From contig JAHFKV010000001.1 in the NCBI GenBank assembly GCA_023245155.1, positions 267,034 to 331,033 on the forward strand: a stretch of DNA of 64,000 bases, given 5' to 3'. How positions within the stretch are numbered: the first letter of the stretch is position 1; every line of letters begins with the position of its first letter. The position numbers and the translations under genes are program-made. The notes under the pieces are model-generated. The model saw only the letters and a list, made by a program, of their open reading frames with translations. It ran no database searches and was not told the DNA's origin. The stretch comes from Candidatus Staskawiczbacteria bacterium (GTDB lineage: Bacteria > Patescibacteriota > Minisyncoccia > Minisyncoccales > Staskawiczbacteraceae). This document shows positions 1 through 64,000 of this stretch, piece by piece.

Positions 1-768
1 GTGGTGGATATTGTCCAGGGCAGGCATCCCATTTCAAATGTTTTAAATATTGCCGATAAGGCATCTTACCTTGGAGTTGATGCAGGTGTATATTTGAGTC
101 GTTATGGTAAAAAAGGCCCCGTGGCCTATCCCTCCGACAAAGAAAACCCAATACATAAGATTGTAAAAAATGACCCTAATATTTGCGGTCTATGGGATAG
201 TGTTACTCTGGAGGGCGATAGGGTTGTTATTGAAGATGCTGATCGCCTGGGAAATTTTTTGAAACTTCGTGCCCTAATGTCTCGAGAGCTTTATACTCAT
301 CCGGGAGCCCGGTTTATGGAAGTGTTGATTGGAAAGATAATTATTCCATATCTTATAAAAGAAAAAGTTATTGATCCAGAAAGGCTACTAGAACAAACTG
401 ATGAAGAATTAAATTACATGGTATCTATGGTTATAGATGAACAAGGTGCAATTAATGCTTCTCGGGTTGAAACATTTTTGACTATAGAAGAAGCAAAAGA
501 AGCCCAAGAAAGACTTGCTAGTCAAGGAGTGAAGATATCTTTTATTGAAAATTTGGCCCCGAGAACAACGGGGGGAAGTTACTTTGTTCGGCCCCGCGAT
601 GGGGGTGACCCAGTTGCTTTTGAAAAAGCGTATCCAAGAAAAACTAGCGAGATTAATAAAATTATGAACTCGGCCAATCCATGCCGGCTCTATTACTTGG
701 ATAAAAGTTTTTCCGTCAGCGATGAGCTCCAAAAAGCAATGGAACAGTTTGACAAGATAGATATTTAG
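1..768 (+). CDS. hypothetical protein, 5'-truncated by the window edge (possibly the C-terminal part of an HD/dNTPase-like phosphohydrolase)
   Basis: Frame is open from base 1 to TAG at 766-768 and no start is visible. Family resemblance is weak (LRALMSRELYTHPGARFMEVLIG). Confidence 0.5.
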   Translation: MVDIVQGRHPISNVLNIADKASYLGVDAGVYLSRYGKKGPVAYPSDKENPIHKIVKNDPNICGLWDSVTLEGDRVVIEDADRLGNFLKLRALMSRELYTHPGARFMEVLIGKIIIPYLIKEKVIDPERLLEQTDEELNYMVSMVIDEQGAINASRVETFLTIEEAKEAQERLASQGVKISFIENLAPRTTGGSYFVRPRDGGDPVAFEKAYPRKTSEINKIMNSANPCRLYYLDKSFSVSDELQKAMEQFDKIDI

Positions 769-776
769 ACTATAAT
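749..776 (+). promoter_or_regulatory. sigma70-type promoter TTGACA-N16-TATAAT
   Basis: TTGACA at 749-754, 16-nt spacer, TATAAT at 771-776. It overlaps the stop codon of the upstream gene. Confidence 0.6.
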
Positions 777-782
777 CAAACT

Positions 783-940
783 AACTATGAATCAAACACT
801 TTGCACATCTTGTTTATATTATTATCTAAACCTTCCCAAGAGGACAGTTTTTAGGTTTAGAAATAATGGTGCAAAAAAATAATCCGCATATTAATATTTC
901 AAACTTTAAAACTGGTCTCTTGGGAGACCAGTTTTTGTTC
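783..940 (+). ncRNA. candidate small transcript: sRNA, or near-leaderless mRNA for a 31-aa micro-ORF (787..882, MNQTLCTSCLYYYLNLPKRTVFRFRNNGAKK)
   Basis: Bounded by a consensus promoter and an intrinsic terminator. Nested helices at 800-806/869-875 and 826-833/853-860. No ORF of 60 aa or more. Confidence 0.4.
908..940 (+). terminator. rho-independent terminator
   Basis: Stem ACTGGTCTC (911-919) pairs with GAGACCAGT (924-932), loop TTGG, followed by a T-run. Confidence 0.8.
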
Positions 941-961
941 TTTTAACCATGGGAGAATCGT

Positions 962-1489
962 ATGTGTAAAATGGTTTGTGTTTCGGGTAATGTCGGATCG
1001 GGCAAATCAACTTGTGCGCGCAAGATTGTGCAAAAGGTTGGTGGCTTGGTGTTTGACATCGACGTCGTCAAAAGGGAGCTTGTTGATCCCAGGCTGGTAA
1101 CAAAGCAAGTGGACCCGCCGGAAATAAGATGGCAGTGCTACTTAGAATCTTTCCGGCGCATTCTTCTGCTTTTTGAAGGGGGTGCGTCCACCGTGGTTGT
1201 GGATGAGGTTTTCCACCTACAAGATTTGCGGACTAGGCTGGAAGATTGTTGCATTACGGCTGGGGTCGAAGTTTTCTGGGTCCACATGCAGTGTTCCTAT
1301 GCGCAAGTCGAGAGACGGCTTCAGGCGAGGGCTCGTGAAGGCCACATCTTGTCAACAGCAGAGGCCCTGAAGATGTATTTGCTCTTTGAGGGCATCTTTG
1401 AGCCGTTTCCTGCTGATAAGCCAAACCACATCGTCTACAATAATGACGGAGACGGTGACATTGACGCCCTTGTTTTGGCTCTTGGCTGA
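962..1489 (+). CDS. P-loop NTPase / AAA_33-like kinase
   Basis: Walker A motif GNVGSGKST near the N-terminus; 175 aa; visibly more G+C-rich than its neighbours. Confidence 0.7.
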   Translation: MCKMVCVSGNVGSGKSTCARKIVQKVGGLVFDIDVVKRELVDPRLVTKQVDPPEIRWQCYLESFRRILLLFEGGASTVVVDEVFHLQDLRTRLEDCCITAGVEVFWVHMQCSYAQVERRLQARAREGHILSTAEALKMYLLFEGIFEPFPADKPNHIVYNNDGDGDIDALVLALG

Positions 1490-1569
1490 GTGTGGGTTTG
1501 GGGGGCTGGCGTATAGTTTTACTAACGCCAGCCCTTTCTTTGATTGATAAAGTAAAATATAATAAATTT

Positions 1570-2289
1570 ATGAACAAAAAAAATACATTAAAAAAAATAA
1601 AGGCGCTTGCATTAAATATAGACCACAATATTGCCTTTAAAGGTAAATCAAAGGGGAATAAACACTTGATGAGGGTTGTTCGTGTGGCAGAATTTTTGGC
1701 GCAAAAAACCGGGGCAGACCAATTTATTACCACAGCCGGAGCATTTTTACACGACACGGCGCTACCTTCCGGTAATGATTACAATTATTTGCAAAATAAG
1801 AAAATAGTAAAGCGCTTACTTAAAACATTTCACCTTAATCAAAATGAATTAGACTCCATTGCCGAGTGCGTGGCATCTCACGAGGGTACGGTCAAACCAA
1901 AAACCTTGGAAGCAAAAATTGTTCACGACGCTGATGTTCTTGAAAAGGCGGGATTGTTGGGAATTATCCGTCATACCTGGAAATTGACCAATTCGGGTAA
2001 GATTAACCACAACATGGTAAAAGATGAGGATGTTAAAAAAGTTTTGGATCACATAGTTTGGCGCAGTAAGAGATTGCAGACGCCGATGGCAAAAAAAATA
2101 CAAAAATATGTCACGGTATCCATAGATAGGCGGCGGGCAAAAGTGATAGTTTCATTGACGGCTGGTATGGCGTTTAAGGGCATTATTACCGAAAAAATAG
2201 CTGTAGCGATTCGAAAACATCTTACCAAACAACAAAATAAAAAGCTAAAAGAGCAGCTAAGTCTTAGTTACTTTTCTAGGTTTAAGTAG
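1570..2289 (+). CDS. HD-domain phosphohydrolase
   Basis: H...HD signature (KHLMRVVRVAEF...AFLHDTA) and a second HDADVLEK. I prefer ATG 1570 to the GTG at 1492 because 1492-1569 is an AT-rich spacer. Confidence 0.8.
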   Translation: MNKKNTLKKIKALALNIDHNIAFKGKSKGNKHLMRVVRVAEFLAQKTGADQFITTAGAFLHDTALPSGNDYNYLQNKKIVKRLLKTFHLNQNELDSIAECVASHEGTVKPKTLEAKIVHDADVLEKAGLLGIIRHTWKLTNSGKINHNMVKDEDVKKVLDHIVWRSKRLQTPMAKKIQKYVTVSIDRRRAKVIVSLTAGMAFKGIITEKIAVAIRKHLTKQQNKKLKEQLSLSYFSRFK

Positions 2290-2298
2290 CCCAAAGGC

Positions 2299-2327
2299 TT
2301 GACATGGTTACTTTACTTTGCTAAAGT
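2299..2327 (+). promoter_or_regulatory. promoter TTGACA-N17-TAAAGT with an embedded TACTTTACTTT box, 6 nt upstream of the ATG
   Basis: TTGACA at 2299-2304, TGc-TAAAGT ending at 2327, ATG at 2334. A near-identical copy lies at 3733-3761 on the minus strand. Confidence 0.6.
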
Positions 2328-2333
2328 GGTTGT

Positions 2334-2654
2334 ATGGACTTCAATAGTAAAGAAAGTAGACAATTAATCAGCGCCATTTTGACGCTTAAGACCTATGACG
2401 AAACCAAGCGTTTTTTGCGTGATTTAATGACGGAAAAGGAAATTACCGAGTTTACCAAACGTTTCACCGCTGCCCAAATGCTGGCTGAAAAAGTGCCTTA
2501 TTCTGTGATTGAGAAAAAGACCGGTTTAAGTTCCACTACCGTGGCCCGTGTTTCCAAATGGCTGAATGGAAAAGAAGGCGGTTACAAAAAAGCTATTCAA
2601 AAACTGCATCATCATACATTCCATCCAAAAAAGGAGGGGATTGCCTTGATGTAA
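2334..2654 (+). CDS. YerC/YecD-family TrpR-like DNA-binding protein
   Basis: 106 aa. FLRDLMTEKEITEFTKRFTAAQML...KTGLSSTTVARVSKWL matches the Trp-repressor-like YerC family pattern. Confidence 0.85.
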   Translation: MDFNSKESRQLISAILTLKTYDETKRFLRDLMTEKEITEFTKRFTAAQMLAEKVPYSVIEKKTGLSSTTVARVSKWLNGKEGGYKKAIQKLHHHTFHPKKEGIALM

Positions 2655-2673
2655 TACAGAACAACATAAAGCC

Positions 2674-2708
2674 AACCCTCTCCTTGTTTGGAGAGGGTTT
2701 TTGTTTTC
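2674..2708 (+). terminator. rho-independent terminator
   Basis: AACCCTCTCC (2674-2683) pairs with GGAGAGGGTT (2690-2699), followed by TTTGTTTT. Confidence 0.75.
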
Positions 2709-2751
2709 CGTACCCTGAACGGCGAACAAATGTCTTTTAGGAGACCGTGTC

Positions 2752-2853
2752 ATGAAATGTTCTTTGCACAAAGGTGGCGAACACACTCGTGAGGGTGGCG
2801 AACATCGCCGGCAGGGTGGTGAGCACCTCCGCCAAGGAGGTGAGCATCGCTAA
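2752..2853 (+). CDS. 33-aa repeat microprotein MKCSLHKGGEHTREGGEHRRQGGEHLRQGGEHR
   Basis: AGGAG at 2739-2743 sits 8 nt before the ATG. Four GGEHxRx units whose GGEH cores differ only at synonymous third positions. A strong + strand terminator follows. Confidence 0.6.
   Translation: MKCSLHKGGEHTREGGEHRRQGGEHLRQGGEHR
2773..2850 (+). repeat. 21-bp tandem repeat (3.7 copies), coding
   Basis: GGTGGCGAACACACTCGTGAG / GGTGGCGAACATCGCCGGCAG / GGTGGTGAGCACCTCCGCCAA / GGAGGTGAGCATCGC. Confidence 0.9.
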
Positions 2854-2878
2854 CAGTGACCGCTAGGTCACTATGCGT

Positions 2879-2919
2879 GGGTAGTTTGGGGCTTGTCCTC
2901 AAACTACCCTTTTTATTTT
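2879..2919 (+). terminator. rho-independent terminator (+ polarity) overlapping the 3' end of the convergent gene
   Basis: 13-bp stem GGGTAGTTTGGGG (2879-2891) pairs with CCTCAAACTACCC (2897-2909), followed by TTTTTATTTT. A smaller hairpin lies at 2855-2872. Confidence 0.8.
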
Positions 2920-3726
2920 CTGTGCCAGGAGAAAGGCTTCTTGTCCTGGTTGATTCTCATTGCCAGAAAAAAGAATTACACTGTTTCTTTTTGCACCCAC
3001 TTTTATTTTTCCGTCAGTGCCGATAATCTGGCCTCTGCGTACTTTTTCAAAATCTTGAAAATACTTTGTAAGAGTGAAAATGGGATTTTTTGTCACATAC
3101 ATATGATATACATTCATGTAAGATTGTTTTTTAGTTTTTAGATTATTGGCAATGTGCCCACGAGCCTTAAGAAAAGCGATAATAGCATCTTCCGCCTTTT
3201 TTAGAGACCGCGGGTCGTTGTGTTGGCCGCATTCAATACAAATTCCTATTTTGCTGATTTGGTTCATGTAATAATCCGTACCACCAGGTTGCACATTGTC
3301 AAAACCCGATACAACTAGCTTAACCGGTAGGTACTTTGCAATATCAAAGCCATTAGCTTGGCAGATGACAAATGCCTTGTTTTTCACTTTACGGCTTGAA
3401 TGTAGATCAAGAAGTGCATCAACCTTATTGAGATACTTTTTTAAAAACTGGGCACGTTGATATTCGTAACTCCTTCTATCTTTTTTTGGAATTCCAGTGC
3501 GATATTTAAACATCCGGTTTAAATCAGCCTCGGTAAACCGCACCTTTCTCTTTATAGCTTCGGGATTTCCATAACCAAAAAACACCCTGCCCTTTTGTAT
3601 GGTAAGAGAGGGGAGTAGTCTTTTGAAAGCTTCTACGCCACATGGTTCATTGCCATGAACTCCCGCTAGAATCATGCTAGTTGGCCCCCCATTCCTCCCC
3701 TTTATTTGAATGATTTTTTCTAGCAT
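2899..3726 (-). CDS. succinylglutamate desuccinylase/aspartoacylase (AstE/AspA) family zinc hydrolase
   Basis: Contains AGVHGNEPCG, DLNRMF and LDLHSS motifs; 275 aa. Confidence 0.85.
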   Translation of the reverse strand: MLEKIIQIKGRNGGPTSMILAGVHGNEPCGVEAFKRLLPSLTIQKGRVFFGYGNPEAIKRKVRFTEADLNRMFKYRTGIPKKDRRSYEYQRAQFLKKYLNKVDALLDLHSSRKVKNKAFVICQANGFDIAKYLPVKLVVSGFDNVQPGGTDYYMNQISKIGICIECGQHNDPRSLKKAEDAIIAFLKARGHIANNLKTKKQSYMNVYHMYVTKNPIFTLTKYFQDFEKVRRGQIIGTDGKIKVGAKRNSVILFSGNENQPGQEAFLLAQKIKRVV

Positions 3727-3731
3727 GATAT

Positions 3732-3761
3732 TACTTTACTAAAGTAAAGTAGCAAAGTCAA
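3732..3761 (-). promoter_or_regulatory. promoter TTGACT-N17-TAAAGT with palindrome TACTTTACT-TT-AGTAAAGTA, 6 nt upstream of the ATG
   Basis: On the minus strand: -35 at 3761-3756, -10 at 3738-3733, start codon at 3726. Perfect 9-bp inverted repeat at 3732-3751. Confidence 0.6.
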
Positions 3762-3771
3762 ATAGAAAAGC

Positions 3772-3799
3772 TTGACAGGAATTTTATAGCTGCTAGACT
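3772..3799 (+). promoter_or_regulatory. promoter TTGACA-N16-TGcTAGACT
   Basis: TTGACA at 3772-3777; extended -10 at 3791-3799. Confidence 0.55.
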
Positions 3800-3805
3800 T
3801 AAACC

Positions 3806-4004
3806 AAGTTCATTTTCAATTGCAATATCCATGACTTCGGTCCCTTTAGCAATAAAGGGGTGGGCCAAGGTCGTCCTTCAATGGACAGGATGGTTTGTGC
3901 AAAAGTGCAAGCCCGGCTTCCTCCGTAACCATAGGATAATTGATGAAACCCAAGAGGGCAGAGTTAATGAGAAAACAACGGCGCTGTTTGAGCGTTTTTT
4001 GTTT
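3806..4004 (+). ncRNA. candidate structured leader RNA or sRNA upstream of the 4145 gene
   Basis: cUUCGg hairpin at 3833-3842. GCAA-capped 6-7-bp hairpin at 3842-3859. Hairpin at 3867-3878. These are enclosed by 3828-3832/3881-3885. Helix 3890-3895/3927-3932. Weak stem plus T6 at 3982-4004. Confidence 0.4.
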
Positions 4005-4144
4005 AAACAAGGGTGGTACCACGAGTAAAAACTTCTCGTCCCTGTGCGTAATTTAGTTATGCATAGAGATGGGAAGTTTTTTTGTACACGGATAATCTGT
4101 GTACGCTTCCTAAACAGTTCTTTACAACACGGAAAGGAGCACCC

Positions 4145-4939
4145 ATGCCCCCATTGATTGATTGGGATCGGCTGACAAGCTTCGTTGCAAAGGAGGCAAA
4201 AACCAGAGGTCGGCCGGACAGATCAACCGTAGTCTTGGACGGCCTCAAGGGCATTGCACAGCAGGCTGGCGATTTTTCCTGCAATCGGCAAATGTTGGTC
4301 AAAATCGCCAAAGTGCTGTTTTCCGACCAGCCGGTCTTGATTGCGCCTTGCTGTCCTGACTACGGTCACCGGGATGGCCGCTACACGTTCAAAGGCCTGG
4401 GCGGCGGAGTTTCTCTACTGGCCCAAAAGCAGATTGCCTTTTTGGATCTGGTGTGTGCCGCCATCCCAAAAATTTCCATCATGCTGATGATGGCGGATCA
4501 CGAAGCGGATGATGAGGAAATTTGCCGAGCCGTGAAAACGCCGCGGGCAGATTTTCTGAAGCTCATTGACCAGTCCATTGAGGCGACCAGAGCCGTTGTC
4601 GCGCCAAGGGGATGGCAAGTTGAGTGCATGACACACGTGATTAAAGGCTTGGTGGCGCGTGAACAAGAAGCCGCTTGCTGGATTGCTGGTCAGGATGGTT
4701 TTCGCTGCCGGCTGACGCTTGATACGATCAATCGTTCACAGATGTATCGTAACATTAATGCTTCCCTTACCAAGGAGGAGATGCTACAGAGAACCATCAG
4801 GACGGCCGCCCAGTACGTGGCTTTGGGTAGGTATGCCACAGAGCAAGAGTGGCTGGTCTGCAATCATACTACGGTCAATTTGTCGTGGTATTTGCAGGTG
4901 CAAACGGCGGTGTTGCACAATCCCGTTTGCGTGTATTAA
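4145..4939 (+). CDS. hypothetical protein (G+C-rich orphan)
   Basis: AAAGGAG at 4133-4139 precedes ATG 4145. 264 aa; contains LIAPCCPDYGHRDGRYTF. I do not recognise the family. Confidence 0.65.
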   Translation: MPPLIDWDRLTSFVAKEAKTRGRPDRSTVVLDGLKGIAQQAGDFSCNRQMLVKIAKVLFSDQPVLIAPCCPDYGHRDGRYTFKGLGGGVSLLAQKQIAFLDLVCAAIPKISIMLMMADHEADDEEICRAVKTPRADFLKLIDQSIEATRAVVAPRGWQVECMTHVIKGLVAREQEAACWIAGQDGFRCRLTLDTINRSQMYRNINASLTKEEMLQRTIRTAAQYVALGRYATEQEWLVCNHTTVNLSWYLQVQTAVLHNPVCVY

Positions 4940-4941
4940 TC

Positions 4942-4985
4942 GTTGCCGCCTAAACTTGTACAAGTTTAGGCGGCAACATCTTTTC
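4942..4985 (+). terminator. terminator-like perfect palindrome
   Basis: GTTGCCGCCTAAACTTGT pairs with ACAAGTTTAGGCGGCAAC (4942-4977), followed by ATCTTTTC. Confidence 0.65.
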
Positions 4986-5576
4986 ATGATTACTTTTATT
5001 AAAACGTTGCGCTATGAGACAAATCCCAAAGAAACGGATGTGTTTGAATATCTTACGCTTTTAGGTTTGCAAAAAATAGATCCTGCCAGTACTGCAAACT
5101 CTTTTTTAACTCTTGACGCAGATGTTATTTTTTATTCACCATTAAAAAGAGTTGCAACCACGATACGTTTGCCCAAACATAAAAAAATCACGGCCGTAAA
5201 AAAAGATGCCCTTAAAGAAATTGTGTTTGATCTTGAAAAATTATGTTCAAAACAAGAGTATCAAAAGTACAAAAGCAAGATTGTCAGAAGAAGATTTAAA
5301 GAAGCTTTTATCCAAGATGCGCTGCCCGTTAAAAGAGCATTTATTTTTAGAGAAATAAAAGATATATTACGTTTATGTTTAATCTATCAAGAGGCAACCG
5401 TTGCCATTGTTTCGCATTCTTTTCGTTTAAAAATTATGGAAGCGTTTATTAAAACAAAAGGTAAAATTATATCTAACCCGGCATTGATTCATACCTATAT
5501 TTTTGACGATCAAAAGACCTATGAATTCGGTGAAGGTTTTACAATAGATACTAAAGATCTGCAGTTTTTAAGATAA
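4986..5576 (+). CDS. histidine phosphatase (PGAM/SixA-like) family protein
   Basis: Contains YSPLKRVATTI and IVSHSFRLKIMEAF motifs. ATG 4986 follows the terminator. The 4719 extension in the ORF track overlaps the upstream gene. Confidence 0.6.
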   Translation: MITFIKTLRYETNPKETDVFEYLTLLGLQKIDPASTANSFLTLDADVIFYSPLKRVATTIRLPKHKKITAVKKDALKEIVFDLEKLCSKQEYQKYKSKIVRRRFKEAFIQDALPVKRAFIFREIKDILRLCLIYQEATVAIVSHSFRLKIMEAFIKTKGKIISNPALIHTYIFDDQKTYEFGEGFTIDTKDLQFLR

Positions 5577-5581
5577 CAAAA

Positions 5582-5611
5582 AGCGGGTGGGGGCGAGCTG
5601 CCCGTTTATTT
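5582..5611 (+). terminator. weak terminator-like hairpin
   Basis: AGCGGG (5582-5587) pairs with CCCGTT (5601-5606), followed by TATTT. Confidence 0.4.
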
Positions 5612-5681
5612 GGACTAGATTGAGCAGTTGTGTTTTGTATTTAGAAATAAAGATTAAAACACTAAAGTCAAAAGTTAATAG

Positions 5682-5708
5682 TTAGCACTCCCTCTTGCAC
5701 TCTGCTAA
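5682..5708 (+). promoter_or_regulatory. CIRCE-like (HrcA-type) operator, degenerate right arm
   Basis: TTAGCACTC-N9-CTCTGCTAA versus consensus TTAGCACTC-N9-GAGTGCTAA. It lies 54 nt upstream of clpB. Confidence 0.5.
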
Positions 5709-5723
5709 GTTTTGATATACAAT
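5695..5723 (+). promoter_or_regulatory. putative clpB promoter TTGCAC-N17-TACAAT
   Basis: -35 at 5695-5700 and -10 at 5718-5723; overlaps the CIRCE-like element. Confidence 0.45.
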
Positions 5724-5761
5724 TGAAACCAAATACGTCATAATAAACGTAATAATTATAT

Positions 5762-8425
5762 ATGAATCCAACCGGAGCGAATTTTACTAATAAAGCACAA
5801 GAGGCCATTATGGCCGCCCAGGAAATTGCCCAGCAGCGCGGGCAGCAGCAAATTGATGCCCTGCATTTATTGTTAGCGTTGATGACTCAGGAAGGGTCAT
5901 TGGTTTTAACTATTATGCAAAAAATGGGTGTTGATGTTGATGCGCTCAAGCGCAAAACCGAAAGCCAAATCGCAAGGGTTTCTTCTATGCTCAATCCCAC
6001 TGCCTTTGGCCAGTTTTATTTAACGCAAGACATGGCTAAGGTGCTGGACAAGGCCCGGCAAGAATCGCTGAAAATGCAAGACGAATTTATTTCTGTTGAA
6101 CATTTGTTTTTGGCGCTTTTGGATGTGAAAAGCATGGCCCGCGAACTGTTAGAAAAGGCTTCGCTAAAATATGAAGAGGCTTTGAAGGCGTTGGCCCCCA
6201 TTCGCGGTGGTCAACGGATTACCGATCCAGAGCCCGAATCAAAATACCAGGTGATTGAAAAATACACCCAAAACTTAACCGATATGGCCGCGGCCGGAAA
6301 AATTGACCCGATTATTGGCCGGGATAATGAGATTAGGCGTTTGATGCAAATTATTTCCCGCCGGACTAAGAATAATCCGGTGTTGATCGGGGAAGCCGGG
6401 GTGGGAAAAACCGCCATTGTAGAAGGTTTTGCCCAGCGGGTGGCCCGGGGAAATGTACCGGAATTTTTAAAAAACAAAGAAGTGGTTTCGCTGGATTTGG
6501 GGCAGATTATTGCCGGCACCAAGTACCGAGGTGAATTTGAAACCCGGATTAAGGCTCTGTTAAAAGAAATCAACCGCGCTTCCAATAAATATATTTTGTT
6601 TATTGATGAACTGCACACCTTAGTTGGTGCAGGGGCAGCCGAGGGAGCCATTGATGCTTCAAATTTATTGAAGCCGGCCCTGGCCCGCGGGGAATTGCGT
6701 GCCATTGGAGCTACCACCTTAAAAGAATACCAAAAATATATTGAGAAAGATCCGGCATTGGAGCGCCGCTTCCAGCCGATTTTTGTACAAGAACCAAACG
6801 TGGAAGATGCCACCGCTATTTTGCGTGGCATCAAAGAAAAGTATGAAGTGCACCACGGGGTGCGCATTAAAGACTCGGCTATTAAAGCGGCGGTGGAGCT
6901 TTCCAGCCGTTATATCGCCGATCGTTTTTTACCGGACAAAGCCGTAGATTTAATGGACGAAGCGGCCAGTGCTTTAAGATTGGAAATTGAATCTGAGCCC
7001 CAGGAACTGGAAAAGTTTGAAGAAGAAATTACTAAATTAGAAATTGAAAAACAGGCTTTGAAAAAAGAGAAAGATTCTGAGCGGAGGCTGAAAGTGATTG
7101 CTAAAGAGCTCTCTGAAATGAAAGAAAAGGTCAAAGAATTAAGCGCTAAATGGGGGGCAGAAAAAGAGCTGATTAACAAAATCAAAGCTATTCGCGAAAA
7201 GATTGATGCCCTATATAATCAAACGGAAATCGCCCAGCGGGAGGCTGATTTGGAAAAAGTGGCAGAAATAAAATACGGAAAAATTCCTCAACTGGTAAAA
7301 GAACAAAAACAGATTGAGCAAAAACTGGTCAAGTTACAAAAAACCCACCACTTTTTGAAAGAAGAAGTAACCGAAGAAGAGGTAGCCAAAGTGGTTTCGC
7401 GGTGGACGGGGGTTCCGGTTATGCGCCTGATTACCGAAGAAGCCAAAAAGCTAGAATTAATGGAAGCTACTCTTAATCGGCGTGTGATTGGCCAAGAAGA
7501 GGCCATTTCAGCCATTAGTCGCGCTATCCGCCGTGCCCGCGCGGGCATTTCTGAAGCGAATAAACCGCTGGGAAGCTTCTTATTTTTAGGGCCCACGGGC
7601 GTGGGTAAAACCGAAACGGCACGGGCCTTGGCTGAATTTTTGTTTGACGATGAAAAGGCTATGATTCGGCTGGATATGTCCGAATACATGGAACGGCACA
7701 CGGTGTCAAAAATTATCGGATCACCGCCAGGATATGTGGGTTATGAAGAAGCCGGACAGTTAACCGAAAAGGTGCGGCGCAGGCCCTACTCGGTGATTTT
7801 ATTAGACGAAATTGAAAAAGCCCACCCCGAAGTATTCAACATTTTACTGCAAATTTTTGAAGATGGCCGTCTGACTGACAGCAAGGGCCGGATGGTTTCA
7901 TTTAAGAACACTATTATTATTTTAACCAGCAATCTGGGCTCAGACTACATTAACAAAATGTCTTCGATTGGGTTCACCTCAGCTCGTGACGTAGCCCAGC
8001 GCGAAAGCATGAAAGATAAAGTTATGGAATCATTGAAAGAACAATTCCGGCCTGAGTTTATTAATAGAATTGATGAAATTGTGATATTTAATTATCTGAA
8101 AGCTTTGGAAATTAAGAAAATTGTTGATTTGGAAATGTCAAAGGTTCAAAAGCGTTTAGCGGCCAAAGAAATCAGCATTACTATTTCTGAAAAAGCCAAG
8201 GAGTTGTTGCTGAAAGAAGGGTATGATGCCAATTTGGGCGCCCGCCCATTAAAACGGGTAATTCAACGATTAATTTTAGATCCCCTAAGTATTAAAATTG
8301 TTACCAGTGAAATCGCGGAAGGTAGTAGAGTGTTTATTGATGAGCAGGGTGGAAAAATAACGTTTGAAATCCCAAAACTACTGCCTAAAATGAGTTCACC
8401 GGAAAAAGTTTCTTCACGCAAATAA
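5762..8425 (+). CDS. clpB: ATP-dependent chaperone ClpB
   Basis: 887 aa. Two AAA+ modules (GEAGVGKT and GPTGVGKT Walker A motifs) with a long coiled-coil middle domain. Confidence 0.97.
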   Translation: MNPTGANFTNKAQEAIMAAQEIAQQRGQQQIDALHLLLALMTQEGSLVLTIMQKMGVDVDALKRKTESQIARVSSMLNPTAFGQFYLTQDMAKVLDKARQESLKMQDEFISVEHLFLALLDVKSMARELLEKASLKYEEALKALAPIRGGQRITDPEPESKYQVIEKYTQNLTDMAAAGKIDPIIGRDNEIRRLMQIISRRTKNNPVLIGEAGVGKTAIVEGFAQRVARGNVPEFLKNKEVVSLDLGQIIAGTKYRGEFETRIKALLKEINRASNKYILFIDELHTLVGAGAAEGAIDASNLLKPALARGELRAIGATTLKEYQKYIEKDPALERRFQPIFVQEPNVEDATAILRGIKEKYEVHHGVRIKDSAIKAAVELSSRYIADRFLPDKAVDLMDEAASALRLEIESEPQELEKFEEEITKLEIEKQALKKEKDSERRLKVIAKELSEMKEKVKELSAKWGAEKELINKIKAIREKIDALYNQTEIAQREADLEKVAEIKYGKIPQLVKEQKQIEQKLVKLQKTHHFLKEEVTEEEVAKVVSRWTGVPVMRLITEEAKKLELMEATLNRRVIGQEEAISAISRAIRRARAGISEANKPLGSFLFLGPTGVGKTETARALAEFLFDDEKAMIRLDMSEYMERHTVSKIIGSPPGYVGYEEAGQLTEKVRRRPYSVILLDEIEKAHPEVFNILLQIFEDGRLTDSKGRMVSFKNTIIILTSNLGSDYINKMSSIGFTSARDVAQRESMKDKVMESLKEQFRPEFINRIDEIVIFNYLKALEIKKIVDLEMSKVQKRLAAKEISITISEKAKELLLKEGYDANLGARPLKRVIQRLILDPLSIKIVTSEIAEGSRVFIDEQGGKITFEIPKLLPKMSSPEKVSSRK

Positions 8426-8442
8426 TTTTTGCGGCAAAAGTT

Positions 8443-8470
8443 ATCCACTACATGAGAGTGGATTTTTTGT
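8443..8470 (+). terminator. rho-independent terminator
   Basis: ATCCACT (8443-8449) pairs with AGTGGAT (8457-8463), followed by TTTTTT. Confidence 0.7.
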
Positions 8471-8499
8471 TTTACAATTATTGCATAAGGTTTTAGATT

Positions 8500-9774
8500 A
8501 TGGAAAGGAAATTGCTTTGTCTCTATGGTTCTCTGGCGCTGGTAGTAGTAGTTTTTTGTTTAGTGGGATTTGTTTTCCGTGCAAACTTATACAAAGTCTA
8601 TCAGGCTGCCAGCTTAGAAAACTCGCTATCAAAAGTGGCTCCTAAGGCGGCGGCAGTTTCTGTTCCAAAACTAAAGCCAGCACGAAAATCGGTTTCCTCG
8701 GCACCCTTACCCGCTCCAAACTTGGTACCTGCGACAATATCGCTGGCGCCATTGCCAACTCCCACCTCCGCTCAAGCTCCTTTAATAATGGCGCCAAGTA
8801 AGCCTTTATTATCGCCCGTGCCCAGTCCTAGTCCAACACCAACTCCCATTTCTCTCGAAAAAATTTTAATCCACCAAGTCCAAGCCGAAGGCCAAACGGT
8901 AAATGATGAGTTTATTACGTTGTACAATCCTAATGATTTGGCCGTGAACTTGGCAGGTTTTGTTCTAAAAAAGAAAACCGCCAGCGGAACCGAAAGCAAC
9001 CTGATTTCCGCTGAAGCATTTTCAGGAACCGTTGCCGCCCGGGGATACTTTTTAATAGCTCCACAAGATAACGATGATGCTACGAAAAATTATACCGGTT
9101 CGCTGGTACCTGATGCGCGATATTCGGGTAAAACGTTTTCCATTGCCTATGGTAATACGATTTTATTGTATGACGCTGAAAATGTATTGCAGGATCAATT
9201 TTTGATTCCAGAGCCCCTCTCAACTCCCACTCCACCGCCACCGCCACCAGCACCATCTCCTGAGCCAACTCCCGCGCCATCACCCTCGCCCCTACCTACA
9301 GAAACACTGCCCCCAGCACCACCTCCACCTCCGCCACCACCTTTGCCCCAGCCTTCAGTTGCGATAAATGAAATCGCCTGGATGGGCACCACCGTATCGG
9401 CAAACAACGAATGGCTGGAACTATTTAATCATGGTGATCAGACAGTAGACCTGGCGGGCTGGAAATTACAAGCAGCTGATGGCACGCCCAATATTACATT
9501 GTCTGGTAGTATTAGTCCCCACGGATTTTATCTATTAGAAAGAACTGATGATAACTCTGTTCCCACGGTTGTCGCTGATCAAATTTACACCGGGGCGCTG
9601 GGTAATAGCGGAGAAAATATTTCATTAACTAATGCTTCCGGCAGTGTGATTGATCAGGTAAATTGCGCTGCGGGTTGGTTCGCAGGCGATAATACTTCTA
9701 AAAAAACTATGCAACGGACCACAGATGGTGGTTGGCAAACTAGCGAAACGCCTGGCGGAACTCCAAAAGTATAA
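8500..9774 (+). CDS. membrane-anchored protein with two lamin-tail domains (LTD) and Pro-rich linkers
   Basis: N-terminal TM segment. Two LTD-like units (NDEFITLYNPNDLAVNLAGFVL... and NEWLELFNHGDQTVDLAGWKL...GNSGENISL). Poly-Pro tract. Confidence 0.8.
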   Translation: MERKLLCLYGSLALVVVVFCLVGFVFRANLYKVYQAASLENSLSKVAPKAAAVSVPKLKPARKSVSSAPLPAPNLVPATISLAPLPTPTSAQAPLIMAPSKPLLSPVPSPSPTPTPISLEKILIHQVQAEGQTVNDEFITLYNPNDLAVNLAGFVLKKKTASGTESNLISAEAFSGTVAARGYFLIAPQDNDDATKNYTGSLVPDARYSGKTFSIAYGNTILLYDAENVLQDQFLIPEPLSTPTPPPPPPAPSPEPTPAPSPSPLPTETLPPAPPPPPPPPLPQPSVAINEIAWMGTTVSANNEWLELFNHGDQTVDLAGWKLQAADGTPNITLSGSISPHGFYLLERTDDNSVPTVVADQIYTGALGNSGENISLTNASGSVIDQVNCAAGWFAGDNTSKKTMQRTTDGGWQTSETPGGTPKV

Positions 9775-9788
9775 TAAAGTATCTCCTG

Positions 9789-9826
9789 CCACCTTTTAAT
9801 AATCTTTGACTTTAGGTGGTTTTTTT
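9789..9826 (+). terminator. possible terminator
   Basis: CCACCT (9789-9794) pairs with AGGTGG (9814-9819) across a long loop, followed by T7. Confidence 0.35.
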
Positions 9827-9836
9827 GTTAGATTTA

Positions 9837-10352
9837 ATGGAAATTATGCAGGAAAATTTCGTAAAAATTATTAACGCTATTTACAAAGTTTTAGAATTTT
9901 TTCCAGAGGGAGACCCGTTGAAAAACAAGGCCAAAGAAAAAGCATTGGCGATTTTAGAAAATCCAGAATCTAAGGATATTGAAGTTTTAGAAAAATATTT
10001 GGAATTAGCAAAATGGCAAGGCTGGATAGATTCTATGAATTTTCTGATTATCATTAAAGAATTAGAAAAAATAAAAAATGGTATTATTGCCAAACCTGAA
10101 ATATCTGTCTTCGAATTACGTCATAAGGAGATTGCGCCCGCTAGCAGGGGGGAATTTTCTGTCCGCCAAAAAAGAATATTACAGTTCTTGGAAAAAACGG
10201 AAAAAGTACAGGTGCAAGATATCATCAAAGAAATGCCTAACGTGACCAAGAGAACAATACGCAGAGATTTGGATGATTTATTGAAAAAGGGGGAAATAAC
10301 TAGAATTGGCGATTTTAACCAAGTTTTTTACCAAAAATATGATAGGACATGA
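9837..10352 (+). CDS. transcriptional regulator with C-terminal DeoR-type winged HTH
   Basis: RQKRILQFLEKTEKVQVQDIIKEMPNVTKRTIRRDLDDLLKKGEI. I prefer ATG 9837 to the GTG at 9816. Confidence 0.7.
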   Translation: MEIMQENFVKIINAIYKVLEFFPEGDPLKNKAKEKALAILENPESKDIEVLEKYLELAKWQGWIDSMNFLIIIKELEKIKNGIIAKPEISVFELRHKEIAPASRGEFSVRQKRILQFLEKTEKVQVQDIIKEMPNVTKRTIRRDLDDLLKKGEITRIGDFNQVFYQKYDRT

Positions 10353-10388
10353 TAGGACAATATAAAAAGCTTGAAAATGTCCTATCAT
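10339..10388 (+). promoter_or_regulatory. operator-like repeat set: ATGATAGGAC x2 (direct) plus one inverted copy
   Basis: Direct copies at 10339-10348 and 10349-10358. ATGTCCTATCAT at 10377-10388 is the exact reverse complement of 10339-10350. The set flanks and overlaps the sigma-factor promoter. Confidence 0.55.
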
Positions 10389-10399
10389 TGTGATATATT
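10371..10399 (+). promoter_or_regulatory. promoter TTGAAA-N17-TATATT (or TGtGATATA) immediately upstream of ATG 10403
   Basis: -35 at 10371-10376, -10 at 10392-10399. Only 3-5 nt separate it from the start codon and there is no SD. Confidence 0.5.
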
Positions 10400-10402
10400 A
10401 TT

Positions 10403-10912
10403 ATGAATAACCCAAGAGAACAATTTAGTCTTATCTACGACCAATATATTAATGCAATATATCGGTTTGTTTATTTGAAGGTAAGTTTGCAAGAAACAGC
10501 TGAAGATATTACCTCTAGGGTTTTTATTAAAGCTTGGCAATCCTATCAAAAAGACGCTCAATCAATCCAGAACATGAACGCTTTTTTGTATAGAATTGCC
10601 GGTAATTTAGTAATTGACCACTATAGGGAAAAAGACAAAAAAAGCACTATTTCCACAGAAAGTTTAGCCCAGCTGGCTGATGATAGGACAAGCATCCATG
10701 AAAGAGCCATGATAAACGCAGATATTGATAAGATGAAAGCGGCTTTAGTTGGGGTGAAAAAAGAATACCAAGACGTGATTATTTGGTATTACTTAGAAGA
10801 TATGTCTGCGGAAGAAATTACATTGCTAACTGGAAAACCGCCTGGAACCGTTCGGGTAATGATTCATCGTGGTCTAGAAATGCTCAGAGAGAAATTGATA
10901 GAGGAAGTCTAA
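10403..10912 (+). CDS. RNA polymerase sigma-70 family, ECF-type sigma factor
   Basis: Region 2 (YRFVYLKV...AEDITSRVFIKAW...LVIDHYR) and region 4 (YYLEDMSAEEITLLTGKPPGTVRVMIHRGL). Confidence 0.9.
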   Translation: MNNPREQFSLIYDQYINAIYRFVYLKVSLQETAEDITSRVFIKAWQSYQKDAQSIQNMNAFLYRIAGNLVIDHYREKDKKSTISTESLAQLADDRTSIHERAMINADIDKMKAALVGVKKEYQDVIIWYYLEDMSAEEITLLTGKPPGTVRVMIHRGLEMLREKLIEEV

Positions 10913-10957
10913 ATTAATAAAATTGTAACAATAATTGCTCTTTATCGTCATAACGGT

Positions 10958-11653
10958 ATGGAAGAAGTGCAGCTTATCGCAAAGTTAAAAGAGTTAAAAA
11001 GCATCAGCCCCAGGAAAGAGTGGGTGCTTTTAACTAAGGCGCAATTATTTAAAGCTGAGGTTTTCCCTCAAGAAAAAGCCATCTTTACCAGCTTGTGGAG
11101 TAATATCGTCAATGTGGTTTCCAGGAAGCAGGTTGTGTATTCCTTGGCGGCATTAGCGGTGGTTATTGCCGGAACATATGGAATCATGAAATTTCCGTTA
11201 CCTTTTGCCATGGATGCAGCCAAAAGCTCAACTGCTTCTTTAGCTATTGAGACTAATCTAAAGAATAATGTTCAGACATTCATTACAAAATCACAAAATT
11301 TATCAGACGCTTCAAGGAATAAGTCGGGGGTTTTGGTAGCCCTAAAGGAGGTAAAGGAAGCTGCAAAAAGCGTTACAGAAACTATTAAAAAAGACCCGCA
11401 ATTGGCCAGCAAGGTAGCTTTAGAGATCAATAATAATAAAACCTATTTGGATGTTGCGGGCGGGAATACTTCCAATGAGGTTTCTGGCATGTATGAAGCT
11501 GTAGTAGTGCCACTGATTAAAGATTTGGTTGCTAGGACATTGAATTCAGACCAAGCAAAAGAGTTGAAGAGAATTAAGGATGACTTAGCCGCCAATGGCG
11601 ACTACGCTGTTGCATTGCGGGATATTTTAATTGGATTTGGGACTAACAAATAA
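10958..11653 (+). CDS. single-pass membrane protein, putative anti-sigma factor
   Basis: Located directly downstream of the ECF sigma factor. One TM segment (VVYSLAALAVVIAGTYGIM). No recognisable zinc motif. Confidence 0.5.
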   Translation: MEEVQLIAKLKELKSISPRKEWVLLTKAQLFKAEVFPQEKAIFTSLWSNIVNVVSRKQVVYSLAALAVVIAGTYGIMKFPLPFAMDAAKSSTASLAIETNLKNNVQTFITKSQNLSDASRNKSGVLVALKEVKEAAKSVTETIKKDPQLASKVALEINNNKTYLDVAGGNTSNEVSGMYEAVVVPLIKDLVARTLNSDQAKELKRIKDDLAANGDYAVALRDILIGFGTNK

Positions 11654-11671
11654 CCGGGTTAAGCCCTTCAT

Positions 11672-11859
11672 TCTGGCCAGCATGACTATGGCGGCCAGAT
11701 CAAGGATTTAACATTTGACGAGTCGTTATAGGAAGTTACATTATTCGCGGAGTGAGGTTTAACAAGATTAACTTCGTTGTTAATACGTAAAACCGCGAGG
11801 GTTAAAATGCGTTAAAGCTCGCTTTGCGAGCTCCCAACGAATATCTCTGGGATGTAACT
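11672..11859 (+). other. structured non-coding spacer (nested helices) upstream of the S-layer-like gene
   Basis: Helices at 11672-78/11693-99, 11734-41/11852-59, 11745-50/11793-98, 11759-65/11777-83 and 11816-22/11826-32. Confidence 0.35.
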
Positions 11860-11923
11860 GATTATTGGTCGATGCGACGAGAAATATAGTCCAAAAAAAT
11901 TAAAGACACAAAAAAATAATAAA

Positions 11924-14900
11924 ATGAATATAACAAAAACAATTATTACAGCCACAGTCGCATTGACTATGGTTGCCATGATTGCTCCTGTAATGACTTC
12001 TGCCGCCACCGTGCCTTCAGCATGTGCTGGCATCACTCTCACCAGAAATTTGAGAGTGGGATCGGTAGGATCTGATGTAAGATGCTTGCAAGCAAGTATG
12101 AACGCATTAGGTTATACAGTTGCAGTATCAGGAGCAGGCTCAATGGGCATGGAGACAACCCACTTTGGTCCAAAAACCTTAGTAGCTGTTAACCACTGGC
12201 AACAAGCTGTATTACATACATCAGCGACTCAGGTTGGTCCTATGTCAAGGGCAAACTTGAATGCATGGTTGACCGGCTCTCCGAGCCCAACCCCTTCACC
12301 GACTCCAAATCCTAATCCAACCGGACCGGTGAGCGTTATGCTTTCACCAGCAACTCCAGCAGCTGGAAACATTGTTGGAGGACAAGCTACTGCTGATTTG
12401 TTGCACGTAACCTTTACGGGAAGCGGCACGGTCACTTCAGTAGTTTTGACACGTTCTGGTATCTCAGATTCAAACACACTTACCAATGTGTATTTGTTTG
12501 ACGGAAATACCCGCATTACTGATGGATATAGCTTCAGTGCTACCACCAGCATGTTGACTATTAATGGCCTTAATATCGCCGTCAATGGATCACATGAAAT
12601 CTCCGCAAGGGCAGATGTTCTATCAACTGCTCCAACTACGGCTTCAACCATTGCCGTTTCACTTACTGGCTACACAGCCAATGGAACCACCAACACAGCT
12701 AGCGTTATGGGTAACACCATGTCAGTTGTAGTTGGAAACTTGGCTTCAGCTACGATTACCGCAGCTGCCAGCGCCGCTGTTCCAACAGCTAACGTGAATG
12801 CCGGTACTACTGGCTACACTTTCTGGTCAGCCCCTATTCAGATTAATACCAGGGCTGTCTGGCTGAAGATGGCAAACTTCCGCATGATCGGATCTGCACC
12901 TTCAGACGCGCTTTCCAACATCAAATTATTTATTGATGGTGTTGATACTGGAAAAGTTGGCATGGTTATGGCTATTAACGGTTCAAACTATGTAGTGTTT
13001 GATTTGACATCAGCGCCTATTAGCTTGATGACCGGATCACACGCCGTTGACATGAGGGCTGATATCCAGAAAGGTACCAATAGGACCATTCAGGTATCAA
13101 TCCAAAATGCATCTGACTTGACCATTTATGATCCTCAAGTTGGCGTAAATGTTGCTGTAAGCAGCACTACTGCCGGATCATTCAGCGCTAATAACGCCGG
13201 AACAATCTCTATTTTGACCGGTTCAGTGACGATTGTTACTGATCCTACCTTCACCGCTCAGACTACTGTTTCTGGAGGTGCAGCCAACGTAGTGGTTGCT
13301 AGATTCAAAGTTCATGCATATGGTGAAGATGTTAAAATCAGCACCTTGAAGATTATTCCTTCAATCCTTGGAGCAACTTCAACCGGATCTACTTGTACCA
13401 CTAACGCCACAACTGGAGTTATCGGTACTGCCGTGGGAACTTGCGGACTTAACAACGTAACTTTGTACTTCAATGGTTCACAAGTTGGTTCTCAGGTAAA
13501 TTACGTGGGAGCGACCTACACCATGGGTACTGTAACAACGGGTAGTGTTATTACCTATACGTTGGGTTCTCAGGTGATTGCTCCAGCCGGACAAGATAGC
13601 TGGTTGGAAGTAAGAACTGATCTTCAAACAGAAGCTAACGTTGCTTACACCGGAGGTACGGTAAAAGTAGGATTGCCTGCTGACACCGTTAATTACGGAC
13701 AAGGTATGAGCTCACAAGCTTCTATCACCGTTCCAACTGCGGCTATTGCTACCAGCGGTTTGACGATTTCAACCAATGGATTAGCCGTATCAAAGAACAG
13801 CGCTTACTTGAATCAATCAATTGCTCCAAACATGTCAGGTGTGAAAATCGGTTCTTACGTTTTACAGAACCAGAGCACCTCACAGTCAATCAGGTTGACT
13901 TCATTGAGCATTGCTACCACTATTACAACTACAACGGTAAGCAACTTCTCTAACTTGTGCGTTGCGGTAAATTCATCCAGCTGCAATACTTCTCCTATCC
14001 AGTTCTCAGGAACTCAAAGTGGCACTACATCAACTGATGTGTTCTCGGTAACCAATTCATTGGCGCAGGGAGCATCTATCTTGGTTGATTTGTATGCCCA
14101 GACAGGAGCAGCAACCAGCGGAACCATTGCGACAACCTTAAACGTTTCGTCAATCGGTGCTATGGATAACATTGCAGCCGCTAGCGGAGCCAAGACCGGA
14201 CAAACTATGACCTTAGGTACTGGAGCTGTTCCTACACCTACGTTAGTAGTGTCCGCTGCTTCAACTACTCCTGCTCAATTTGTTGCAGGTGCAATGCCAA
14301 CAGGAATGACCAATGCATCATCGCAAGCTACGTTTAACTTCCAGTCAACCAGTGGCGCTTCAACTATTACCGAACTTAAGTTTACGGTATCTGGTTCAGA
14401 CGCAAGCACCAGCAACATGGTAAGCAATATCTGTGTTGGCTCAATTTGCGCTCAGCCGGTTTCTGGTACAGCTTACTTAACTGGTCTTAACTTGAATGTT
14501 CCGCAAGGAAGTGGAGGTTTGACCCAGCCAGTTGCCATCTGGTATTCACCAGTTGGAACCAACGCTATCGTGCCTAACAACTTGGCCGCCGTTTCGCTTG
14601 CGTACTACAAGTACATTTCAGGCGGAACAACTACCACTAAGACTGGAACGACCCTTTCTGGAAGTGACTTCACTTCAGTAGCGGCTCCAACCCAGACTTT
14701 GGTTGGTTCACGGCCTGTCGTTGCAGTTACCAATGCTAGCGTTTCAGGACTTAACATTGGAACAGTTCAGAACAAGATTGGTGAAATCACGGTTATGGCT
14801 GACTCAAGAGGTGATCTTAAACTTAACGATATTAAGTTCACCGCGGTTAGCACCGGATTCGCAACCACCGTGCCTACCTTCACGAGCGCCTTTATCTCTG

Positions 14901-15301
14901 ATAACAGCAGCGCTACGGCAGTTACCGGTTCAAGTTGCGGTCAAGGTTCAGCTGCAGCAACTTCTCAGACCATCTTCTGCGAGTTTGCTACTTCAGGCGA
15001 TACTATGACTACGACTACTGGAGTTACCAACTCTGAAGACAACAACGACTTCGATGGTTACATTGTCCAAGCTGGAAAATCAGTTACTTTCAGCTTGTAC
15101 GCTATAGTTGCGGGAGCAACCACATCTACCAGCCCAGCCTCAATTTCAACCTCATTGGTTGCTGCAGGCTTTAACTGGGATGATGCTTCATATGCTGTAT
15201 TCAGCAGCAATGCAGTTACTGCAAATCCAAACAATGGAACGAACCTCACTGGTTCTAACATTTATGGATTCCCAACTAACAGCTACACCATCAAACAGTA
15301 A
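11924..15301 (+). CDS. giant cell-surface (S-layer-like) protein with N-terminal PG-binding domain
   Basis: 1125 aa. Signal/TM segment, PG_binding_1-like segment (GSVGSDVRCLQASMNALGY...FGPKTLVAVNHWQ), PSPTPSPTPNPNP linker, then about 1000 aa of T/S/A/G/N/V-rich repeated beta-type modules nearly devoid of charged residues. Confidence 0.8.
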   Translation: MNITKTIITATVALTMVAMIAPVMTSAATVPSACAGITLTRNLRVGSVGSDVRCLQASMNALGYTVAVSGAGSMGMETTHFGPKTLVAVNHWQQAVLHTSATQVGPMSRANLNAWLTGSPSPTPSPTPNPNPTGPVSVMLSPATPAAGNIVGGQATADLLHVTFTGSGTVTSVVLTRSGISDSNTLTNVYLFDGNTRITDGYSFSATTSMLTINGLNIAVNGSHEISARADVLSTAPTTASTIAVSLTGYTANGTTNTASVMGNTMSVVVGNLASATITAAASAAVPTANVNAGTTGYTFWSAPIQINTRAVWLKMANFRMIGSAPSDALSNIKLFIDGVDTGKVGMVMAINGSNYVVFDLTSAPISLMTGSHAVDMRADIQKGTNRTIQVSIQNASDLTIYDPQVGVNVAVSSTTAGSFSANNAGTISILTGSVTIVTDPTFTAQTTVSGGAANVVVARFKVHAYGEDVKISTLKIIPSILGATSTGSTCTTNATTGVIGTAVGTCGLNNVTLYFNGSQVGSQVNYVGATYTMGTVTTGSVITYTLGSQVIAPAGQDSWLEVRTDLQTEANVAYTGGTVKVGLPADTVNYGQGMSSQASITVPTAAIATSGLTISTNGLAVSKNSAYLNQSIAPNMSGVKIGSYVLQNQSTSQSIRLTSLSIATTITTTTVSNFSNLCVAVNSSSCNTSPIQFSGTQSGTTSTDVFSVTNSLAQGASILVDLYAQTGAATSGTIATTLNVSSIGAMDNIAAASGAKTGQTMTLGTGAVPTPTLVVSAASTTPAQFVAGAMPTGMTNASSQATFNFQSTSGASTITELKFTVSGSDASTSNMVSNICVGSICAQPVSGTAYLTGLNLNVPQGSGGLTQPVAIWYSPVGTNAIVPNNLAAVSLAYYKYISGGTTTTKTGTTLSGSDFTSVAAPTQTLVGSRPVVAVTNASVSGLNIGTVQNKIGEITVMADSRGDLKLNDIKFTAVSTGFATTVPTFTSAFISDNSSATAVTGSSCGQGSAAATSQTIFCEFATSGDTMTTTTGVTNSEDNNDFDGYIVQAGKSVTFSLYAIVAGATTSTSPASISTSLVAAGFNWDDASYAVFSSNAVTANPNNGTNLTGSNIYGFPTNSYTIKQ

Positions 15302-15317
15302 TTTCACGTTGACACGC

Positions 15318-15346
15318 AAAAAAGCCCCTTATGGGGCTTTTTTGTT
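15318..15346 (+). terminator. rho-independent terminator
   Basis: AAAAAGCCCC (15319-15328), loop TTAT, GGGGCTTTTT (15333-15342). Confidence 0.9.
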
Positions 15347-15363
15347 GTATAATGTATTATTAT

Positions 15364-16383
15364 ATGAATTATAAAAAATACGCGGTAAAAGTAGTCTTGG
15401 CAACATTACTATTGGGAGTAGGCGTTGGGCTGGGTTATCAGTGGGGCTTTAATCATGAGCATGATATTTTAGTAAAAAGCCTAAATGTTATCCACCCATT
15501 GAGAGATCATAACCCCTCATATAAGTTCGTCTCTCCACTCTTGGCCTATATTGTTCCAAGTGCCGATCAGGATGCTGGGCTGACGGCCTTGAAAAATAAG
15601 GTGGCTGATTTTATTGATGTCCAAAAAAAGAGCAATAACCTTTCAGATGCCTCCGTGTATTTGTCTGACCTGAACAGAGGCCGTTGGATTGGGGTGAATG
15701 AACGCCAAAAATATAATCCTGCCAGCATGTTAAAAGTGGTGGTGATGGTTTCTTATTTTAAGGAAGCGGAGATTCGTCCAGATATTTTACGAAAGAATTT
15801 GATGTACACAGCTAGTGCACAAGAGGCTATTAAAAAAGATTTTTTTAATTCTTCATCTCAGCTTGAGATTGGACAATGGTATACCATCCAAGATTTAATT
15901 GAAAAAATGATTGTTGACTCCGACAATGGAGCTGAGCTATTGCTTTTTGGCAATATTAATAAAGATAATTTAGACGCCATTTATAACGTCTTGAACATTA
16001 CTAGTCCCGACAAGATGGCTGATAATTTTGTTATTTCCCCGCGCGCCTATTCATTATTTTTCAGAGTGATTTATTCTGCCACTTATCTTAACGAAGACTT
16101 GTCGGAAAAAGCCCTGAGTATCCTTTCGAAAACAACGTTTGATGATGGGATTGTAGCCGGTTTGTCTACCAATTTGGTGGTTTCTCACAAATTTGGAGAG
16201 CATGTGGAAAGCAGTAATAACCAAGTTACGAGTGTAGAATTACACGATTGCGGGATTGTGTATTATCCGGTTAATCCCTATTTTTTGTGCGTTATGACCA
16301 AGGGCAAAGATATCGATCAATTAAAAAGCGTGATAAAGAATATTTCTTCCATGGTCTATCAAGCCTATGGAAGCCAGCAGTGA
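15364..16383 (+). CDS. serine hydrolase (class A beta-lactamase / DD-peptidase-like)
   Basis: SxxK (ASMLK), SDN (VDSDNG) and KTG-like (HKFG) motifs. ATG 15364 lies after the terminator. Confidence 0.8.
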   Translation: MNYKKYAVKVVLATLLLGVGVGLGYQWGFNHEHDILVKSLNVIHPLRDHNPSYKFVSPLLAYIVPSADQDAGLTALKNKVADFIDVQKKSNNLSDASVYLSDLNRGRWIGVNERQKYNPASMLKVVVMVSYFKEAEIRPDILRKNLMYTASAQEAIKKDFFNSSSQLEIGQWYTIQDLIEKMIVDSDNGAELLLFGNINKDNLDAIYNVLNITSPDKMADNFVISPRAYSLFFRVIYSATYLNEDLSEKALSILSKTTFDDGIVAGLSTNLVVSHKFGEHVESSNNQVTSVELHDCGIVYYPVNPYFLCVMTKGKDIDQLKSVIKNISSMVYQAYGSQQ

Positions 16384-16384
16384 G

Positions 16385-18613
16385 TTAGTTGGGCAGGGTT
16401 TTTAAAAACGCTTCCACATTGGATTTTGATTCGGGGGAGAGTTTTAAAACAATCAGTGCCTCTTGCCTGGCTTCATAATAATTGCCAGCTTGCCCATAGA
16501 AAAAAGCCAAGGAAGAGTGGTACTGGGCCACTTCTGGGCGTATGCCCGCAAGTTTTTGATAGATGGGCAACAATTCGCGGTAATCCATCAGGGAACCATA
16601 GGCATTAGCCAGCTGGAGTAAATTTACTTCAGAGGTAATATCGGTTCCTTTTTGGTGGGCGATGTCAATATTTATTTTAGCCCCGGGGATATCTTTTTCA
16701 TATATTTGCGTCAGTCCAAGGTAAAAATGGCAATCACCCAATTTAGGATTCGCGTTGATGCAAGTTTGAGCATAGCGGTGCGCTAGGGCAAATTCTTTGG
16801 CCGTCATGGCGATTTGTATGTATTGGGCAAGTATTTCTTGGTGACCCGGAGCTAAGGTGAGGGCTTGGTCTAAATATTGGTAAGCTTGTTTAATGAGTTC
16901 ATTTTTTTTTGAGGAGTTTTGTTCTTGATTTGCCAGTTCATTGGCGGCGTTTCCCATGAAAATCCAATAACGGGTATAGGTTGGCTGGATGACAACCGCT
17001 TGCTTGATTAATTCCAACCCACGCTGTTTGTAAAATAGAGTATTCTGCGGATAAAACTCAGCGCAGGTTTTTGCCATCTCAACGTATTGAAGCCTGGCAT
17101 ATGAATCTAAAAAGCTGTGCTGAACCAGGGCTTTTTCCAACACTGCGATCCCTTGGCCGCAGTTGCCTTGGTTGACTAAGGCTTGAGCAGTGTTAATCTC
17201 TGCATTCAGGGAAAGGGGGACAAGGTTGTATTGCCATATGAACACCGCTGCTAAACCAGCTAAGCCTATTGCCATGGCGGTTTTCCAAATCTTTTTCTTG
17301 GGTATGAGTGGCGGAGCTTCTTGGGTTGGTGTTAACAAAGCCAGGTGGAGCGAATAACCAGCTAGGAAAAAGAAGAGCAGGTAAGAAGAAAACGAATCAA
17401 AACTGAACAAGTTGGCAACCAGGTAGGCCAGTAACGTTGCCTTACTGCCATGGGCTGTTAAGGTTTTTACTTTGCTCAGTTGCCAGAATAGGGCAGCTAT
17501 GAGTCCCAGATACGCCAGCAGGCCAAGGATGCCCGCGTCGTTCATGGTTTGGATAAAAATGTTGTGGGCCCGATCCCACCAGGATAAAATTCCTTCCAGC
17601 GAGGGACTGGGCTGGTAGTAATGGTCAAAACCAACAGAAAAATTTTCCGGTCCATACCCCAAGAATGGCTTGGCTTTTACGGCTTTTAATTCAATCCCCA
17701 GAGTGGACAAGCGAGTATCCTCTAGCAGATTTTTGACCATGAATCGGGGGGTTAGGGTGGTAAAGAGCCGGTTTTGTTGCAGAAACCGGGGCAGCGGGGC
17801 AAGGTTAATATAAGCAATGCCGGCAATTGCTATGAGAAGCAATATCACCGCGGCTCTTTTGAAAATTCGTATTTTTTTGAATCCCGCCTGTTCGGTGATA
17901 GGGTACCAAATAAGAAAATAGGTGGCTCCCACCCCAATTCCCAGGTAAGCTGCTCGGGTACCGCTGAGTAATATAGCTAATAAGCATACTGCGCCACATA
18001 CCCCATAGAATATTTTTTTTGTTCGGCACGGTTCTTTCAGGAATCTTACTGCTATCATGAAAACTAATAATAAAAGATACACCGCTAAAAGAATGGCGTT
18101 TCCCATGGTTCCCGTGGGGCGACTTTGCGGCGCACCGAAGATGCCATAGTATTGAGAAATGGCCACCAGGGAGATCAAAGCTCCTATGAGAATAGAAAAA
18201 TCCCAAAGTTTTTCCCATTCTTGGCGCGTTAAGGTAAGATAGGCAACCATAGCCACGACGATATAACCAGCAAAGGTGACAAAGCCACCGCCCCGGTAAG
18301 GGCTTGACCATAAGCTGGTTTGGGGATCAACAGAAAAGAGCGTAGCTAGCCCATAGGCTCCTAATAGGATTGCCAAGAACCAGGCAGTGTAAGCTTTTTT
18401 TAAATGCAGGGAGTTAAACCTTGCCAAATTCTGCGGCCATTGGAAGGCAAGGCCGACGCATAAAATCGTTAGAATGATTCTAAAAATAACCGTTTTGCCA
18501 AAATCCGGCGGGAAAAACCAGGGTTGCCATAATAAGAGGGGCAGAGCCAATATTACAAAAAATCCGGCCAAATACAGCCAATGAGATTGATAAAAAAACG
18601 CGTTGTTTTTCAT
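16385..18613 (-). CDS. O-antigen ligase/Wzy_C-domain polytopic membrane protein fused to a C-terminal TPR domain
   Basis: 742 aa. About 10-12 TM segments with LSGTRAAYLG. The C-terminal ~300 aa has TPR-like repeats (AYQYLDQALTLAPGH..., YYEARQEALIVLKLSPES). Confidence 0.8.
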   Translation of the reverse strand: MKNNAFFYQSHWLYLAGFFVILALPLLLWQPWFFPPDFGKTVIFRIILTILCVGLAFQWPQNLARFNSLHLKKAYTAWFLAILLGAYGLATLFSVDPQTSLWSSPYRGGGFVTFAGYIVVAMVAYLTLTRQEWEKLWDFSILIGALISLVAISQYYGIFGAPQSRPTGTMGNAILLAVYLLLLVFMIAVRFLKEPCRTKKIFYGVCGAVCLLAILLSGTRAAYLGIGVGATYFLIWYPITEQAGFKKIRIFKRAAVILLLIAIAGIAYINLAPLPRFLQQNRLFTTLTPRFMVKNLLEDTRLSTLGIELKAVKAKPFLGYGPENFSVGFDHYYQPSPSLEGILSWWDRAHNIFIQTMNDAGILGLLAYLGLIAALFWQLSKVKTLTAHGSKATLLAYLVANLFSFDSFSSYLLFFFLAGYSLHLALLTPTQEAPPLIPKKKIWKTAMAIGLAGLAAVFIWQYNLVPLSLNAEINTAQALVNQGNCGQGIAVLEKALVQHSFLDSYARLQYVEMAKTCAEFYPQNTLFYKQRGLELIKQAVVIQPTYTRYWIFMGNAANELANQEQNSSKKNELIKQAYQYLDQALTLAPGHQEILAQYIQIAMTAKEFALAHRYAQTCINANPKLGDCHFYLGLTQIYEKDIPGAKINIDIAHQKGTDITSEVNLLQLANAYGSLMDYRELLPIYQKLAGIRPEVAQYHSSLAFFYGQAGNYYEARQEALIVLKLSPESKSNVEAFLKTLPN

Positions 18614-18665
18614 GTAACTTTATGATATAAGTAAAACATATAAAAATCAACGCGAACTACTGCCC

Positions 18666-20108
18666 TTGAAGATAATACGCCTCCTTTTTACTAATATCGG
18701 CATCAAACAAACTCTCTTGAAAAACACCTTTTGGCTGGTTTTGGCGGAAGCGGTGATTAAAATTTTGAGTTTGGTACTGATCATTTATATGGTCAGGGTG
18801 TTGGGGGTGACTCAATATGGTAAGTTTACCTTTGCGTTTTCGTTCGTTTCCATTATGGCCATTTTTTCTGATTTGGGAGTGGTGGATTTTTCCACCCGGG
18901 GGTTAGCTCGTAATAAAAACAACGAAGAAAGGTTTTCGGGTATTTTTACCCTTGAAGCGCTCTTGTGTGTGTTCATGCTTGGAGTTTCCGTTGTGGGATC
19001 TTTTTTTATTACTCCCGATTCAGAAATTAGGAAAATCATTTGGATCCTAAGTATCTTTTTTATCAGCAATAGCTTGTTCGGGATTATTTTTTCTTTCTTG
19101 CGGGCGCGGCAAAATATGGAATACGAAGCCTTGATTCGGATTGCCCAGTCTTTGGCAAACACCTTGGTGGTTTTTTTCGTTATTCTTTACCTCCCCTCTA
19201 TCGGTAATGTTAGCTATGGTTACCTGATTTCAAATTTAATCATACTCTTCTTCTTGTTATTGTTGTTCCGGGCCCGTTTCCAGCCTATTCACTTGCACTT
19301 GGAGAAGCATTCCTTAGATGTTCTTAAAATGTCTTGGCCCATGAGCCTTGGGTTTGTGGCAAGCTGGACCTATCTTTCCATTAATTCAGTGATGCTGGGG
19401 TATTTTAATTTGATCACTGAAAACGGCTGGTATAATGCTGCTTCTCGGATTGCTCTGGTGGCCATTATCCCCGCCACTCTGATTTTGAAAACTTTTTATC
19501 CCATGCTGAGTAACTTCTATGTCTCATCAGCAGAAAAACTCCAGAAATCCTGGGATTATCTGGCACAATCAATGCTCTGGCTGGCTCTGCCCATGGTAAC
19601 GGGAATGATTGTGATAGCTCCAAAAATTATCTACGCGTTTTATGGTCCCGGTTTTTCTCCTTCTATCTTGGCTCTTCAGCTTCTCATCATCGTCATTGGC
19701 ATCAGTTTTATCACCATTCCTTACAGTGTCATTTTGGTGGTGGCCGACCAGCAGAAAAAAAACTTTAGTTTAATTGTGGTGGGCGCCGTAATGACCATTG
19801 GGTTGAATGTTATCTTAGTGCCTTGGTTCGGTTTTTACGGCAGTATTATTTCTGCCCTGATTGCTTCTAGCGCGGTATTTTTTGGCACCGTGGCAGTTGC
19901 CCATTATACCACCGCCATCCGCATTGTTAATAAAAATTTGCTTTTGGCAACGGTAATATCGGCCTTTTCCAGTGCTGTTATGTATGGGTTGATACATAAT
20001 CAGTTCATGGATCATGCTCCCTTGGTGATCATCTGCTTCACGGGAGCGCTGGTTTATTGTTTACTATCACTCGTTTTATATAGAATATCCTATGTCCGAA
20101 GCAAGTAA
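18666..20108 (+). CDS. Wzx-like oligosaccharide flippase (MOP superfamily)
   Basis: 480 aa, polytopic, with a typical N-terminus (LLKNTFWLVLAEAVIKILS). The start at 18666 is TTG. Confidence 0.8.
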   Translation: MKIIRLLFTNIGIKQTLLKNTFWLVLAEAVIKILSLVLIIYMVRVLGVTQYGKFTFAFSFVSIMAIFSDLGVVDFSTRGLARNKNNEERFSGIFTLEALLCVFMLGVSVVGSFFITPDSEIRKIIWILSIFFISNSLFGIIFSFLRARQNMEYEALIRIAQSLANTLVVFFVILYLPSIGNVSYGYLISNLIILFFLLLLFRARFQPIHLHLEKHSLDVLKMSWPMSLGFVASWTYLSINSVMLGYFNLITENGWYNAASRIALVAIIPATLILKTFYPMLSNFYVSSAEKLQKSWDYLAQSMLWLALPMVTGMIVIAPKIIYAFYGPGFSPSILALQLLIIVIGISFITIPYSVILVVADQQKKNFSLIVVGAVMTIGLNVILVPWFGFYGSIISALIASSAVFFGTVAVAHYTTAIRIVNKNLLLATVISAFSSAVMYGLIHNQFMDHAPLVIICFTGALVYCLLSLVLYRISYVRSK

Positions 20109-20964
20109 CCCCATTGTGAGCGTGGTCATCCCCACATATAATCGGAAAAAAACCGTGGGCAGGGCCATTCAAAGTGCCCTTAATCAGAGTTTTAAAAACT
20201 TAGAAATTGTTGTTTTAGATGACGGTTCAACCGATGGAACGAATGAGGTAGTGGCAGGCTATTTGCATCATCCTAACATTCGCTATATCTATCAAAATAA
20301 TCAGGGCAGCTTGGACAAAACCATGAATAATCTGGTGCGAGCGACTCGGGGTAAATACATCGCCCCGTTAGATGATGATGATTTTTGGTGTGATGCAGAT
20401 AAAATCAAGAAACAGGTTGAATTCTTGGAAAAAAATCCTGCCTATGTATTGGTGGGCGGTGGAGCCATTAAAATAGACCAAAACGGCAAGGAAATTGTGC
20501 GGTATCTGGTAACCGAACGGGATCAGGATATTCGCCAGAAAATTCTGATGAATAATGCCTTTGTCCATGTATCAACCCTTTATAAAAAAGATGCCTGGGA
20601 AAAGGTGGGCGGCTATGATGAAGATTTGGATGGCGGAGGAGATTGGGATTTATGGATGAAGTTAGGACAGGTGGGGAAGTTCTACAATATGCAAGAATTT
20701 TTCGTAAAATACTCCGGGCACCAGCAAGATAACCCGGGCTATTGCGAAACAAGATACGGAAGGCAAGGATGGTTCCAGCTTAACGTGCGCTTAAGAAAAA
20801 AACACCGCCATCAGTACCCCCATTACTCTCAAGCGTTGGTATTATGCTGGCTGGGGTACGGGTACTCTTTTTTGCCATTCAAGCGTCGCCTCTGGCCCCT
20901 GGTTTTTAAAATAAGAAGTTTTTTATTTAGAAATTCTCCTTACCGCTATTACAAGAGCCAATAA
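20092..20964 (+). CDS. glycosyltransferase family 2
   Basis: VSVVIPTYNRKKTVGRAIQSALNQSFKNLEIVVLDDGSTDGT and DDDD motif. Confidence 0.9.
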   Translation: MSEASNPIVSVVIPTYNRKKTVGRAIQSALNQSFKNLEIVVLDDGSTDGTNEVVAGYLHHPNIRYIYQNNQGSLDKTMNNLVRATRGKYIAPLDDDDFWCDADKIKKQVEFLEKNPAYVLVGGGAIKIDQNGKEIVRYLVTERDQDIRQKILMNNAFVHVSTLYKKDAWEKVGGYDEDLDGGGDWDLWMKLGQVGKFYNMQEFFVKYSGHQQDNPGYCETRYGRQGWFQLNVRLRKKHRHQYPHYSQALVLCWLGYGYSFLPFKRRLWPLVFKIRSFLFRNSPYRYYKSQ

Positions 20965-20967
20965 TCT

Positions 20968-21912
20968 ATGGATGTTATTATCGTTTGTCATACCGAATTT
21001 GGTTTTGTGCGTAACAAAAAAGTTATTTACGAAAAAAAAGCCACCCAAGGCGTTACCAAGGGGGTGCTGAATTTAATGGGGGTGGCAAAAAGGTATAAAG
21101 CTAAAGTAACCTTCGCGGTTATGCCCGAGGTGGCTGAATATTTTCCTAAAGACACCGGTCAGGAAATTGGTTTGCATGTCCACGCGGGCTGGGAAACGTT
21201 TGGGCAAGGCAAAGATGCTTATGAGGTAGGGGATGCCTATTTACGAGTGCATTCCAAGCAATCAAGCGCTTCTACCGTGTTGCGGGATTATTCTTATGAT
21301 GAGCAATTTGATATGATTTGCCGAGGGAAAAAATATCTAGCAGAAATCTTGGGGAGTGCGCCAACCACCTTTGTGGCTGGCCGATGGTCGCTTAACAATG
21401 ACACCGTTAAGGCTTTGGTGGCCAACGGTTTCACCCATGATTGTTCAGCCCAGCCTGGTGCAAAACCTGCCCATCATGATTGGTCGCGGCTTCCCAGAAT
21501 CTGCATGCCGTACCATCCTCATGAACATGACTATCAAAAAAAAGGGGCCGCGCCCCTCTTAATGGTTCCCGGAGCCCAGTATTTTCCGGGTGGCGGTGTT
21601 AACCCGGAAATGGTTCCTTGGGTGGGGCTGGCGTGGCTCAAAGCCTGTTTTTCTGAATATTACCGGCAAGGCGCACCATTGTTCCATATCTGTTTACATT
21701 CGCCCTGCATGACCGATGATTATTTTATTTCAGCCATGGATCGCCTGTTAGAATTCATCGCCGGGCATGAACAGGTTCATTTCAAATGCGCCCGAGAGAT
21801 CCAAGAATACCCCAATCGGCATGTTGCCGCAACTATGTTGCCTTACCTAGCCGGCCTTAATCTGGCCATCATTAAAAGTTATTTTTTAAGTTCTTTTAAG
21901 ATTTTTTTATAA
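20968..21912 (+). CDS. hypothetical protein, possibly a divergent polysaccharide deacetylase-like enzyme
   Basis: 314 aa and His-rich (CHTEFG, GLHVHAGW, HICLHSP). The assignment is weak. Confidence 0.45.
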   Translation: MDVIIVCHTEFGFVRNKKVIYEKKATQGVTKGVLNLMGVAKRYKAKVTFAVMPEVAEYFPKDTGQEIGLHVHAGWETFGQGKDAYEVGDAYLRVHSKQSSASTVLRDYSYDEQFDMICRGKKYLAEILGSAPTTFVAGRWSLNNDTVKALVANGFTHDCSAQPGAKPAHHDWSRLPRICMPYHPHEHDYQKKGAAPLLMVPGAQYFPGGGVNPEMVPWVGLAWLKACFSEYYRQGAPLFHICLHSPCMTDDYFISAMDRLLEFIAGHEQVHFKCAREIQEYPNRHVAATMLPYLAGLNLAIIKSYFLSSFKIFL

Positions 21913-22796
21913 ATAGTTGCCTTGCCAAGTCCGTGGCGTTCCGCCAAATACTGCTGGTGGCCGGTAATTTTTTGGTAGCTATCGTCTATGCCTAAAGTGG
22001 TTAACTTGCCACCCAGGCGGTGTTTTAAGAGTTGTTCGGCGATGAGACTGCCCAAACCTCCGATGGTTCGGTGCTCTTCAATGGTGAAAATGTGTTTCTG
22101 TCCTTTGATTGCTTTCACTAGCGCTGGTTCATTGATTTGGCTTAAGGTGTGCAGGCTGATAACGGTAAGGTGTTTTTTTGATTCTTTCATGGTATCAGCT
22201 ACCGCCAAGCCGGTTTGTAAGCAAGCGCCGGTGGTGATGATGGCGCCGTCATTCCCATTCCGAATTACCGATGGTTTACCTAAAATCGTTTTGACTTTTG
22301 CGGGCATGAGAACGACTTCCGGTTTTAATAGCCGCAGGTAACAAGGGCCGGGTTTTTTGTATGATTGCAGAGTTAATTCTCGGGTTTGAATGGAATCAGC
22401 CGGGGAAATAACCGTGATGTTGGGCAGCGGCCGAAGAATAGAAATATCTTCAATGGCGTAGTGGGTGCTTCCAAAAGCTCCATAGGCAAACCCCGCGCCC
22501 ACGCCCACAATTTTCACATTGAGATTTTGGTAGCAAATGTCGTTGCGGATTTGTTCAAAGGGTCGCATGGTGGCAAAGGGAATAATGGAATAGACGTAAG
22601 GTTTTTTCCCTTCCAAAGCTAAGCCGGCGGCGATAGAGAGCATGCTTTGTTCCATTACCCCGCAGTTAATGAAGCGCCCGGGAAATTCTTTCGCGAAATC
22701 TTCAAAGACGGAAAATCCTAAATCGCCGGTTAGCAACATGATTTGCGTATCCTGGCGAGCCAGTTGGGTTAAGGTATCAATAAATGTTTTTCTCAC
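21879..22796 (-). CDS. transketolase, C-terminal (pyrimidine-binding) subunit
   Basis: 305 aa. MRKTFIDTLTQLARQD...DLGFSV...MEQSMLSIAAGLA. GTG start overlaps the upstream stop (GTGA). Confidence 0.85.
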   Translation of the reverse strand: MRKTFIDTLTQLARQDTQIMLLTGDLGFSVFEDFAKEFPGRFINCGVMEQSMLSIAAGLALEGKKPYVYSIIPFATMRPFEQIRNDICYQNLNVKIVGVGAGFAYGAFGSTHYAIEDISILRPLPNITVISPADSIQTRELTLQSYKKPGPCYLRLLKPEVVLMPAKVKTILGKPSVIRNGNDGAIITTGACLQTGLAVADTMKESKKHLTVISLHTLSQINEPALVKAIKGQKHIFTIEEHRTIGGLGSLIAEQLLKHRLGGKLTTLGIDDSYQKITGHQQYLAERHGLGKATIYKKILKELKK

Positions 22797-23599
22797 AGAA
22801 GTTCTTTGAGGGCTGAATGATATTGCTCTTGATTAGGATTTTTATAATGCCAGGTTAGGGGATCTTTTTCCATGAAAGAAATACCCTTGCCTTTTTTGGT
22901 TTTGGCAATAATTACCCTTGGGCGTTTAATACCCATGGAAGTTAGGGCTTTTTCAATTTGATGATAGTTGTGACCATTGATTTGTGTTGCCTTCCAGCCA
23001 AAAGCCTTCCACTTTTGTAAGAAGGGTTTATTTTTCATAATTTTTTCACTTTCACCTAAACCCTGTTGGCCGTTGTAGTCTATAATAACGGTAAGGTTGT
23101 CTAATTGGTGGTGGGCGGCGAACAAGGCGCTTTCCCAGGTGGTGCCTTCATTGCATTCTCCGTCAGACATTAATACTACCACTTTGAATTTTTTGTTGTC
23201 CTGCTTGGCTGCTAAAGCCATGCCAATGCCCATGGGAAGGCCGTGGCCAAGTCCACCCGTGGAAACTTCAACGCCGGGAGTAAAGCCTTTGGTTGAATGA
23301 CCTGGCAGCAAGCTGTCATTTTGGCAAAAAGTTTCCAGCATTTTTTTCGGGAAAAATCCTTTTTCAGCCAAAATGGCATACAGGGCGGCCACCGCATGTC
23401 CTTTGCTTAAAATAAAGCGATCTCGGCCAGGAGCTTGCGGTTTTTTTGGGGTTACTTTTAAAAAACCAAAATAAAGCACCGTTAAAATATCGGCGCAGGA
23501 AAGAGCCGATCCCACGTGAGATTCTTTAGACAAAAAATGCTGGAGCAAAATGCTTCGACGGATTTCTCTGGAAATTTCTTGGTAGTTACTCTTTTTCAT
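22793..23599 (-). CDS. transketolase, N-terminal (ThDP-binding) subunit
   Basis: HVGSALSCADIL...SKGHAVAALYA...MSDGECNEG. I prefer ATG 23599; the ORF-track start at 23620 is TTG. Confidence 0.85.
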   Translation of the reverse strand: MKKSNYQEISREIRRSILLQHFLSKESHVGSALSCADILTVLYFGFLKVTPKKPQAPGRDRFILSKGHAVAALYAILAEKGFFPKKMLETFCQNDSLLPGHSTKGFTPGVEVSTGGLGHGLPMGIGMALAAKQDNKKFKVVVLMSDGECNEGTTWESALFAAHHQLDNLTVIIDYNGQQGLGESEKIMKNKPFLQKWKAFGWKATQINGHNYHQIEKALTSMGIKRPRVIIAKTKKGKGISFMEKDPLTWHYKNPNQEQYHSALKELL

Positions 23600-24539
23600 A
23601 TAAAGACAGATTTTTTTCAAACCAGGCGATAGTTTTTTTTAAGCCTTGTTCTAGGGTGTAGCGGGGTTGCCAGCCCAGGAGTTTTTTGGCTTTAGAAATG
23701 TCATGCGCCCAGGTTTGAGCTTCGGGTTGGGCTAAACGTATTTTACCATACTGGGGCATGGTTTTAGCTTTAGTGATTTTTTTGGCTACGGTTACCACTT
23801 CTTCAATGGTAAAGGGTCTCTTTAAGCCGATATTAATAATCTGGCCTTTGATTTTGCTGATATTTTCTATGGCCAAAATATAGGCATTGATGACATCTTC
23901 AATAAACATGAACGGCCGGGCAATCTTTGGCTGAGAAAGATGGATCGGCCGATTTTGCAAGCAGCCCATAACTACCGAAGGCACCAAGCGTTCTTTTTCT
24001 TCAAAATATCCATAGGCGGCAAAGGGCCTGATGGTGACGGCTGGAAAGCCGGTTTGGCGCGCTATCATTTGGCAATACATGGTGGCTGCTCCCTTGGTAA
24101 TGCCATACAGATTTTCGGGTTCTAACACGTCAGTTTCTTTCATGGGTCTTTCTTTGATACCGTATTCTGAATTGGTGCCGGTGTTAATGAAAGCTTGCAC
24201 TCCGATTTTTTGACAGGCGTTGATCAGGTTAATGGTGCCTTTCAAGTTTGTATCAATGGTTAAGTTAATGTCTTGCTGGAAACGCTGATAGGCGCCATAG
24301 GTGGCAAAATGGAGAACAATATCGGGCCGGACTTTTCTAATCAGGGCTTTGACATCGGTGGCGTTTGATAAATCTATTGTTTTTATGGCAACGCCAGCGT
24401 TTTTGATGCGCCACAGGTTAGCACTTTTTCGTTCTGCAACAGTAACGCTGGCGCCTAGTTCTAAAAATTTGTACACAAAATTGGCACCGATAAACCCCGC
24501 CCCGCCCGTAATCAGAACTTTTTTATTTTTTACGTCCAT
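23586..24539 (-). CDS. NAD-dependent epimerase/dehydratase (SDR)
   Basis: KVLITGGAGFIGANF and YGITKGAATMY (YxxxK). Confidence 0.85.
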   Translation of the reverse strand: MDVKNKKVLITGGAGFIGANFVYKFLELGASVTVAERKSANLWRIKNAGVAIKTIDLSNATDVKALIRKVRPDIVLHFATYGAYQRFQQDINLTIDTNLKGTINLINACQKIGVQAFINTGTNSEYGIKERPMKETDVLEPENLYGITKGAATMYCQMIARQTGFPAVTIRPFAAYGYFEEKERLVPSVVMGCLQNRPIHLSQPKIARPFMFIEDVINAYILAIENISKIKGQIINIGLKRPFTIEEVVTVAKKITKAKTMPQYGKIRLAQPEAQTWAHDISKAKKLLGWQPRYTLEQGLKKTIAWFEKNLSLYEKE

Positions 24540-24663
24540 ACATTGGCCTATTCTAGCACAAATCTGCCAGGGGAGAAAATCATTGACAAATCTTAAAAAG
24601 AATGTAATATATAGATATCGCTCGTTGACATTTCTATATTCTTTTCGAGAAAGGTGGTGTGGC

Positions 24664-25176
24664 GTGGCTCAGGGTAGTCTTGAACTTTTGGCGGCGTTGG
24701 CGTTAATCGATCCACGCCAGCCCTATGGCACAGAGCTCTTTGACGCTCTGATTCGCCTTGGTGTTACTCCCTCTATTGAGGCGGTTTGTCTCCGGTTGAA
24801 TTCCGAGCGACAAATCGAAGTCTACCTGACTCGGCGGGCAGAGGATGACACTGCATATCCGGGGATGTATCACTGTCCCGGAACGGTCAGGCGACCACAT
24901 GAAACGATTGGGATGGGGTTTGAACGCCTCTCAAAAAAGGAATTTGGCGTTCCGTTACTATCCTACCGTTTCGTAGGCGAAGTTGATCATCCTGATGAGG
25001 CTCGCGCGCACCTGGTTTCCCAGGTGTATCTGTGTATTCCTCAAGATGGTCCGGGCAAGGGGCAATGGTTTCCGGTCGTGGGGCTACCACAGCCCATGGT
25101 CGAGACCCATGAGAAGCGAATCATACCGGCGGCGCTAGGAGTTTTCGTGGCCGGGAACACTGAATACTGTTGGTAA
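24664..25176 (+). CDS. Nudix-fold-like protein with a degenerate Nudix box (G+C-rich)
   Basis: GAAAGGTGG precedes GTG 24664. GTVRRPHETIGMGFERLSKKEFGV versus GX5EX7REUXEEXGU. The ORF-track N-terminal extension overlaps the minus-strand epimerase. Confidence 0.5.
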   Translation: MAQGSLELLAALALIDPRQPYGTELFDALIRLGVTPSIEAVCLRLNSERQIEVYLTRRAEDDTAYPGMYHCPGTVRRPHETIGMGFERLSKKEFGVPLLSYRFVGEVDHPDEARAHLVSQVYLCIPQDGPGKGQWFPVVGLPQPMVETHEKRIIPAALGVFVAGNTEYCW

Positions 25177-25194
25177 TTCCTTCGCGAATTACGG

Positions 25195-25222
25195 GGCCCA
25201 TCTTTTCAGGATGGGCCTTTTT
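25195..25222 (+). terminator. rho-independent terminator between convergent genes
   Basis: GGCCCATC (25195-25202) pairs with GATGGGCC (25210-25217), followed by TTTTT. Confidence 0.75.
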
Positions 25223-25224
25223 CA

Positions 25225-26169
25225 TTACGAAATCTTTCGATGCCAATCTAGGGTTTCTTCGATTCCTTCTTTAAAGCTGGTAGTAGGCTGCCAGCCAAGT
25301 TTTTCTTTGGCTTTGGACCAGTCTAGGTATTGGGCGGGGATTTCGTTTTTGGCAATATTTAAAATTTTATAGTTAACTTTTGTGCCTAAAATTTCTTGTA
25401 TTTTTTCCACCCCCTCAATAACGCTAAAAATATTTTTACTGCCGAAGTTAAAAGCTTCACCCTGCAATTCTTTGGCGCGCGCAGCCAGGGTAATGCAGCC
25501 TTTGGTGATGTCTTTTACATAGGTGTATTCGCGGATCATTTTGCCGTCGCTGCGAATTAAAAATTCTTCGTTGTGCAATATGGCTTTTACGACCCCGGGA
25601 ATGAGGCGTGAAAAATTGGTGTCGCCCGGGCCGTACACATTTGAAAAACGGGTGATGACAATGGGCATGTGATAGGTTTTCACATAGGTGGTGGTCAGTA
25701 AATCCGCTGCTGATTTTGAGGCGTCATAGGGGTGGCTGCCTCGCAACGCCGTGCTTTCGGTGTAGGGTAACGTTTGGGCGGTGCCATACGCCTTGTCAGA
25801 AGAAACCATTACTACCGAGGGGATCGTTGGCATGGTTCGGCAGATTTCTAATAGATTAACCGTTCCCATCACATTGGTTTCAATGGTTTTTAAGGGATTT
25901 TTATAGGCCACATCCACCAGTGGCTGGGCGGCCAAATGGAAAACCACAGAGGGTTTTTCCTTTTTGAAAATAGCCGCCATCTTTTTATAATCACGCACGT
26001 CAGTTTTATAGAACTTGGCTTTCGGGTGGATATTTTTTTTCAATCCCGAAGAGAGGTTATCAATCACCACTACCGTATTTTTTAACTCTGCCAAATCGGC
26101 CACCAAATGGCTGCCAATAAACCCCGCCCCGCCCGTTACCACGATTTTTTTTCTGGTTAGTCTTTCCAT
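25225..26169 (-). CDS. NDP-sugar 4,6-dehydratase/epimerase (SDR), probably the CDP-glucose 4,6-dehydratase partner of RfbF
   Basis: KIVVTGGAGFIGSHL, SSDKAYG, YDASKSAADLL. Overlaps rfbF by 13 nt. I prefer ATG 26169 to the TTG at 26196. Confidence 0.7.
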   Translation of the reverse strand: MERLTRKKIVVTGGAGFIGSHLVADLAELKNTVVVIDNLSSGLKKNIHPKAKFYKTDVRDYKKMAAIFKKEKPSVVFHLAAQPLVDVAYKNPLKTIETNVMGTVNLLEICRTMPTIPSVVMVSSDKAYGTAQTLPYTESTALRGSHPYDASKSAADLLTTTYVKTYHMPIVITRFSNVYGPGDTNFSRLIPGVVKAILHNEEFLIRSDGKMIREYTYVKDITKGCITLAARAKELQGEAFNFGSKNIFSVIEGVEKIQEILGTKVNYKILNIAKNEIPAQYLDWSKAKEKLGWQPTTSFKEGIEETLDWHRKIS

Positions 26170-26870
26170 AATTTCCACTTGGGATCTTTTTCCCAAAGCT
26201 CATTTAAATACAAAAAATCTTTATAGGTGTCCATGCCGTACCAAAAGCCTTCGTGCTTGTATAAGGCAGCTTGCTTCATTGGGATAAGCAGTTTCAGCGG
26301 GTCTTCAATCATGTCTCCCGGCTTTAAGTAGTTGAAAAATTCTTTGTTGAGCACCATGAAACCTCCGTTCACGTAGTCATAGAGCATAGGCTTTTGGGCA
26401 AATTCGGTAATGAGATTATCTTTGTCGGTATTTACCAATCCCCAGCGGGATTCCGGGTGCACCCCGGTGATGGTGGCAATTTTTCCGTGGCTTTTATGGA
26501 AGGCCACCAGCTTGGCAATATCAATGTCAGCCACCCCGTCTCCATAGGTGACCATGAACATATCTTCGGTAATGTGGGGCTTCATTTTTAACACCCGTTC
26601 GCCGTGGGGGGTTTCTAGGCCCGTGTCAATCGGCGTAACGGCAAATCCATGGTTGTTTTTGGAAAAATAGTCTTGAATCACTTCTCCCCTAAAGCCCAGA
26701 GCCGGCAGAAAGTGGTTATAGCCGTAGTGGTGATAAATTTTCATGATATGCCAAAGCATCGGCTTGCCGCCAATTTCCACCATCGGTTTGGGCTTGAATT
26801 CAGTTTCTTCTTTTAAGCGGGTGCCCGTACCTCCGCACAAGATAATCGTTTTGATTTTAGGGGAATCCAT
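26157..26870 (-). CDS. rfbF: glucose-1-phosphate cytidylyltransferase
   Basis: KTIILCGGTGTRLKEETEFKPKPMVEIGGKPMLWHIMKIY, typical of RfbF/DdhA. Confidence 0.9.
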   Translation of the reverse strand: MDSPKIKTIILCGGTGTRLKEETEFKPKPMVEIGGKPMLWHIMKIYHHYGYNHFLPALGFRGEVIQDYFSKNNHGFAVTPIDTGLETPHGERVLKMKPHITEDMFMVTYGDGVADIDIAKLVAFHKSHGKIATITGVHPESRWGLVNTDKDNLITEFAQKPMLYDYVNGGFMVLNKEFFNYLKPGDMIEDPLKLLIPMKQAALYKHEGFWYGMDTYKDFLYLNELWEKDPKWKLWKD

Positions 26871-26896
26871 AGTATAATAATATATTATAAAATAGC

Positions 26897-27904
26897 ATGG
26901 AAAAGGTAAAAAGACAACCTAAAATCAGCGTGATGCTGCTCACCTATAATCGAGATAAGCTGCTGCCCCGCGCCATTAAAAGCGCGTTAAACCAGACTTT
27001 CGGAAATTTTGAATTGGTGATTGTTAATAATGCCGCCACCGATACCACTGAGGCCGTGATCCAATCTTTTTTGGGAGACCCGCGGATTGTCTATAGAAAG
27101 CATGAAAAAAATACCGGCCCCTTCGGAGGATTGAATACCTGCTTAGATCTGGTAACCGGTGAATATGTGCTGAATTTGGCCGACGATGATGAACTGGTGC
27201 CAAATGCTTTGGAAACTATTTCTGACGCCATTGACCGGCTTTCGCCCCGGGGCATCCAGATTATCTATTTTGATTCTATTGACGCGGAAGTTCAGCAGTA
27301 CAGCGGTTCTGGTATTAAAAAAGAAGGGCCGGTAGCCTATGAGGATTATCTATGCAATCGTTTCAATGGCGACTACCAGGTGGTAATGGCCCGGTCAGTT
27401 ATTGGTAACAACCGTTTTGATCAAAATGCCTGGGGCGGTATGACCACCACCTATGGGTTGCGCTGTCACCGCGGAAATTTGGCCTATTATGTGCCAAAAA
27501 TCATTGCAAAATTATACCGATTGCACGGGGAAAGCCGGATTACCCGGGCTGAAACCACTCTGTATCACCATTTGCCAAAAATGTTGGGAACCCTGGAATC
27601 ATTTTTGGGAGAATTTGGCGAAGAAATTAAAAAAGCCTGCCCGGCTAATTATGGAGAGCGCTTAGCTTCTCTGGGGTTTTACCAAATCTTAAATGGCCGC
27701 TCCAAAGAAGGCCGAGTTCATTTGGCCACGGCTTTGAAATTCCGTTTTTCAGTTTTTCATGCCTTTGTTTATGTGGCTTCTTTTGCTTTAACTGCCCAGC
27801 AAATCAAATCCCTCTGCCTGATTTTTTTCAATATCCGCGAACGCTTGGTTAATCTTATTAAAAAATTCAAAAAACCAGTCGCCCTTACCAATGTCAGAGC
27901 ATAG
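26897..27904 (+). CDS. glycosyltransferase family 2
   Basis: ISVMLLTYNRDKLLPRAIKSALNQTFGNFELVIVNNAATD and ADDDE. Confidence 0.88.
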   Translation: MEKVKRQPKISVMLLTYNRDKLLPRAIKSALNQTFGNFELVIVNNAATDTTEAVIQSFLGDPRIVYRKHEKNTGPFGGLNTCLDLVTGEYVLNLADDDELVPNALETISDAIDRLSPRGIQIIYFDSIDAEVQQYSGSGIKKEGPVAYEDYLCNRFNGDYQVVMARSVIGNNRFDQNAWGGMTTTYGLRCHRGNLAYYVPKIIAKLYRLHGESRITRAETTLYHHLPKMLGTLESFLGEFGEEIKKACPANYGERLASLGFYQILNGRSKEGRVHLATALKFRFSVFHAFVYVASFALTAQQIKSLCLIFFNIRERLVNLIKKFKKPVALTNVRA

Positions 27905-29366
27905 AATCTTTTTTAAACGAATCGCTTCCATTGGGGTGGTCAAAATTTTTACCAGTTTCCGGGGTTTAATTATCTTGCCACTGCTGACGAAAACTCTGGG
28001 GGTGGCTTACTATGGGGTATGGGCCCAGATTTTAATTACCATTGGGTTATTAACCCCCCTGCTCACCCTGAACTTGGCCACGCCCATGGTCAGATTTTTA
28101 GCAGCTGAAAAAGATACCAAAAAAACCGCCCAAGGAATTTTTACTGTCATTTTCACGGTGTTGGCAGCAGCCGGTTTTTTTAGCTTAATTCTATTTTTAT
28201 TTTCAGATTCCACTGCCCTCCTGCTGTTGCAAGACCGGTCATACGCCCCATTCATTCAATTGGCCGCGGCGGTACTGATTTTTGAAGTGGTGAGCCAGAT
28301 TAGCATGGATTCATTTCGGATTTTCGGTCAGATTACCACCTATTCTTTCTTAAGCATTTTTCAAACTATCTTAGAAGTCAGCTTAATTATGGCAGCCATT
28401 TTTCTTGGCTGGGGCTTACCAGGAGCGCTGCTGGCCTTATTGATTACCAGAGCGGCGGTTTCTGGTATCGCTTTGGTATACATTTTTTGGCACACGGGAT
28501 TTGCCTTGCCCCGTCTTTCAATTTTAAAACCATACCTGGCCTTCGCCTTGCCATTGCTGCCATTGGGTTTATTTGATATATTAATTAATTCTGGCGACCG
28601 CTTTGTGATAGGATTTTTCAAGGGAGCCGTGGCCGTGGGCGTATATTCGGCCACTTATAGCATTGGGTTTTTAACCGTCATTTTCATTTTTCCCATTGCT
28701 TACATTCTATCTCCCACTATTTTTAAACTCTTTGACGAAGGCCAAATTGAGAAAGTTACCATGTATTTATCATATTCATTAAAATACTTTTTAGTATTTG
28801 CCATTCCTTCGGTATTCGGCTTAACCGTCTTGGCTAAAACCTTGCTCAGAACGCTAGCCACCTCTGAATTCGTGGCATTTAACAGTATGATAATTGTGCT
28901 AATGATTGCTTTGGGGGCGCTGTTATACGGGGTGCAGGCCGTGTATGGCCAAGTTATCATGCTGAAGAAAAAAACCAGCTTTTTCATTTTGGCATTTGGC
29001 ATCGGAGTTCTTTCCAATATGGTGTTAAATGTGATATTGATTCCTTACTGGGGCCCTTTAGCCGCCGCCGCCAGTACCCTGGTAGCCTACTTGTTAGTAG
29101 CGGCTTTGATTATTGGAAAATCCCGGCAGTATGTAAGGTTTGAGTTTAATACCGTTTTTGTCGCCAAAAGTATTTTTGCTTCCTGTCTGATGGCTTTAGC
29201 CATTGCTACTTTTAATCCGATTGGCTCTATCCAGATTTTACTAGCGGTGGGAGGGGGCGCTCTAGTCTATTTTTCCTTACTCTTGTTCAGCCGCGCATTC
29301 AGCTCACAAGAAATCGCTTTCTTTTCTTCAGCCTTACATATTCGTCATATCTTTGAAATACTATGA
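27891..29366 (+). CDS. Wzx-like flippase (second copy; MOP superfamily)
   Basis: 491 aa polytopic membrane protein. Confidence 0.75.
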   Translation: MSEHRIFFKRIASIGVVKIFTSFRGLIILPLLTKTLGVAYYGVWAQILITIGLLTPLLTLNLATPMVRFLAAEKDTKKTAQGIFTVIFTVLAAAGFFSLILFLFSDSTALLLLQDRSYAPFIQLAAAVLIFEVVSQISMDSFRIFGQITTYSFLSIFQTILEVSLIMAAIFLGWGLPGALLALLITRAAVSGIALVYIFWHTGFALPRLSILKPYLAFALPLLPLGLFDILINSGDRFVIGFFKGAVAVGVYSATYSIGFLTVIFIFPIAYILSPTIFKLFDEGQIEKVTMYLSYSLKYFLVFAIPSVFGLTVLAKTLLRTLATSEFVAFNSMIIVLMIALGALLYGVQAVYGQVIMLKKKTSFFILAFGIGVLSNMVLNVILIPYWGPLAAAASTLVAYLLVAALIIGKSRQYVRFEFNTVFVAKSIFASCLMALAIATFNPIGSIQILLAVGGGALVYFSLLLFSRAFSSQEIAFFSSALHIRHIFEIL

Positions 29367-30577
29367 AATCACCTTATAAAGTAACCTATGCAAAAGCGGT
29401 GCATGGCCCAGAAGAGTTACGAGCGGTGACTGATGTTATAAATAGTCATGCCACGGCCATGGGAAAGAATGTGCGCGGTTTTGAGATGGGGGTGGCCAAG
29501 CTGTTTGGAAAAAAGTTTGGAATCATGGTGAATTCCGGTTCTTCGGCCAATTTGTTAGCCGCCCGGATTTTTAACTTGCCGCCCGGTTCTGAATTTATTA
29601 CCCCGGTTCTGACGTTTTCTACTACCATTGCGCCTTTTTTACAGCAGGGTTTGGTGCCTGCATTTGTTGATGTACAAGCAGGCACGTACCAAATTGATGT
29701 TGAAAAAATTGAAGCCATGATTACCAAGAAAACCAAGGCTCTGGTGGTGCCGCTGTTGTTGGGAAATGTGCCAGATCTGGGGCGCCTGCGAGCCATTGCC
29801 AAAAAACATAAGTTGCTTTTTCTGGAAGATTCTTGCGATACGCTTGGGGCAACGTTTTATGGTAAGCCAACCGGCCGGTTTTCTGACGCTTCAATTACCA
29901 GTTTTTACGGCTCCCACGTGATTACGGCCGGGGGCAGCGGCGGGATGCTGTGTATTGATCGCCAGGCTTGGCGCCGCAAAGCTTTGATGCTCCGGGGCTG
30001 GGGCCGGACTTCTTCGGTGATTGATTCAGAAGATATTAAAAAACGTTTTGGCGCGCGCATTGCCGGCAAGCCTTATGATGCCAAATTTTTGTTTGAAGAA
30101 GTGGGTTACAATTTTGTTCCCAATGAAATGGAGGCGGCCTTTGGCTTGGCCCAGCTGAAAAAATTAGCATCGTTCCGAAAGATTCGTCAGCAGAATTTCA
30201 AGGCCCTCAAAACCTATTTTAAGCAGTATGAAAACCTGTTTGTGTTACCCGAAGAATTGCCCGGTACCAATACCGCCTGGCTGGCATTTCCCCTAACCAT
30301 CAAACCTGGCGCACCCTTTTCGCGTTACGACCTAGTGGCTTATTTGGAAACCCATGGCGTGCAAACGCGGCCGGTGTTTACGGGCAATGTGTTGCGTCAG
30401 CCTGCTTTTAAAAACCTGCGGGCCTCACGTAGTCGCCAGGGCTACCCGATAGCCGATAAGATCATGCAACAGGGTTTTCTGATCGGTTGCCATCATGGGA
30501 TGGACAAAGCCCAGCTAGATTTCCTGAAGGGGTTATTTGAAACCTTCCTTACACCATGGAAAAAAAGCCGCTCTTAA
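29363..30577 (+). CDS. DegT-family NDP-hexose 3-dehydratase-like enzyme (RfbH/E1 or ColD type)
   Basis: DegT/DnrJ/EryC1 fold (MVNSGSSANLLA). The PLP-Lys position reads His (SFYGSHVITAGG; His codon 29915-29917), whereas the paralog at 48384 has AFYPNKQITTGEGG. Confidence 0.7.
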   Translation: MKSPYKVTYAKAVHGPEELRAVTDVINSHATAMGKNVRGFEMGVAKLFGKKFGIMVNSGSSANLLAARIFNLPPGSEFITPVLTFSTTIAPFLQQGLVPAFVDVQAGTYQIDVEKIEAMITKKTKALVVPLLLGNVPDLGRLRAIAKKHKLLFLEDSCDTLGATFYGKPTGRFSDASITSFYGSHVITAGGSGGMLCIDRQAWRRKALMLRGWGRTSSVIDSEDIKKRFGARIAGKPYDAKFLFEEVGYNFVPNEMEAAFGLAQLKKLASFRKIRQQNFKALKTYFKQYENLFVLPEELPGTNTAWLAFPLTIKPGAPFSRYDLVAYLETHGVQTRPVFTGNVLRQPAFKNLRASRSRQGYPIADKIMQQGFLIGCHHGMDKAQLDFLKGLFETFLTPWKKSRS

Positions 30578-31647
30578 GCATTGCCATTCCTACATACAAT
30601 CGGGCGGCTCACTTGCAGGATCTGTTGCGCCAAATTGCGCCCTACGCGTACCAATCACAAGGGTTGGTGGAAATATGTATTTCCAGTAACGGTTCAACTG
30701 ATCATACCCGCCAAATGGTTGCTAATTTCCAGCAAGAGTATCCTCAGGTCATTACCTACCATGAACATAAAACCAATTTAGGCTTTGACAGGAATGTGCT
30801 GAAGGTCATAGAAATTTCTCGCGGAGATTATATTTGGACCTTTGGGGATGACGATTCATTTGCAAACGACGGCCTGGCGGCGGTGGTGAATTTGCTTAAA
30901 ACCTTAGATCAAAAAACCACCGGCGTGGTAGTTGCCAGAATGGATTTATATTTTACTGATGTTACTACCAATCAAAAAGTATTCTATGGCAGTTTTTTGA
31001 GTAACGACACGGTGGGGATGTCATTTGGGGACGCCGGATCAATGACTCCGCTGATTTTTAACAGCTATTTTTTAAAGCGCATCATTTCTGAGGAATCTGA
31101 AATGATAGAACAAGCTGTTGGGATTGTGTTTATGCACGTGGTTTTGAGAAGCTTGATGTTGTTACGGTATCCTCAGTTGCAGGCGGTGATGATGAATCGC
31201 CCGGTCATTTTCATGGTGGTGAACCCATGCAAGTTTTTTGTAGAAGATAAGTTTTTGTTAAACTACCAGGGCCAGAAAAAGTTAAATCGCATGCTGCTGG
31301 GGTACCAATATATGGATAGCAAGCATACGGCAACTATTACCAAGAATAATGCCATGTTGCGGTGGGGGTTTACGATGAACATGGTGATGATGAGAATCTT
31401 TAATGGCCTTAACTGTTTTTCGTATCCGGGTGCTCTGCGTCTGTTTTTTACACAGGCAAATGTTGCCGACGCCCTGTTATTTGCAAGTGTTTTTTTAACC
31501 CTTTCTCTCACTCCGCGTAGCATATTAATCTGGCTCTACCAGCTTTTGTTGATGAAGCGATACGGCAAACAGTGGAAGCAGCGGTGGTTTTTAATCCGTA
31601 ATTTTAACGCTATGATGGGCCAAGGCACCCGCCGACAGCCGACATGA
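30556..31647 (+). CDS. glycosyltransferase family 2 with hydrophobic C-terminal region
   Basis: LLSIAIPTYNRAAHLQDLL...SSNGSTDHT...FGDDD. Confidence 0.8.
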   Translation: MEKKPLLSIAIPTYNRAAHLQDLLRQIAPYAYQSQGLVEICISSNGSTDHTRQMVANFQQEYPQVITYHEHKTNLGFDRNVLKVIEISRGDYIWTFGDDDSFANDGLAAVVNLLKTLDQKTTGVVVARMDLYFTDVTTNQKVFYGSFLSNDTVGMSFGDAGSMTPLIFNSYFLKRIISEESEMIEQAVGIVFMHVVLRSLMLLRYPQLQAVMMNRPVIFMVVNPCKFFVEDKFLLNYQGQKKLNRMLLGYQYMDSKHTATITKNNAMLRWGFTMNMVMMRIFNGLNCFSYPGALRLFFTQANVADALLFASVFLTLSLTPRSILIWLYQLLLMKRYGKQWKQRWFLIRNFNAMMGQGTRRQPT

Positions 31648-31650
31648 TAT

Positions 31651-32787
31651 ATGATTGAAAAAAAACCATTATTAAGCATTGCCATCCCCACCTATAATCG
31701 GGCGAAGTTCCTCAAAAACCTGCTTGGCATGATTCTGCCCCAAGTTTTGGAACTGCCCGGCCTGGTCCAGGTGTGCATTTCTAATAATAAATCCACCGAT
31801 GAAACTGGAGATCTGGTGGCAGGCTTCCAACAGCAATATCCCGAGTTGATAAAATACCAAGAACAGGAAAGGAACTTTGGGGCGCATACGAATTTTTTAA
31901 AAGTCATGGAAATGTCAGACGGCCAGTTTGTTTGGTTGCTGGGAGATGATGACACCGTTGTTGCAGGCGGGATTAAAAAAGTTATTGATGCGCTTGCAGC
32001 TTGCAATCCCAAGGAAACCGGCTTATTGGCTTTAGCTTGCCAGTCGTATTTTGTTGAATCTTCCAGCGGACGTGAAATTACCTATTCTTCTACCCTTCAA
32101 AAAAACAAACCAGTCCGATATGCCATAGACCGAAACGAGGTGATTGGGCAATCGTTTCCGGCCGCGGTGTTTATTTCCATTTTGCTGTTGAATAATGATT
32201 TTTTAAAAAAAATCTTCCAAGAAGAAAAAGATTTGGTGAAAAAAGCGGTGGAAGCCAAAGAATTTATCCATACCTTTTTATATCGCCTGATGTTTTTGAA
32301 GTATCGTCAATTGCAAGCGCTGTGGGTAAATGAAATTATCGTTCGTGACGAAGCTCATCGCTACAAATTTTATGTTGAAGATATTTTCCAGATTCATTAT
32401 ATCACCTGGGTCAGGCTGTGCGATTTGTTACTTTCTTCAGGGTACGCTGCAGGTTATGAATCAATGATTGCAAAGGATAAGCGGCGGGTGGTAAAAATGG
32501 TGATGATGGAAATGGCCATGATGAAATGTTTTGGGGGATTTAATTACACTTCGTTTAGTAAGTGCATCCAGCGGTTCTTTCAGGAAGCTCCCGTGAGGCT
32601 GGCTCTGGCGTTTTCATTTTCCTTTGTAGTATGCGCTGTGGTTCCTTCTTTTATGTTAAGAAATTTATATAAAGCGTTTGTCAGGCTCAAGCATGGCGGA
32701 AATTGGAAAAATATCTGGTTATATGTTACCGTCAAAAATGCCAATATGGCTCAAGGTAGTCGCAGGTTATTTGATTATGGAACCTAA
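31651..32787 (+). CDS. glycosyltransferase family 2, tandem paralog of 30556..31647
   Basis: LLSIAIPTYNRAKFLKNLL...SNNKSTDET...LGDDD. Collinear with the upstream gene along its whole length. Confidence 0.8.
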   Translation: MIEKKPLLSIAIPTYNRAKFLKNLLGMILPQVLELPGLVQVCISNNKSTDETGDLVAGFQQQYPELIKYQEQERNFGAHTNFLKVMEMSDGQFVWLLGDDDTVVAGGIKKVIDALAACNPKETGLLALACQSYFVESSSGREITYSSTLQKNKPVRYAIDRNEVIGQSFPAAVFISILLLNNDFLKKIFQEEKDLVKKAVEAKEFIHTFLYRLMFLKYRQLQALWVNEIIVRDEAHRYKFYVEDIFQIHYITWVRLCDLLLSSGYAAGYESMIAKDKRRVVKMVMMEMAMMKCFGGFNYTSFSKCIQRFFQEAPVRLALAFSFSFVVCAVVPSFMLRNLYKAFVRLKHGGNWKNIWLYVTVKNANMAQGSRRLFDYGT

Positions 32788-33490
32788 TATTTACGAACAG
32801 ATAGATCCTGATGTGTATCGCCAGCGTGGTCAGGCAAATGAAATTGAGAGCTATCAATTTCAACACTGGCGCCCAAGGATTTTAGATGCCATTGCCAAGT
32901 ATGCAAAAAATGCCGTGGTGCTGGATTTGGGCTGCGGACCAGGCGCGGATTGTTTTGAAATGAAAAAGTATGCCGCCAAAGTGTATGGAGTTGATTCTTC
33001 GCAAAAGATGATTGAGTATGCCAAAGCAACCTATCCGGGGATTGATTTTATCCATGCTGACGCGGCGGCCACAACCTTGCAAACCGGTTCTATCGATACC
33101 GTACTTTCCATTGGGCTTTTTGAATATGCCGCTGACAAACAACGGGTCATGCAAGAAATTTCACGGGTAGTGAAGCCGGGCGGCATGGCGGTTATTTTAG
33201 CTCCCAATAAATATAGCATGCCACGCGGTTTCTATGCCTTAGCTTGCGCGGTTATCGGCAAAAAAAGGGTGTGCAGCGAACCTTCATTTGGCCAAATGCT
33301 TCGCATGTTTAAAGCCGCCGGTTTCTTGCTGGTTGAATCTGCTATGGATGACGGACTCTTTTTCTTGCCGCGCCCGTTTGAAAAGTTGCTGGGACGCCGC
33401 ACTTGGTTGGTTATTGAAAAATGCTTTAAGCCTTTCGGCCGTAATCCCTTGAGCATGAATATGTTATTTATCATTAAAAAGAATGTATGA
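32777..33490 (+). CDS. class I SAM-dependent methyltransferase
   Basis: VLDLGCGPGADC motif. ATG 32777 overlaps the upstream gene by 11 nt. Confidence 0.8.
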   Translation: MEPNIYEQIDPDVYRQRGQANEIESYQFQHWRPRILDAIAKYAKNAVVLDLGCGPGADCFEMKKYAAKVYGVDSSQKMIEYAKATYPGIDFIHADAAATTLQTGSIDTVLSIGLFEYAADKQRVMQEISRVVKPGGMAVILAPNKYSMPRGFYALACAVIGKKRVCSEPSFGQMLRMFKAAGFLLVESAMDDGLFFLPRPFEKLLGRRTWLVIEKCFKPFGRNPLSMNMLFIIKKNV

Positions 33491-34197
33491 AACATAATTA
33501 TTTTTTACGCCAGCTTTACTACGTAAACGTCAGCCTTACCAATACCTTTGCGGCATGGTACGTGAGGCTGGGCAACGCCGGCCGGGTCGCTCATTATTTG
33601 ACAACCCATCCGATTAAAAAACTCCATCTTGGGGCCGGGGGGAATCTGTTGCCCGGCTGGTGTAATACTGATATTGTTCCGGATTTAAAAACCGGCGTGT
33701 ACCTTAACATTACCAGGCACTTTCCTTTTGCATCTGGCAGTTTTGAATATGTGTTTAGCGAACATACCATAGAACACATATCACTGCGGCAGGGGATTGC
33801 TATGTTGCAAGAATGCTTCCGGGTCCTAAAGCCCAAAGGCAGGGTGCGCATTGCCACGCCGGATTTGAAATTTTTAATAGAAATGTATAACCAAGAAAAA
33901 ACTGATTTGCAAAAACGGGAAATTACCAGAATCGTTGATATGGTTTTTCCCGATGTCAACTTGTATTACGACTCGTTTGTGATTAATAACTTTTTTAGGA
34001 ATTGGGGCCATCAGTTTATCTATGACTATAAAGTGCTGAAAGCACTGTTGGAGCGGGTTGGTTTTACCCAGGTGACCTTATGCCAGGTGGCAGAGTCCGC
34101 AGACGAGAATTTACGGGGCTTGGAAGCCCACGGCAAGTTCATATCGCCAGAAAGCAACAAACTGCAAACCTTTGTGGTTGAAGCGGTAAAACCGTAA
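33487..34197 (+). CDS. SAM-dependent methyltransferase (type 11-like)
   Basis: LHLGAGGNLLPGW...SEHTIEHI...RVLKPKGRVRIATPD. Confidence 0.75.
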   Translation: MKHNYFLRQLYYVNVSLTNTFAAWYVRLGNAGRVAHYLTTHPIKKLHLGAGGNLLPGWCNTDIVPDLKTGVYLNITRHFPFASGSFEYVFSEHTIEHISLRQGIAMLQECFRVLKPKGRVRIATPDLKFLIEMYNQEKTDLQKREITRIVDMVFPDVNLYYDSFVINNFFRNWGHQFIYDYKVLKALLERVGFTQVTLCQVAESADENLRGLEAHGKFISPESNKLQTFVVEAVKP

Positions 34198-34198
34198 C

Positions 34199-35326
34199 AT
34201 GAAAAAACCCATTACCATTGCCATTATCGCCGCCCGCTTTCCGCCTCATGGAGAAATTGGCGGTATTGAAATTGCCACTCAACATATTGTAACTGGCTTG
34301 GCGCGCCGAGGAAACCGGGTTTTTGTTGTTGCCTCTGGGCCTGAAAAAAGTTTAGAAACATTGCATAGTGGCGCAACGATATATCGTCTGCCGATTCGCA
34401 AAATAAAATGGTTAGGGGGCCTGATATTTTGGCTGGATATTTTTTGGACCTTGGGAAAGATTAAGCCCGATATTGTTCATGTCCAAACGATACAGATGGC
34501 TCTGCCAGCTTTTTTTTATAAGAAAATCTGTCATCGGCCGTATGTGGTTTGGTGTCATGGATTTGATGTATATTTTCCCTGGAAAGGCAAAGCCATCATA
34601 GCCCCGGTTACGTTAACGGCCTCGGGGGCAGTGGTTGTCCTCACCAATCACATGGCGGAAGCAGTCAAGGCATATTACTTGAAAAAAAGCATCGTTTTGC
34701 CCAATGGCATTGATACTAATACCTTCAAAGGGTTTTCAAAACAAGCAATTCGTGATACCTTAAACGTACCCGTAGGCGGTAAAATAGTTATCTTTACCGG
34801 CAGGTTTTATCCGGTTAAGGGCCTGGGGTATTTAGTTGAAGCTTTTAGAACGGTCAGTCAAAAAATCCCCGAAGCAGAACTTTGGTTGGTGGGCAATGGC
34901 GCTGACCGGGAATCTCTGACGCAAGCGGTTGCGAAAAATGGTTTAACCGGGCGTGTGCGTTTTACAGGCGAAGTTTTGCACCAAAAAATCCCCGAGTATT
35001 TAGCCATGGCCGATGTATTTGCATTACCCAGTCTGTCTGAAGGATTTCCCCTGGTTATTTTAGAAGCTATGGCCCTGGGTCTGCCGATTGTGGCCAGTCG
35101 TGTTCGGGGGTTGCCTGAAATTATTACCGATGGGGAAAATGGATTTCTTGTTGAGCCGAAAAATTCGGCCCAGCTGGCTCAAAAAATTATTCAGCTGTTG
35201 GAAAACCCTGCCCTGCGCCAAAATATTTCTGATGCCAACAAAAAAAAATCACAACAGTATGATTGGGAGCGCGTTATTGATGCAATGGAAACTATCTATT
35301 CACAAGTGTTAACTGCTGTTACATGA
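34199..35326 (+). CDS. glycosyltransferase family 4 (GT-B)
   Basis: Has the C-terminal EGFPLVILEAMALGLPIVAS...G..G motif. Confidence 0.88.
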   Translation: MKKPITIAIIAARFPPHGEIGGIEIATQHIVTGLARRGNRVFVVASGPEKSLETLHSGATIYRLPIRKIKWLGGLIFWLDIFWTLGKIKPDIVHVQTIQMALPAFFYKKICHRPYVVWCHGFDVYFPWKGKAIIAPVTLTASGAVVVLTNHMAEAVKAYYLKKSIVLPNGIDTNTFKGFSKQAIRDTLNVPVGGKIVIFTGRFYPVKGLGYLVEAFRTVSQKIPEAELWLVGNGADRESLTQAVAKNGLTGRVRFTGEVLHQKIPEYLAMADVFALPSLSEGFPLVILEAMALGLPIVASRVRGLPEIITDGENGFLVEPKNSAQLAQKIIQLLENPALRQNISDANKKKSQQYDWERVIDAMETIYSQVLTAVT

Positions 35327-36234
35327 AAACTTACTTAGTTACCGGGGGAGCGGGTTTTATCGGGAGCCACTTAGTGGACGCGCTTGTCAAGCGTGGCCAC
35401 AGGGTTTTGGTGGTTGATAATTTGTCCGGGGGCCGTAAAGAAAACCTCAATCCCAAAGCTCGTTTTTACAAAGCCGACATTTGTGAATTTAAAACCATCA
35501 AACCTTTGTTTGCCGGCGTTGACGTGGTATTCCACTTGGCGGCTATTCCCAGAGTCCCGGTTTCCATGAAAGATCCGGTTGGAACTTCACGGGTTAATAT
35601 TTTAGGAACCATTAACGTATTCAAAGCTGCGGCCGAAGCCAAGGTGAAAAAAGTGATCTTTGCTTCTTCGTCATCGGTGTATGGCAATCAGAAAACCTCT
35701 CCCTTACAAGAAAGCATGGTTCCTGGCCCCCTGAGCCCCTATGCCCTTCAAAAACTGGTAGGCGAGCAGACTGCCAAGTTATTTACTGCCATATACAGGG
35801 TACCGATTATTTCCCTGCGTTATTTTAACGTGTATGGTCCGCGGATTGATTTTGATTCTGACTACAGCTTGGTGATGGGTAAATTTTTAAAATTAAAAAG
35901 TTTGAAAAAACCGCTCACGATTTTTGGGGATGGCAAGCAAACCCGCGGTTTCTGTTACATTGATGACGTGGTGTCAGCAAATATGAAAGCGGCGCAATCG
36001 GGTAAGGTTCAAGGAGGTGATATTATCAATGTTGGCAGCGCCAAATCGTATTCGGTTAACTTTCTGGCCCAATTAATGGGAGGGAAGGTGTTGCATCTGC
36101 CAAAGCGCGCGGGCGACGTGCTTCACACCAAAGCCGATATTTCCAAAGCTAAAAAACTCCTGGGCTGGCAGCCCCGGGTGCCTTTGGAAGAAGGATTGAA
36201 AAAAGTTCAAGCGTGGTTTGATAGTATTAAGTAA
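35323..36234 (+). CDS. NAD-dependent NDP-sugar epimerase/dehydratase (SDR)
   Basis: YLVTGGAGFIGSHLVDAL and YALQKLVGE. ATGA overlap with the upstream gene. Confidence 0.85.
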   Translation: MKTYLVTGGAGFIGSHLVDALVKRGHRVLVVDNLSGGRKENLNPKARFYKADICEFKTIKPLFAGVDVVFHLAAIPRVPVSMKDPVGTSRVNILGTINVFKAAAEAKVKKVIFASSSSVYGNQKTSPLQESMVPGPLSPYALQKLVGEQTAKLFTAIYRVPIISLRYFNVYGPRIDFDSDYSLVMGKFLKLKSLKKPLTIFGDGKQTRGFCYIDDVVSANMKAAQSGKVQGGDIINVGSAKSYSVNFLAQLMGGKVLHLPKRAGDVLHTKADISKAKKLLGWQPRVPLEEGLKKVQAWFDSIK

Positions 36235-36242
36235 TTTTTATC

Positions 36243-37076
36243 ATGCAAGAAAAGTTATTAAAACAGATAAGCGTGGGGATTGCGGGCACGGGTATGGTGG
36301 GCGGAGCCTTAAAAACCTATTTTGAAAAAAAGGGCATTACCCCGTTTTTGTATGACAAGGGAAAAAATATAGGTTCCATGGACGAGGTGAATAAAGCCGA
36401 TATGATTTTTATCTGCGTGCCCACTCCTTTTGACGCAAAAACCGGCGGCTTTGATTTGTCCTACGTACGTGAAGTCTGTGGCCAGATTATGGGGGGGAAA
36501 ATCATTGTCATTAAATCTACGGTGGTTCCGGGAAGCACTGAACAGTTGCAAAAAGAATACCCCCAGCATCGGTTTTTATTTAACCCGGAATTTTTAACTG
36601 AATTAACTGCCGATCAGGATATGAGTTACCCAGACCGCCAGATTGTTGGCTATACCAAAGAAAGTTTTACGGTCGCCGCTGATTTGCTGTTGCTGTTGCC
36701 ACTGGCTCCCTTCGAAAAAATCATCCCAGCTACCGAAGCCGAATTAGTCAAATACTTTGGCAATACCTGGTTTGCCACGAAAGTGGTGTTTGCCAATCAA
36801 ATGTATGACTTGTGCCAAAAAATCGGGGCTGATTATGAGATGATTATGGAAAGCGCCGCCGCCGACAAGCGGATCGGCCGCAGCCACCTGGAAGTGATAC
36901 ATAAAGGGTATCGGGGCTACGGTGGCAAGTGCCTGCCCAAAGATATCCGGGCTCTGATCCAATTTGCCACAGTCAAAGGAGTTGATTTGAAATTGCATAA
37001 AACCGTTGAAGACATCAACAATCAGTTGCTCAAAGACCAAAGCATTGAAGATGCTGAAAGTTTTTCAAAGCGATGA
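36243..37076 (+). CDS. UDP-glucose/GDP-mannose dehydrogenase family protein, short form
   Basis: GIAGTGMVGGAL, IFICVPTP and catalytic GGKCLPKD. Only 277 aa, so it appears to lack the C-terminal UDP-binding domain. Confidence 0.7.
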   Translation: MQEKLLKQISVGIAGTGMVGGALKTYFEKKGITPFLYDKGKNIGSMDEVNKADMIFICVPTPFDAKTGGFDLSYVREVCGQIMGGKIIVIKSTVVPGSTEQLQKEYPQHRFLFNPEFLTELTADQDMSYPDRQIVGYTKESFTVAADLLLLLPLAPFEKIIPATEAELVKYFGNTWFATKVVFANQMYDLCQKIGADYEMIMESAAADKRIGRSHLEVIHKGYRGYGGKCLPKDIRALIQFATVKGVDLKLHKTVEDINNQLLKDQSIEDAESFSKR

Positions 37077-38242
37077 AGGTTTTGTACTTAACGTTTGACG
37101 GTATTACCGATCCCTTGGGTCAGTCCCAAGTGCTGCCCTATGTGGAAGGTTTGGCTAAGCAGGGTGTTCAGTTCCAATTGGTGAGCCTAGAAAAGAATCT
37201 GAAAAAAGCCCGGGAGTTTTTACCGCAGATACAAAATCCAAATATTCATTGGTATCGGTTGCGCTATGTGAAGGTCCGTTTTCTGGGAGCGGTGATAAAT
37301 GAAGCCCAAGTGTTTTTTCGGGTTTTTTTTGTGCTTTTATCTAAGTCAATAGATATCTTTCATTGCCGGTCATATTTGCCCTTGGTGCCAGCGTTAGTTT
37401 TTCAAAAGTTCTTTGGGTACAAGATTATTTTTGATATGCGCGGCTTTTGGCCTGAAGGCCTGGTGGAAGTTGGCCGTATCAAGAAAGATTCGGCGGCCTT
37501 TACGGTTTTAAAAATGCTTGAGCGATGGGGGGTTTTATGCTCAGATCATATCGTAGTTCTTACGCCTGAAGCTCAAGAAATGTTAGTTTCTCAATATCCC
37601 AAAAAAGCCGGCCAAATTACTTGGATGCCCACCTGTGTTGATGAGGAAAAGTTTGGTAATGTTCCTCCCATTTCTTTTGCCCAAAAGTTTGTGATAGTGT
37701 ATTCAGGCAGCCTCTGGAATTATTGTGATACCCCTGCCATGCTTGATTTCTTTGTAGCAGTGAAAAAAATGGTTCCAGAAGCCCATTTTTTGTTATTGGG
37801 AAATAATCAGCCAGAAAAAATCCTTCCATTGTTTGCTGAACGTAATATTTCAGAAAAAGCGTACACGGTGCTCACCGTTCCCCCAAGTCAAGTGCCTGCT
37901 TACTTGGCGGGCAGTCAGGTGGGGATTTCGTTCCGGAAAGATTTTTATTCTGAAAAAGCCGCTTTTCCCACCAAGCTAGCAGAATACTTAATGAGTGGCC
38001 TGCCGGTAGTGGCCAACACTGCCTCGCCCCATATTACTCATTTGATAACTTCGCAAAAAGTGGGTATTATAGTAGAAGCTTTTAATTCAGAATCTTTTCA
38101 GAAAGCCGCCACCGACTTGTTGGCGTTAATGAAAGATCCCAATTTGCCAAAACGTTGCCAAGAGACTGCCAAAAAGTATTTGGAAAACCGGGTATGCATT
38201 AACGCCTACGCGAATATATATCATGAATTGCAGAAATTGTAA
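37073..38242 (+). CDS. glycosyltransferase family 4-like (GT-B)
   Basis: 389 aa, MKVLYLTFDGITDPLGQSQV... N-terminus. ATGA overlap with the upstream gene. Confidence 0.75.
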   Translation: MKVLYLTFDGITDPLGQSQVLPYVEGLAKQGVQFQLVSLEKNLKKAREFLPQIQNPNIHWYRLRYVKVRFLGAVINEAQVFFRVFFVLLSKSIDIFHCRSYLPLVPALVFQKFFGYKIIFDMRGFWPEGLVEVGRIKKDSAAFTVLKMLERWGVLCSDHIVVLTPEAQEMLVSQYPKKAGQITWMPTCVDEEKFGNVPPISFAQKFVIVYSGSLWNYCDTPAMLDFFVAVKKMVPEAHFLLLGNNQPEKILPLFAERNISEKAYTVLTVPPSQVPAYLAGSQVGISFRKDFYSEKAAFPTKLAEYLMSGLPVVANTASPHITHLITSQKVGIIVEAFNSESFQKAATDLLALMKDPNLPKRCQETAKKYLENRVCINAYANIYHELQKL

Positions 38243-39437
38243 AAAATCTATTACAGAATTTTTTTCTCTGGGGCAGATGCCTTCGGTGAATACATTTCTT
38301 AAACAAGAAGAAATCGCCACGGAAAAAAAGTATGATTTGAGTGTTGGGTTTTGCCCTCATTGCTTTTTAGTCCAGCTGATCAATAACATACCACCCGAAG
38401 ATATTTTTACTCATTATGTTTATTTCTCATCAGTTTCCCAATACTTTTTGGAACATTGTAAAAAAACAGCAAAGTACTTAACTGAAAAGTTACATTTGAA
38501 TAAAGAGAGTTTGGTTTTAGAAATTGCCAGCAATGACGGCGCCCAGCTGCAATATTTTCAAGAATTAGGAATACCGGTCCTGGGTGTAGATCCGGCCCAA
38601 AATATCACCAGAATTGCCGAAGCAAAAGGGATAAAAACCATCACGGCATTTTTTAATCATCATCTTGCCAAGCAGCTACGAGAAAAAAATATACGGGCAG
38701 ATTTGGTTTTTGGTTCTAACGTATTAGCCCATGTTCCAGAAATCGTAGATTTTTTACATGGAGTAAAACAAGTGTTAAAGCCCAAAGGGACGGCAGTTTT
38801 TGAATTTCCCTATATGAAAGGTTTGTTGGAAAACAAGTTTGACACCATTTATCACGAACATGTTTTTTATTATTCTCTGATTGCATTGGTAAATCTCTTT
38901 AAAACTGCGGGATTAGAAATTTATGATGTTGAAATGACGCCCATGCAAGGAGGTTCTTTAATGATTTACGCCAGCTGCCCCGGGGTTTTCCCTATCCATA
39001 ACCATGTGAAAGATCTTGTGGCAGAGGAAATAAAGAGCGGTTTTAACTTGCTTGGAACATATCAAAAAATGGGTCAAAATGTGCTGGCCTTAAAGTATTC
39101 GTTAGTTGATGTCTTAAAAAGTATTAAACGTGAAGGAAAAAAAATAGTTGCTTACTCGGCTCCAGCAAAGGGGAATACGTTATTAAACTATTTTAATATC
39201 AACAAGAATTATTTAGATTTTATCGTTGATAAATCAAAAGCAAAACAAGGATTATATACTCCCGGAACACACTTATTAGTTGAACCCGTAGAGAAAATAT
39301 ACGAGACTAGGCCAGATTATTTATTGATATTATGCTGGAATATTGTTGATGAAGTGGTAGTCATGGAAGAATTACAAGAATGGCGCCGGGGTGGTGGAAA
39401 ATTTATCATTGCCGTACCAAGCATAAAAATTTTATAA
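38223..39437 (+). CDS. NDP-hexose C-methyltransferase (TylCIII/NovU-like)
   Basis: N-terminal Zn ribbon CRNC...CPHC, SAM-binding core (LEIASNDG) and a C-terminal C-methyltransferase-type domain. Confidence 0.8.
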   Translation: MNCRNCKKSITEFFSLGQMPSVNTFLKQEEIATEKKYDLSVGFCPHCFLVQLINNIPPEDIFTHYVYFSSVSQYFLEHCKKTAKYLTEKLHLNKESLVLEIASNDGAQLQYFQELGIPVLGVDPAQNITRIAEAKGIKTITAFFNHHLAKQLREKNIRADLVFGSNVLAHVPEIVDFLHGVKQVLKPKGTAVFEFPYMKGLLENKFDTIYHEHVFYYSLIALVNLFKTAGLEIYDVEMTPMQGGSLMIYASCPGVFPIHNHVKDLVAEEIKSGFNLLGTYQKMGQNVLALKYSLVDVLKSIKREGKKIVAYSAPAKGNTLLNYFNINKNYLDFIVDKSKAKQGLYTPGTHLLVEPVEKIYETRPDYLLILCWNIVDEVVVMEELQEWRRGGGKFIIAVPSIKIL

Positions 39438-39460
39438 AAAGCGGGCAGCAAAATTCAGTA

Positions 39461-39988
39461 ATGCAATTTACTAAAACAAAATTAGAGGGGCTCTATATCT
39501 TAGAACCTGAGTTAAAAACTGATGAACGCGGATTTTTTGCCAGAACTTTTTGCAAAGATGAATTATTAAAGTTAGGGATTGTATTTGATATTGTGCAAGC
39601 AAATATGTCTTTTAATATAAAAAAAGGCACGTTGCGGGGAATGCATTTTCAGGCATCTCCCAAAGCTGAAGATAAGATCGTGCAATGCGCTCGGGGGACA
39701 ATTTACGACGTAGTCATTGATTTACGTGAAAATTCAAGTACGTATGGCCAATGGGTAGGTGAAGAATTATCCGAGAAAAATAAAAGAATGCTTTTAATTC
39801 CAAAGGGGTGCGCGCAAGGATTTTTAACGTTGACTGATAATTGTCTGTTGCAGTATTTAATGTCAGAATTTTACGATCCTAAATATGCCAATGGAGTACG
39901 TTTTGACGATCCTTATTTTCACATTACTTGGCCGATAAAAAATCCCATTGTTTTGGAAAGAGATATGCATTGGCCCCTCATGAAATGA
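39461..39988 (+). CDS. rfbC: dTDP-4-dehydrorhamnose 3,5-epimerase family (RmlC-like)
   Basis: GLYILEPELKTDERGFFARTF...LRGMHFQ...KIVQCARGTIYDVVIDLR. Confidence 0.9.
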   Translation: MQFTKTKLEGLYILEPELKTDERGFFARTFCKDELLKLGIVFDIVQANMSFNIKKGTLRGMHFQASPKAEDKIVQCARGTIYDVVIDLRENSSTYGQWVGEELSEKNKRMLLIPKGCAQGFLTLTDNCLLQYLMSEFYDPKYANGVRFDDPYFHITWPIKNPIVLERDMHWPLMK

Positions 39989-40851
39989 AAAAGATATTAC
40001 TGATTGGTAAAACCGGCCAACTGGGAGCAGAGCTGATGAAGGATGCAGCCGCTCGTGGATTTAAAATTGCAGGATATGAAAAAGACCAATTGGATATTAC
40101 CAATGTTAATGAAGTGCGGGAAAAAATAGCGCAAGAGAAGCCCTCTATTGTTATCAATACTGCAGCTTACCATGTGCTACCCTTGTGTGAAAAAAATCCT
40201 CTCCTGGCCATGGCGATAAATTTTGTCGCCGTTAATAATTTGGCCAGAATATGCAAAGAACATAATATTCTTTTTGTTACTTATAGTACCGATTATGTGT
40301 TTGATGGCCAAAAGGGGTCTCCCTATCAAGAAGATGATCTAACTAGCCCTCTTCAAGTGTATGGGATGTCTAAGCTGGCGGGAGAATATGCAGCTTTACA
40401 TTCTCATCCTGGCGGGACGTTTATTATTAGGACGTGCGGGCTTTATGGGGGCGAGAATGGCAGTCTTCAAAAGGGAGGGAATTTTGTTTTAAATATTATC
40501 AAACAAGCAACTTCTCAAAAAACAATTGAGGTGGGTTCTGAGCAGGTGGTTAGTCCCACCTATGCGGGAGATCTTAGCAAGGCAACCCTAGATTTATTCA
40601 AATTTGCCGCGGTGCCAGGAATCTATCACCTTGTTAATGAGGGGCAATGTAGTTGGTACGAACTGGCGCGGGAAACTTTTGCGTTAGCTAACATAGATGC
40701 AAAAATAATCCCAGTCAATCGGAGTGGCCAAGGCGCACAGATGAAGCGCCCGCTCTTTTCTGCCCTCCAGAATACGAAGGCCAAAGCCCTGGGAATCCAG
40801 TTACCCTCTTGGCAAGAAGGCTTAAAATCGTACATAATGAAAAGAATATGA
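39985..40851 (+). CDS. rfbD: dTDP-4-dehydrorhamnose reductase family (RmlD-like)
   Basis: MKKILLIGKTGQLG...YGMSKLAGE. ATGA overlap with rfbC. Confidence 0.88.
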   Translation: MKKILLIGKTGQLGAELMKDAAARGFKIAGYEKDQLDITNVNEVREKIAQEKPSIVINTAAYHVLPLCEKNPLLAMAINFVAVNNLARICKEHNILFVTYSTDYVFDGQKGSPYQEDDLTSPLQVYGMSKLAGEYAALHSHPGGTFIIRTCGLYGGENGSLQKGGNFVLNIIKQATSQKTIEVGSEQVVSPTYAGDLSKATLDLFKFAAVPGIYHLVNEGQCSWYELARETFALANIDAKIIPVNRSGQGAQMKRPLFSALQNTKAKALGIQLPSWQEGLKSYIMKRI

Positions 40852-41936
40852 AAATACTATTTCTTGCTGCCTACTCAGAGTTGGGCGCTGCAAGTAGAAT
40901 TAAGGTATATCAATTTCTGCCATTACTGGAAAAAAGGGGCGTAACATGCAAAACGATTTGTTTTACACCTTCTTTTTTATATCGGATGAGGCTGGCTTCA
41001 ACAGTTCATAGAAATTTATTACTGGTATATTATCCATTATCTTATATTGCCAAGGTGTATAAAGCGCTCCAGGCAATTGTGATTGCTCCCAGGTTTGATA
41101 TTGTCTTTATTAATGAGCCGATTATCCCCCTTGGCCTGGAGAAGTGGTTGAGGTTTGCCAATCAGAATATTGTTTTTCAATTCTCAGACGCAGTATTCTT
41201 GGATATGCAAGAAGGGGCGACTCTTTTTGAGAGATTAAAATTACGAACCTTGTCTCAAGTTTGGAAAAGAACGGTTATGATTGCTAAGGCATGTTTAGTT
41301 GATAACAGCTATACTAAATCAGCTGTTTTACCGTTTTGCCCGAACATAGAAGAAATGCCGGGTCCGGTGGACACCGTTAAATATTTTTTCAAAGAAAATA
41401 CCAAAAAAGACAAGGCGGTTATTATTGGATGGATTGGCACTCCCTTTAACGCAAAATATTTACAGGTTGTCAAAAATGCTTTTCAGGAGTTACAGAAAAA
41501 CCACCATATTATCTTGCGGCTGGTAGGCCCGGAGAAATATTTTAAGATGGAGGGTGTCAATTTTGAGTTGCCCGAATGGAGACTTGATGCTGAAGTTTCG
41601 TGGCTTTCTACTTTTGACATTGGTATTATGCCGCTTACCGATGATCCTTGGACCCGGGGCAAAGCAGGTTATAAACTGTTGCAATACATGTCAATGGGTA
41701 TTCCTCCGGTAGCTTCTCCGGTTGGGTTTAACCAAGAATTAATTCAAGACGGGGTGAATGGTTTTTTAGCAAATAGCCAAGAAGATTGGGTTAAAAAACT
41801 TTCGTTGTTAATTGAAAACGCTCAATTGCGAAAAACCATAGGGGAACAGGCCCGGGCTACGATTGAACAGAAATATTCATTACATAAGGCCGAGGAAAAG
41901 TTGTTAACGATATTTAAGCATATCATCAGCGCATAA
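40848..41936 (+). CDS. glycosyltransferase family 4-like (GT-B)
   Basis: 363 aa with C-terminal KLLQYMSMGIPPVASPVG...G.NGFL. ATGA overlap with the upstream gene. Confidence 0.75.
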   Translation: MKILFLAAYSELGAASRIKVYQFLPLLEKRGVTCKTICFTPSFLYRMRLASTVHRNLLLVYYPLSYIAKVYKALQAIVIAPRFDIVFINEPIIPLGLEKWLRFANQNIVFQFSDAVFLDMQEGATLFERLKLRTLSQVWKRTVMIAKACLVDNSYTKSAVLPFCPNIEEMPGPVDTVKYFFKENTKKDKAVIIGWIGTPFNAKYLQVVKNAFQELQKNHHIILRLVGPEKYFKMEGVNFELPEWRLDAEVSWLSTFDIGIMPLTDDPWTRGKAGYKLLQYMSMGIPPVASPVGFNQELIQDGVNGFLANSQEDWVKKLSLLIENAQLRKTIGEQARATIEQKYSLHKAEEKLLTIFKHIISA

Positions 41937-41937
41937 C

Positions 41938-43482
41938 ATGATGAATCTATTACCTAAAAAACTCTTGGTATCTTTTACGGTGGCATTGATGGGGATTCTT
42001 TTAGTTGCGCGCTACTTTGACCGGGCGCTTTTTTTCGGCATAGCCTTAGTGGCAGTCTTAACCTTGATTACCTTGGGTATTTTTTACGTGTGCGGGATCA
42101 GAGACAAAAGGTTATACGGGCTGTTTTTCCTTACCTTGGTCATCCACGCGGCGGCGGTACTTTTTTTCTACTATGCTAAGTTTCAGCCGTTTGGCGAAGG
42201 CGACTTTATTCATTACCAGCAAACCGCTGAACAAATTGCCCAGCGTTTTGGCCATGGGATTTTTTCTTGGGATGGGCTATGGGTGCCCCATGGGTATCCG
42301 GTTCTCATCGGTATTATCTATACCCTGACGGTCCCCAGTATGCTGGTTGGGCAACTATTTTCCGCTTGGCTGGCGGCGTTATCGGTGGCTCTGGTTTTTC
42401 TGCTCATTATGGAAATGAGTTCTTCAAAAGAGTGGCCGGTTGCCATCGGGCTGATTATGGCGGTGTATCCCAGCTATCTTTTTTTTGGGGGCTTATTGCT
42501 CAAAGACACGGTTATTATCCCATTGGTAATATCGGGAATTTTGGTTTCGTTAAAAATGTTTAAAAGTTTTTCCTGGCCCAAGTTCATGCTGTTCTTTGCG
42601 ATTCTAACGGCGTTAATCCATTTGCGGTTTTACGTGGGGTTTGCATTAATGTTCAGTTTTATCATAAGTTGGTTTTTGATTTCAAATTTCACGGCCAAGC
42701 AACGCTTGGGTTATGGAGCGATTATGGTGTTTTTGTTGGGTTTTTCTCCCTGGCTTTTACATTACGGTTATTTTGGCTCAATCCCGCTGAAAGGTTATCT
42801 AAATGAAAAAACCATTGTCAGTTATCGGGAGGTGGTGTATGCCCCTAATCCGGTGGCGCCTCCGCCCGCCCCCGCCCCGCCGCCGGTTGTGGCAAAGCCC
42901 GTTTTACTGCCAACTGCCACGGTTGTTACTCCTGCTCCGCCGCCCTCGCCAAGCCCTGAACCGCCAAAAAAAAATTACTGTGAAGATTGCCCCCTAAAAG
43001 ACCAGGGCGTGGGCTCTTCCTTTGTGGTGCATACTGATTTTCATAATCCGATAAAATTCGCTTACAATTATTTTGTTTCGTTTACATACAGCTTGCTTGG
43101 CCCCTTTCCCTGGCAGATACGGCATGCCCGGCAAATCTTAGCTCTGGTAGAAACCATTCCCTGGTATTTTCTCATTGGGCTTTTTATCTATGGTTTAGCC
43201 AAGTCATTTGCAGCCGAAGGTTTTTTGAAAACTGCCAAGCGCTATACGGTTGGCATCCCTTTATTTCTGTTTGCGCTCATGTCGTTGGGGGCGCTATCCT
43301 TGTTTATTGCAAATTTTGGAATTATCGCCCGGATTCGCATGCCGAGCTTAATTATTCTTTTATGCCTCATTTCCCTTGACCAGTGGTCGTCTGGTATTCT
43401 GAAAAAAGTATTTCATTCTTATGCGACAACGTTTACTGGATTTCATCGTGTGTCCCTTGTGCGGAAAAGATCTGAGCAGTAG
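41938..43482 (+). CDS. polytopic membrane protein, GT-C-like glycosyltransferase or polymerase candidate
   Basis: 514 aa, more than 10 TM segments. Acidic motif FGEGDF after the early TM segments. A ~45-aa Pro-rich loop (PNPVAPPPAPAPPPVV...PPPSPSPEPP). Confidence 0.45.
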   Translation: MMNLLPKKLLVSFTVALMGILLVARYFDRALFFGIALVAVLTLITLGIFYVCGIRDKRLYGLFFLTLVIHAAAVLFFYYAKFQPFGEGDFIHYQQTAEQIAQRFGHGIFSWDGLWVPHGYPVLIGIIYTLTVPSMLVGQLFSAWLAALSVALVFLLIMEMSSSKEWPVAIGLIMAVYPSYLFFGGLLLKDTVIIPLVISGILVSLKMFKSFSWPKFMLFFAILTALIHLRFYVGFALMFSFIISWFLISNFTAKQRLGYGAIMVFLLGFSPWLLHYGYFGSIPLKGYLNEKTIVSYREVVYAPNPVAPPPAPAPPPVVAKPVLLPTATVVTPAPPPSPSPEPPKKNYCEDCPLKDQGVGSSFVVHTDFHNPIKFAYNYFVSFTYSLLGPFPWQIRHARQILALVETIPWYFLIGLFIYGLAKSFAAEGFLKTAKRYTVGIPLFLFALMSLGALSLFIANFGIIARIRMPSLIILLCLISLDQWSSGILKKVFHSYATTFTGFHRVSLVRKRSEQ

Positions 43483-44389
43483 AGCTCATAAAGAATATGG
43501 CGGCAATATTGAAGAAGGTGAACTGGTTTGTCCGTCTGGCCATATTTTCCCCATTACCAACAGCATTCCTCGGATGCTGGTGGGCCCGTTATCAGAGGTT
43601 AAGAAAAAAACCGCTGAAAGTTTTGGATTTGAGTGGGAAGCCTTTTCTGACATGCGGAGTGAATGGAAACAGAACTTTGATTTTTATTTTGAACCCGCAG
43701 AAAAAGTGGCTTTCCCAGAAATGGTGGCTCTTGAGGTTGGTTGCGGCAACGGCAGGCATACCCGTTATGCCGCCCAGCGTTTCAAGGAATTGATATCCGT
43801 TGACTTAGGTGGGGCGGTTGATGTGGCCTTTAAAAATAATAACAATGCAACCAATCTCCATTTTATCCAAGCCGATCTTGACCACTTACCGTTCAAGCAA
43901 AACCGGTTTGATTTTATTTTTTGCATTGGTGTGTTGCATCACCTTCCAAATCCCGAAGGTGGTTTTAAAAAGTTAGTTGGGTTGGTCAAGAGCGGAGGTA
44001 ATTTGTTGATTTACGTTTACCATAGCTTTCCGGTAACGCACATCAATTTTTATCTGTTGCACATAGTAAACTTTTTCCGGCGCATCACTACCAAGTTGCC
44101 CCATCCAGTTTTGTATGCTCTCTGCTATCCCTTGGCTGCTGCTTCATATCTGTTTTTGGTGTTGCCGTATAAAGTTTTTTTTAAACACGTTGTCAAGCAA
44201 GGCTGGCCCCTGGGCGCGTACGTAAATTACTCTTTTTTTGTCATGCTCAATGACACCTTCGACCGCTTTTCAGCTCCCATTGAAAACCGTTATTCAAAAG
44301 AACAAATTACCGCCTGGTATGCCCGCGCCCAATTACAAGAGGTGCAAGTTTTAGGGGGCAGCGGCTGGCGGGTGTTTGGAAAAAAATAA
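43421..44389 (+). CDS. SAM-dependent methyltransferase with N-terminal Trm112-like zinc ribbon
   Basis: CPLCGKDL...CPSGHIFPITNSIPRML followed by ALEVGCGNGRHT. Confidence 0.8.
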   Translation: MRQRLLDFIVCPLCGKDLSSRAHKEYGGNIEEGELVCPSGHIFPITNSIPRMLVGPLSEVKKKTAESFGFEWEAFSDMRSEWKQNFDFYFEPAEKVAFPEMVALEVGCGNGRHTRYAAQRFKELISVDLGGAVDVAFKNNNNATNLHFIQADLDHLPFKQNRFDFIFCIGVLHHLPNPEGGFKKLVGLVKSGGNLLIYVYHSFPVTHINFYLLHIVNFFRRITTKLPHPVLYALCYPLAAASYLFLVLPYKVFFKHVVKQGWPLGAYVNYSFFVMLNDTFDRFSAPIENRYSKEQITAWYARAQLQEVQVLGGSGWRVFGKK

Positions 44390-44393
44390 TCGT

Positions 44394-46238
44394 ATGTGTG
44401 GAATTGCCGGAATATATCGTATTGATCGAAAGCCTGTTGACCAGAAAACCTTGCAGGCGATGGTGGAAAAGCTCAAGCATCGGGGTCCCGATGACACTGG
44501 TATTTTTTTGCGCCAACACGTGGGTTTAGGTCACAGTCGGCTTTCCATCATTGACCTTTCGCCAGCCGGGCATCAGCCCATGCAAGATGCCACCGGAAAT
44601 TTCCAGATTGTTTTTAACGGGGAAATTTATAACTTCAAAGAATTACGGAGTCAGCTGGAATTATTGGGCCACACATTTGTTTCCAAAACAGACACAGAGG
44701 TTATTTTGGCCGCCTACCAAACGTGGGGCTTAGCTTGTCTGGATAAATTGCGCGGCATGTTTGCGTTTGCCATTTATGACGCGCGCCAAAATGAAATATT
44801 TCTCGCCCGCGATCGGATGGGTGAAAAACCATTATATTATTATCATGATGCAAAAAAGCTGGTATTTGCTTCAGAAATAAAAGCTATCTTAGAAGACGCA
44901 ACTATTCCCCGAGAAATTGATCGGCAGGGCCTGGTGAATTATTTTACTTTCGGCCATTCCGTAGCTCCCGATACCATGTATCAAGGCATTAAAAAGTTGC
45001 TGCCGGGGAACTATTTGAAACTGAAAAACGGAGCGGTTACTACGCAAGCATATTGGGCTATATCGTTTGCTCGCCAAGAGGACCGGGGCAAAACCTATTA
45101 TCGGCAAGAAATCCAAAGGCGGTTTGAAGATTCGGTAGCTGAGCGGTTGATTTCTGACGTTCCCCTGGGAGTTTTTTTAAGCGGGGGAGTTGATTCAAGT
45201 GCGGTGGTAGCCATGATGGCCAAGCTGGGAGTCTCGCCCATAAAAACCTTTTCCGTGGGATTTAATATCCCCGGGCAGGAGTTTAATGAATTAACCAATG
45301 CCAAGGTTGTAGCTGATTACTTTGCAACAGACCATCATGAATTATTGCTCCAAGAAAATGATCTGGTTGGCACCTTGGAAAAATTAGTCTATCACTTTGA
45401 TGAACCGTTTGGAGACGCCGCCAATTTCCCCGTTTTTTACATGAGCCAGTTTGCTAAAAACCAGGTGAGTGTGGCATTGACGGGCGATGGCGGAGATGAA
45501 ATTTTTGGTGGATACCGGCGCTATGCCGCAGAGAAAAATCGTTCTTTATTGCTGCCATTGAGCTGGTTGGTTCCTGGCAACCTGGGAGGGTTTCGCAAAA
45601 CGCAAAAATTGGCGGCCGCTTTGCCCTTGGCTGATAATTTATTGCGCCACACCCGCTGGATATCTTTTTTTTCTCCAGCCATGCTGCAGCAACTTTTTTT
45701 GAAACCCATCCAGGCTAATCCCTTGAAAATGTACCAGCAGTATTTTAACGGTGCTTCGTTTGCCAGCCAAGCCGATGCGATGATGTATTTGGATCAAAAG
45801 ATTTTACTGCCAGACGCTTATCTGGAAAAAGTGGACAAGGCCAGTATGGCGGTGGGATTAGAAACTCGGCCGCCGCTACTTGACCATCGTTTGGTGGAGC
45901 TTGCCAATACCATACCGGTCAAATATAAAATCAGGGGATTTGAAGGCAAGCTGATTTTTAAAGAAGCCATGGCCGGCTTGTTGCCCAAGTCAGTGTTACG
46001 CAAAAAGAAACATGGCTTTGCGGTTCCCACTAATCGCTGGTTCCGGGGGAAATTGCAGCGCTACCTTGCTGAAGTTTTGTTTGACCCAAAAACTAAAAGC
46101 CGCGGCTATTTTAATTATGAGTATATTGAAAAACTTTACCAAGCATATCAGAACCAAAACCAACCTTTTGATTCCCAGCTTTGGCTCTTGTTAAATTTCG
46201 AACTCTGGCACCGCCAGTATTTAGACAAATCATTATGA
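44394..46238 (+). CDS. asnB: asparagine synthase (glutamine-hydrolysing) family amidotransferase
   Basis: MCGIAGIY Ntn-Cys start at 44394; SGGVDSS PP-loop motif. Confidence 0.9.
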   Translation: MCGIAGIYRIDRKPVDQKTLQAMVEKLKHRGPDDTGIFLRQHVGLGHSRLSIIDLSPAGHQPMQDATGNFQIVFNGEIYNFKELRSQLELLGHTFVSKTDTEVILAAYQTWGLACLDKLRGMFAFAIYDARQNEIFLARDRMGEKPLYYYHDAKKLVFASEIKAILEDATIPREIDRQGLVNYFTFGHSVAPDTMYQGIKKLLPGNYLKLKNGAVTTQAYWAISFARQEDRGKTYYRQEIQRRFEDSVAERLISDVPLGVFLSGGVDSSAVVAMMAKLGVSPIKTFSVGFNIPGQEFNELTNAKVVADYFATDHHELLLQENDLVGTLEKLVYHFDEPFGDAANFPVFYMSQFAKNQVSVALTGDGGDEIFGGYRRYAAEKNRSLLLPLSWLVPGNLGGFRKTQKLAAALPLADNLLRHTRWISFFSPAMLQQLFLKPIQANPLKMYQQYFNGASFASQADAMMYLDQKILLPDAYLEKVDKASMAVGLETRPPLLDHRLVELANTIPVKYKIRGFEGKLIFKEAMAGLLPKSVLRKKKHGFAVPTNRWFRGKLQRYLAEVLFDPKTKSRGYFNYEYIEKLYQAYQNQNQPFDSQLWLLLNFELWHRQYLDKSL

Positions 46239-47401
46239 AAAATCCAAACTTAAAAATTTGTCATATTGCCAGCGTTGATATTACGGTAAAGTATTTACTC
46301 ATGCCTCAGTTAAAGTTTTTGGCTGGCCATGGGTATCAGGTGTATGCGGTTTGTTCTCCGGGGATGTTGACAGAAGAAATTAAAAAAGAAGGGATCAGGC
46401 TCCACCATATTCCTATTCCCAGGAAGTTATTTACCCCAGTAGCTGACATTTTGGCGTTAGTGAAACTATACTGGTATTTTAAAAAAGAAAAATTTGATGT
46501 GGTGCATACCCATGCGCCCAAACCCGGATTCCTCGGCCAGTTAGCTGCCAAGATGGCGGGGGTTCCCGTGATTATTAACACCATTCATGGCTTATATTTT
46601 ACCGAACATTCTTCCTGGCTGAGAAGAGCCGCCTTTATTGCCATTGAAAGAGTTTCCGCCAAATGCTCTACCCTGATTTTTTCCCAGAATCAAGAAGATA
46701 TGGAAACCATAGTCAAAGAGGGAATCGCCACAAGAGAAAAACTGCGGTATCTGGGGAACGGGATTAATATGCGACGCTTTGATCCTGAAAAATTCAGCCA
46801 ACGGTTTATTGAAGAGAAGAAAAAAACCTTAGGCATTCCAAAGGGCAAGGTGGTGATTGGTACCACGGGGCGTTTGGTTTGGGAAAAAGGGTATCGGGAA
46901 ATATTTTTAGCTTTGCAGGAGGTGATTAAACGGTATCCGAATATATTTTTTGTGGCCGTGGGGCCCCAAGATAAAGAAAAGCGTGATGGTTTTGGCTCCG
47001 ATGCGATTACCGCATACGGGTTGGAAAACTACACCCTCTTTTTGGGAGAACGCAAAGATATGGAAGAGTTGTATCCTTGCATCGATCTTTTTGTGTTTGC
47101 TTCGCATCGGGAAGGGTTTCCTCGGTCTGTCTTGGAAGCCATGGCTATGGAGCGACCCATTATTGCCACCAACATTCGTGGTTGCCGGGAAGAAATTACT
47201 GACCGTCAGCACGGATTGTTAGTACCTCCCAAAAATTCGTCGGCCTTGGCCCAAGCTATTATCTCCTTATTACAAGATGTACCCAACGCACGGATGTTGG
47301 CAAAAAATGCTAGAATAAGGGCATTGGCGGAGTTTGACGAAATGACGGTTTTTAACCGGTTATTGAAAGGATATGAAACATGTTTTGAAAAGAATCATTG
47401 A
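46235..47401 (+). CDS. glycosyltransferase family 4 (GT-B)
   Basis: REGFPRSVLEAMAMERPIIATNIRG. ATGA overlap with asnB. Confidence 0.88.
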   Translation: MKNPNLKICHIASVDITVKYLLMPQLKFLAGHGYQVYAVCSPGMLTEEIKKEGIRLHHIPIPRKLFTPVADILALVKLYWYFKKEKFDVVHTHAPKPGFLGQLAAKMAGVPVIINTIHGLYFTEHSSWLRRAAFIAIERVSAKCSTLIFSQNQEDMETIVKEGIATREKLRYLGNGINMRRFDPEKFSQRFIEEKKKTLGIPKGKVVIGTTGRLVWEKGYREIFLALQEVIKRYPNIFFVAVGPQDKEKRDGFGSDAITAYGLENYTLFLGERKDMEELYPCIDLFVFASHREGFPRSVLEAMAMERPIIATNIRGCREEITDRQHGLLVPPKNSSALAQAIISLLQDVPNARMLAKNARIRALAEFDEMTVFNRLLKGYETCFEKNH

Positions 47402-47975
47402 TGTGGCAGGAGCTTCTCTGGGCCTGGTAATACTTTCGCCGGTATTTTTAGTGGCAGCGCTTTGGATTGTGTTTGATTCTTCCGGTCCCATTTTCTTTTT
47501 ACAAGAGCGGATCGGTAAAAACGGTAAACTATTTTATCCTTTCAAATTCAGAACCATGGTTCAGGGAGCGGCTCAAAAAGGTTTGGGCAACACGGTTTCC
47601 CATGATGACGAGCGTATCACTGCCGCGGGCGCGTTTTTGCGTAAGTGGGGGATTGATGAGTTACCTCAACTATTGAACGTGGTAAAAGGGGAAATGAGTC
47701 TGGTTGGGCCACGGCCAACCCTGCGCTATCAGGTTGAAAAGTATAATGACTTCCAGAAAAAAAGGTTGTTAGTTAAGCCAGGTTTGGCGGGCTGGGCGTT
47801 GATTCACGGCCGGAACGCACTTGCCTGGAACCAGCGTATTGAGTATGATGTTTGGTATGTTGAACACTGGTCCCTTGGCCTGGATCTGTATATTATGATG
47901 AAAACGTTTTATATTATTTTAATCAAACAAGATGGCGTTTATGGCCAGGATGGTATAAACGATTCTTTTGTATAA
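47373..47975 (+). CDS. small phosphoglycosyl transferase (bacterial sugar transferase, PglC/WbaP-C-like)
   Basis: KRIIDVAGASLGLVILSPVFL...KFRTM...DELPQLLNVVKGEMSLVGPRP. Confidence 0.92.
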   Translation: MKHVLKRIIDVAGASLGLVILSPVFLVAALWIVFDSSGPIFFLQERIGKNGKLFYPFKFRTMVQGAAQKGLGNTVSHDDERITAAGAFLRKWGIDELPQLLNVVKGEMSLVGPRPTLRYQVEKYNDFQKKRLLVKPGLAGWALIHGRNALAWNQRIEYDVWYVEHWSLGLDLYIMMKTFYIILIKQDGVYGQDGINDSFV

Positions 47976-47978
47976 CGT

Positions 47979-48377
47979 ATGCAAGAAAGATTTAAAAATT
48001 GGCAAATGCCCGAAATAGAAGACAATAAACCAACCAAGTATAATTGGGTGGTTTGGAATGCGAAAAATCTTGAATTGGGTAAATATACCGATATCGGCGC
48101 TTTCACCTATGTTAACGCAAAACATGGGGTGGTGATTGAAGATGAAGTTCAAATCGGTTCACACTGTTCAATTTATTCCGTTTCCACCATAGACAATAAA
48201 CAGGGCAAAGTGGTTTTGAAAAAAAACTGCAAAATCGGCAGCCATTCAGTTATTATGCCTGGCGTGACGGTTGGTGAAAATTCCGTGGTCGGCGCTTTCA
48301 GCTTCGTTACTAAAGATATTCCTGACAACGTGGTGGCATTTGGAATCCCCGCAAAATTGATAAGAAAGTTATCGTAA
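47979..48377 (+). CDS. hexapeptide-repeat (left-handed beta-helix) acetyltransferase
   Basis: 132 aa with repeated [LIV]G-x4 hexapeptides (IGSHCSI, IGSHSVIMPGVTVGENSVVG). Confidence 0.8.
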   Translation: MQERFKNWQMPEIEDNKPTKYNWVVWNAKNLELGKYTDIGAFTYVNAKHGVVIEDEVQIGSHCSIYSVSTIDNKQGKVVLKKNCKIGSHSVIMPGVTVGENSVVGAFSFVTKDIPDNVVAFGIPAKLIRKLS

Positions 48378-48383
48378 CTTTTT

Positions 48384-49523
48384 ATGACTAAGCGTACAAA
48401 ATCTATTCCACTTTCGGGAGCGGATATTGGTCAAAAAGAGATTGACGCTGTTTTGGAAGTTCTTCAAAGTAAGCGTTTGGCCCTAGGGCCGACGTTAACT
48501 GCGTTTGAAAACGCGGCGGCAAGCTTTGTTGGCGTAAAACACGCCGTGGGGGTAAACAGCGCTACCAGTGGCTTGCATCTTATTATCAGGGCCCTGAGAA
48601 TAACCAAGGGTGATGAAGTAATTACCACCCCATTTTCTTTTGTTGCTTCATCAAACTGTATCTTATACGAAGGTGCCACTCCCGTTTTCGTGGATATTGA
48701 ACCGCATACGTTTAACATTGATGTTTCAAAAATAGAAGCAAAAATTACTAAAAAAACCAAAGCCATTTTGGCAGTGGACGTATTCAGTCATCCCGCTGAT
48801 TGGGATGCTTTACAAAAAATTGCTAAAAAACACAATTTATTTTTAATTGAAGATGCTGCTGAATCGTTAGGTTCAACCTATAAAGGCAAGCCCTGCGGCA
48901 GTTTTGGTGACGCGGCGGTGTTCGCCTTTTATCCCAACAAGCAAATTACCACAGGCGAAGGCGGCATGATTCTGACCAACAACAAAAAAATCGCAGACCT
49001 TTGCCGTAGCTTGTCTAACCAGGGCAGGGAGATTAAACATGGAGCTTGGTTAGCGCACGTGAGATTGGGTTACAATTATCGGCTTGATGAAATGTCTTCG
49101 GCCGTGGGCTTGGTCCAATTAACAAGGATCAAAGAAATTTTGGCCAAGCGTAAAAAGGTGGCAGCCTGGTATAGTAAAAAGTTGCAACAGGTTAAAGGGT
49201 TGAGGATTCCGCAAACTGCGCCAAATGCCACAATGAGCTGGTTTGTGTATGTGGTGTTACTGGACCAGAAATTGGCAGGAGTTAAACGCGATATGATACT
49301 GCAGAAGATGGTAAAAAAGGGAATTGCCTGCAGTAATTATTTTCAACCCATTCATTTGCAGCCCTTCTATAAAAAAGAATTTGGTTTTACGGCCGGAGAC
49401 TTTCCGGTTGCCGAAAACATTGGTTCTCGCACTCTGGCTCTGCCATTTTTCAACAATCTTACCCAAAGAGAAGTTGATTACGTGGTAAAAAGTGTAACGG
49501 AAATACTCCATGAATTTGTTTAA
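48384..49523 (+). CDS. DegT/DnrJ/EryC1/StrS-family sugar aminotransferase (PglE-like)
   Basis: AVNSATSGLHL and AFYPNKQITTGEGG (PLP Lys present). Confidence 0.9.
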   Translation: MTKRTKSIPLSGADIGQKEIDAVLEVLQSKRLALGPTLTAFENAAASFVGVKHAVGVNSATSGLHLIIRALRITKGDEVITTPFSFVASSNCILYEGATPVFVDIEPHTFNIDVSKIEAKITKKTKAILAVDVFSHPADWDALQKIAKKHNLFLIEDAAESLGSTYKGKPCGSFGDAAVFAFYPNKQITTGEGGMILTNNKKIADLCRSLSNQGREIKHGAWLAHVRLGYNYRLDEMSSAVGLVQLTRIKEILAKRKKVAAWYSKKLQQVKGLRIPQTAPNATMSWFVYVVLLDQKLAGVKRDMILQKMVKKGIACSNYFQPIHLQPFYKKEFGFTAGDFPVAENIGSRTLALPFFNNLTQREVDYVVKSVTEILHEFV

Positions 49524-51363
49524 AAAAACCGCTGCCAAACGGATGGTATTTTTTATTGTTTCAGACATGGTGCTCATTGCTCTGGCCGTGTGGCTTTCTT
49601 TTTTATTTCGTTTTGACGGTGCTATTCCCGAACTGTATTACCCCTTTATTATTCGGCTCATCATGCTGGCGGTGGTATTTGCAATACCGGTGTTTTATTT
49701 TCAGCGGTTATATTCGTTTTCCTGGTCGTATGTTTCTGCCAGCGAACTCGTGGCTCTATTCAAAGCCACTAGTGTGACTTTTGCCTTCTTGAGCATTACT
49801 ATTTTTTTCTCAAATTATTTTCCGCATTTTTCCAATTTTCCCCGCTCCACTCTGTTTATGAGTTATATCCTGGTGTTTATTTTTACCAGTGCCAGCCGTT
49901 TTTCCAAGCGCTTATATTCTTCAAGGATGCGTTTTTCTAAGGCCTCTGATGGGGATCGGACCTTAATTGCCGGCGCTGGAGACGCGGGCGAACAAATTTT
50001 GCGGGGCATTCTTTCTTCAAAATCCAATTCGTATTTCCCGATTGGCTTTGTTGATGATAATCCCATCAAACGTGGGATAAAAATCCACGGCCTAAGTGTA
50101 TTGGGGAAGATTTCTGACATTCCTGCGCTTGCCAAGGAGCACCAGGTTAAGCAATTGATTGTGGCTTTGCCCTCGGCTGCCAATGCCACTATTAGGAGTA
50201 CGGTGGAACTGGGAAAGAGCGCGGGCATCCGGAAAATTAAAATTGCCCCGGGGCTTAACGAAATTATGCGCGGGGAAGTTTCCTTAAAAAATTTAAAAGA
50301 TGTGGATGTGGAGGATTTACTGGGGCGTGACCCGGTGGTGTTAGATAAAAAAGAAATAGAACAGTTTATAAAAAATAACATCGTGGTCATTACCGGGGCG
50401 GCCGGCTCTATTGGTTCTGAACTTTCCCGCCAAGTAGCGAAATTCAAACCATCAATGCTCATGTTACTTGACCAGGACGAGACGGGGATATTTAATATTA
50501 CCGGGGAAATAAAAAGCAAGTTTCCAGCCCTGCCCATCGTTTCCCGGGTAGTAAATATTACAGACCGGGAAAACATAGAAGCTATATTCAACGAGTATGA
50601 ACCCCAAATTGTTTTTCACGCGGCTGCCTATAAACACGTTCCATTAATGGAAGAGCAGCCCGACCAGGCAATAAAGAACAATATTTTTGGCACCAAAGTG
50701 TTGTTAGATGCCAGTATTAACAGTGGCGTGGAAAAATTTATTTTCATTTCAACCGATAAGGCGGTTAATCCCACATCAATTATGGGTACTACCAAGCGCA
50801 TAGGTGAAATGATGTGCCAGGCCTATAACCAAAAAAACGGCACCAAGTTTATTTCGGTGCGCTTTGGAAACGTATTGAACAGCCGGGGAAGTGTTATCCC
50901 TATTTTCAAGGAACAGATTAAGAGGGGTGGCCCAGTGGAAGTGACTCATCCTGAAATGAAGCGCTATTTTATGCTCACCAAAGAAGCCTGCCTGCTGGTG
51001 ATGCAGGCAGGGGCGATGGGCCAGGGCGGCGAAGTGTTTGTGCTGGATATGGGCAAGCCTGTAAAAATCGTGGATCTGGCCAAAGAAATGATACGTTTAT
51101 CCGGCTTTGAACCAGATAAAGACATTGCCATTATTTTTATTGGTACCCGGCCCGGGGAAAAGCTGTTTGAAGAAATATTAACGGCAGAAGAAGGAATTGT
51201 AAGTACCCAAAACCAGAAAATTTTTATAGCCAAGATGAGTCAGGTGGATGTAACATACCTGGATCAGGTACTGGAATATTTACAGGATATCATCTATAAA
51301 AAAGAATCGGTTCTCTTGGCGCTGTCGCTTAAAAAAATAATCAACCGCGAGTCAGTTATGTAA
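49510..51363 (+). CDS. membrane-bound UDP-N-acetylglucosamine 4,6-dehydratase (CapD/PglF-like)
   Basis: 617 aa. Four N-terminal TM segments, VVITGAAGSIGSEL, YKHVPLME. Confidence 0.9.
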   Translation: MNLFKKTAAKRMVFFIVSDMVLIALAVWLSFLFRFDGAIPELYYPFIIRLIMLAVVFAIPVFYFQRLYSFSWSYVSASELVALFKATSVTFAFLSITIFFSNYFPHFSNFPRSTLFMSYILVFIFTSASRFSKRLYSSRMRFSKASDGDRTLIAGAGDAGEQILRGILSSKSNSYFPIGFVDDNPIKRGIKIHGLSVLGKISDIPALAKEHQVKQLIVALPSAANATIRSTVELGKSAGIRKIKIAPGLNEIMRGEVSLKNLKDVDVEDLLGRDPVVLDKKEIEQFIKNNIVVITGAAGSIGSELSRQVAKFKPSMLMLLDQDETGIFNITGEIKSKFPALPIVSRVVNITDRENIEAIFNEYEPQIVFHAAAYKHVPLMEEQPDQAIKNNIFGTKVLLDASINSGVEKFIFISTDKAVNPTSIMGTTKRIGEMMCQAYNQKNGTKFISVRFGNVLNSRGSVIPIFKEQIKRGGPVEVTHPEMKRYFMLTKEACLLVMQAGAMGQGGEVFVLDMGKPVKIVDLAKEMIRLSGFEPDKDIAIIFIGTRPGEKLFEEILTAEEGIVSTQNQKIFIAKMSQVDVTYLDQVLEYLQDIIYKKESVLLALSLKKIINRESVM

Positions 51364-51370
51364 TCTATCT

Positions 51371-53032
51371 ATGTTTGCCAACTCTAAAAAAGTATTCTTC
51401 GCAGCCACACTTTCTCTATTAGTGTGTTTTGCCTTCCAAGTAAAGGCCGCCAGCCCTGCTGCCTTGGATTTTAACGTCAATCAGAATTATGACGCTACCG
51501 ATCGTTCAGCAGTTCCCGCTTCCTTGGTTTTGACCACGCCCCAATTTTATTTTTATCTTGAAACGGATTTCTGGAATACGCAAACCCAAGACCAGAAAAA
51601 TGCCCTTATTGGCAGCATTAATGCTTTGTCTGACGAGTTTGCCAACAACATATACCCTGGCATCACTTCGCTGTTCGGGCAGGAAGCGCGGCCCGGTATT
51701 GATAACGACACCAAGATTACTGTTCTGTTTGAGTCCATGAAAGAGGGGAATGGCGGCTATTTCCGGCAGAATGACGAATATCAAAAGTTACAAGTGCCCG
51801 ATTCCAATCAACGGGAAATGGTTTATCTTTCTTTGGGGTACATTAACCAAATCAGCCAGCTGAAAGTGATTTTGGCCCACGAATTTATGCACCTGGTCAT
51901 TTTTAACCAAAAAAACAATGTGCAGGGCGTTCAGGAAGAAACCTGGTTAGATGAAGCCAGGTCAGACTACACTTCAACTCTGCTAGGATATGATGATCAT
52001 TATGAAGGAAGTAATTTACAATCGCGCGTAAATGATTTTCTGAAAAATCCCACCGATTCGTTGCCCGAATTCTTAAACACAAAATCAGATTTTGCTTCGG
52101 TGAACATTTTCATGCATTACTTGGTGGACCACTATGGCATTAATGTGTTGGCGGATTCGTTAAAATCTAAGTCTGTGGGTATTCTCAGTATTAATGAAGC
52201 GTTGACTAAAAACGGTTTTAAAGAAGATTTCGCTCAAATTTTTACCAATTGGACCATCGCCACTTTGATTAACGATTGTTCGCTGGATGTGAAATACTGT
52301 TACACCAATGAACATCTGGCTAATTTGAAAATAAGCCCTAACCTGGTGTTCTTGCCGCTGGTAGGTGGCAGTTCTTTATCAACCAACAATGTCACTAAAA
52401 ATTGGGCGGGGAATTGGCAAAAGATTATTGGAGGTAATGGTGACCTAACCCTGAAATTTTCTTCCGCGCCCGGAATAGTTTTCAAAGTTCCTTACCTGGT
52501 TTACGACAAGAATAATAATTACACGCTTAACTTCTTGGCTGTTGGGCCACAATCAAAAGGAGAAATTGAGATTAAGGATTTTGGTACCAAATACAGTTCG
52601 TTGGTGTTGATTCCCTCCGCCCAGTCAAAAATAACCGGTTTTAACGGACCGGAAGATTCTTACCCCTATACTTTCACCATTTCCATTAACCAGGCCGAAT
52701 CTTCCAGCCAGCCTGAAACCATCCAAAGCTTAAAGGATCAAATCGCGGCCTTAAAGGCGCAAATTGCAGTACTCTTGGCAGAAAAAAATCAAAGCTGTAA
52801 AGCTTTACAAAGCAATCTTTCGCTTGGAACTTCGGGGGCTGGTGTTACCTGTTTACAGCAATTTTTAAAAGCCCAAGGCACCGATATTTATCCTGAAGCT
52901 ATGGTGACGGGATTTTTCGGAAATCTCACCAAAGCGGCGGTTATCCGTTTTCAGAAAAAGTATGGTATCCCCCAAACCGGTTTTGTGGGAATATTAACCC
53001 GGACAAAAATTAACACGTTGCTTACTCCATGA
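51371..53032 (+). CDS. secreted HExxH metallopeptidase-like protein with C-terminal PG-binding domain
   Basis: Signal peptide (FQVKA/AS), LAHEFMHLV, coiled segment, then GAGVTCLQQFLKAQG...GFFGNLTKAAVIRFQKKYG. Confidence 0.65.
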   Translation: MFANSKKVFFAATLSLLVCFAFQVKAASPAALDFNVNQNYDATDRSAVPASLVLTTPQFYFYLETDFWNTQTQDQKNALIGSINALSDEFANNIYPGITSLFGQEARPGIDNDTKITVLFESMKEGNGGYFRQNDEYQKLQVPDSNQREMVYLSLGYINQISQLKVILAHEFMHLVIFNQKNNVQGVQEETWLDEARSDYTSTLLGYDDHYEGSNLQSRVNDFLKNPTDSLPEFLNTKSDFASVNIFMHYLVDHYGINVLADSLKSKSVGILSINEALTKNGFKEDFAQIFTNWTIATLINDCSLDVKYCYTNEHLANLKISPNLVFLPLVGGSSLSTNNVTKNWAGNWQKIIGGNGDLTLKFSSAPGIVFKVPYLVYDKNNNYTLNFLAVGPQSKGEIEIKDFGTKYSSLVLIPSAQSKITGFNGPEDSYPYTFTISINQAESSSQPETIQSLKDQIAALKAQIAVLLAEKNQSCKALQSNLSLGTSGAGVTCLQQFLKAQGTDIYPEAMVTGFFGNLTKAAVIRFQKKYGIPQTGFVGILTRTKINTLLTP

Positions 53033-53991
53033 TATTTGAAACGTTAAAAAAACAATTGCCCGGAGTTAAGCGCGCCGAATTGATGGCCAAACACACCACG
53101 TTTGAAATTGGCGGGCCGGCTGAATATTTTTATATTGCCCGGGCGCAAAAAAATGTGGTGAAAGCTATTCGTGTTGCCAAAAAACTACAGCTCCCATTAT
53201 TTATTTTTGGCGGCGGCAGTAATTTATTGGTTTCAGATGAGGGAATCAAAGGCTTGGTAGTCAGGATGAAAAGCAATGTTAAAGTTTTTCCCGTGTTTTC
53301 AGGAAATCGCATTAAAGCCTATTCGGGAGTTTCGCTGGGAAACGTGGTTTCCTTTTCCACTAAAAAATCATTGAAAGGTTTGGAATGGGCGGGGGGATTG
53401 CCGGGAACCTATGGCGGCGCGGTGCGCGGAAACGCAGGAGCCTTCGGAGGTGAAATGAAAGATTCTCTGATGCAGGTGCAAGCCCTTGACCACCATTTTG
53501 TTTTGCGCAATTTTACCCATGAGCAATGCGGATTTTCTTACCGCAGTTCGGTTTTTAAAGAAAAAAACTGGACCATTTTATCAGCTACCGTAAAATTACA
53601 AAAAGGCCATAAAAAAGAATTACAGGCGATTGCCAGTTCGCGCGTGCAATACCGTAAAGACAAGCATCCCTTAGAATATCCTTCGGCGGGCAGCGTGTTT
53701 AAAAATGTGCCGGTTGAACAGATCACAGAAACATTCAAACAGGAATTTTGGGACAAGGTAAAGCAAGATCCCTTTCCCATTGTGCCGGCCGCTTGGTTTA
53801 TTATTGGCGCGGGTTTAGCGGGCAAAAAAATCGGTAATGCCCAGATTTCTAAAAAACATTCCAATTACATCGTAAACCTTGGGGGCGCCAAAGCGAAAGA
53901 TGTGTTAGCTTTAATTGACGTTGTTAAGAAAAAAGTCAAAGAAAAATATGGTATACTGTTAGAAGTAGAGGTGCAATATATTGGTAAATAA
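53029..53991 (+). CDS. murB: UDP-N-acetylenolpyruvoylglucosamine reductase
   Basis: TTFEIGGPAEYF...FIFGGGSNLLVSD...GSVFKN. ATGA overlap with the upstream gene. Confidence 0.93.
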   Translation: MIFETLKKQLPGVKRAELMAKHTTFEIGGPAEYFYIARAQKNVVKAIRVAKKLQLPLFIFGGGSNLLVSDEGIKGLVVRMKSNVKVFPVFSGNRIKAYSGVSLGNVVSFSTKKSLKGLEWAGGLPGTYGGAVRGNAGAFGGEMKDSLMQVQALDHHFVLRNFTHEQCGFSYRSSVFKEKNWTILSATVKLQKGHKKELQAIASSRVQYRKDKHPLEYPSAGSVFKNVPVEQITETFKQEFWDKVKQDPFPIVPAAWFIIGAGLAGKKIGNAQISKKHSNYIVNLGGAKAKDVLALIDVVKKKVKEKYGILLEVEVQYIGK

Positions 53992-53999
53992 TAACCTAT

Positions 54000-54347
54000 A
54001 TGCAAATAATAATTAAAACTAAGAATTTTGAACTAAGCAGCGCGTTGGAAAAATTTGTAAATGATAAAGTGCAGAAGTTGGAAAAGTTTTCCCATGCGCA
54101 AAGCCAAGAGTTGTTTGTTGAACTGGAAAAAGAAACTAACCATCATCGCAAGGGAGATTTATTTCTTGCCATCATCCAGTTGCAATTGCCGGGGAAGATG
54201 TTAATAGCTCGCTCCCACGGCGAAGATTTGAATAAAGCTATTATTGACGCTAAAGACGAGTTAGAAATAGAAATTAAAAAGTATAAAACCAAAACCATTG
54301 AAACTCCTCGCCGGAAGATACGGAAATCCGGCGCCCAAAACCTTTAA
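54000..54347 (+). CDS. hpf: ribosome hibernation-promoting factor (short HPF/RaiA)
   Basis: MQIIIKTKNFELSSALEKFVNDKVQKLEKF; 115 aa. Confidence 0.88.
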   Translation: MQIIIKTKNFELSSALEKFVNDKVQKLEKFSHAQSQELFVELEKETNHHRKGDLFLAIIQLQLPGKMLIARSHGEDLNKAIIDAKDELEIEIKKYKTKTIETPRRKIRKSGAQNL

Positions 54348-54355
54348 AACCAGAG

Positions 54356-54378
54356 CCCGCCTCACTGGCGGGTTTTTC
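54356..54378 (+). terminator. rho-independent terminator
   Basis: CCCGCC (54356-54361), loop TCACT, GGCGGG (54367-54372), followed by TTTTT. Confidence 0.8.
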
Positions 54379-54422
54379 ATTGCTAAAAAGGCCATTTTTA
54401 GGTAGAGTGAAGTATAAAATAT

Positions 54423-56879
54423 ATGTCTATCATTACTAAAATTTTCGGGGATCCGCATGAAAGGTTCGCTAAAAAGCTGCAGCCGGTGGTTGAAAAAATA
54501 AATGCTTTAGAGCCCGTCATGCAAGGCCTTACCGACACTGAGCTAAAAGAAAAAACAGTTGAATTTAAGCGGCGCCGCGCCGCAGGCGCGGCGCTTGATG
54601 AGCTGCTTCCCGAAGCTTTTGCGGCGGTGCGGGAAGCAGGAAAACGCAAGCTGAATCAGCGTCACTTTGACGTGCAATTAATCGGGGGCATGGCGCTTTG
54701 CCAAGGCAACATTGCCGAAATGCGCACCGGGGAAGGTAAAACCTTAACCGCCACCCTGGCGGTGTACTTGAATGCGTTAGAGAGTAAAGGCGTGCACGTG
54801 GTGACTGTGAATGACTACTTGGCTAAACGCGATATGGTGTGGATGGGGCAGATTTACGCAGCACTTGGCATGAGCACGGGGTGCATTACCGGCCAAGGCG
54901 GTTACGTGTATGATGCTGATTTTAAAAATGCGGACCAAGAAGACCTTGAACGCGATGCATTGGGCGGTTTTAAAGTGGTTGAAGATTTTCTTAAACCAGT
55001 TACAAAAAAAGAAGCTTACGCTGCTGACATTACTTATGGCACCAACCACGAATTCGGTTTTGATTATTTACGGGACAATATGGTCTATGATTTTGCCCAA
55101 CAAGTTCAGCGCGGCCATCATTTTTGTATTGTGGACGAAGTTGACTCAATTTTGATTGATGAAGCCCGCGTTCCTTTAATTATTTCCGGTCCGGCTGAAG
55201 ATGCTTCGGAAAAATACAAGCAGTTTACCAAGGTGATAGCTCCCTTGCAACAAGATGCCGATTACACCATTGATGAAAAATTAAAAACGGTCAGTTTCAC
55301 CGAAGAAGGGCAGGAAAAGGTGGTAAAACGCTTGGGCCAAGACCCATGGGGCGAAAATGACATCATCACCGCTCACCAATTAGAGTCAGCCTTGCGGGCC
55401 AAAACCCTGTTTTTGAAAGACCGCGATTACGTGGTAAAAAATAATGAAATTGTGATTATTGATGAGTTTACTGGCAGGATGCTGCAGGGGCGGCGTTGGA
55501 GCGCGGGTTTACACCAGGCCGTGGAAGCTAAAGAGGGCGTTAACATCCAGGCGGAATCGGTAACCATGGCCACCATTACGTTTCAAAATTATTTCCGGCT
55601 CTACCAAAAGATTTCCGGCATGACCGGCACCGCCTTAACTTCCGCCGAAGAGTTCGATAAGGTTTATAAATTGCAAGTGGTAGTGGTGCCAACTCACCGG
55701 CCCATCGCCCGCCAAGATTCACCGGATAAAGTCTATAAGACTGAAGCGGGAAAGTTACAATCGGTTGTTTCTCAAATTAAAACGTTGCATGCAAAGGGGC
55801 AGCCGGTGCTGGTAGGGACCCGGTCTGTGGAAAAAAACGAATATTTGGGAAAATTGCTAGAGGCCAGCGGTGTGCCATTCCAAATGTTAAATGCCAAAAA
55901 CCATGAACGGGAAGGGGAAATTATTGCTCAAGCGGGGAAACTGGGAGCAGTGACTATTGCTACCAACATGGCTGGCCGCGGCGTGGACATTATCCTTGGT
56001 GGGAACCCTAAGAATCCTGAGGAAGCTCGGGGGGTTACCGAATTGGGCGGCCTTTTCGTGCTGGGCACCGAACGTCATGATGCCCGCCGAATTGATAACC
56101 AGCTGCGCGGCCGGGCAGGTAGACAGGGGGATCCTGGTGCTTCGCAATTTTTTGTTTCCCTAGATGATGATTTAATGCGCATTTTCGGGGGCGACAGGAT
56201 TAAGTCAATGATGAACACGTTGAACGTGCCTGAAGACGAGCCCATAGAATCTAGAATGATTTCTTCAGCCTTGGAATCTGCCCAGGGGAAAATTGAAGGG
56301 TTTAACTTTGACGCCCGGAACCATTTGCTTGAATATGACGACGTGATGAACAGGCATCGGGAAATCATGTATAAAAAACGGCAGGAGATTCTTGAGACTA
56401 ACCAAGATACAAAATACAACAACCAAATTTTTGATGCCAAGAAGAAGGAGTTGGGCGAAGAAAATTTCAGTCAGCTGGCTCGGGTGGTGAGTTTGCGGGT
56501 GATTGACCAACTTTGGCAAGAACATTTAAGCAACATGGAACACATGCGGGATTCAGTGAAACTGCGCGCTTACGGCGGTCAGGATCCGTTGGTTGAGTAT
56601 AAGAACGAAGGCCACCGATTATTCGCGGGGTTGTTGGAAGAAATTGATGCGACCATTGCTAATAATCTGTTGAAGGCCAATATACAGGTCCAATCGCAGG
56701 TTAGCCAGGTGCCAAATTTTGTCCAAAATTTGGCACAGTCGGGCGCCCCGATGTCCATCGGAGCGCATGAAAAAGAAATTGGCCGTAATGATCTTTGTAA
56801 TTGCGGTAGTGGCAAAAAGTTCAAAAAGTGCGGGGCGTTAAATTCAGTTGAGCATCAGCAACTAATGACTAAAAAATAA
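54423..56879 (+). CDS. secA: preprotein translocase ATPase SecA
   Basis: 818 aa. MRTGEGKTL Walker A, DEVDSILIDEARVPLIISG, C-terminal zinc motif CNCGSGKKFKKCG. Confidence 0.97.
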   Translation: MSIITKIFGDPHERFAKKLQPVVEKINALEPVMQGLTDTELKEKTVEFKRRRAAGAALDELLPEAFAAVREAGKRKLNQRHFDVQLIGGMALCQGNIAEMRTGEGKTLTATLAVYLNALESKGVHVVTVNDYLAKRDMVWMGQIYAALGMSTGCITGQGGYVYDADFKNADQEDLERDALGGFKVVEDFLKPVTKKEAYAADITYGTNHEFGFDYLRDNMVYDFAQQVQRGHHFCIVDEVDSILIDEARVPLIISGPAEDASEKYKQFTKVIAPLQQDADYTIDEKLKTVSFTEEGQEKVVKRLGQDPWGENDIITAHQLESALRAKTLFLKDRDYVVKNNEIVIIDEFTGRMLQGRRWSAGLHQAVEAKEGVNIQAESVTMATITFQNYFRLYQKISGMTGTALTSAEEFDKVYKLQVVVVPTHRPIARQDSPDKVYKTEAGKLQSVVSQIKTLHAKGQPVLVGTRSVEKNEYLGKLLEASGVPFQMLNAKNHEREGEIIAQAGKLGAVTIATNMAGRGVDIILGGNPKNPEEARGVTELGGLFVLGTERHDARRIDNQLRGRAGRQGDPGASQFFVSLDDDLMRIFGGDRIKSMMNTLNVPEDEPIESRMISSALESAQGKIEGFNFDARNHLLEYDDVMNRHREIMYKKRQEILETNQDTKYNNQIFDAKKKELGEENFSQLARVVSLRVIDQLWQEHLSNMEHMRDSVKLRAYGGQDPLVEYKNEGHRLFAGLLEEIDATIANNLLKANIQVQSQVSQVPNFVQNLAQSGAPMSIGAHEKEIGRNDLCNCGSGKKFKKCGALNSVEHQQLMTKK

Positions 56880-56881
56880 AG

Positions 56882-57151
56882 ATGGAGAATAGAGAAGAAA
56901 TAAAAATGAAACTTCAGAAAGGTGGGTATCTGACTATACATGAGTATAATGATTTGCCGAATGAAGAATTTCCAGATCATACGCACGACACAGAAGAATT
57001 GGCAGTTATTGTAAGTGGAAGTCTTAACGTTAAAATGGATGGCCTCAATTATTTACTGAAAGCGGGAAATGAGTTTGTGTTCCCTGCAAAAAGAGTACAC
57101 AGCGCGAAAGTGGGGCCAGGGGGCTGTGTGTACATCGTTGGTGAAAAATAA
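56882..57151 (+). CDS. small cupin-domain protein
   Basis: 89 aa. PDHTHDTEE...RVHSAKVG metal-site pattern. Confidence 0.75.
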   Translation: MENREEIKMKLQKGGYLTIHEYNDLPNEEFPDHTHDTEELAVIVSGSLNVKMDGLNYLLKAGNEFVFPAKRVHSAKVGPGGCVYIVGEK

Positions 57152-57155
57152 AATT

Positions 57156-57662
57156 ATGAGCAAAGAAATTCTACCAGTCAAACCATTTCAAGAAACACTG
57201 CACAAAAGCATGTGTGGTCCGGCAAGTCTGAAAATGGTTTTGGATTACTATGGCGTTGAAAAATCAGAAGAGGATTTGGCGGCGCTTTGTAAAACCACTG
57301 ATGAGTTGGGAACCGATGATATTGGTATCCAGCAAGCCGCGCAAAGTTTGGGATTTATAGCAGAAATAAAAAATAATAGCACCTTTGAAGATATTCAAAC
57401 CTGGCTGAATAAAAAAGTTCCGGTAATTGTCAATTGGATTACGACAGGCAGAAAAGATTATAGCGAATCGGAAGTTGCTGATGGGCATTATTCAGTGGTG
57501 GTTGGGCTGGATGATGAACTAATTTACCTGCAAGACCCAGAAATTGGAAAGGTAAGAGAAATTGCGAGAGGTGATTTCATGAAAGTCTGGTACGATTTTA
57601 CGGGGAAAGTCATAAAACCGGAGGAGTTAATTATCAGGCAGATTATTGCAATATATAAATAA
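57156..57662 (+). CDS. standalone C39-like (papain-fold) cysteine peptidase domain protein
   Basis: Q...CGPASLKMVLDYYG and DGHYSVVVG (Cys/His dyad). Confidence 0.75.
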   Translation: MSKEILPVKPFQETLHKSMCGPASLKMVLDYYGVEKSEEDLAALCKTTDELGTDDIGIQQAAQSLGFIAEIKNNSTFEDIQTWLNKKVPVIVNWITTGRKDYSESEVADGHYSVVVGLDDELIYLQDPEIGKVREIARGDFMKVWYDFTGKVIKPEELIIRQIIAIYK

Positions 57663-57925
57663 TGGAAAATAAAATTGAGGATTTAAAGAAATTGGGATAC
57701 TCTCCGGTTTGGGTTTATAGTGCCATGCCCAACGAAGATGACCCTGATCATGCGCACCAGTACGACACTCATTTATTTATTTTGGAAGGCGAAATTTCAA
57801 TTAAAATGAATGGGAAAGTTGTGATTTTAAAACCTGGCGATAAAATAGATATTCCCCGTGAAAAAGTGCATGCCGGCAAAGCTGGTGCGGCGGGATGCAA
57901 ATATATTGTGGCTGAAAAACATTAA
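57662..57925 (+). CDS. small cupin-domain protein (paralog of 56882..57151)
   Basis: 87 aa. PDHAHQYDTH...KVHAGKAG. Collinear with the first cupin. Confidence 0.75.
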   Translation: MENKIEDLKKLGYSPVWVYSAMPNEDDPDHAHQYDTHLFILEGEISIKMNGKVVILKPGDKIDIPREKVHAGKAGAAGCKYIVAEKH

Positions 57926-57944
57926 TGTATGGAAAATAAACCTA

Positions 57945-58100
57945 AAGAAAAAGCCACAGGGTAGTGTCGGGCTTTGTGTACAAGGAAGTTGTGCTTCCCC
58001 CGACCCCTGTGGCAGCCTTGAGGCTTCCTCCAATGAGCTTTCTTGCCGGTTAGGCAAGATTGGAGGTTTGGGCGTGGGAACACGGCTACATCCCCGCCTT
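57945..58100 (-). ncRNA. candidate ~155-nt sRNA, antisense orientation relative to all flanking genes
   Basis: Minus-strand extended -10 promoter directly upstream. Three G+C-rich hairpins. The last (58013-57953) is followed by U5CUUU. No plausible ORF. Confidence 0.55.
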
Positions 58101-58106
58101 ATGATA

Positions 58107-58134
58107 ATTGTAACAAAGCTCGAAAAATAGTCAA
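58107..58134 (-). promoter_or_regulatory. promoter TTGACT-N16-TGtTACAAT (minus strand)
   Basis: The reverse complement of 58107-58134 reads TTGACTATTTTTCGAGCTTTGTTACAAT. Confidence 0.6.
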
Positions 58135-58140
58135 ACGTTT

Positions 58141-58581
58141 ATGGAAGATATTAAGCAATTAATAAAAGAAGTTTTAGAAAAAGGATATTTGATGTCACTG
58201 GCAACAGTGGACGATGGGGGAGTTTGGGTAAGTGATGTTATTTTTGTGCACGACGATGATTTGAATATGTATTGGATGTCAAAATTACACCGCCGGCATT
58301 CTTTGGCAATTTTGAAAAATAACAAAGTAGCGGCGACAATTACGGTTACCCTTGGACCCAAAGAAGATGAATTAGGAATTCAACTTGAGGGCATTGCAGA
58401 AAAAATTGAAGGCGCAAGATATGATTTGGCAAAAAAACATTTTGTAAAGCGTCTTAATCCTGAACCAAAAGAAACTGATGATGTGCTGGATGGCGGCTCG
58501 TGGTATGTGTTAAAACCTGCTAAAATAGAGTTGATCCATAAAAAGTTGTTTGGATTCAACAAACAAACGTTAACTTTTTAA
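58141..58581 (+). CDS. pyridoxamine 5'-phosphate oxidase-family (FMN-binding split-barrel) protein
   Basis: YLMSLATVDDGGVWVSDVIFVHDDDLNMYWMS pattern; 146 aa. Confidence 0.75.
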   Translation: MEDIKQLIKEVLEKGYLMSLATVDDGGVWVSDVIFVHDDDLNMYWMSKLHRRHSLAILKNNKVAATITVTLGPKEDELGIQLEGIAEKIEGARYDLAKKHFVKRLNPEPKETDDVLDGGSWYVLKPAKIELIHKKLFGFNKQTLTF

Positions 58582-58585
58582 ACCC

Positions 58586-59461
58586 ATGAACAAGAAAATT
58601 TTGGTTATTATTGTCTTAGTAATTCTGGTTGCTGGCGGTGGTTGGTATTTTAAAGACAGCCTTTTGAGTTTGTACCATAGTACTGCCAATAATCTGCAGA
58701 GTTTCCAAAAAGGTGATTTGGGCAATGTGCTCAACGAAGTGAAAAGAGAAATTCTGACTTCAAAGCCTTTAAATGTGGGTGGCAAAGAGAACGATGTTGT
58801 ATTAACAAAAGTTAAGGTAATCGCAGAGACTAATTTCCAACGTTACGATAATGGCCAATTGCCGCCACTCATAGAAAATGCAAAGTTGGACGCGGCCGCC
58901 CTGGCAAAAGCCAAAGATCTATTTGCCAAGCAATATTTTGAGCATGTTTCACCCAGCGGCGTTGATCCGGGAACGTTGGTCAAAAAATACGGCTATGAGT
59001 ATATTGTGTCCGGGGAAAATTTGATTCTGGGAAATTTTACCGATGAAAAAGAAGTAGTGCAGGATTGGATGAATAGCCCCGGCCACCGGGCCAATATTTT
59101 AAATACGCGTTTTGCAGACATTGGAGTTGCCATGGTAAAAGGCACGTATGAGGGGCGCACGGTATGGATTGGCGTCCAGGAGTTTGGCTTGCCACTAAGT
59201 GCGTGCCCGGCTCCGTCTAGCACGCTAAAAAACGAAATTGATGCCGGTAAAGCCCAACTGGACCAAATGGCCGCTCAATTGGACGCCAAAAAACAGCAGA
59301 TAGAAAATACCGATAGAAGTTCTCCGGAATATAATCAGTTGGTGGGTGAATATAACGCCATGGCTGACCAATATAACACCCGGGCGCAAGAAATTAAAAA
59401 CTTGATTACAGAGTACAACAAGCAAATTAATACCTTTAACGCGTGCGTGGCAGGCAAATAA
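58586..59461 (+). CDS. membrane-anchored CAP/SCP (YkwD-like) domain protein with C-terminal coiled coil
   Basis: N-terminal TM segment. FEHVSPSG...GENLILGNF...WMNSPGHRANIL...IGVAM. Confidence 0.8.
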   Translation: MNKKILVIIVLVILVAGGGWYFKDSLLSLYHSTANNLQSFQKGDLGNVLNEVKREILTSKPLNVGGKENDVVLTKVKVIAETNFQRYDNGQLPPLIENAKLDAAALAKAKDLFAKQYFEHVSPSGVDPGTLVKKYGYEYIVSGENLILGNFTDEKEVVQDWMNSPGHRANILNTRFADIGVAMVKGTYEGRTVWIGVQEFGLPLSACPAPSSTLKNEIDAGKAQLDQMAAQLDAKKQQIENTDRSSPEYNQLVGEYNAMADQYNTRAQEIKNLITEYNKQINTFNACVAGK

Positions 59462-59462
59462 T

Positions 59463-59729
59463 ATGGCAATAATTAAGAAAAAAACGTGGCCGGAATATTT
59501 TGATTTAATAGCTTCCGGAAAAAAGAAGTTTGACGTGCGCCTTAATGATTTTGACTTACAAGAAGGCGATGTATTGGTGTTTGAGGAATGGGATCCAAAA
59601 ATAAAAAAATATACCGCCAGAAAAGTTGAGAAAAAAGTAACGTACGTTCTGCCATGTAAAATGGACCAGCTATTTTGGCCGGAAGAAGAAATCAAAGAAA
59701 AGGGTTTAAAGATTATTTCCCTGGAATAA
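59463..59729 (+). CDS. DUF3850/ASCH-like (PUA-fold) small protein
   Basis: KTWPEYFDLIASGKKKFDVRLNDFDLQEGDVLVFEEWD. Confidence 0.7.
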   Translation: MAIIKKKTWPEYFDLIASGKKKFDVRLNDFDLQEGDVLVFEEWDPKIKKYTARKVEKKVTYVLPCKMDQLFWPEEEIKEKGLKIISLE

Positions 59730-59785
59730 TATGAAATACAATAAACTGGTCAGAGATAAAAGAAAAATTACCGTCGTGATAAGAT

Positions 59786-59813
59786 TTGGTTGTGGCAAAT
59801 AAAATGCTATAAT
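59786..59813 (+). promoter_or_regulatory. promoter TTGGTT-N16-TGcTATAAT
   Basis: -35 at 59786-59791; extended -10 at 59805-59813; ATG at 59826. Confidence 0.55.
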
Positions 59814-59825
59814 ATACTAATTATC

Positions 59826-60641
59826 ATGAAAAAAATTATTACAAAATTTAATATTGTGCTGGGAGTTATTTTACTGGCAGGGATTACGTTTTCCATTTTT
59901 ACCCTCGTGCATGCAACAGCGCCCAATCCCGGACACAATTTTACGGAGGTTTCTGGCGGTATTGCGCAGGGCGACCTTATTTACGGTTCGGCAGCGGATA
60001 CATTTTCTGCGTTGGCAAAAAATGCCACCGCTTCAAGATATTTATCAAATTCCGGAGCATCTAATAATCCGGCTTGGGCGCAGGTGAACCTTTCCAATGG
60101 TGTAACAGGAAACCTTCCAGTGGGGAACTTAAACAGTGGCACTAGCGCCTCTTCATCAACCTTCTGGCGCGGAGATGGCACATGGGCTGCTCCCGGCGGA
60201 GGTGGCGGTACGTATGTTGCGCTTGGATCTGATGTTGCCAGTACCGCTTCAACATCGTACCAAAACATTACCGGTCTTTCTTGGTCGCTGGCCGCCAGCA
60301 CTAATTATGATATTGAATGTAAAATAACTTTTGATGCTAGTGCCGCCACCATTGGCCTTGGTATTGGCTGGACGGGGCCAGCTTCGCCAACACTAACCAC
60401 CGGTCAAATGGTGGCAGGTATTGGAACTCAGACAGTAGGGGGTACTTTGATACAAGGAAACGACACTGGGTCTACTACCTCCGCTTCAGCTGGAACCACC
60501 AACAACCACGCTGATTTTGAAGGCATTTGGCGCAATGGGAGCAACGCTGGCACCCTCCAGATGCGCTTTAAGCCCGAAACCGCTACCGCCAATGGTATTA
60601 TCATCAAGACCGGTTCCTGGTGCAAATATTCAACGTATTGA
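59826..60641 (+). CDS. secreted protein with tail-fibre-like N-terminal motifs
   Basis: Signal peptide. [16 protein letters not shown]...NNPAWAQV...[17 protein letters not shown], then a beta-rich C-terminal domain. Confidence 0.6.
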
Positions 60642-61210
60642 TGAAAAACGTAAGCTATTTTTTACTCCCCCTACTACTGTTTCCATTGGTGGTTTTTGCT
60701 TCAATAGATTATTCTTATGCGCCCATCGATGCTTTAGACCCCCAATCCCTTATTCTCAATGTCAGTTTTAATGATTATACCAAAGATGTAAACTGCGGAG
60801 GATTGAAATTTTGGGGCATCCAAGCGGTAGAACATATCACCGGAGCCACTTTTTTGGGTCAACCCCGATTTGTCAGTTCTTCAGATACATCACAGACGTT
60901 TACTATGAATCTGCCACCGGCAAATTATGAAGAAATGATGTTCGTTTGTTCAGAAAATGGTGAAGATATAGCATTTCAAATGGGTTCACTGGAAAACGAT
61001 ATATTGGGTGACCAGATTATTTTTTCCACAGAGACTCCGCTATCTCCAGAGCCGGTTTTAGAGCTCACTCCTGAACCTGCCGCTCTGCTGCCTGTTGCCG
61101 ATAGCATTAGCCAGCCATTGGAAGCCCCGCCACCAGAAAGCGAACCTGCTCCATCTTCTCAAACGACGCAGCAGCCTTCGGAGCCGGCGATTACCACTTC
61201 GGAATTTTAA
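60641..61210 (+). CDS. secreted hypothetical protein with Pro/Glu-rich tail
   Basis: Signal peptide [25 protein letters not shown] junction with the upstream gene. Confidence 0.6.
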   Translation: MKNVSYFLLPLLLFPLVVFASIDYSYAPIDALDPQSLILNVSFNDYTKDVNCGGLKFWGIQAVEHITGATFLGQPRFVSSSDTSQTFTMNLPPANYEEMMFVCSENGEDIAFQMGSLENDILGDQIIFSTETPLSPEPVLELTPEPAALLPVADSISQPLEAPPPESEPAPSSQTTQQPSEPAITTSEF

Positions 61211-61214
61211 ACGT

Positions 61215-62171
61215 ATGAAAAAATTTCTTTTTTTGTTTGTCGCTTGTTGTGCGTTTTTTTGTTTGGCAACCGTAACTCAGGCAGGTACGTTAAGTTGCTC
61301 AGTGGCTACCACTTGCCCCAGCGGGACCGTTATCTGGCGCATGGCCAGCACCTCCAATTCACAGTCCGAATTACCAGGCCAGGCGCTCTACACTCAACTG
61401 GTCTGTTGCACAGGGGTTGCGGGGCTTTCGAGTGCATGCAGTGGAACTTTTGCGACCGTGTTAAAAATTTCAGCAACTACCAACGCCCATGCTGAGCAAA
61501 ATACGCAATCAAACTATGCCAACTCAATTTGCATTCAGGCTCCGGCGGGGGGAAGTGTTTCGGTGGGGTACCAAGCATCCAATTGCACGGGTTTTGATAC
61601 GACACTTGGCTCAATGTCAGCTACCACTAACGCCCATGTTGGAAATAGCAGTGCTTACACCACTAAAATATGCGCCTCGGCAGTGGCTGTGCAAAGTTTA
61701 ACCTTTAGTATTTCTGCCAATACCGTTTCTTTTGGAACGCTAGATGCTTCGGCTGCGCGTTTTGCTAACACGTCATCGGGTTCGGCCACCGAAGTGGAGG
61801 CTCATACATTGTCGGCCGCAACCAACGCTTTTAGCGGTTATACGGTTACAGTAAAAGGTGCAACGCTTACGTCTGGAGCAAATACGGTTACTGCTATTGG
61901 TTCAACTAATACGGCTTCAACCGTTGGCGCCGAACAATTTGGTTTGAGGATTAATGCCTCGGGCGGAAGTGGCACGGTCACAGCTCCCTACGCGGCTTCG
62001 GGTTTCGCTTACGCTGGCACGTCTACTACCTCCAGCCAAGTGGCATCATCAAATAATGGCGACAATGTAACCACTATTTATTCTGTCCGCTATATTGCTA
62101 ATGTTGCCGGTTCAACAGAAGCGGGCAATTATGCTACCACGTTAAACTATGTAGCCACGGGGAATTTTTGA
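61215..62171 (+). CDS. secreted surface protein: Cys-rich N-domain plus conserved C-terminal beta-domain (WxL/SCPU-like)
   Basis: Signal peptide ending TQA/GT. The C-terminal 160 aa (61692-62171) are paralogous to 62839-63321 and end in AGNYATTLNYVATGNF. Confidence 0.65.
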   Translation: MKKFLFLFVACCAFFCLATVTQAGTLSCSVATTCPSGTVIWRMASTSNSQSELPGQALYTQLVCCTGVAGLSSACSGTFATVLKISATTNAHAEQNTQSNYANSICIQAPAGGSVSVGYQASNCTGFDTTLGSMSATTNAHVGNSSAYTTKICASAVAVQSLTFSISANTVSFGTLDASAARFANTSSGSATEVEAHTLSAATNAFSGYTVTVKGATLTSGANTVTAIGSTNTASTVGAEQFGLRINASGGSGTVTAPYAASGFAYAGTSTTSSQVASSNNGDNVTTIYSVRYIANVAGSTEAGNYATTLNYVATGNF

Positions 62172-62271
62172 GGCTGTGTATAACCAGTCCCTGTTGCATA
62201 TTTTATAATTTGATATAATTGCGCAACTGGGGGTATTCTAATATTAAAAAATAATAAGTAATACAAAAAGT

Positions 62272-63321
62272 ATGAAACCGTACAAAAATTTGGCGAGTGT
62301 GGGCTTAATTTTATCAATTATAGCCATGTGGTTTGCACCATTTGTGCCAGTAGTTTACGCGGCTAACTTAACCAGTTTATCGGACACGATGTCTACGGTG
62401 AAAGTCAGCACATTATCTAACCATGATATTTCATTTGTCACTCCAACCGGTGTGGCCGCTAGCGCAACTATTATTCTGACTTTCCAATCTGATTTTTCTG
62501 TTGCCGCTGCTATGGACTTTACGGATATGGACGTACTGGATAACGGCACCAACGTAACTTTGGCCTCATCTCCTTCTGGTACTACTTGGGGAGCAGTGAG
62601 AACTTCCTCAACCGTCATTACGCTGACCAATGGCTCCGCTGCAGTTACGGCTGGTCATACCATTAGAATTAAAATTGGAACGAATGCCACCAACCAAAGC
62701 ACCGGCGTCCGCCAAATTACCAATACTACTTCCACGGGAACAAAGACAGTGACTATTAGCGGAACTTTTGGCGACACGGGAACTATTTCAGTAGGTATTA
62801 TTACCGATGATACGGTAGCCGTTTCTGGTACGGTCAATCAAACACTTTCTTTTAGTCTTTCCGCCAACACCATTGCCTTTGGAACATTAGATTCAGCGGC
62901 TGCCAGGTATGCTAACACATCTTCTGGTTCAGCTTCGGATACGGTGGCACACACTTTAGCAGTTGCAACTAATTCGCAAAGCGGGTACACGGTTACCGTC
63001 AAAGGTGCAACTTTAACTTCCGGATCATTTACGATTACTGCGATTGGTTCAAGCCCTGCCACTTCATCAGCTGGAACCGAACAATTTGGTATTTACGCTA
63101 CTAAATCGGGCGGGGTTAATGGAACTATCGCAGCACCCTATGCCACCGGTTCTTCTTTTGGATATGATGCAACAGGCACCACTGCCACCACGTTTGCTTC
63201 CGGTACCAGCGCCACCAACACTGAAACATATTCTTTACATTATTTAGCGAACATTGCTAGCACCACTGAAGCCGGCAGCTATACTACTACGTTAAACTAC
63301 GTGGCCACGGGAAACTTCTAG
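62272..63321 (+). CDS. secreted surface protein, paralog sharing the C-terminal beta-domain (WxL/SCPU-like)
   Basis: Signal peptide ending VYA/AN. The C-terminal domain ends in AGSYTTTLNYVATGNF. Confidence 0.65.
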   Translation: MKPYKNLASVGLILSIIAMWFAPFVPVVYAANLTSLSDTMSTVKVSTLSNHDISFVTPTGVAASATIILTFQSDFSVAAAMDFTDMDVLDNGTNVTLASSPSGTTWGAVRTSSTVITLTNGSAAVTAGHTIRIKIGTNATNQSTGVRQITNTTSTGTKTVTISGTFGDTGTISVGIITDDTVAVSGTVNQTLSFSLSANTIAFGTLDSAAARYANTSSGSASDTVAHTLAVATNSQSGYTVTVKGATLTSGSFTITAIGSSPATSSAGTEQFGIYATKSGGVNGTIAAPYATGSSFGYDATGTTATTFASGTSATNTETYSLHYLANIASTTEAGSYTTTLNYVATGNF

Positions 63322-63339
63322 GGTTATTAGCAAACGAAC

Positions 63340-64000
63340 ATGAAAAAACATATTCTTTTCATATGGCTATTGTTCACAGCAAGCATGTTTTTTGCGACTA
63401 CGGCTTTGGCATTGACGGTTTCACCGGTCAGAGTAGAGTTGACGGGTGATCCTGGTCAAACCGTCAAGGGAGAAATTATTTTGCTTAATGAACAAAAAGA
63501 AGCCAAGACCTTTTACTCTTCGTTTGAGAATTTCGAAGCCAAGGGGGAAACTGGTACCCCTAATTTTGTCCCAGGCAAAGATGGTTTGGCAACGTGGATA
63601 CAGGCTTTAAACCAGGTAACATTAGCAGCTCAAGAAAAAAAGACTATTCCTTTTACGGTTCAAATCCCTAAAAACGCTGACCCCGGAGGTTATTTTGCCG
63701 CCATTTTTTGGAGTACAACGCCAATTACAGCTCAAGGTGGGCAGGTGGCGGTGGGGGCTAAAATTGGTACTTTAGTACTGCTGAAGGTTTCCGGCTATGT
63801 AAAAGAAGGCGGCGGATTATTGGAATTTAAAACCTTAAATAGCCAGCATTTTTTCAGTGCATTGCCCATTTCATTTGTTTGGCGCTTTCAAAACAGTGGT
63901 AACGATCGCATAAACCCCGGTGGTTCAATTGAGGTGCGTAATATATTTGGCTTTGTATCAAAAACTCTTAACGCCAACGAGGGACAGGGCAATGTGTTGC
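63340..64000 (+). CDS. secreted Ig-like beta-sandwich protein (DUF916-like or PapD-like), 3'-truncated by the window edge
   Basis: Not in the ORF track. ATG 63340 is followed by a frame open to base 64000. Signal peptide ATTALA/LT, then VSPVRVELTGDPGQTVKGEIILLNEQKEAKTF. Confidence 0.6.
   Translation, partial: MKKHILFIWLLFTASMFFATTALALTVSPVRVELTGDPGQTVKGEIILLNEQKEAKTFYSSFENFEAKGETGTPNFVPGKDGLATWIQALNQVTLAAQEKKTIPFTVQIPKNADPGGYFAAIFWSTTPITAQGGQVAVGAKIGTLVLLKVSGYVKEGGGLLEFKTLNSQHFFSALPISFVWRFQNSGNDRINPGGSIEVRNIFGFVSKTLNANEGQGNVL

Follow-up and report, generated by a model that had tools for sequence, protein, structure and literature searches.

The window analysed here, a stretch of 64,000 nucleotides from a Candidatus Staskawiczbacteria bacterium, carries a set of putative regulatory elements between its first gene and a gene for a P-loop kinase (Table 1). 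The promoter matches the consensus at 12 of 12 positions, and the upstream gene ends within its spacer (stop codon TAG, 766-768). The textbook TTGACA-N16-TATAAT promoter overlapping the end of the first gene, as described in the original prediction, was thus recovered in full. This is the sole perfect TTGACA-N16-18-TATAAT copy in the 64-kb window, with 0.05 copies expected from shuffled sequences. Judging from the promoter position, transcription is predicted to start at about 783-784. An ORF of 31 codons, which had likewise been predicted, begins at the ATG at 787, 10 nt past the -10 box; it lacks an SD and, with a predicted 5' UTR of about 3-4 nt, is near-leaderless, and the interval 749-940 contains no ORF of at least 60 aa. 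The predicted intrinsic terminator (911-919/924-932 plus a T-run) is also present and its stem extends further, to 12 bp. From the terminator stem to the kinase start codon there are 26 nt, SD included, which leaves no room for a separate kinase promoter. A scan for tRNA and tmRNA genes found none.

Table 1. Positions of the elements of the leader and of the adjoining kinase gene in the window. Structures are predicted, and functional names are putative.
Feature	Positions	Strand	Details
Sigma-70-type promoter	749-776	+	-35 TTGACA 749-754, 16-nt spacer, -10 TATAAT 771-776
Putative leader-peptide ORF	787-882	+	31 codons and stop, MNQTLCTSCLYYYLNLPKRTVFRFRNNGAKK; relatives have ORFs at the same position
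Predicted protector (anti-antiterminator, 1:2) hairpin	800-875	+	Helices 800-806/869-875, 817-823/862-868, 825-833/853-861, 834-836/842-844
Putative regulatory codons	817-825	+	Three consecutive Tyr codons, TAT TAT TAT (YYY)
Segment 2, predicted antiterminator 5' strand	833-851	+	Conserved core GAGGACAGTTTT 840-851; pairs with 908-926
Predicted middle hairpin H2	853-906	+	853-858/901-906, 860-865/895-900, 869-872/886-889; antiterminator state
Intrinsic terminator	908-948	+	12-bp stem 908-919/924-935, 4-nt loop 920-923, U-rich tract 932-948
GTTCTTT box	937-943	+	Between terminator and SD; present in 38/43 leaders
Putative first regulated gene	951-1489	+	SD GGGAGA 951-956; P-loop kinase of 175 aa, 962-1489, Pfam AAA_33

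Loci of relatives were gathered by kinase-anchored searches, which yielded 76 related loci from Patescibacteria. In about 57 of the 76, a stretch of some 200 bases matching 749-948 is conserved, and each time it directly precedes the same P-loop kinase gene; the leader is missing from about 19 kinase loci. Across these loci the kinase proteins are just 41-59% identical, and the leader DNA reaches 74% identity over 131 nt in one relative (L053) and 77% over 116 nt in another (L075). A profile of the leader gave one match per locus, on the + strand and directly 5' of the kinase, in about 57 of the 76 kinase-anchored loci, and a single match in the window (817-940). Moreover, 29 of 38 relatives have a TTGACA-N16-18-TAnnnT promoter 5' of the leader ORF. 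Such conservation of DNA sequence across dozens of remote relatives goes beyond chance. The original prediction was right in treating the promoter, the near-leaderless small ORF, the terminator and the nested helices as one functional set.

The run of Tyr codons in the ORF is a conserved feature that had gone unremarked in the first reading. In relatives the leader ORFs comprise 16-42 codons with 2-5 Tyr codons at the same place, mostly consecutive; some members have just two, or have Tyr codons that are interrupted. Tyrosine is the commonest residue of the leader peptides (13.2% vs 3.7% background). When the frames were compared, the Tyr frame was open from an in-frame ATG with no stop between in 37 of 38 leaders, and the other two frames in 2 and 1, respectively. 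The leader ATG lies 4-22 nt past the -10 box in 29 of 38 leaders; in 13 of 38 the distance is 6-7 nt, which would make them leaderless by their predicted transcription starts. Only the Tyr codons and the part of the ORF that belongs to the RNA helices are conserved. Peptide length, stop position and C-terminus drift among relatives, and point changes and 1-nt indels shift the stop codon (L019 vs L034, L012 vs L050). This drift fits a leader peptide and not a functional microprotein. Some of the peptides are weakly alike at the N-terminus (..N-F/L-N/K-F/L-K/L-S..YYY). Besides, the CxxC pair and basic tail to which the original prediction had drawn attention exist in the window; they are absent from the peptides of relatives and look incidental. 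By the frame test, translation of the leader ORF is very probable. None of the six further TATTATTAT sites in the window shows the leader architecture; they fall either within long ORFs or in AT-rich DNA close to promoters. A reading of the repeat as Leu codons (TTA/CTA, in another frame in which the TAT-to-TAC change is also synonymous) was considered as well and was ruled out by the frame test.

The same stretch of RNA can adopt alternative folds. For the RNA up to position 907 the protector is the MFE fold (-21.1 kcal/mol), and both nested helices that had been noticed earlier (800-806/869-875 and 826-833/853-860) are contained in the MFE fold of 783-907. The 5' strand of the protector consists of the Tyr codons and the next 14 nt. 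In 40 of 43 relatives, the local MFE fold pairs segment 2 with the nucleotides that follow directly on the Tyr run. The protector and H2 were tested by per-sequence folds, as the MFE-based registers differ among the rows of the MAFFT alignment, which precludes column-wise counts; for the protector, duplex energies of cognate and non-cognate strands were compared, not column co-variation. The 1:2 duplex had an energy of -7.0 for cognate vs -6.1 for non-cognate strands (reached in 18 of 5000 permutations), and the extended protector duplex -12.0 vs -10.0 (0/5000). Several members have a weak inner protector, and the mean local z-score is only -1.5. The 5' strand of H2 alternatively pairs with segment 1 in the protector state. 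An H2-shaped hairpin with a variable loop (AGG.G.CGAAAU...AUUUCG.C.CUU) recurs in relatives but is weak.

The terminator and the antiterminator are mutually exclusive, as the 5' arm of the terminator (908-919, segment 3) is common to both, and both carry compensatory base changes. The terminator, whose tail reads TTTTTGTTCTTTT, is 92.8% paired in the family and 9 of its 12 pairs carry compensatory changes, a level that none of 500 shuffles reached; RNAalifold on the MAFFT alignment recovered it unaided, and nothing else. In the window the antiterminator is formed by the helices 833-842/917-926 and 845-851/908-914, with the core 840-851 facing 908-919. Its support was assessed in a MAFFT alignment built independently of any structure (A2, columns 92-99 with 170-177). 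These columns were 91.6% paired and 5 of 8 pairs had changed on both sides, which was reached by 0 of 500 shuffles, and slid registers were 24-57% paired. Double-change cells numbered 31, compared with 10.9 +/- 2.6 in shuffles. The 2:3 duplex was more stable for cognate than for non-cognate strands (-13.4 vs -10.3; 0/5000 permutations), as was the 3:4 duplex (-17.6 vs -11.8; 0/5000), and the 1:3 duplex, which served as negative control, gave no signal in this test. The full leader fold has a z-score of -4.9 against shuffles. We also observed that the H1 hairpin is followed by AGUUU and the terminator by AGUUUU, so that the two resemble a repeated site.

The kinase downstream of the leader could be assigned to a generic P-loop kinase fold only, using Pfam, NCBIfam, a PDB sequence search and AlphaFold with Foldseek. 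Its predicted fold (pLDDT 86.9) is closest to gluconate kinase, the PFK-2 kinase domain, APS kinase and PSTK, the best PDB sequence match is Ser-tRNA(Sec) kinase, and the kinase matched no anti-phage defence family. In the relatives a phosphatase invariably comes after the kinase. This partner is interchangeable and can be an HD, low-molecular-weight (LMW) phosphotyrosine phosphatase, IMPase-like or PP2C-like protein; the LMW phosphotyrosine phosphatase is found in 19 loci. A tyrosyl-tRNA synthetase gene (TIGR00234, 370.8 bits) comes after the kinase-phosphatase pair in 9 leader-bearing loci, and the operons of some relatives also include prephenate dehydrogenase/dehydratase (tyrA/pheA). The operon in the window is limited to the kinase, probably an HD phosphohydrolase, and a YerC-like gene that has a promoter of its own. 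As tblastn of the 64-kb window found no homologues of tyrS, tyrA, LMW-PTP, IMPase or PP2C, the link to tyrosine rests on the relatives.

The strict linkage to the kinase, the lack of room for a separate promoter and the co-varying alternative partner of the terminator together indicate that the terminator is conditional and that the unit serves as regulatory leader of the downstream operon. Taking the Tyr codons into account, we consider it likely that 749-948 acts as a ribosome-mediated leader-peptide transcription attenuator of the trp/phe type, which would sense charged tRNA-Tyr and control read-through into the kinase operon. We infer translation of the ORF, ribosome stalling, an order of co-transcriptional folding and a response to tyrosine that would proceed as follows. 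Transcription would start about 3-4 nt before the ATG, and a ribosome would begin the 31-codon leader. If Tyr-tRNA is plentiful, or if there is no ribosome, 817-836 would pair with 842-868 to form the protector hairpin, which would sequester segment 2 (840-851). The emerging 908-935 would then fold into the terminator, and RNA polymerase would halt in the U tract at about 936-948. If Tyr-tRNA is scarce, the ribosome would stall with a Tyr codon (817-825) in the A site, so that its footprint would hide the next ~14 nt, which are the 5' strand of the protector, and would leave segment 2 free just outside. H2 (853-906) would fold and juxtapose segment 2 and 908-919, and the antiterminator (833-851 with 908-926) would form ahead of the 3' arm of the terminator, resulting in read-through into the kinase gene. 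In relatives, read-through would extend to the phosphatase, tyrS and tyrA/pheA.

The spacing and the calculated energies can be compared with this scheme. Between the end of the last Tyr codon and segment 2 there are typically 14 nt, and therefore a stalled ribosome would cover segment 1, not segment 2. Before segment 3 exists the protector is the MFE fold, and masking of the stalled-ribosome footprint gives the antiterminator. For the leader of the window, the antiterminator fold has an energy of -40.3 kcal/mol and the protector together with the terminator -38.3; the former is the global MFE and remains so when a ribosome occupies the stop codon. Termination as the default state would therefore depend on folding kinetics. 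Moreover, the position of the leader stop codon relative to segment 2 varies from -2 to +43 nt across members, so that the step in which the ribosome covers segment 2 would not be identical in all of them.

The original prediction had described a mini transcription unit, and all of its features are present. The region could be read as a stand-alone unit, that is, a trans-acting sRNA or the gene of a functional 31-aa microprotein with a constitutive terminator and an incidental position next to the kinase. Its own perfect promoter, the strong terminator, the stable fold of the RNA and the conserved position of the ORF would all suit such a unit. However, the linkage and orientation to the kinase are strict, with one copy per locus among the kinase-anchored loci, there is no space for a promoter of the kinase itself, and a co-varying antiterminator that overlaps the terminator would be senseless if the terminator were constitutive. 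The length of the peptide, its stop position, its C-terminus and its CxxC pair are not conserved, and no sRNA family of Rfam was matched. A self-contained sRNA or microprotein gene is thus very improbable, and this part of the prediction gave way to a conserved leader of the kinase operon. The attenuator RNA and leader peptide rnTrpL/peTrpL of Sinorhizobium are reported to have trans functions (PMC7968998, PMC7298713); by analogy, the terminated RNA or the leader peptide may have a secondary trans role besides attenuation. In a further reading the Tyr-rich peptide itself would be a substrate or precursor of the adjacent kinase and phosphatase, by tyrosine phosphorylation or in a RiPP-like manner, and the RNA structures would tune stoichiometry. 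The constant presence of a phosphatase after the kinase, with the LMW phosphotyrosine phosphatase in 19 loci, would agree with this, as would the Tyr cluster in all peptides and the weak N-terminal similarity of some. We hold this for extremely improbable, since the fold of the kinase is of the small-molecule/nucleotide P-loop type and not that of a protein kinase or RiPP kinase, the length and tail of the peptide are unconstrained, the tyrS and tyrA genes of these operons suggest a link with tyrosine supply, and the co-varying antiterminator needs no role of the peptide as substrate.

The leader might instead be controlled by a factor, with the ORF being irrelevant: an aptamer (riboswitch), an uncharged tRNA in a T-box-like manner, or an RNA-binding protein whose target would be the UAU repeats or the pair of similar hairpins. 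All of these mechanisms have alternative terminator and antiterminator folds in common, the resemblance of H1-AGUUU and terminator-AGUUUU to a repeated site would fit such control, and the conserved shape of H2 is without an assigned sensing role. Against such a factor, the alternative helices and the Tyr codons explain nearly all conserved nucleotides, so that no aptamer-like core is left, and no credible Rfam match was obtained even at E <= 10, T-box and known riboswitches included. The UAU/UAC codons are in frame with an ATG at a fixed promoter distance in 37 of 38 leaders, for which a protein or ligand site gives no reason. TRAP binds spaced triplet sites, whereas the triplets of the leader are contiguous. 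Control by a factor is therefore very improbable.

The attenuator reading can be set against known systems. The Rfam cmscan that had been suggested as a check matched no family: the whole window had no match at gathering scores, with the leader families (Trp_leader, Phe_leader, His_leader, Leu_leader, Thr_leader) included, and a permissive scan of 700-1000 gave chance-level hits only (E 0.14-8, far below gathering scores) and no leader family. The T-box model RF00230 had no match in 700-1000 even at E <= 10. No tyrosine leader peptide and no attenuator of any kind from Patescibacteria/CPR came up in literature searches. The proposed attenuator family, widespread in ultra-small Patescibacteria, thus appears to be undescribed, and the kind of mechanism is already classic.

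The trpL, pheL, hisL, leuL, thrL and ilvL attenuators of Proteobacteria and Actinobacteria likewise contain a small ORF in which codons for a single amino acid are clustered. They share with the proposed attenuator the four segments, the alternative helices 1:2, 2:3 and 3:4, the intrinsic terminator before the first structural gene, a codon placement that lets a stalled ribosome open 1:2 and an operon tied to the cognate amino acid. In E. coli trpL the spacing from the regulatory codons to segment 2 is similar. The element in the window differs from the classical attenuators in that it would sense tyrosine, is hosted by Patescibacteria and has a leaderless or near-leaderless leader ORF. Moreover, it has the extra hairpin H2 between segments 2 and 3, its first regulated gene would be an uncharacterised kinase, and it has no sequence or covariance-model similarity to the Rfam leaders. 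Closest are attenuators before aminoacyl-tRNA synthetase genes, namely pheM-pheST in E. coli and trpS and leuS in Streptomyces (PMC1262725). There the operon includes the cognate tRNA synthetase, as does that of the relatives with tyrS.

Similar arrangements were described for mycobacterial polycysteine attenuators, where stalling of the ribosome in the run of a leaderless sORF remodels the mRNA and switches on the genes of the operon (Canestrari et al., bioRxiv 10.1101/834739). As in this 'Cys ribulon', a sORF predicted to be leaderless or near-leaderless, with a codon run for one amino acid would be the first cistron of an operon for the metabolism of that amino acid. The two systems differ in amino acid, phylum and sequence, and in contrast to the mycobacterial type the conserved terminator and co-varying antiterminator indicate control of transcription. 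For tyrosine, T-boxes and not attenuators are listed in the searched literature (PMC1262725). The T-box upstream of tyrS in Firmicutes follows the same logic, as a shortage of charged tRNA-Tyr flips a terminator to an antiterminator. However, T-boxes read uncharged tRNA by a specifier codon and the T-box sequence without translation, whereas the element in the window has an in-frame Tyr run that is predicted to be translated.

Patescibacteria account for a large share of bacterial diversity and are mostly uncultured, and to our knowledge almost nothing is known about gene regulation in this group, the candidate phyla radiation. If the proposed attenuation is true, these minimal cells would use classical transcription-translation coupling with a leaderless leader ORF to sense the charging of a single tRNA. 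Tyrosine would join the amino acids that are sensed by leader-peptide attenuation, and the leader would be a candidate family for Rfam and for annotation pipelines. As the mechanism itself is a textbook one, the surprise is moderate. It would also provide a clue to a conserved, unannotated kinase-phosphatase pair, which would share its transcript with tyrS and tyrA and be induced by a shortage of Tyr-tRNA. Far more tentative, and on the whole doubtful, is the idea that the leader marks an unrecognised tyrosine-starvation module of Patescibacteria with the P-loop kinase and its interchangeable phosphatase at its core. If the two enzymes acted on tyrosine, on a precursor or on tRNA-Tyr/TyrRS, this would represent new biochemistry in presumed amino-acid scavengers; a cycle of O-phosphotyrosine storage and salvage would be a possible example. 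The attenuator would then make such a module testable.

A second layer of control may be encoded between the terminator and the kinase gene. The GTTCTTT box pairs with the SD in the local MFE in 19 of 38 leaders, a figure without control, and may be an anti-SD, which would give a hint of additional masking of the SD. The box holds a distance of about 15-30 nt before the SD even in leaders with an extra hairpin inserted after the terminator.

The leader upstream of the kinase gene (table) appears to fit every testable defining feature of a classical leader-peptide transcription attenuator with tyrosine as its amino acid. This reading of the sequence is based on clustered regulatory codons, the alternative helices 1:2, 2:3 and 3:4, the footprint geometry and the link of the operon to tyrosine. 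Here, segment 1 is the 5' strand of the protector after the Tyr codons and segment 4 the 3' arm of the terminator; 1:2 forms the protector (anti-antiterminator), 2:3 the antiterminator and 3:4 the terminator. The original prediction described a perfect promoter overlapping the upstream stop codon, a clean intrinsic terminator and a 31-aa ORF in between, all of which were borne out. The promoter is the only perfect TTGACA/TATAAT promoter of the 64 kb (0.05 expected from shuffles), the only ORFs on the + strand between promoter and hairpin are the 31-aa ORF and one of 26 aa, and the full leader fold is much more stable than shuffles (z = -4.9).

Features of the leader and its surroundings in the window
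Feature	Position	Strand	Remarks
550-aa gene, 3' end	upstream of leader		no Pfam match; TAG stop (766-768) within promoter spacer
Promoter TTGACA-N16-TATAAT	749-776	+	perfect match
Leader ORF	787-882	+	31 aa
Protector	800-806/869-875, 817-823/862-868, 825-833/853-861, 834-836/842-844		terminator state
Segment 2	840-851		GAGGCTAG(TTT), within ORF
Antiterminator	833-842/917-926, 845-851/908-914		encloses H2
H2 hairpin	853-906		between segments 2 and 3
Terminator hairpin	908-919/924-935	+	12 bp, 4-nt loop, then TTTTTGTTCTTTT; 5' arm = segment 3
Leader profile match	817-940		single match
GTTCTTT	937-943		just past terminator
SD GGGAGA	951-956	+	precedes kinase
P-loop kinase	962-1489	+	AAA_33, 175 aa; starts 26 nt after hairpin
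GC-rich hairpin	1503-1511/1526-1534		just past kinase stop; 9 bp, 14-nt loop, then TTTCTTTG
TATAAT	1558-1563		6 nt before ATG (1570) of HD gene
HD phosphohydrolase	1570-2289		next after kinase
Promoter-like site of YerC/YecD gene	2299-2327		TTGACA-N17-TAAAGT with TG extension
YerC/YecD TrpR-like gene	2334-2654		TIGR02531, 63.9 bits; right after kinase-HD pair
TATTATTAT, three copies	10396-10404, 15355-15363, 26874-26882 (- strand)		AT-rich DNA

For the comparison, 76 loci with a relative of the kinase (41-59% protein identity) were taken from Patescibacteria, namely Paceibacteria, Parcubacteria, Uhrbacteria, Vogelbacteria, Nomurabacteria and others. About 150 nt 5' of the kinase are kept at the DNA level (74% over 131 nt in locus L053, 77% over 116 nt in L075), and identity of the hairpin alone reaches 93-96%. 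Since this non-coding DNA is better conserved than the adjacent protein, the comparison indicates a constrained RNA element tied to the kinase gene. A profile built from 43 distinct leaders matched once per locus, on the coding strand and directly 5' of the kinase, in about 57 of the 76 loci, which were gathered via kinase homology so that the motif sampling is kinase-anchored. About 19 kinase loci lack the leader, including L005, L023, L024, L002, L004, L015 and L028. Several of these carry the kinase within a longer operon, after prephenate dehydrogenase/dehydratase or TyrRS, and in L002 a tRNA gene precedes the kinase.

The order of elements is shared by the family. A TTGACA-N16-18-TAnnnT promoter is followed by the leader ATG. 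In 13 of 38 leaders, predicted to be leaderless, this ATG is 6-7 nt past the -10 box; in others the distance is 10-21 nt (10 nt in the window). It opens an ORF of 16-42 codons with 2-5 mostly consecutive Tyr codons. Directly after the Tyr run come a short hairpin, the conserved AGTTT(T)AAGG, H2 with variable length, TTCTCAAA, the hairpin ACTGGYCTC-N4-GAGRCCAGT with its T's, the conserved GTTCTTT, and finally the SD and the kinase start. The Tyr runs comprise 116 codons (100 TAT, 16 TAC), and Tyr is the commonest residue of the leader peptides (13.2% vs 3.7% in the window's long ORFs). In the Tyr frame, 37 of 38 leaders have an upstream in-frame ATG without a stop, compared with 2 and 1 for the other frames, and in 29 of 38 it lies 4-22 nt past the -10 box. 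A reading of the repeat as Leu codons in another frame was ruled out, as only the Tyr frame is open. Past the Tyr run the leaders show no conservation at the peptide level; between close relatives, single substitutions or 1-nt indels shift the stop codon, whose position ranges from -2 to +43 nt with respect to segment 2. The CxxC pair noted in the original prediction is part of the window's ORF but is absent from the peptides of the relatives.

Covariation was measured on a MAFFT alignment of the leaders that was fitted to no structure. There the terminator reaches 92.8% pairing, 9 of its 12 pairs show compensatory changes, and RNAalifold recovers it unaided. Segment 2 and the terminator's 5' arm are complementary; this antiterminator is 91.6% paired with both-side changes in 5 of 8 pairs, and it shows 31 double-change cells compared with 10.9 +/- 2.6 in shuffles (0/500), while slid registers are only 24-57% paired. 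Moreover, in lineages with a different terminator stem segment 2 is changed to match (CAGCCCTT in L007, L013, L029, L035 and L065, CAGCTTCC in L014, CTGACCTC in the L019 group, CTAACC in L011). We also compared duplex energies of cognate and non-cognate strands (kcal/mol; permutations at least as good among 5000). Cognate strands were favoured for the antiterminator (-13.4 vs -10.3; 0), the terminator (-17.6 vs -11.8; 0), 1:2 (-7.0 vs -6.1; 18) and the extended protector, i.e. the Tyr run and segment 1 against segment 2 and the next 20 nt (-12.0 vs -10.0; 0). The negative control 1:3 gave no signal (-2.7 vs -3.0; 4453). Segment 2 is paired with bases just past the Tyr run in the local minimum-free-energy (MFE) fold of 40 of 43 leaders. 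In relatives H2 keeps a common shape but is weak.

In the window the antiterminator state is the MFE fold (-40.3 kcal/mol; terminator state -38.3 kcal/mol) and keeps a slight advantage even when a ribosome occupies the stop codon, so that the default 'off' state would rest on co-transcriptional folding. The protector is the MFE fold (-21.1) until segment 3 is transcribed. With a footprint masked around an A-site Tyr codon, the antiterminator folds once 908-923 has been made. Between the end of the last Tyr codon and segment 2 lie 14 nt, the commonest spacing among the family's leaders too; at this distance a stalled ribosome would sit on the protector's 5' strand and spare segment 2. Leaderless translation, stalling and the kinetic folding order are what we infer from the sequence. 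Besides, GTTCTTT is found at the equivalent spot in 38 of 43 leaders and stays beside the SD, not the terminator, in five leaders with an extra post-terminator hairpin (L001, L010, L036, L039, L055). It can pair, G-U included, with the SD (AAGGAG or GGGAGA), and local MFE folds show this pairing in 19 of 38 without a chance control; the pairing might add a second layer of control, at translation.

For all loci, the neighbouring ORFs were grouped into clusters, on which Pfam and NCBIfam were run. Nearly every kinase gene has a phosphatase gene after it, which belongs to one of four mutually unrelated families: HD (28 loci), LMW phosphotyrosine phosphatase (19), inositol-monophosphatase-like (4) or PP2C/SpoIIE-like (3). 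Such exchange among non-orthologous enzymes hints at a conserved cycle of kinase and phosphatase with a link to tyrosine. Tyrosyl-tRNA synthetase (TIGR00234, 370.8 bits; cut-off 113.8) and prephenate dehydrogenase/dehydratase often follow the phosphatase; tyrS is co-directional downstream in 9 leader-bearing loci, and many other contigs are too short to tell. Neither tyrS nor tyrA lies within the 64-kb window. The predicted kinase structure (pLDDT 86.9) is similar to gluconate kinase, the PFK-2 kinase domain, APS kinase, adenylate kinase and PSTK, with no resemblance more specific than these P-loop kinases, and the kinase had no match among defence systems.

The original prediction took the unit for a stand-alone sRNA or near-leaderless microprotein gene. 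Its strong terminator, nested helices (both found in the MFE fold of 783-907) and ORF are real, and we read them as a conditional terminator, the protector and a leader peptide instead of a microprotein. An independent gene is contradicted by the synteny with the kinase, the helix competing with the terminator and the unconstrained peptide tail. The frame test and the lack of an aptamer-like core and of an Rfam match contradict a riboswitch, a T-box or a switch that depends on a protein: the Rfam scan gave only chance-level matches in 700-1000 under permissive settings and none at gathering scores in the whole window. No tRNA genes were found. The fold of the kinase and the variability of the peptide make a role of the leader peptide as kinase substrate unlikely.

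The mechanism of such an attenuator is already known. Leader-peptide attenuators have been described in the trp, phe, his, leu, thr and ilv operons as well as in front of pheST, trpS and leuS. In the searchable literature, T-boxes are named for tyrosine (PMC1262725). Neither a leader peptide for tyrosine nor an attenuator of any kind in Patescibacteria turned up among open-access papers and preprints. The closest known cases of a leaderless ORF acting as a sensor are the leaderless poly-Cys short ORFs of mycobacteria (bioRxiv 10.1101/834739), which act on translation, whereas the element in Patescibacteria is read as a transcription attenuator.

Here the HD gene may be transcribed from a leaderless start of its own and so escape the attenuator in part, because a hairpin with TTTCTTTG follows the kinase and TATAAT lies close to the ATG. 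The YerC/YecD gene is not kept at this position in related loci; a TrpR-like regulator beside a tyrosine-controlled operon may be no coincidence. The window holds seven copies of TATTATTAT (0.9 expected). Three of the copies outside the leader have a TATAAT-like box on one side and, within a few nt, a start codon on the other, which points to mRNAs with very short leaders or none as a common feature of this genome.

Follow-up and report, generated by a model that had tools for sequence, protein, structure and literature searches.

Two genes in the stretch of DNA studied here, a window of 64,000 nucleotides from an ultra-small Candidatus Staskawiczbacteria bacterium (CPR/Patescibacteria), are preceded by nearly the same promoter on opposite strands. 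What do these two genes share, and why do they share it? The first gene is yerC. Its promoter, TTGACATGGTTACTTTACTTTGCTAAAGT, lies at 2299-2327 on the plus strand and is composed of a -35 hexamer TTGACA (2299-2304), a 17-nt spacer that includes the extended -10 dinucleotide TG (2319-2320) and a -10 hexamer TAAAGT (2322-2327); after six further nucleotides (ggttgt) follows the ATG at 2334. The second gene encodes an AstE-like protein and is convergent with yerC. Its promoter, TTGACTTTGCTACTTTACTTTAGTAAAGT, lies at 3761-3733 on the minus strand, with TTGACT at 3761-3756 and TAAAGT at 3738-3733, and is separated by aatatc from the ATG at 3726. Direct reading of the sequence confirmed what the original prediction had claimed, namely that one 29-bp promoter/operator is used twice with identical spacing: 24 of the 29 positions of the TTGAC-N17-TAAAGT element are identical and five are mismatched, and the 17-nt spacer and the 6-nt distance to the ATG are found in both copies. 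A promoter scan recovered both promoters, that of yerC with 10 of 12 matches and TG before the -10 hexamer.

The pair is specific to these two genes within the window. A degenerate version of the 29-mer had exactly two matches in the 64 kb and none in 100 shuffled sequences, and the core TACTTTACTTTNNTAAAGT had two exact matches, where 0.33 would be expected at up to three mismatches. On these counts, a chance origin of the pair is excluded. A scan of the window for TTGAC-N17(±1)-TAnnnT-N4-9-ATG followed by an open reading frame of at least 50 aa returned these two genes only.

Both promoters contain a palindrome whose right half-site, TAAAGT, doubles as the -10 hexamer. The predicted operator box 1 (2309-2328) reads TACTTTA-CTTTGC-TAAAGTG (TACTTTACTTTGCTAAAGTG), and the predicted box 2 (3732-3751) reads, on the minus strand from 3751 to 3732, TACTTTA-CTTTAG-TAAAGTA (TACTTTACTTTAGTAAAGTA). 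With a position-weight matrix (PWM) that was derived from the upstream regions of homologs, they score 30.8 and 25.9 bits, respectively, the maximum being 32.4 bits. The half-sites of box 2 are a perfect 7+7 pair and, as had been predicted, the inverted repeat in this second copy is perfect and overlaps the -10 hexamer, with 9-nt arms around a 2-nt centre. Both boxes fit the operator consensus of the histidine repressor HisR, which is B. subtilis YerC, and their centres coincide with that of the consensus: cacTTTAnnnnnnTAAAgtg, a 20-bp palindrome of the form cacTTTA-N6-TAAAgtg (Ashniev et al. 2022, PMC9413887). This consensus has been validated in vitro with L-histidine as the co-repressor, and histidine-dependent DNA binding has been shown for HisR of R. 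gnavus (PMC9413887). The operator type is therefore not new in itself, as the YerC family is already characterised as HisR. The suggestion that a dimeric TrpR-like repressor would use the shared core as its operator appears to be largely right, in that both 20-mers match the histidine-repressor type and would be bound by the CPR YerC. A search of the window with ACTTTA-N6-TAAAGT at up to two mismatches gave six matches against 4.65 expected, with no credible further sites, and yerC and the AstE-like gene are the only genes in the 64 kb with a box ahead of them. Further targets may exist outside the window.

The 106-aa product of yerC (2334-2654, plus strand) matches the Pfam Trp_repressor family (PF01371, 4.7e-20) and the NCBIfam YerC/YecD model (TIGR02531, 63.9 bits against a cutoff of 42.2), and its best match in the PDB is E. 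eligens HisR (3G1C, E 3.7e-13). These profile matches place it among the YerC/YecD proteins, a branch of the TrpR family. Similar to E. coli TrpR, it is a small PF01371 helix-turn-helix regulator; its predicted palindromic operator overlaps the promoter, and autoregulation and an amino-acid co-repressor are predicted for it. However, TrpR proper was rejected as an identity for this protein, which scores 17 bits with the TrpR equivalog TIGR01321 (cutoff 67.25) and whose operator differs from the TGTACTAGTTAACTAGTACA type. Among 19 CPR homologs, M1 and the helix-turn-helix TGLSSTTVARV.KWLNG are invariant; the aligned homologs are 65-90% identical. The gene is followed by an intrinsic terminator (2674-2699, plus strand) with a 10-bp stem and then TTTTTGTTTT, which is kept in the related locus L002.

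We consider it probable that each 29-bp element is a sigma-70-type promoter with a YerC operator built in, and that YerC represses its own gene together with that of the convergent deacylase from leaderless transcripts, likely in response to histidine. A YerC dimer on the operator would cover the -10 hexamer and so occlude RNA polymerase; binding would thus result in negative autoregulation of yerC and in co-repression of the AstE/AspA-family gene, with L-histidine as the proposed co-repressor.

The upstream regions of relatives bear on this reading, and on the simpler one in which a strong promoter without a repressor site has simply been duplicated, its palindrome is incidental and the two genes are constitutively co-expressed. 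Among 100 distinct sequences upstream of yerC, of which nearly all come from CPR, 95 carry the box, and in 66 of these it stops exactly 6 nt short of the start codon; the gap from the -10 hexamer to the start is 7 nt in three more. The box is likewise kept ahead of the AstE-family gene in relatives that carry yerC: the same promoter and box occur in 26 of 28 distinct upstream regions, mostly of genes convergent with yerC, with a gap of 6 nt in 14 and of 7 nt in six. Exceptions are L003, where about 190 nt separate the promoter from yerC, and L206, where the AstE gene lacks the box. Strong PWM matches are also almost confined to yerC and AstE across about 0.46 Mb of sequence, nearly all of which surrounds yerC in the genomes of related CPR bacteria. 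As in the 64 kb, where two genes only carry it, the box does not behave as a generic promoter spacer upstream of many unrelated genes.

Within 69 unique yerC upstream regions, TTGAC and CTTTA..TAAAGT are near-invariant while the flanks are random, and the T and G of the extended -10 at -15/-14 are conserved. Conservation of this TGn element would suit a promoter that was merely duplicated, as would the copies in some relatives that are identical over at least 90 nt, as after duplication or gene conversion. However, the conserved CTTTA half-site in the spacer, symmetric to TAAAG, is required by no promoter model, and site 2 lacks the extended -10 TG yet has the palindrome. The window copies have diverged except at promoter/operator positions. 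Moreover, the palindrome matches an experimentally validated operator (PMC9413887) and, among the matches listed, precedes histidine genes of other phyla outside the TTGAC-N17-TAAAGT frame. A duplicated promoter without an operator is thus very unlikely.

The distance to the start codon suggests that both transcripts are leaderless. As the ATG lies only 6 nt past the -10 hexamer, the mRNAs should start at or next to its A, and the T at -1 that is conserved before this A in yerC upstream regions is consistent with transcription beginning there. The open reading frames cannot begin further upstream, because both genes have an in-frame TAA within TAAAGT, 12 nt before the ATG. The 6-nt gaps ggttgt and aatatc contain no Shine-Dalgarno sequence, and the N-termini of the 19 YerC homologs align from M1. 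Among the other genes of the window, a crude scan gave putative Shine-Dalgarno matches for 23 of 54 open reading frames, often at internal positions, and so provided no clear contrast. Leaderless mRNAs are known from lambda cI transcribed from PRM and from many genes of Actinobacteria and Deinococcus, with the AUG some 6-7 nt after the -10 hexamer. The window promoters share with them the short distance, here 6 nt, into which a Shine-Dalgarno sequence would not fit. Unlike in Actinobacteria and Deinococcus, this design is limited in the window to the two genes of the regulon, with starts that are predicted from sequence.

The second target, at 2899-3726 on the minus strand, encodes a 275-aa AstE/AspA-family zinc deacylase that is predicted to be leaderless (PF24827, AstE_AspA_cat, 9.6e-23). 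A hairpin terminator at 2879-2909 lies between the convergent units, with a 13-bp stem followed on the plus strand by TTTTTATTTT, and overlaps the stop codon of the gene. The protein carries the superfamily signature, and its residues H24, E27, R63, N70, R71, H109 and E165 are invariant among 17 homologs. From the active site of human aspartoacylase, we take H24, E27 and H109 (HxxE...H) to be the zinc ligands, R63, N70 and R71 to bind a carboxylate and E165 to be the catalytic glutamate. Scores of 71.2 bits with the aspartoacylase model NF002601 (cutoff 180) and of 50.7 bits with the AstE equivalog TIGR03242 (cutoff 305.65) place it in the superfamily only. Its homologs are 53-75% identical, and all source names given are those of a CPR lineage or an unclassified bacterium. 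If L-histidine is indeed the co-repressor, the enzyme would be a histidine-related amidohydrolase, for example one that frees histidine bound to an acyl group at its nitrogen or in a peptide linkage.

The inverted arrangement of the two copies could also mean that yerC and the deacylase gene form a mobile or invertible cassette, with the copies as its terminal inverted repeats or as sites of recombination. In L023, L032 and L036, inverted copies that are identical over at least 90 nt, including an upstream hairpin, indeed flank the module of about 2 kb. However, identity in the window is limited to the 29-bp promoter/operator, and no transposase or recombinase gene was found in or next to the module in the loci examined. 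An inversion between two identical inward-facing promoters would alter nothing. Many CPR lineages carry the module, and its proteins diverge from one lineage to another, which would suggest that it has long been resident and has not spread recently. Such a cassette is the least probable of the explanations considered, and we regard it as highly improbable.

Between the two units of the window lies a gene for a 33-aa (GGEH)4 microprotein (2752-2853, plus strand), which was taken from the list of open reading frames, has an AGGAG ribosome-binding site and may or may not be part of the regulon. It is kept in L002, where changes at third codon positions preserve the first three GGEH repeats. In other lineages this slot is held by a GNAT acetyltransferase, a 295-aa protein or hisG, and in most relatives one of these is co-directional with yerC. 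The original prediction of a mini-regulon formed by autoregulated YerC and the deacylase stands as far as the conserved boxes at both genes go, but in most relatives it falls short by this extra gene. The 295-aa protein has no Pfam match, sequence searches of the PDB with it and with the GNAT gave nothing useful, and neither query matched within the 64 kb. We also considered yerC and the GNAT gene as a type II toxin-antitoxin pair. This was rejected, since YerC is highly conserved, other lineages have unrelated genes in the place of the GNAT and the window has no GNAT.

In most relatives, the GNAT is paired with the AstE/AspA-family hydrolase. Pairs of an acetyltransferase and an AstE/AspA-family deacetylase are known from EctA and DoeB in ectoine metabolism and from NAT8L and aspartoacylase. 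The CPR module resembles them in this pairing and in the invariant zinc- and carboxylate-binding residues; it differs in the equivalog scores below cutoff and, in the window lineage, in the missing GNAT. Repression of both the GNAT and the deacylase at high histidine would not fit a simple acetyl-histidine storage cycle.

Which effector does YerC sense? By homology and gene context, L-histidine is most likely the co-repressor of the window YerC. In L014 and L054, a long-form hisG lies directly 3' of yerC, with hisS nearby. In L205, the AstE gene comes directly after hisS and tRNA-His, a GNAT gene is just downstream and a gene for an aromatic (His-type) ammonia-lyase adjoins hisS. Firmicutes and Collinsella serve as a positive control: among the matches listed, they have the same 19-mer ahead of genes for SBP_bac_3 lipoproteins that bind amino acids and ahead of one for a HisZ-HisG fusion. 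No gene for histidine biosynthesis or transport could be recognised in the window regulon itself, which consists of yerC and the deacylase only, and queries with HisRS and HutH had no match in the 64 kb. Rfam models at the gathering threshold also gave no match in the window, and no T-box was found next to the module in L002.

A real operator with a different effector would agree with this lack of a his gene in the window regulon. YerC would then respond to a different amino acid, to an N-acyl amino acid or to a metal that the C-terminal HHH binds, and would control an unrelated pathway of acylation and deacylation. The LHHH tail is nearly invariant at the C terminus of CPR YerC proteins, and a (GGEH)4 peptide is encoded within the module in the window lineage. 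The effector can change within the HisR family, as HisR2 paralogs seem to regulate tyrosine/tyramine genes instead (PMC9413887). Acidic positions in helix 2 of HisR have been suggested as possible histidine contacts (PMC9413887), and in our own reading of the alignment with E. eligens HisR only some of them are acidic in the window YerC. In contrast, the half-sites are those of the histidine-type consensus and not of the TrpR type, and several CPR lineages have hisG immediately after yerC or have hisS and tRNA-His immediately before AstE. A non-histidine effector thus seems unlikely, although less so than either a bare promoter duplication or a mobile cassette.

The histidine-responsive reading extends a known regulon. 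HisR regulons have been described in Firmicutes, Actinobacteria and Synergistetes, where HisR represses by binding within promoter regions and roughly half of the genomes covered have autoregulatory sites before hisR (PMC9413887). The CPR module shares with them a TrpR-family YerC/YecD regulator and the cacTTTA-N6-TAAAgtg palindrome in the promoter region, whereas its phylum lies outside the coverage of that study. Unlike in the described regulons, the co-target in the window is an AstE/AspA-family deacylase instead of histidine biosynthesis or hisXYZ/yuiF transport, relatives also include the GNAT or the 295-aa protein, and the right half-site in the window doubles as a -10 hexamer, in a promoter predicted to start transcription at the ATG. 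A literature search found no paper that links HisR to CPR/Patescibacteria. What is new is thus the occurrence of a predicted HisR operator and mini-regulon in this phylum, with promoters that appear leaderless and with a deacylase as a putative new target.

To our knowledge, few regulatory circuits have been described in CPR/Patescibacteria. We tentatively propose, as a possibility that we hold with considerable doubt, a dedicated histidine-sensing module shared across CPR, in which HisR/YerC would control an uncharacterised amide-forming enzyme (the zinc-ribbon GNAT or the 295-aa protein) and the AstE-like deacylase from leaderless promoters that incorporate the operator of HisR/YerC itself. 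These enzymes may form an undescribed acyl-histidine or histidine-salvage pathway in auxotrophic symbionts, with the (GGEH)4 microprotein in place of the enzyme in the window lineage. A histidine-related hypothesis now attaches to two conserved CPR families, the 275-aa AstE-like deacylase and its GNAT or 295-aa partner. The compact design, in which an operator half-site is the -10 hexamer and transcription would start at the ATG, could mark promoters and leaderless genes in CPR genomes. The circuit is a conserved, sequence-defined regulatory handle in CPR that is ready for testing.

The yerC gene, which encodes a 106-aa TrpR-family regulator (2334–2654, + strand), and the convergent gene for a 275-aa AstE-like zinc hydrolase, here called the deacylase (2899–3726, − strand), are preceded by the same 29-bp promoter element. 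As read from the sequence, site 1 is TTGACA-TGGTTACTTTACTTTGC-TAAAGT (2299–2327, + strand), then ggttgt and the yerC ATG, and site 2 is TTGACT-TTGCTACTTTACTTTAG-TAAAGT (3761 to 3733, − strand), followed by aatatc and the deacylase ATG (3726). The original prediction that one element serves both genes was borne out: 24 of 29 positions match and five differ, and both copies have a 17-nt spacer and 6 nt to the ATG. A degenerate 29-mer has exactly two occurrences in the 64 kb and none in 100 shuffles, and the core 19-mer has two exact matches in the window, versus 0.33 expected at up to three mismatches. When the window was scanned for TTGAC-N17(±1)-TAnnnT with an ATG 4–9 nt later and an ORF of at least 50 aa, only yerC and the AstE-like gene were returned. 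Neither ORF has a possible start further upstream, because the TAA within TAAAGT is an in-frame stop. This geometry suggests that transcription starts at the A of the ATG, which would yield leaderless mRNAs. In a crude scan of the whole window (1–64000), clear Shine-Dalgarno motifs were infrequent at likely start codons.

HisR, a histidine repressor of the TrpR family, is the product of yerC in B. subtilis (Ashniev et al. 2022, PMC9413887). Across Firmicutes, Actinobacteria and Synergistetes, HisR has a 20-bp palindromic operator, cacTTTAnnnnnnTAAAgtg; in vitro binding by R. gnavus HisR is stimulated by L-histidine, and about half of the genomes have an autoregulatory site upstream of hisR (PMC9413887). 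The segments 2309–2328 (TACTTTA CTTTGC TAAAGTG) and 3751–3732 (TACTTTA CTTTAG TAAAGTA) match this consensus, with the same symmetry centre as the palindrome marked in the original prediction. Both promoters contain a HisR-type palindrome (the box) and have its right half-site as their −10 hexamer; the fit of both palindromes to the consensus supports their proposed role as candidate repressor operators for YerC. The 106-aa protein belongs to the YerC/YecD-type TrpR family (Pfam PF01371, 4.7e-20; TIGR02531, 63.9 bits against a cutoff of 42.2), and TrpR proper was rejected (17 bits against 67.25). Its nearest solved structure is 3G1C, treated as E. eligens HisR (PMC9413887), and the helix-turn-helix segment TGLSSTTVARV.KWLNG is invariant in 19 homologs from CPR (Patescibacteria). 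By the precedents of HisR and TrpR, a YerC dimer with its co-repressor would sit over both spacer and −10 hexamer, blocking RNA polymerase, so that yerC would be negatively autoregulated and the deacylase co-repressed. A promoter without an operator does not explain these elements, as it accounts neither for the symmetric left half-site nor for the presence of the motif at his genes in other phyla.

Homologs of YerC and of the AstE-like protein were found in CPR (Ryan-, Giovannoni-, Kaiser-, Uhr-, Taylor-, Specht-, Colwell- and Sungiibacteria). Almost all of 80 fetched metagenome loci encoding YerC relatives carry cTTGACtaaa.C.CTTTACTTTG(C/A)TAAAGT, then six bases and an ATG. In the 69 unique yerC upstream sequences, TTGAC, CTTTA and TAAAGT are near-invariant, a conserved T and G at −15/−14 form an extended −10 motif, and positions further upstream hold no information; a conserved T at −1, adjoining the A of the ATG, fits the pyrimidine/purine preference of transcription starts. 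With all fetched loci pooled, 95 of 100 distinct yerC upstream regions have the box within 60 nt (at least 11 of 14 half-site matches), and in 66 of these exactly 6 nt separate it from the start codon. A second, weaker box, ACTTTA-CTTGAC-TAAA(gt/cc), covers the −35 in about half of the lineages, at −45 to −26 from the yerC ATG (L004–L008, L014, L043, L048, L058 and others); its centre lies 18 bp from that of the main box, a spacing suggestive of tandem dimer binding. The yerC promoter of the window lacks this second box. The 84%-identical relative L003 (4787–5003) departs from the otherwise constant 6-nt arrangement by having a leader: about 190 nt, with a TATAAT directly 5′ of the yerC ATG, separate the box-bearing promoter (TTGACAggaaCGCTTTACTTTGCTAAAGT) from the gene, and no AstE gene lies within 4 kb. 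In another locus, L067, the box is 30 nt further upstream.

The 275-aa protein is a member of the AstE/AspA zinc-hydrolase superfamily (PF24827, 9.6e-23). The residues predicted to bind zinc and carboxylate and to act in catalysis (H24, E27, H109, R63, N70, R71, E165) are invariant in 17 homologs. Aspartoacylase and succinylglutamate desuccinylase were both rejected, with scores far below the cutoffs. We derived a position-weight matrix (PWM) from the yerC sites and searched about 0.46 Mb of fetched sequence with it, nearly all from the flanks of yerC in related CPR genomes. Strong additional sites lay almost only 1.2–2.4 kb downstream of yerC on the opposite strand, and each precedes the gene for the ortholog of the 275-aa protein by 6–7 nt; in this sequence, the box is not a generic promoter spacer. 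As the original prediction would have it, relatives keep the box upstream of the AstE-family gene (26 of 28 distinct upstream regions). The two box-less genes are that of L205, which follows hisS and tRNA-His, and that of L206, which stands alone with an ordinary promoter. Among the 30 loci whose downstream flank reaches 2.6 kb or more, 12 have the convergent AstE-like gene, and starting from AstE homologs it is convergent with GNAT and yerC in five of seven contexts. The box is conserved in sequence and spacing, and specific to the regulator and deacylase genes.

Back to back with the deacylase promoter lies a T-box leader (3772–4144, + strand) with the promoter TTGACA-N16-TAGACT (3772–3799, + strand). 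The Rfam match (3822–4046) spans the full model at 41.5 bits (E 5.5e-8), below the gathering score of 93, a threshold that no Rfam family reached in the window (1–64000). The leader contains the canonical AAGGGUGGUACCACGAG and an unusually short Stem I, and a terminator hairpin with U-run (4027–4081, z −4.45) overlaps the antiterminator in its 3′ half. The UGGU bulge points to a tRNA whose discriminator base is A; the specifier, which may be UUC or AAU, does not resemble a codon for histidine. No tRNA genes were found in the window (1–64000). The 264-aa product of the gene that follows (4145–4939, + strand) has no match in Pfam or NCBIfam.

The slot between yerC and the deacylase gene varies. 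In relatives it holds a gene co-directional with yerC: a GNAT acetyltransferase with a zinc-ribbon insert (at least 28 loci), a 295-aa protein (MQKLISYFTDG..TIGAEVETQF..; at least 23 loci, e.g., L036 5427–6314) without matches in Pfam, NCBIfam or PDB sequences, or hisG. No homolog of the GNAT or of the 295-aa protein was found in the window. In the window (2752–2853, + strand) and its closest relative, the 91%-related locus L002 (5424–5525), the slot encodes a 33-aa microprotein with four GGEH repeats, MKCSLHKGGEHTREGGEHRRQGGEHLRQGGEHR, preceded in the window by a strong yerC terminator and an AGGAG ribosome-binding site and followed by a terminator. As it is conserved in L002, with third-codon-position changes that spare the first three GGEH repeats, this ORF is probably a real gene. 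The two promoter copies are perfectly identical in L023, L032 and L036, as well as in L029/L030, L037 and L038, and in the first three the identity extends over at least 90 nt, including a GC-rich hairpin upstream of the −35. Such perfect inverted repeats could mark the ends of a mobile or invertible cassette, but no recombinase gene is present and identity in the window is limited to the functional 29 bp. As the copies are identical within a genome and differ from genome to genome, they read more naturally as concerted evolution by gene conversion between inverted copies.

Outside CPR, the matches listed for the 19-mer include sites that precede genes for SBP_bac_3 amino-acid-binding lipoproteins (Firmicutes and Collinsella) and, in a Clostridia genome, the gene for a HisZ-HisG fusion, reproducing the published HisR regulon. 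Within CPR, long-form HisG (ATP phosphoribosyltransferase; PF01634 + PF08029) is encoded directly after yerC in L014 (5402–6391) and L054 (5225–6331), with a convergent histidyl-tRNA synthetase gene 1.7 kb away. The L205 cluster (2691–7557), which lacks yerC, comprises an aromatic (His-type) ammonia-lyase gene (−) adjoining hisS (+), then tRNA-His (5825–5895, +) and, directly after it, the AstE-like gene (+), with GNAT (−) just downstream; its hisS promoter, TTTACA-N17-TAAAGT, carries a degenerate box, CACTATAtcgtgaTAAAGTC (4364–4383). As the motif in other phyla, hisG after yerC and hisS before the AstE-like gene agree, histidine is the most likely effector of CPR YerC. More speculatively, the deacylase might free histidine from an N-acyl or peptide-linked precursor. 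Another effector is possible: HisR2 paralogs are proposed to have taken over tyrosine/tyramine genes (PMC9413887), and CPR YerC has a conserved LHHH tail. This near-invariant motif (C-terminal extension, residues 91–94 in the alignment of CPR homologs; H92 and H93 in at least 90% of 19 sequences) has no counterpart in E. eligens HisR in the PDB alignment and could be a metal- or ligand-binding feature.

CPR were outside the scope of the HisR study, which mentions no AstE-type target (PMC9413887), and our literature search found no papers linking HisR with CPR. Compared with the published regulon, the operator is of a known kind, whereas the phylum, the predicted leaderless promoters and the putative target family are new; the interpretation as a HisR/YerC operator in CPR is supported. 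The conserved CPR module of yerC, slot gene and convergent deacylase gene, together with its uncharacterised enzymes, is a useful and testable lead.

Follow-up and report, generated by a model that had tools for sequence, protein, structure and literature searches.

The question raised by this locus was whether a 33-codon open reading frame built largely of tandem repeats (hereafter micro-ORF), lying in the spacer between two convergent genes, is a gene at all, and what its peptide might do. It was examined in the window, that is, the whole 64-kb stretch of DNA that was analysed, and in related loci, designated here by L numbers. Small proteins are systematically missed in genomes, above all in those of uncultured Patescibacteria (candidate phyla radiation); the public gene calls on this DNA also lack the micro-ORF, which the first-pass annotation had described as missing from its ORF track. 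Comparative sequence evidence identifies the micro-ORF as a real new microprotein gene, not called by annotation pipelines. The features of the locus are the following:

2299-2327, plus strand: promoter of the HisR/YerC-family gene, TTGACA-17-TAAAGT, with the ATG 6 nt past the -10 box
2334-2654, plus strand: HisR/YerC-family, TrpR-related repressor gene (hisR), 106 aa; Pfam PF01371, TIGR02531
2674-2709, plus strand: terminator 1, a 10-bp stem followed by TTTTTGTTTT, between hisR and the micro-ORF
2700-2730, plus strand: hairpin 2, its 5' arm sharing positions with the T-run of terminator 1
2739-2743, plus strand: AGGAG Shine-Dalgarno (SD) box, 8 nt 5' of the micro-ORF ATG
2752-2853, plus strand: micro-ORF, 33 codons and TAA (stop at 2851-2853); product with N-terminal MKCSLHK followed by four GGEH-x-R-x heptads, with units starting at 2773, 2794, 2815 and 2836
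2855-2872, plus strand: 7-bp hairpin directly after the micro-ORF stop codon
2879-2919, plus strand: terminator 2, a 13-bp stem (2879-2909) followed by TTTTTATTTT, overlapping the stop codon of the AstE-like gene
2899-3726, minus strand: AstE/AspA-family zinc hydrolase gene (AstE-like), 275 aa, convergent; PF24827
3733-3761, minus strand: promoter of the AstE-like gene, TTGACT-17-TAAAGT, with the ATG 6 nt past the -10 box

Translation of 2752-2853(+) yielded MKCSLHKGGEHTREGGEHRRQGGEHLRQGGEHR, exactly the peptide given in the first-pass annotation, and the initiation and termination signals that it had described, namely an AGGAG 8 nt upstream of the ATG and two hairpins 3' of the ORF, the second with a 13-bp stem and a T-run in plus polarity, were all present. 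Neither AGGAG nor GGAGG was found upstream of any of the 50 long ORFs of the window (background 1.1% per 17-nt window), and the AGGAG of the micro-ORF was the sole one among the about 50 genes of an otherwise SD-free genome, as examined over the 64-kb window, which places the micro-ORF among the rare SD-using ORFs of its genome. The box was kept in relatives, as AGGAGA in L002 (8 nt upstream, with the ATG also conserved) and as AAGGAGGAA in L176. The peptide is composed of 15% His, compared with 1.8% in the long ORFs of the genome, at codons 6, 11, 18, 25 and 32, which are never adjacent, and of 24% Gly (8/33); its mean Kyte-Doolittle hydropathy was about -1.9 (hand calculation), and AlphaFold2 predicted no secondary structure (pTM 0.14). 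When the 64-kb window was screened together with about 70 kb from related loci, small ORFs with at least 10% His and at least two acid-His ([DE]H) dyads were restricted to the micro-ORF family.

The repeat was recognized by TRF with a period of 21 nt, and GGNGGNGARCAY occurred four times in the 64-kb window, always inside the micro-ORF and at 21-nt spacing; shuffled sequences gave 0.30 expected copies, and four were reached in 0/100 shuffles. The DNA sequences of the four cores are GGTGGCGAACAC, GGTGGCGAACAT, GGTGGTGAGCAC and GGAGGTGAGCAT. When they were compared, the variable columns were codon positions 3, 6, 9 and 12 and the changes were all synonymous, as had been proposed for the GGEH cores; for four variable columns among 12, the probability of hitting third positions only is 1/495. 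The same restriction to third positions was observed within the genomes of all three species that retain the intact micro-ORF (chance 1/495, 4/220 and 1/84). In one of these species GDH replaces GGEH in every core, and the units appear to evolve in concert, all cores being GGEH in two species or GDH in the third, while the linkers stay orthologous. This switch from GGEH to GDH in all cores, with the linkers kept, constitutes an unusually clear case for examining how selection works on all units of a repeat peptide together. In a near-identical strain, L001, core 3 carried a GAG to GGG change (Glu to Gly); besides this change, only one other SNP was present in 2.8 kb.

A homologous ORF was found in the same slot, between convergent hisR-like and AstE-like genes, in two other species. 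In L002, L003 and L004 (AstE 75% identical) it encodes MKRSFRQGGEHTCEGGEHRRHGGEHNIREGGEH and has its own terminator, and in L171 (AstE 71% identical; contig cut at the 5' end) it reads ...KSGDHRKGDHTCEGDHRRQGDHRRRGDH* and is followed by a terminator. Between the window and L002, the differences were distributed as 15 at third, 6 at first and 3 at second codon positions, and the six differences in the 48 core nucleotides were all synonymous. The dN/dS check suggested in the first-pass annotation, performed according to Nei-Gojobori (NG86), gave 0.127 for the whole micro-ORF (dS 0.97) and a dN of 0 with a dS of 1.04 for the cores alone; comparable values were obtained for the flanking genes (0.059 for hisR and 0.065 for AstE). 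Indels in the micro-ORF were in-frame only, while those in the upstream spacer were of 9 nt and 4 nt, and frame +0 was the only one that was open, with mostly synonymous changes, in all three species. The claim of selection on the peptide, and not on a DNA-level repeat, was thus borne out by syntenic homologues in two species, with the frame kept and in-frame indels, and neither the frame-breaking indels nor the non-synonymous core drift that the first-pass annotation had named as contrary evidence was encountered in those two species.

These alignments showed the frame, the ATG, the SD box, a stop that directly follows the final repeat and the 3' terminator to be maintained in related species, and the Gly-Gly-Glu-His cores to be under strict purifying selection. 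Given an open frame with mostly synonymous changes, a low dN/dS and a conserved AGGAG, the micro-ORF is very probably a real, selected coding gene; by the same comparisons, selection preserves it intact in no fewer than three related, uncultured members of the Patescibacteria. For a repeat ORF of 33 codons, the comparative case for a selected gene is a clean one.

Alternatively, the spacer could contain a 21-nt tandem DNA repeat without function that is open by chance, its ORF being untranslated or functionless; such a repeat would also produce a very short and GC-rich ORF (57% GC vs 44% for the window), in which several frames are open for these very reasons. Unrelated metagenome contigs do contain perfect (GGEHxxx)n-coding minisatellites of chance origin, many relatives lack the element or have it in decayed form, and the polymorphism of the close strain L001 is a non-synonymous one in a core. 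The units have nevertheless diverged, at synonymous sites only and in three species, with an interspecies dS of about 1 and a core dN of 0; the ATG, SD, stop position and frame are conserved, and indels are multiples of 3 in the ORF but not in the spacer, whereas the unrelated metagenome matches are perfect, recent repeats without the synonymous-only pattern. We consider this explanation very unlikely.

A selected product read from a different frame or from the minus strand, such as the hydrophobic 36-aa ORF at 2737-2847(-), MLTSLAEVLTTLPAMFATLTSVFATFVQRTFHDTVS, or a CSPP-repeat frame, has scarcely any probability. In each of the three species, frames -0, -2 and +1 run through the repeat without a stop, and the CSPP frame shares its wobble positions with the plus frame, with nine synonymous and seven non-synonymous changes between the window and L002. 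However, the CSPP minus frame contains four stops in L171, its first start in the window leaves units 2-4 outside, and further downstream the terminator-1 region is read in different frames in the window and L002. Synonymous to non-synonymous counts were 3/15 for frame -0, whose cores vary (VFAT, VLAA, VLTT), 0/16 for frame -2 and 2/14 for frame +1, and none of the four frames showed a conserved start or SD. Antisense and other-frame coding were rejected on the basis of these synonymous counts, stops and starts across the three species.

It was also considered that conservation concerns an RNA, or a zone of overlap, and not the peptide; candidates are structure in the 3' part of the hisR mRNA, a protein-binding RNA repeat, or complementarity between hisR read-through and the AstE 3' UTR. 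Folding far surpassed that of shuffles (z = -6.5 for the region 2660-2925, z = -3.1 for the micro-ORF alone), the repeats hold SD-like GGAGG and GGTGG strings, and terminator 2 has no T-run in minus polarity, so that AstE transcripts may run antisense to a terminator-like site at 2699-2674(-). Most of the fold energy is, however, supplied by the terminators, the intra-ORF hairpin (CACCUCC/GGAGGUG) is not conserved in L002 or L171, and an RNA motif does not predict third-base-only variation together with a kept ATG, SD and stop, making this reading extremely unlikely as a replacement for the peptide. A dual role of the micro-ORF, as RNA and as peptide, may exist.

With a coding gene as the favored reading, the flanking genes provide its context. 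The upstream "TrpR-like" gene belongs, by its profile and structure-database matches, to the YerC/HisR family, of the histidine co-repressor type: it matched PF01371 and TIGR02531 yecD_yerC (63.9 bits, cut-off 42.2), its best PDB match was 3G1C (E. eligens HisR, E 3.7e-13), and E. coli TrpR was not matched at E<=0.01 in the PDB search, placing it nearer to HisR than to TrpR. The hydrolase scored below the equivalog cut-offs for aspartoacylase and AstE, and its sequence contains HGNE and DLHS segments, which we take to be the zinc-ligand positions of the AstE/AspA family. Two perfect HisR-type operators, ACTTTA-N6-TAAAGT, were located, one (ACTTTACTTTGCTAAAGT, 2310-2327) in the promoter of the regulator gene itself and the other (ACTTTACTAAAGTAAAGT, 3733-3750) in that of the AstE-like gene; the same sites were found in six related loci, and the layout of the AstE-like promoter and operator recurred in L002, L005, L009, L171 and L177. 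The hisR mRNA is probably leaderless, as its ATG lies 6 nt after the -10 box. The micro-ORF was therefore correctly placed by the first-pass annotation between two genes that share an operator, one of them a zinc hydrolase. What that annotation missed is that the neighboring regulator is of the HisR/YerC type, a histidine repressor, by which the histidine content of the peptide gains a second possible meaning.

The HisR operator consensus is a 20-bp palindrome, cacTTTAnnnnnnTAAAgtg, and histidine acts as the co-repressor of HisR in vitro, as determined for the R. gnavus HisR only (PMC9413887). The present locus shares the operator core TTTA-N6-TAAA and hisR autoregulation with the HisR (YerC) regulons of Firmicutes and Actinobacteria. 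Known HisR regulons comprise histidine biosynthesis genes and histidine transporters (PMC9413887), whereas here the partner is an AstE/AspA-family hydrolase, and hisR is followed by a His-repeat micro-ORF or a tRNA-His; neither arrangement is described in PMC9413887. With HisR-type operators that also cover the conserved AstE/AspA-family zinc hydrolase, the locus would carry the HisR regulon concept, known from Firmicutes and a small number of other phyla, into the Patescibacteria, where the targets are entirely different genes.

Terminator 1 was conserved in L002, L172 and L178, and hairpin 2 was kept in L002 and L172 with two-sided changes; at the place of terminator 2, a hairpin of different sequence with a T-run was observed in L002, L171 and L176. 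Neither a promoter nor a HisR operator belonging to the micro-ORF itself was found at the locus. Since no promoter was recognizable in the approximately 50 nt that separate the SD from terminator 1, the micro-ORF is most likely a distal cistron of the hisR transcript, and its position behind terminator 1, which looks canonical, implies read-through, unless a promoter escaped recognition. A distal position would explain the need for an SD, unlike in the leaderless, SD-less genes of this genome.

Our best explanation, to which we give about equal chances of being right or wrong as a whole, is that the micro-gene is a distal cistron of the HisR transcript whose peptide binds a ligand, probably a metal. 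The micro-ORF would be transcribed from the HisR-controlled hisR promoter by read-through of terminator 1, and would be induced together with the convergent AstE-like hydrolase once the operators are vacated by HisR, presumably at low histidine. The short, unstructured and nearly charge-balanced peptide would present its four evenly spaced, glycine-preceded acid-His dyads as repeated ligand sites, which is the weakest step; the ligand would most plausibly be a divalent transition metal (Zn2+, Ni2+ or Cu2+), and the peptide would be a small buffer or chaperone of metal ions, with the co-regulated zinc enzyme as a possible client. Metal binding as such, taking the coding gene as given, is drawn from the peptide composition only, and we regard it as a tentative proposal, somewhat more doubtful than not. 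Counting against it are the conserved Arg in every unit, which is unusual for a cation-binding peptide, and the counter-intuitive expression of a His-rich product under low histidine; in addition, no family or structure match points to any function.

Database searches placed the peptide outside known families. An exact look-up of the peptide returned nothing on record, and phmmer against 1.84 billion representatives returned six weak matches, none of them related: all were low-complexity repeats, in long proteins that were mostly eukaryote-like or spurious. With a two-unit degenerate DNA pattern in GTDB genomes, chance matches in GC-rich genomes prevailed among the matches listed, which therefore carry no information on how the micro-ORF is distributed, whereas a three-unit pattern, blind to GDH-type or irregularly spaced homologues, gave 38 matches in metagenomes, of which the L002 contig was the only true homologue and the rest were perfect minisatellites. 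No PDB sequence was matched at E<=10, and no Pfam-A (hmmscan) or NCBIfam family at E<=10 by the peptides of the window, L002 or L171. Literature searches on GGEH repeats, and on His-rich small proteins or SD usage in Patescibacteria, found nothing relevant.

The kinship with KGG-repeat proteins (GsiB/YciG) suggested in the first-pass annotation was not supported, as neither Pfam, which includes the KGG family, nor NCBIfam gave a match even at E<=10. The peptide resembles KGG proteins and hydrophilins in being small, very hydrophilic, Gly-rich, repetitive and probably disordered, but its repeat is GGEHxRx, without the KGG signature, and induction by stress is not known for it. Hydrophilins are defined by more than 6% Gly and a mean hydrophilicity index above 1, and the peptide, with 24% Gly and a hydropathy of about -1.9, falls within this class, which is a loose one that implies no homology.

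Among characterized His-rich metal binders, Hpn and Hpn-2 of H. pylori and SmbP of Nitrosomonas are likewise small, with repeated His-containing units and acid-His dyads; Hpn contains a GGEH string, and SmbP shares the heptad period, with ten 7-residue His repeats. The His content of Hpn-type proteins is far above the 15% of the micro-peptide, SmbP is helical whereas the units here are Gly-rich and predicted to be unstructured, and, in contrast to Hpn and SmbP, the micro-peptide has no signal peptide and has a conserved Arg in every unit. Homology to Hpn-like or SmbP-like proteins was not detected by phmmer, Pfam, NCBIfam or PDB searches. Prion-type octarepeats (PHGGGWGQ x4) and shepherin-like Gly/His peptides, which bind Cu2+ via imidazole and backbone amides, offer an analogy only: they also have four tandem units of 7-8 residues, each with one His beside Gly-Gly, but the sequences and organisms are unrelated, the residues come in a different order, and in the micro-peptide His is preceded by an acidic residue and followed by an Arg.

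The second meaning of the histidines would make the micro-ORF a histidine-supply device of the HisR regulon and not a metal binder. In one form, translation of the spaced His codons would report the charging of His-tRNA in the manner of a leader peptide; in the other, which involves a speculative peptide-HisR contact, the His-rich peptide would modulate HisR as a co-repressor mimic or anti-repressor. This idea fits the position directly 3' of a HisR/YerC-family gene, in a locus where both flanking promoters carry HisR-type operators, as well as the role of histidine as the HisR co-repressor (PMC9413887) and, circumstantially, the tRNA-His(GTG) in the same slot of L178 and L179; a sensor would be expected to look like this, an ORF rich in His whose transcript is induced by low histidine. 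His leaders and attenuators, of which Firmicutes candidates have been described (PMC9413887), likewise combine a very short ORF enriched in His with downstream hairpins and a terminator, at a histidine-regulated locus. The likeness extends to L176, where the layout is leader-like: an 11-codon ORF with three His, a hairpin and a terminator lie about 30 nt upstream of the AstE-like gene, a HisR-regulon gene, which is on the same strand as the 11-codon ORF and has no operator of its own.

The three species with an intact micro-ORF (the window, L002 and L171), however, have no same-strand gene downstream, the next gene being convergent, and the His codons are spaced by 6-7 codons, unlike the runs of 3-7 consecutive His codons in known leaders. 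Folds of the window and L002 gave no alternative antiterminator pairing around terminator 2, and Rfam RF00514 (His_leader) did not match the element at its gathering threshold or even at E<=10. Gly-Gly-Glu was as invariant as His (core dN = 0), whereas a codon sensor needs His alone. A histidine-status device on the HisR regulon of histidine-auxotrophic Patescibacteria, be it a tRNA-charging gauge or a HisR-feedback peptide, therefore seems unlikely to us. Classical attenuator pairing at terminator 2 was rejected for the window and L002, and in L176 only a weak 6-bp alternative was seen by eye. The locus offers a testable entry to the handling of histidine, or of histidine-bound metal, in host-dependent bacteria.

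The distribution of the micro-ORF in further relatives was patchy. The slot was empty in L005-8, was occupied by a GNAT gene in L009-11 and L177, and held another gene in L172, which is close to L002 by hisR. In L176 the ancestral ATG has been lost, and only 11 codons of the micro-ORF are left. The micro-gene is lineage-restricted, being degraded or absent in more distant relatives and dispensable in most Patescibacteria. An origin as a remnant of the slot-filling GNAT gene was discarded, as no similarity to the micro-ORF was found. In the sister lineage (L178 and L179) the tRNA-His(GTG) follows the same terminator in the slot; the spacer of L178 showed suggestive local similarity to the micro-ORF (ATGAAA...TGTTCTTTCGGCGG...GGTGTGCACCTC), in an alignment that was not convincing. 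The micro-ORF appears to have arisen recently in the 3' flank of hisR, in the slot that is held by the tRNA-His in the sister lineage.

The first-pass annotation had described a 33-aa ORF, missed by the ORF track, with an AGGAG box 8 nt upstream and two hairpins downstream. All of this was confirmed on the plus strand, and the gene annotations of public copies of the same DNA likewise lacked the micro-ORF. The features are:

2752-2853 (+), micro-ORF, ATG start, product MKCSLHKGGEHTREGGEHRRQGGEHLRQGGEHR
2739-2743 (+), AGGAG box, 8 nt 5' of the micro-ORF ATG
2855-2872 (+), 7-bp hairpin, 3' of the micro-ORF TAA
2879-2909 (+), 13-bp stem, then TTTTTATTTT, 3' of the 7-bp hairpin

Tandem Repeats Finder gave a repeat period of 21 nt, and GGNGGNGARCAY was found in four copies in the 64-kb window, all inside the micro-ORF and spaced 21 nt, against 0.30 expected from shuffles. 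Gly, an acidic residue and His recur at a fixed period in every unit, followed by a linker with Arg (or Cys). The four GGEH cores of the window had been said to differ only at synonymous third positions, and indeed the variable columns were codon positions 3, 6, 9 and 12, all synonymous (P = 1/495 for 4 of 12 variable columns all falling at third positions by chance). Histidine makes up 15% of the peptide versus 1.8% genome-wide, the net charge is about 0 to +2, and structure prediction gave no secondary structure.

Contigs encoding AstE homologues were fetched for comparison, because the convergent pair formed by the upstream hisR-like gene and the downstream AstE-like gene is widespread. The closest relative (L002/L003/L004, AstE 75% identical to the window) encodes MKRSFRQGGEHTCEGGEHRRHGGEHNIREGGEH in a 246-bp spacer, with AGGAGA 8 nt 5' of the ORF and a terminator behind it that differs in sequence from that of the window. 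In L171, whose AstE shares 71% identity with that of the window and 76% with that of L002, the contig end falls inside the ORF; the readable part is ...KSGDHRKGDHTCEGDHRRQGDHRRRGDH*, and a terminator follows.

Between the window and L002, the micro-ORF changes were distributed as 15 at third, six at first and three at second codon positions, and the 48 core nucleotides held six differences, all synonymous. The Nei-Gojobori (NG86) estimates were dN 0.123, dS 0.967 and dN/dS 0.127 for the whole micro-ORF, and dN 0 and dS 1.04 for the cores only, with dN/dS values of 0.059 and 0.065 for the flanking hisR-like and AstE-like genes. All indels within the micro-ORF were multiples of three, whereas the adjoining spacer had 9-nt and 4-nt indels. 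The claim of selection on the peptide rather than on a DNA-level repeat, for which a dN/dS check had been proposed, was thus upheld by the frame kept in the relatives and by these ratios.

The check for frame breaks or non-synonymous drift in the syntenic homologues was passed, with indels in frame only and core drift at synonymous sites only. The near-identical strain L001 differs from the window by two SNPs in 2.8 kb, one at 3188 in the AstE-like gene and the other a GAG to GGG change (Glu to Gly) in core 3 (window 2822, L001 position 1696), which is a point against constraint on the micro-ORF. In L171 all cores are GDH (18-nt unit; 994-1080, minus strand), versus GGEH (21 nt) in the window (2773-2850) and L002, and variation among the five GDH cores is confined to third codon positions (GGG/GGT/GGC, GAT/GAC, CAT/CAC), while the linkers TCE and RRQ follow the same order as in L002 and the window. 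Judged from these alignments, the switch of every unit is a concerted change in which the linkers stayed orthologous; it would need either that all units changed in parallel or that conversion was confined to the cores. The L001 contig, otherwise identical, diverges completely from the window after 3945, so that an indel or rearrangement at strain level is likely from 3946 onward, upstream of the AstE-like gene.

A minus-strand frame encoding CSPP repeats shares its wobble positions with the plus frame and scored just as well in the comparison of the window with L002 (nine synonymous and seven non-synonymous changes). This frame was excluded because the GAT codons of L171 become TGA (four stops), the window has no start codon before units 2-4, and the terminator-1 region downstream is entered in different frames in the window and L002. 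The remaining open frames were rejected, their changes being almost solely non-synonymous. The comparative evidence is strong that the micro-ORF carries translation signals and is under selection as coding sequence, in the plus frame given. The unit-3 linker also contains, in the window only (2826-2843), CACCUCC, the usual 16S anti-SD core, and the predicted fold pairs it with GGAGGUG of unit 4, a pairing that neither L002 nor L171 has kept.

The micro-ORF was absent from L005-8 (3-bp spacer), from L009-11 and L177 (a GNAT gene in the slot), and from L172, where hisR and terminator 1 are almost exactly as in L002 and another gene follows. In L176 (hisR 76% and AstE 60% identical to the window) the sequence at the ancestral start is CTGTGTCATAGAAA, with the ATG lost, and a core-like GGAGGAAGCCAT string serves as SD and ATG of an 11-codon ORF, MRDHKRVDHGH, followed by a hairpin and terminator and, about 30 nt on, by the AstE-like gene on the same strand and without its own operator. 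In this part of L176 (3321-3870 and 2133-2870), the AstE-like gene has the opposite orientation to that of the usual convergent pair and has lost its operator, a Y1 transposase gene lies directly upstream of hisR, and an uncalled 81-aa ORF (3438-3683) occupies part of the 549-bp spacer. In the window and all related loci, only these small ORFs combined at least 10% His with at least two [DE]H dyads. A phmmer search with the peptide against 1.84 billion representatives returned unrelated repeats only, the three-unit pattern matched in metagenomes only the L002 contig and unrelated perfect minisatellites, and the matches listed in a GTDB genome pattern scan were noise. Given this distribution and the wider searches without new members, the family is, as sampled, narrow and young, and intact in three lineages about dS 1 apart.

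The observation that the micro-ORF lies between two genes with a common operator was also borne out, the HisR-type operator (ACTTTA-N6-TAAAGT) being found at:

Window 2310-2327, perfect, between the -35 box and ATG of the hisR-like gene
Window 3733-3750, perfect, between the -35 box and ATG of the AstE-like gene
L002 747-764 and 2178-2195
L005 3977-3994 and 5141-5158
L009 3977-3994 and 5782-5799
L171 89-106
L177 13-30 and 1909-1926

Homologues of the flanking genes came from named Patescibacteria (Taylor-, Kaiser-, Colwell-, Specht- and Ryanbacteria among others), and across Patescibacteria the operators at both genes are flanked by a TTGAC -35 box on one side and a leaderless ATG on the other. 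The upstream product (106 aa) has the Trp_repressor fold (PF01371) and passes TIGR02531 (YerC/YecD), and its best solved relative is 3G1C, treated as HisR by Ashniev et al. (PMC9413887); YerC-type proteins are histidine repressors, and the HisR of R. gnavus requires L-histidine for DNA binding (PMC9413887). Its C-terminus (window 2616-2651) forms a His-rich tail, KLHHHTFHPKKEGIALM, with similar HHH motifs in L002, L175, L176 and L178. The downstream product (275 aa) is an AstE/AspA-family hydrolase (PF24827) with HGNE and DLHS segments, which we take to be the zinc-ligand positions of the family; its scores do not reach the NCBIfam cut-offs for either aspartoacylase or AstE, and it is therefore placed in a separate subfamily. 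From its operators, this hydrolase is a conserved HisR-regulon member, absent from the HisR literature, and it may act on a histidine derivative. In L009 (4849-5373) and L177 (886-1491) the hisR operon includes a GNAT acetyltransferase gene, placed after hisR and before the convergent AstE-like gene, a possible sign that HisR controls an acylation/deacylation pair.

In two loci of a sister lineage with a 66% identical hisR (L178 and L179), the same terminator 1 is followed by a tRNA gene, in the slot of the window's micro-ORF:

L178 2647-2720, tRNA-His(GTG), immediately 3' of the hisR-like gene and terminator
L179 878-951, tRNA-His(GTG), same position

The HisR-type regulator, the operators and this tRNA-His make it very probable that the micro-ORF locus is histidine-responsive, and the patescibacterial HisR locus is a newly recognised setting for the micro-ORF. 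Directly 3' of terminator 1 a second hairpin (GTTT(T/G)CC(G/A)...(C/T)GGC(G/A)AAC), whose 5' arm overlaps the T-run, is kept with two-sided changes in three lineages, whichever gene comes next:

Window 2700-2730
L002 about 1763-1805, minus strand
L172 3372-3394

This histidine context, together with the leader-like layout in L176, makes the main rival explanation attractive, a histidine-supply device acting as a translational sensor or HisR cofactor; against it, the defining features of attenuators are missing in the three species where the ORF is intact, as its His codons are spaced, no antiterminator is present and no same-strand gene lies downstream. A Rfam His leader identity was rejected for lack of a match. 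Gly-Gly-Glu is conserved as strictly as His, which points to a function at the peptide level, and the simplest reading from chemistry is that acid-His dyads repeated along a flexible backbone would be metal sites. The proposed kinship with KGG-repeat proteins of the GsiB type was not sustained, as no family match was obtained. No homology of the peptide to His-rich metal proteins or solved structures was found, and its likeness to the His-repeat metal binders SmbP and Hpn and to Gly-His octarepeats is limited to composition and periodicity. On these comparisons, the micro-ORF is a new, lineage-restricted microprotein family.

Since no promoter or operator was found in the window between terminator 1 and the SD, read-through from the HisR-controlled promoter of hisR probably extends into the micro-ORF, which would probably be co-induced with the AstE-like zinc enzyme. 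A gene away from the mRNA 5' end would need an SD in this genome. None of 50 non-overlapping long ORFs of the window had AGGAG or GGAGG upstream and one had a 4-mer SD core, so that, judged from these roughly 50 ORFs, the genome has practically no Shine-Dalgarno sequences. In many window genes a -10-like box stands 4-8 nt ahead of the ATG; these genes look leaderless, and leaderless mRNAs are probably widespread. A strong SD preceded five of the 494 small ATG ORFs of the window, two of them intergenic, the micro-ORF being one; L002 has kept its box, and so has L176 in the form AAGGAGGAA. The other intergenic ORF, 54143-54298 (-), is possibly a further uncalled small gene, with a hydrophobic product of 51 aa (MVLVLYFLISISNSS...).
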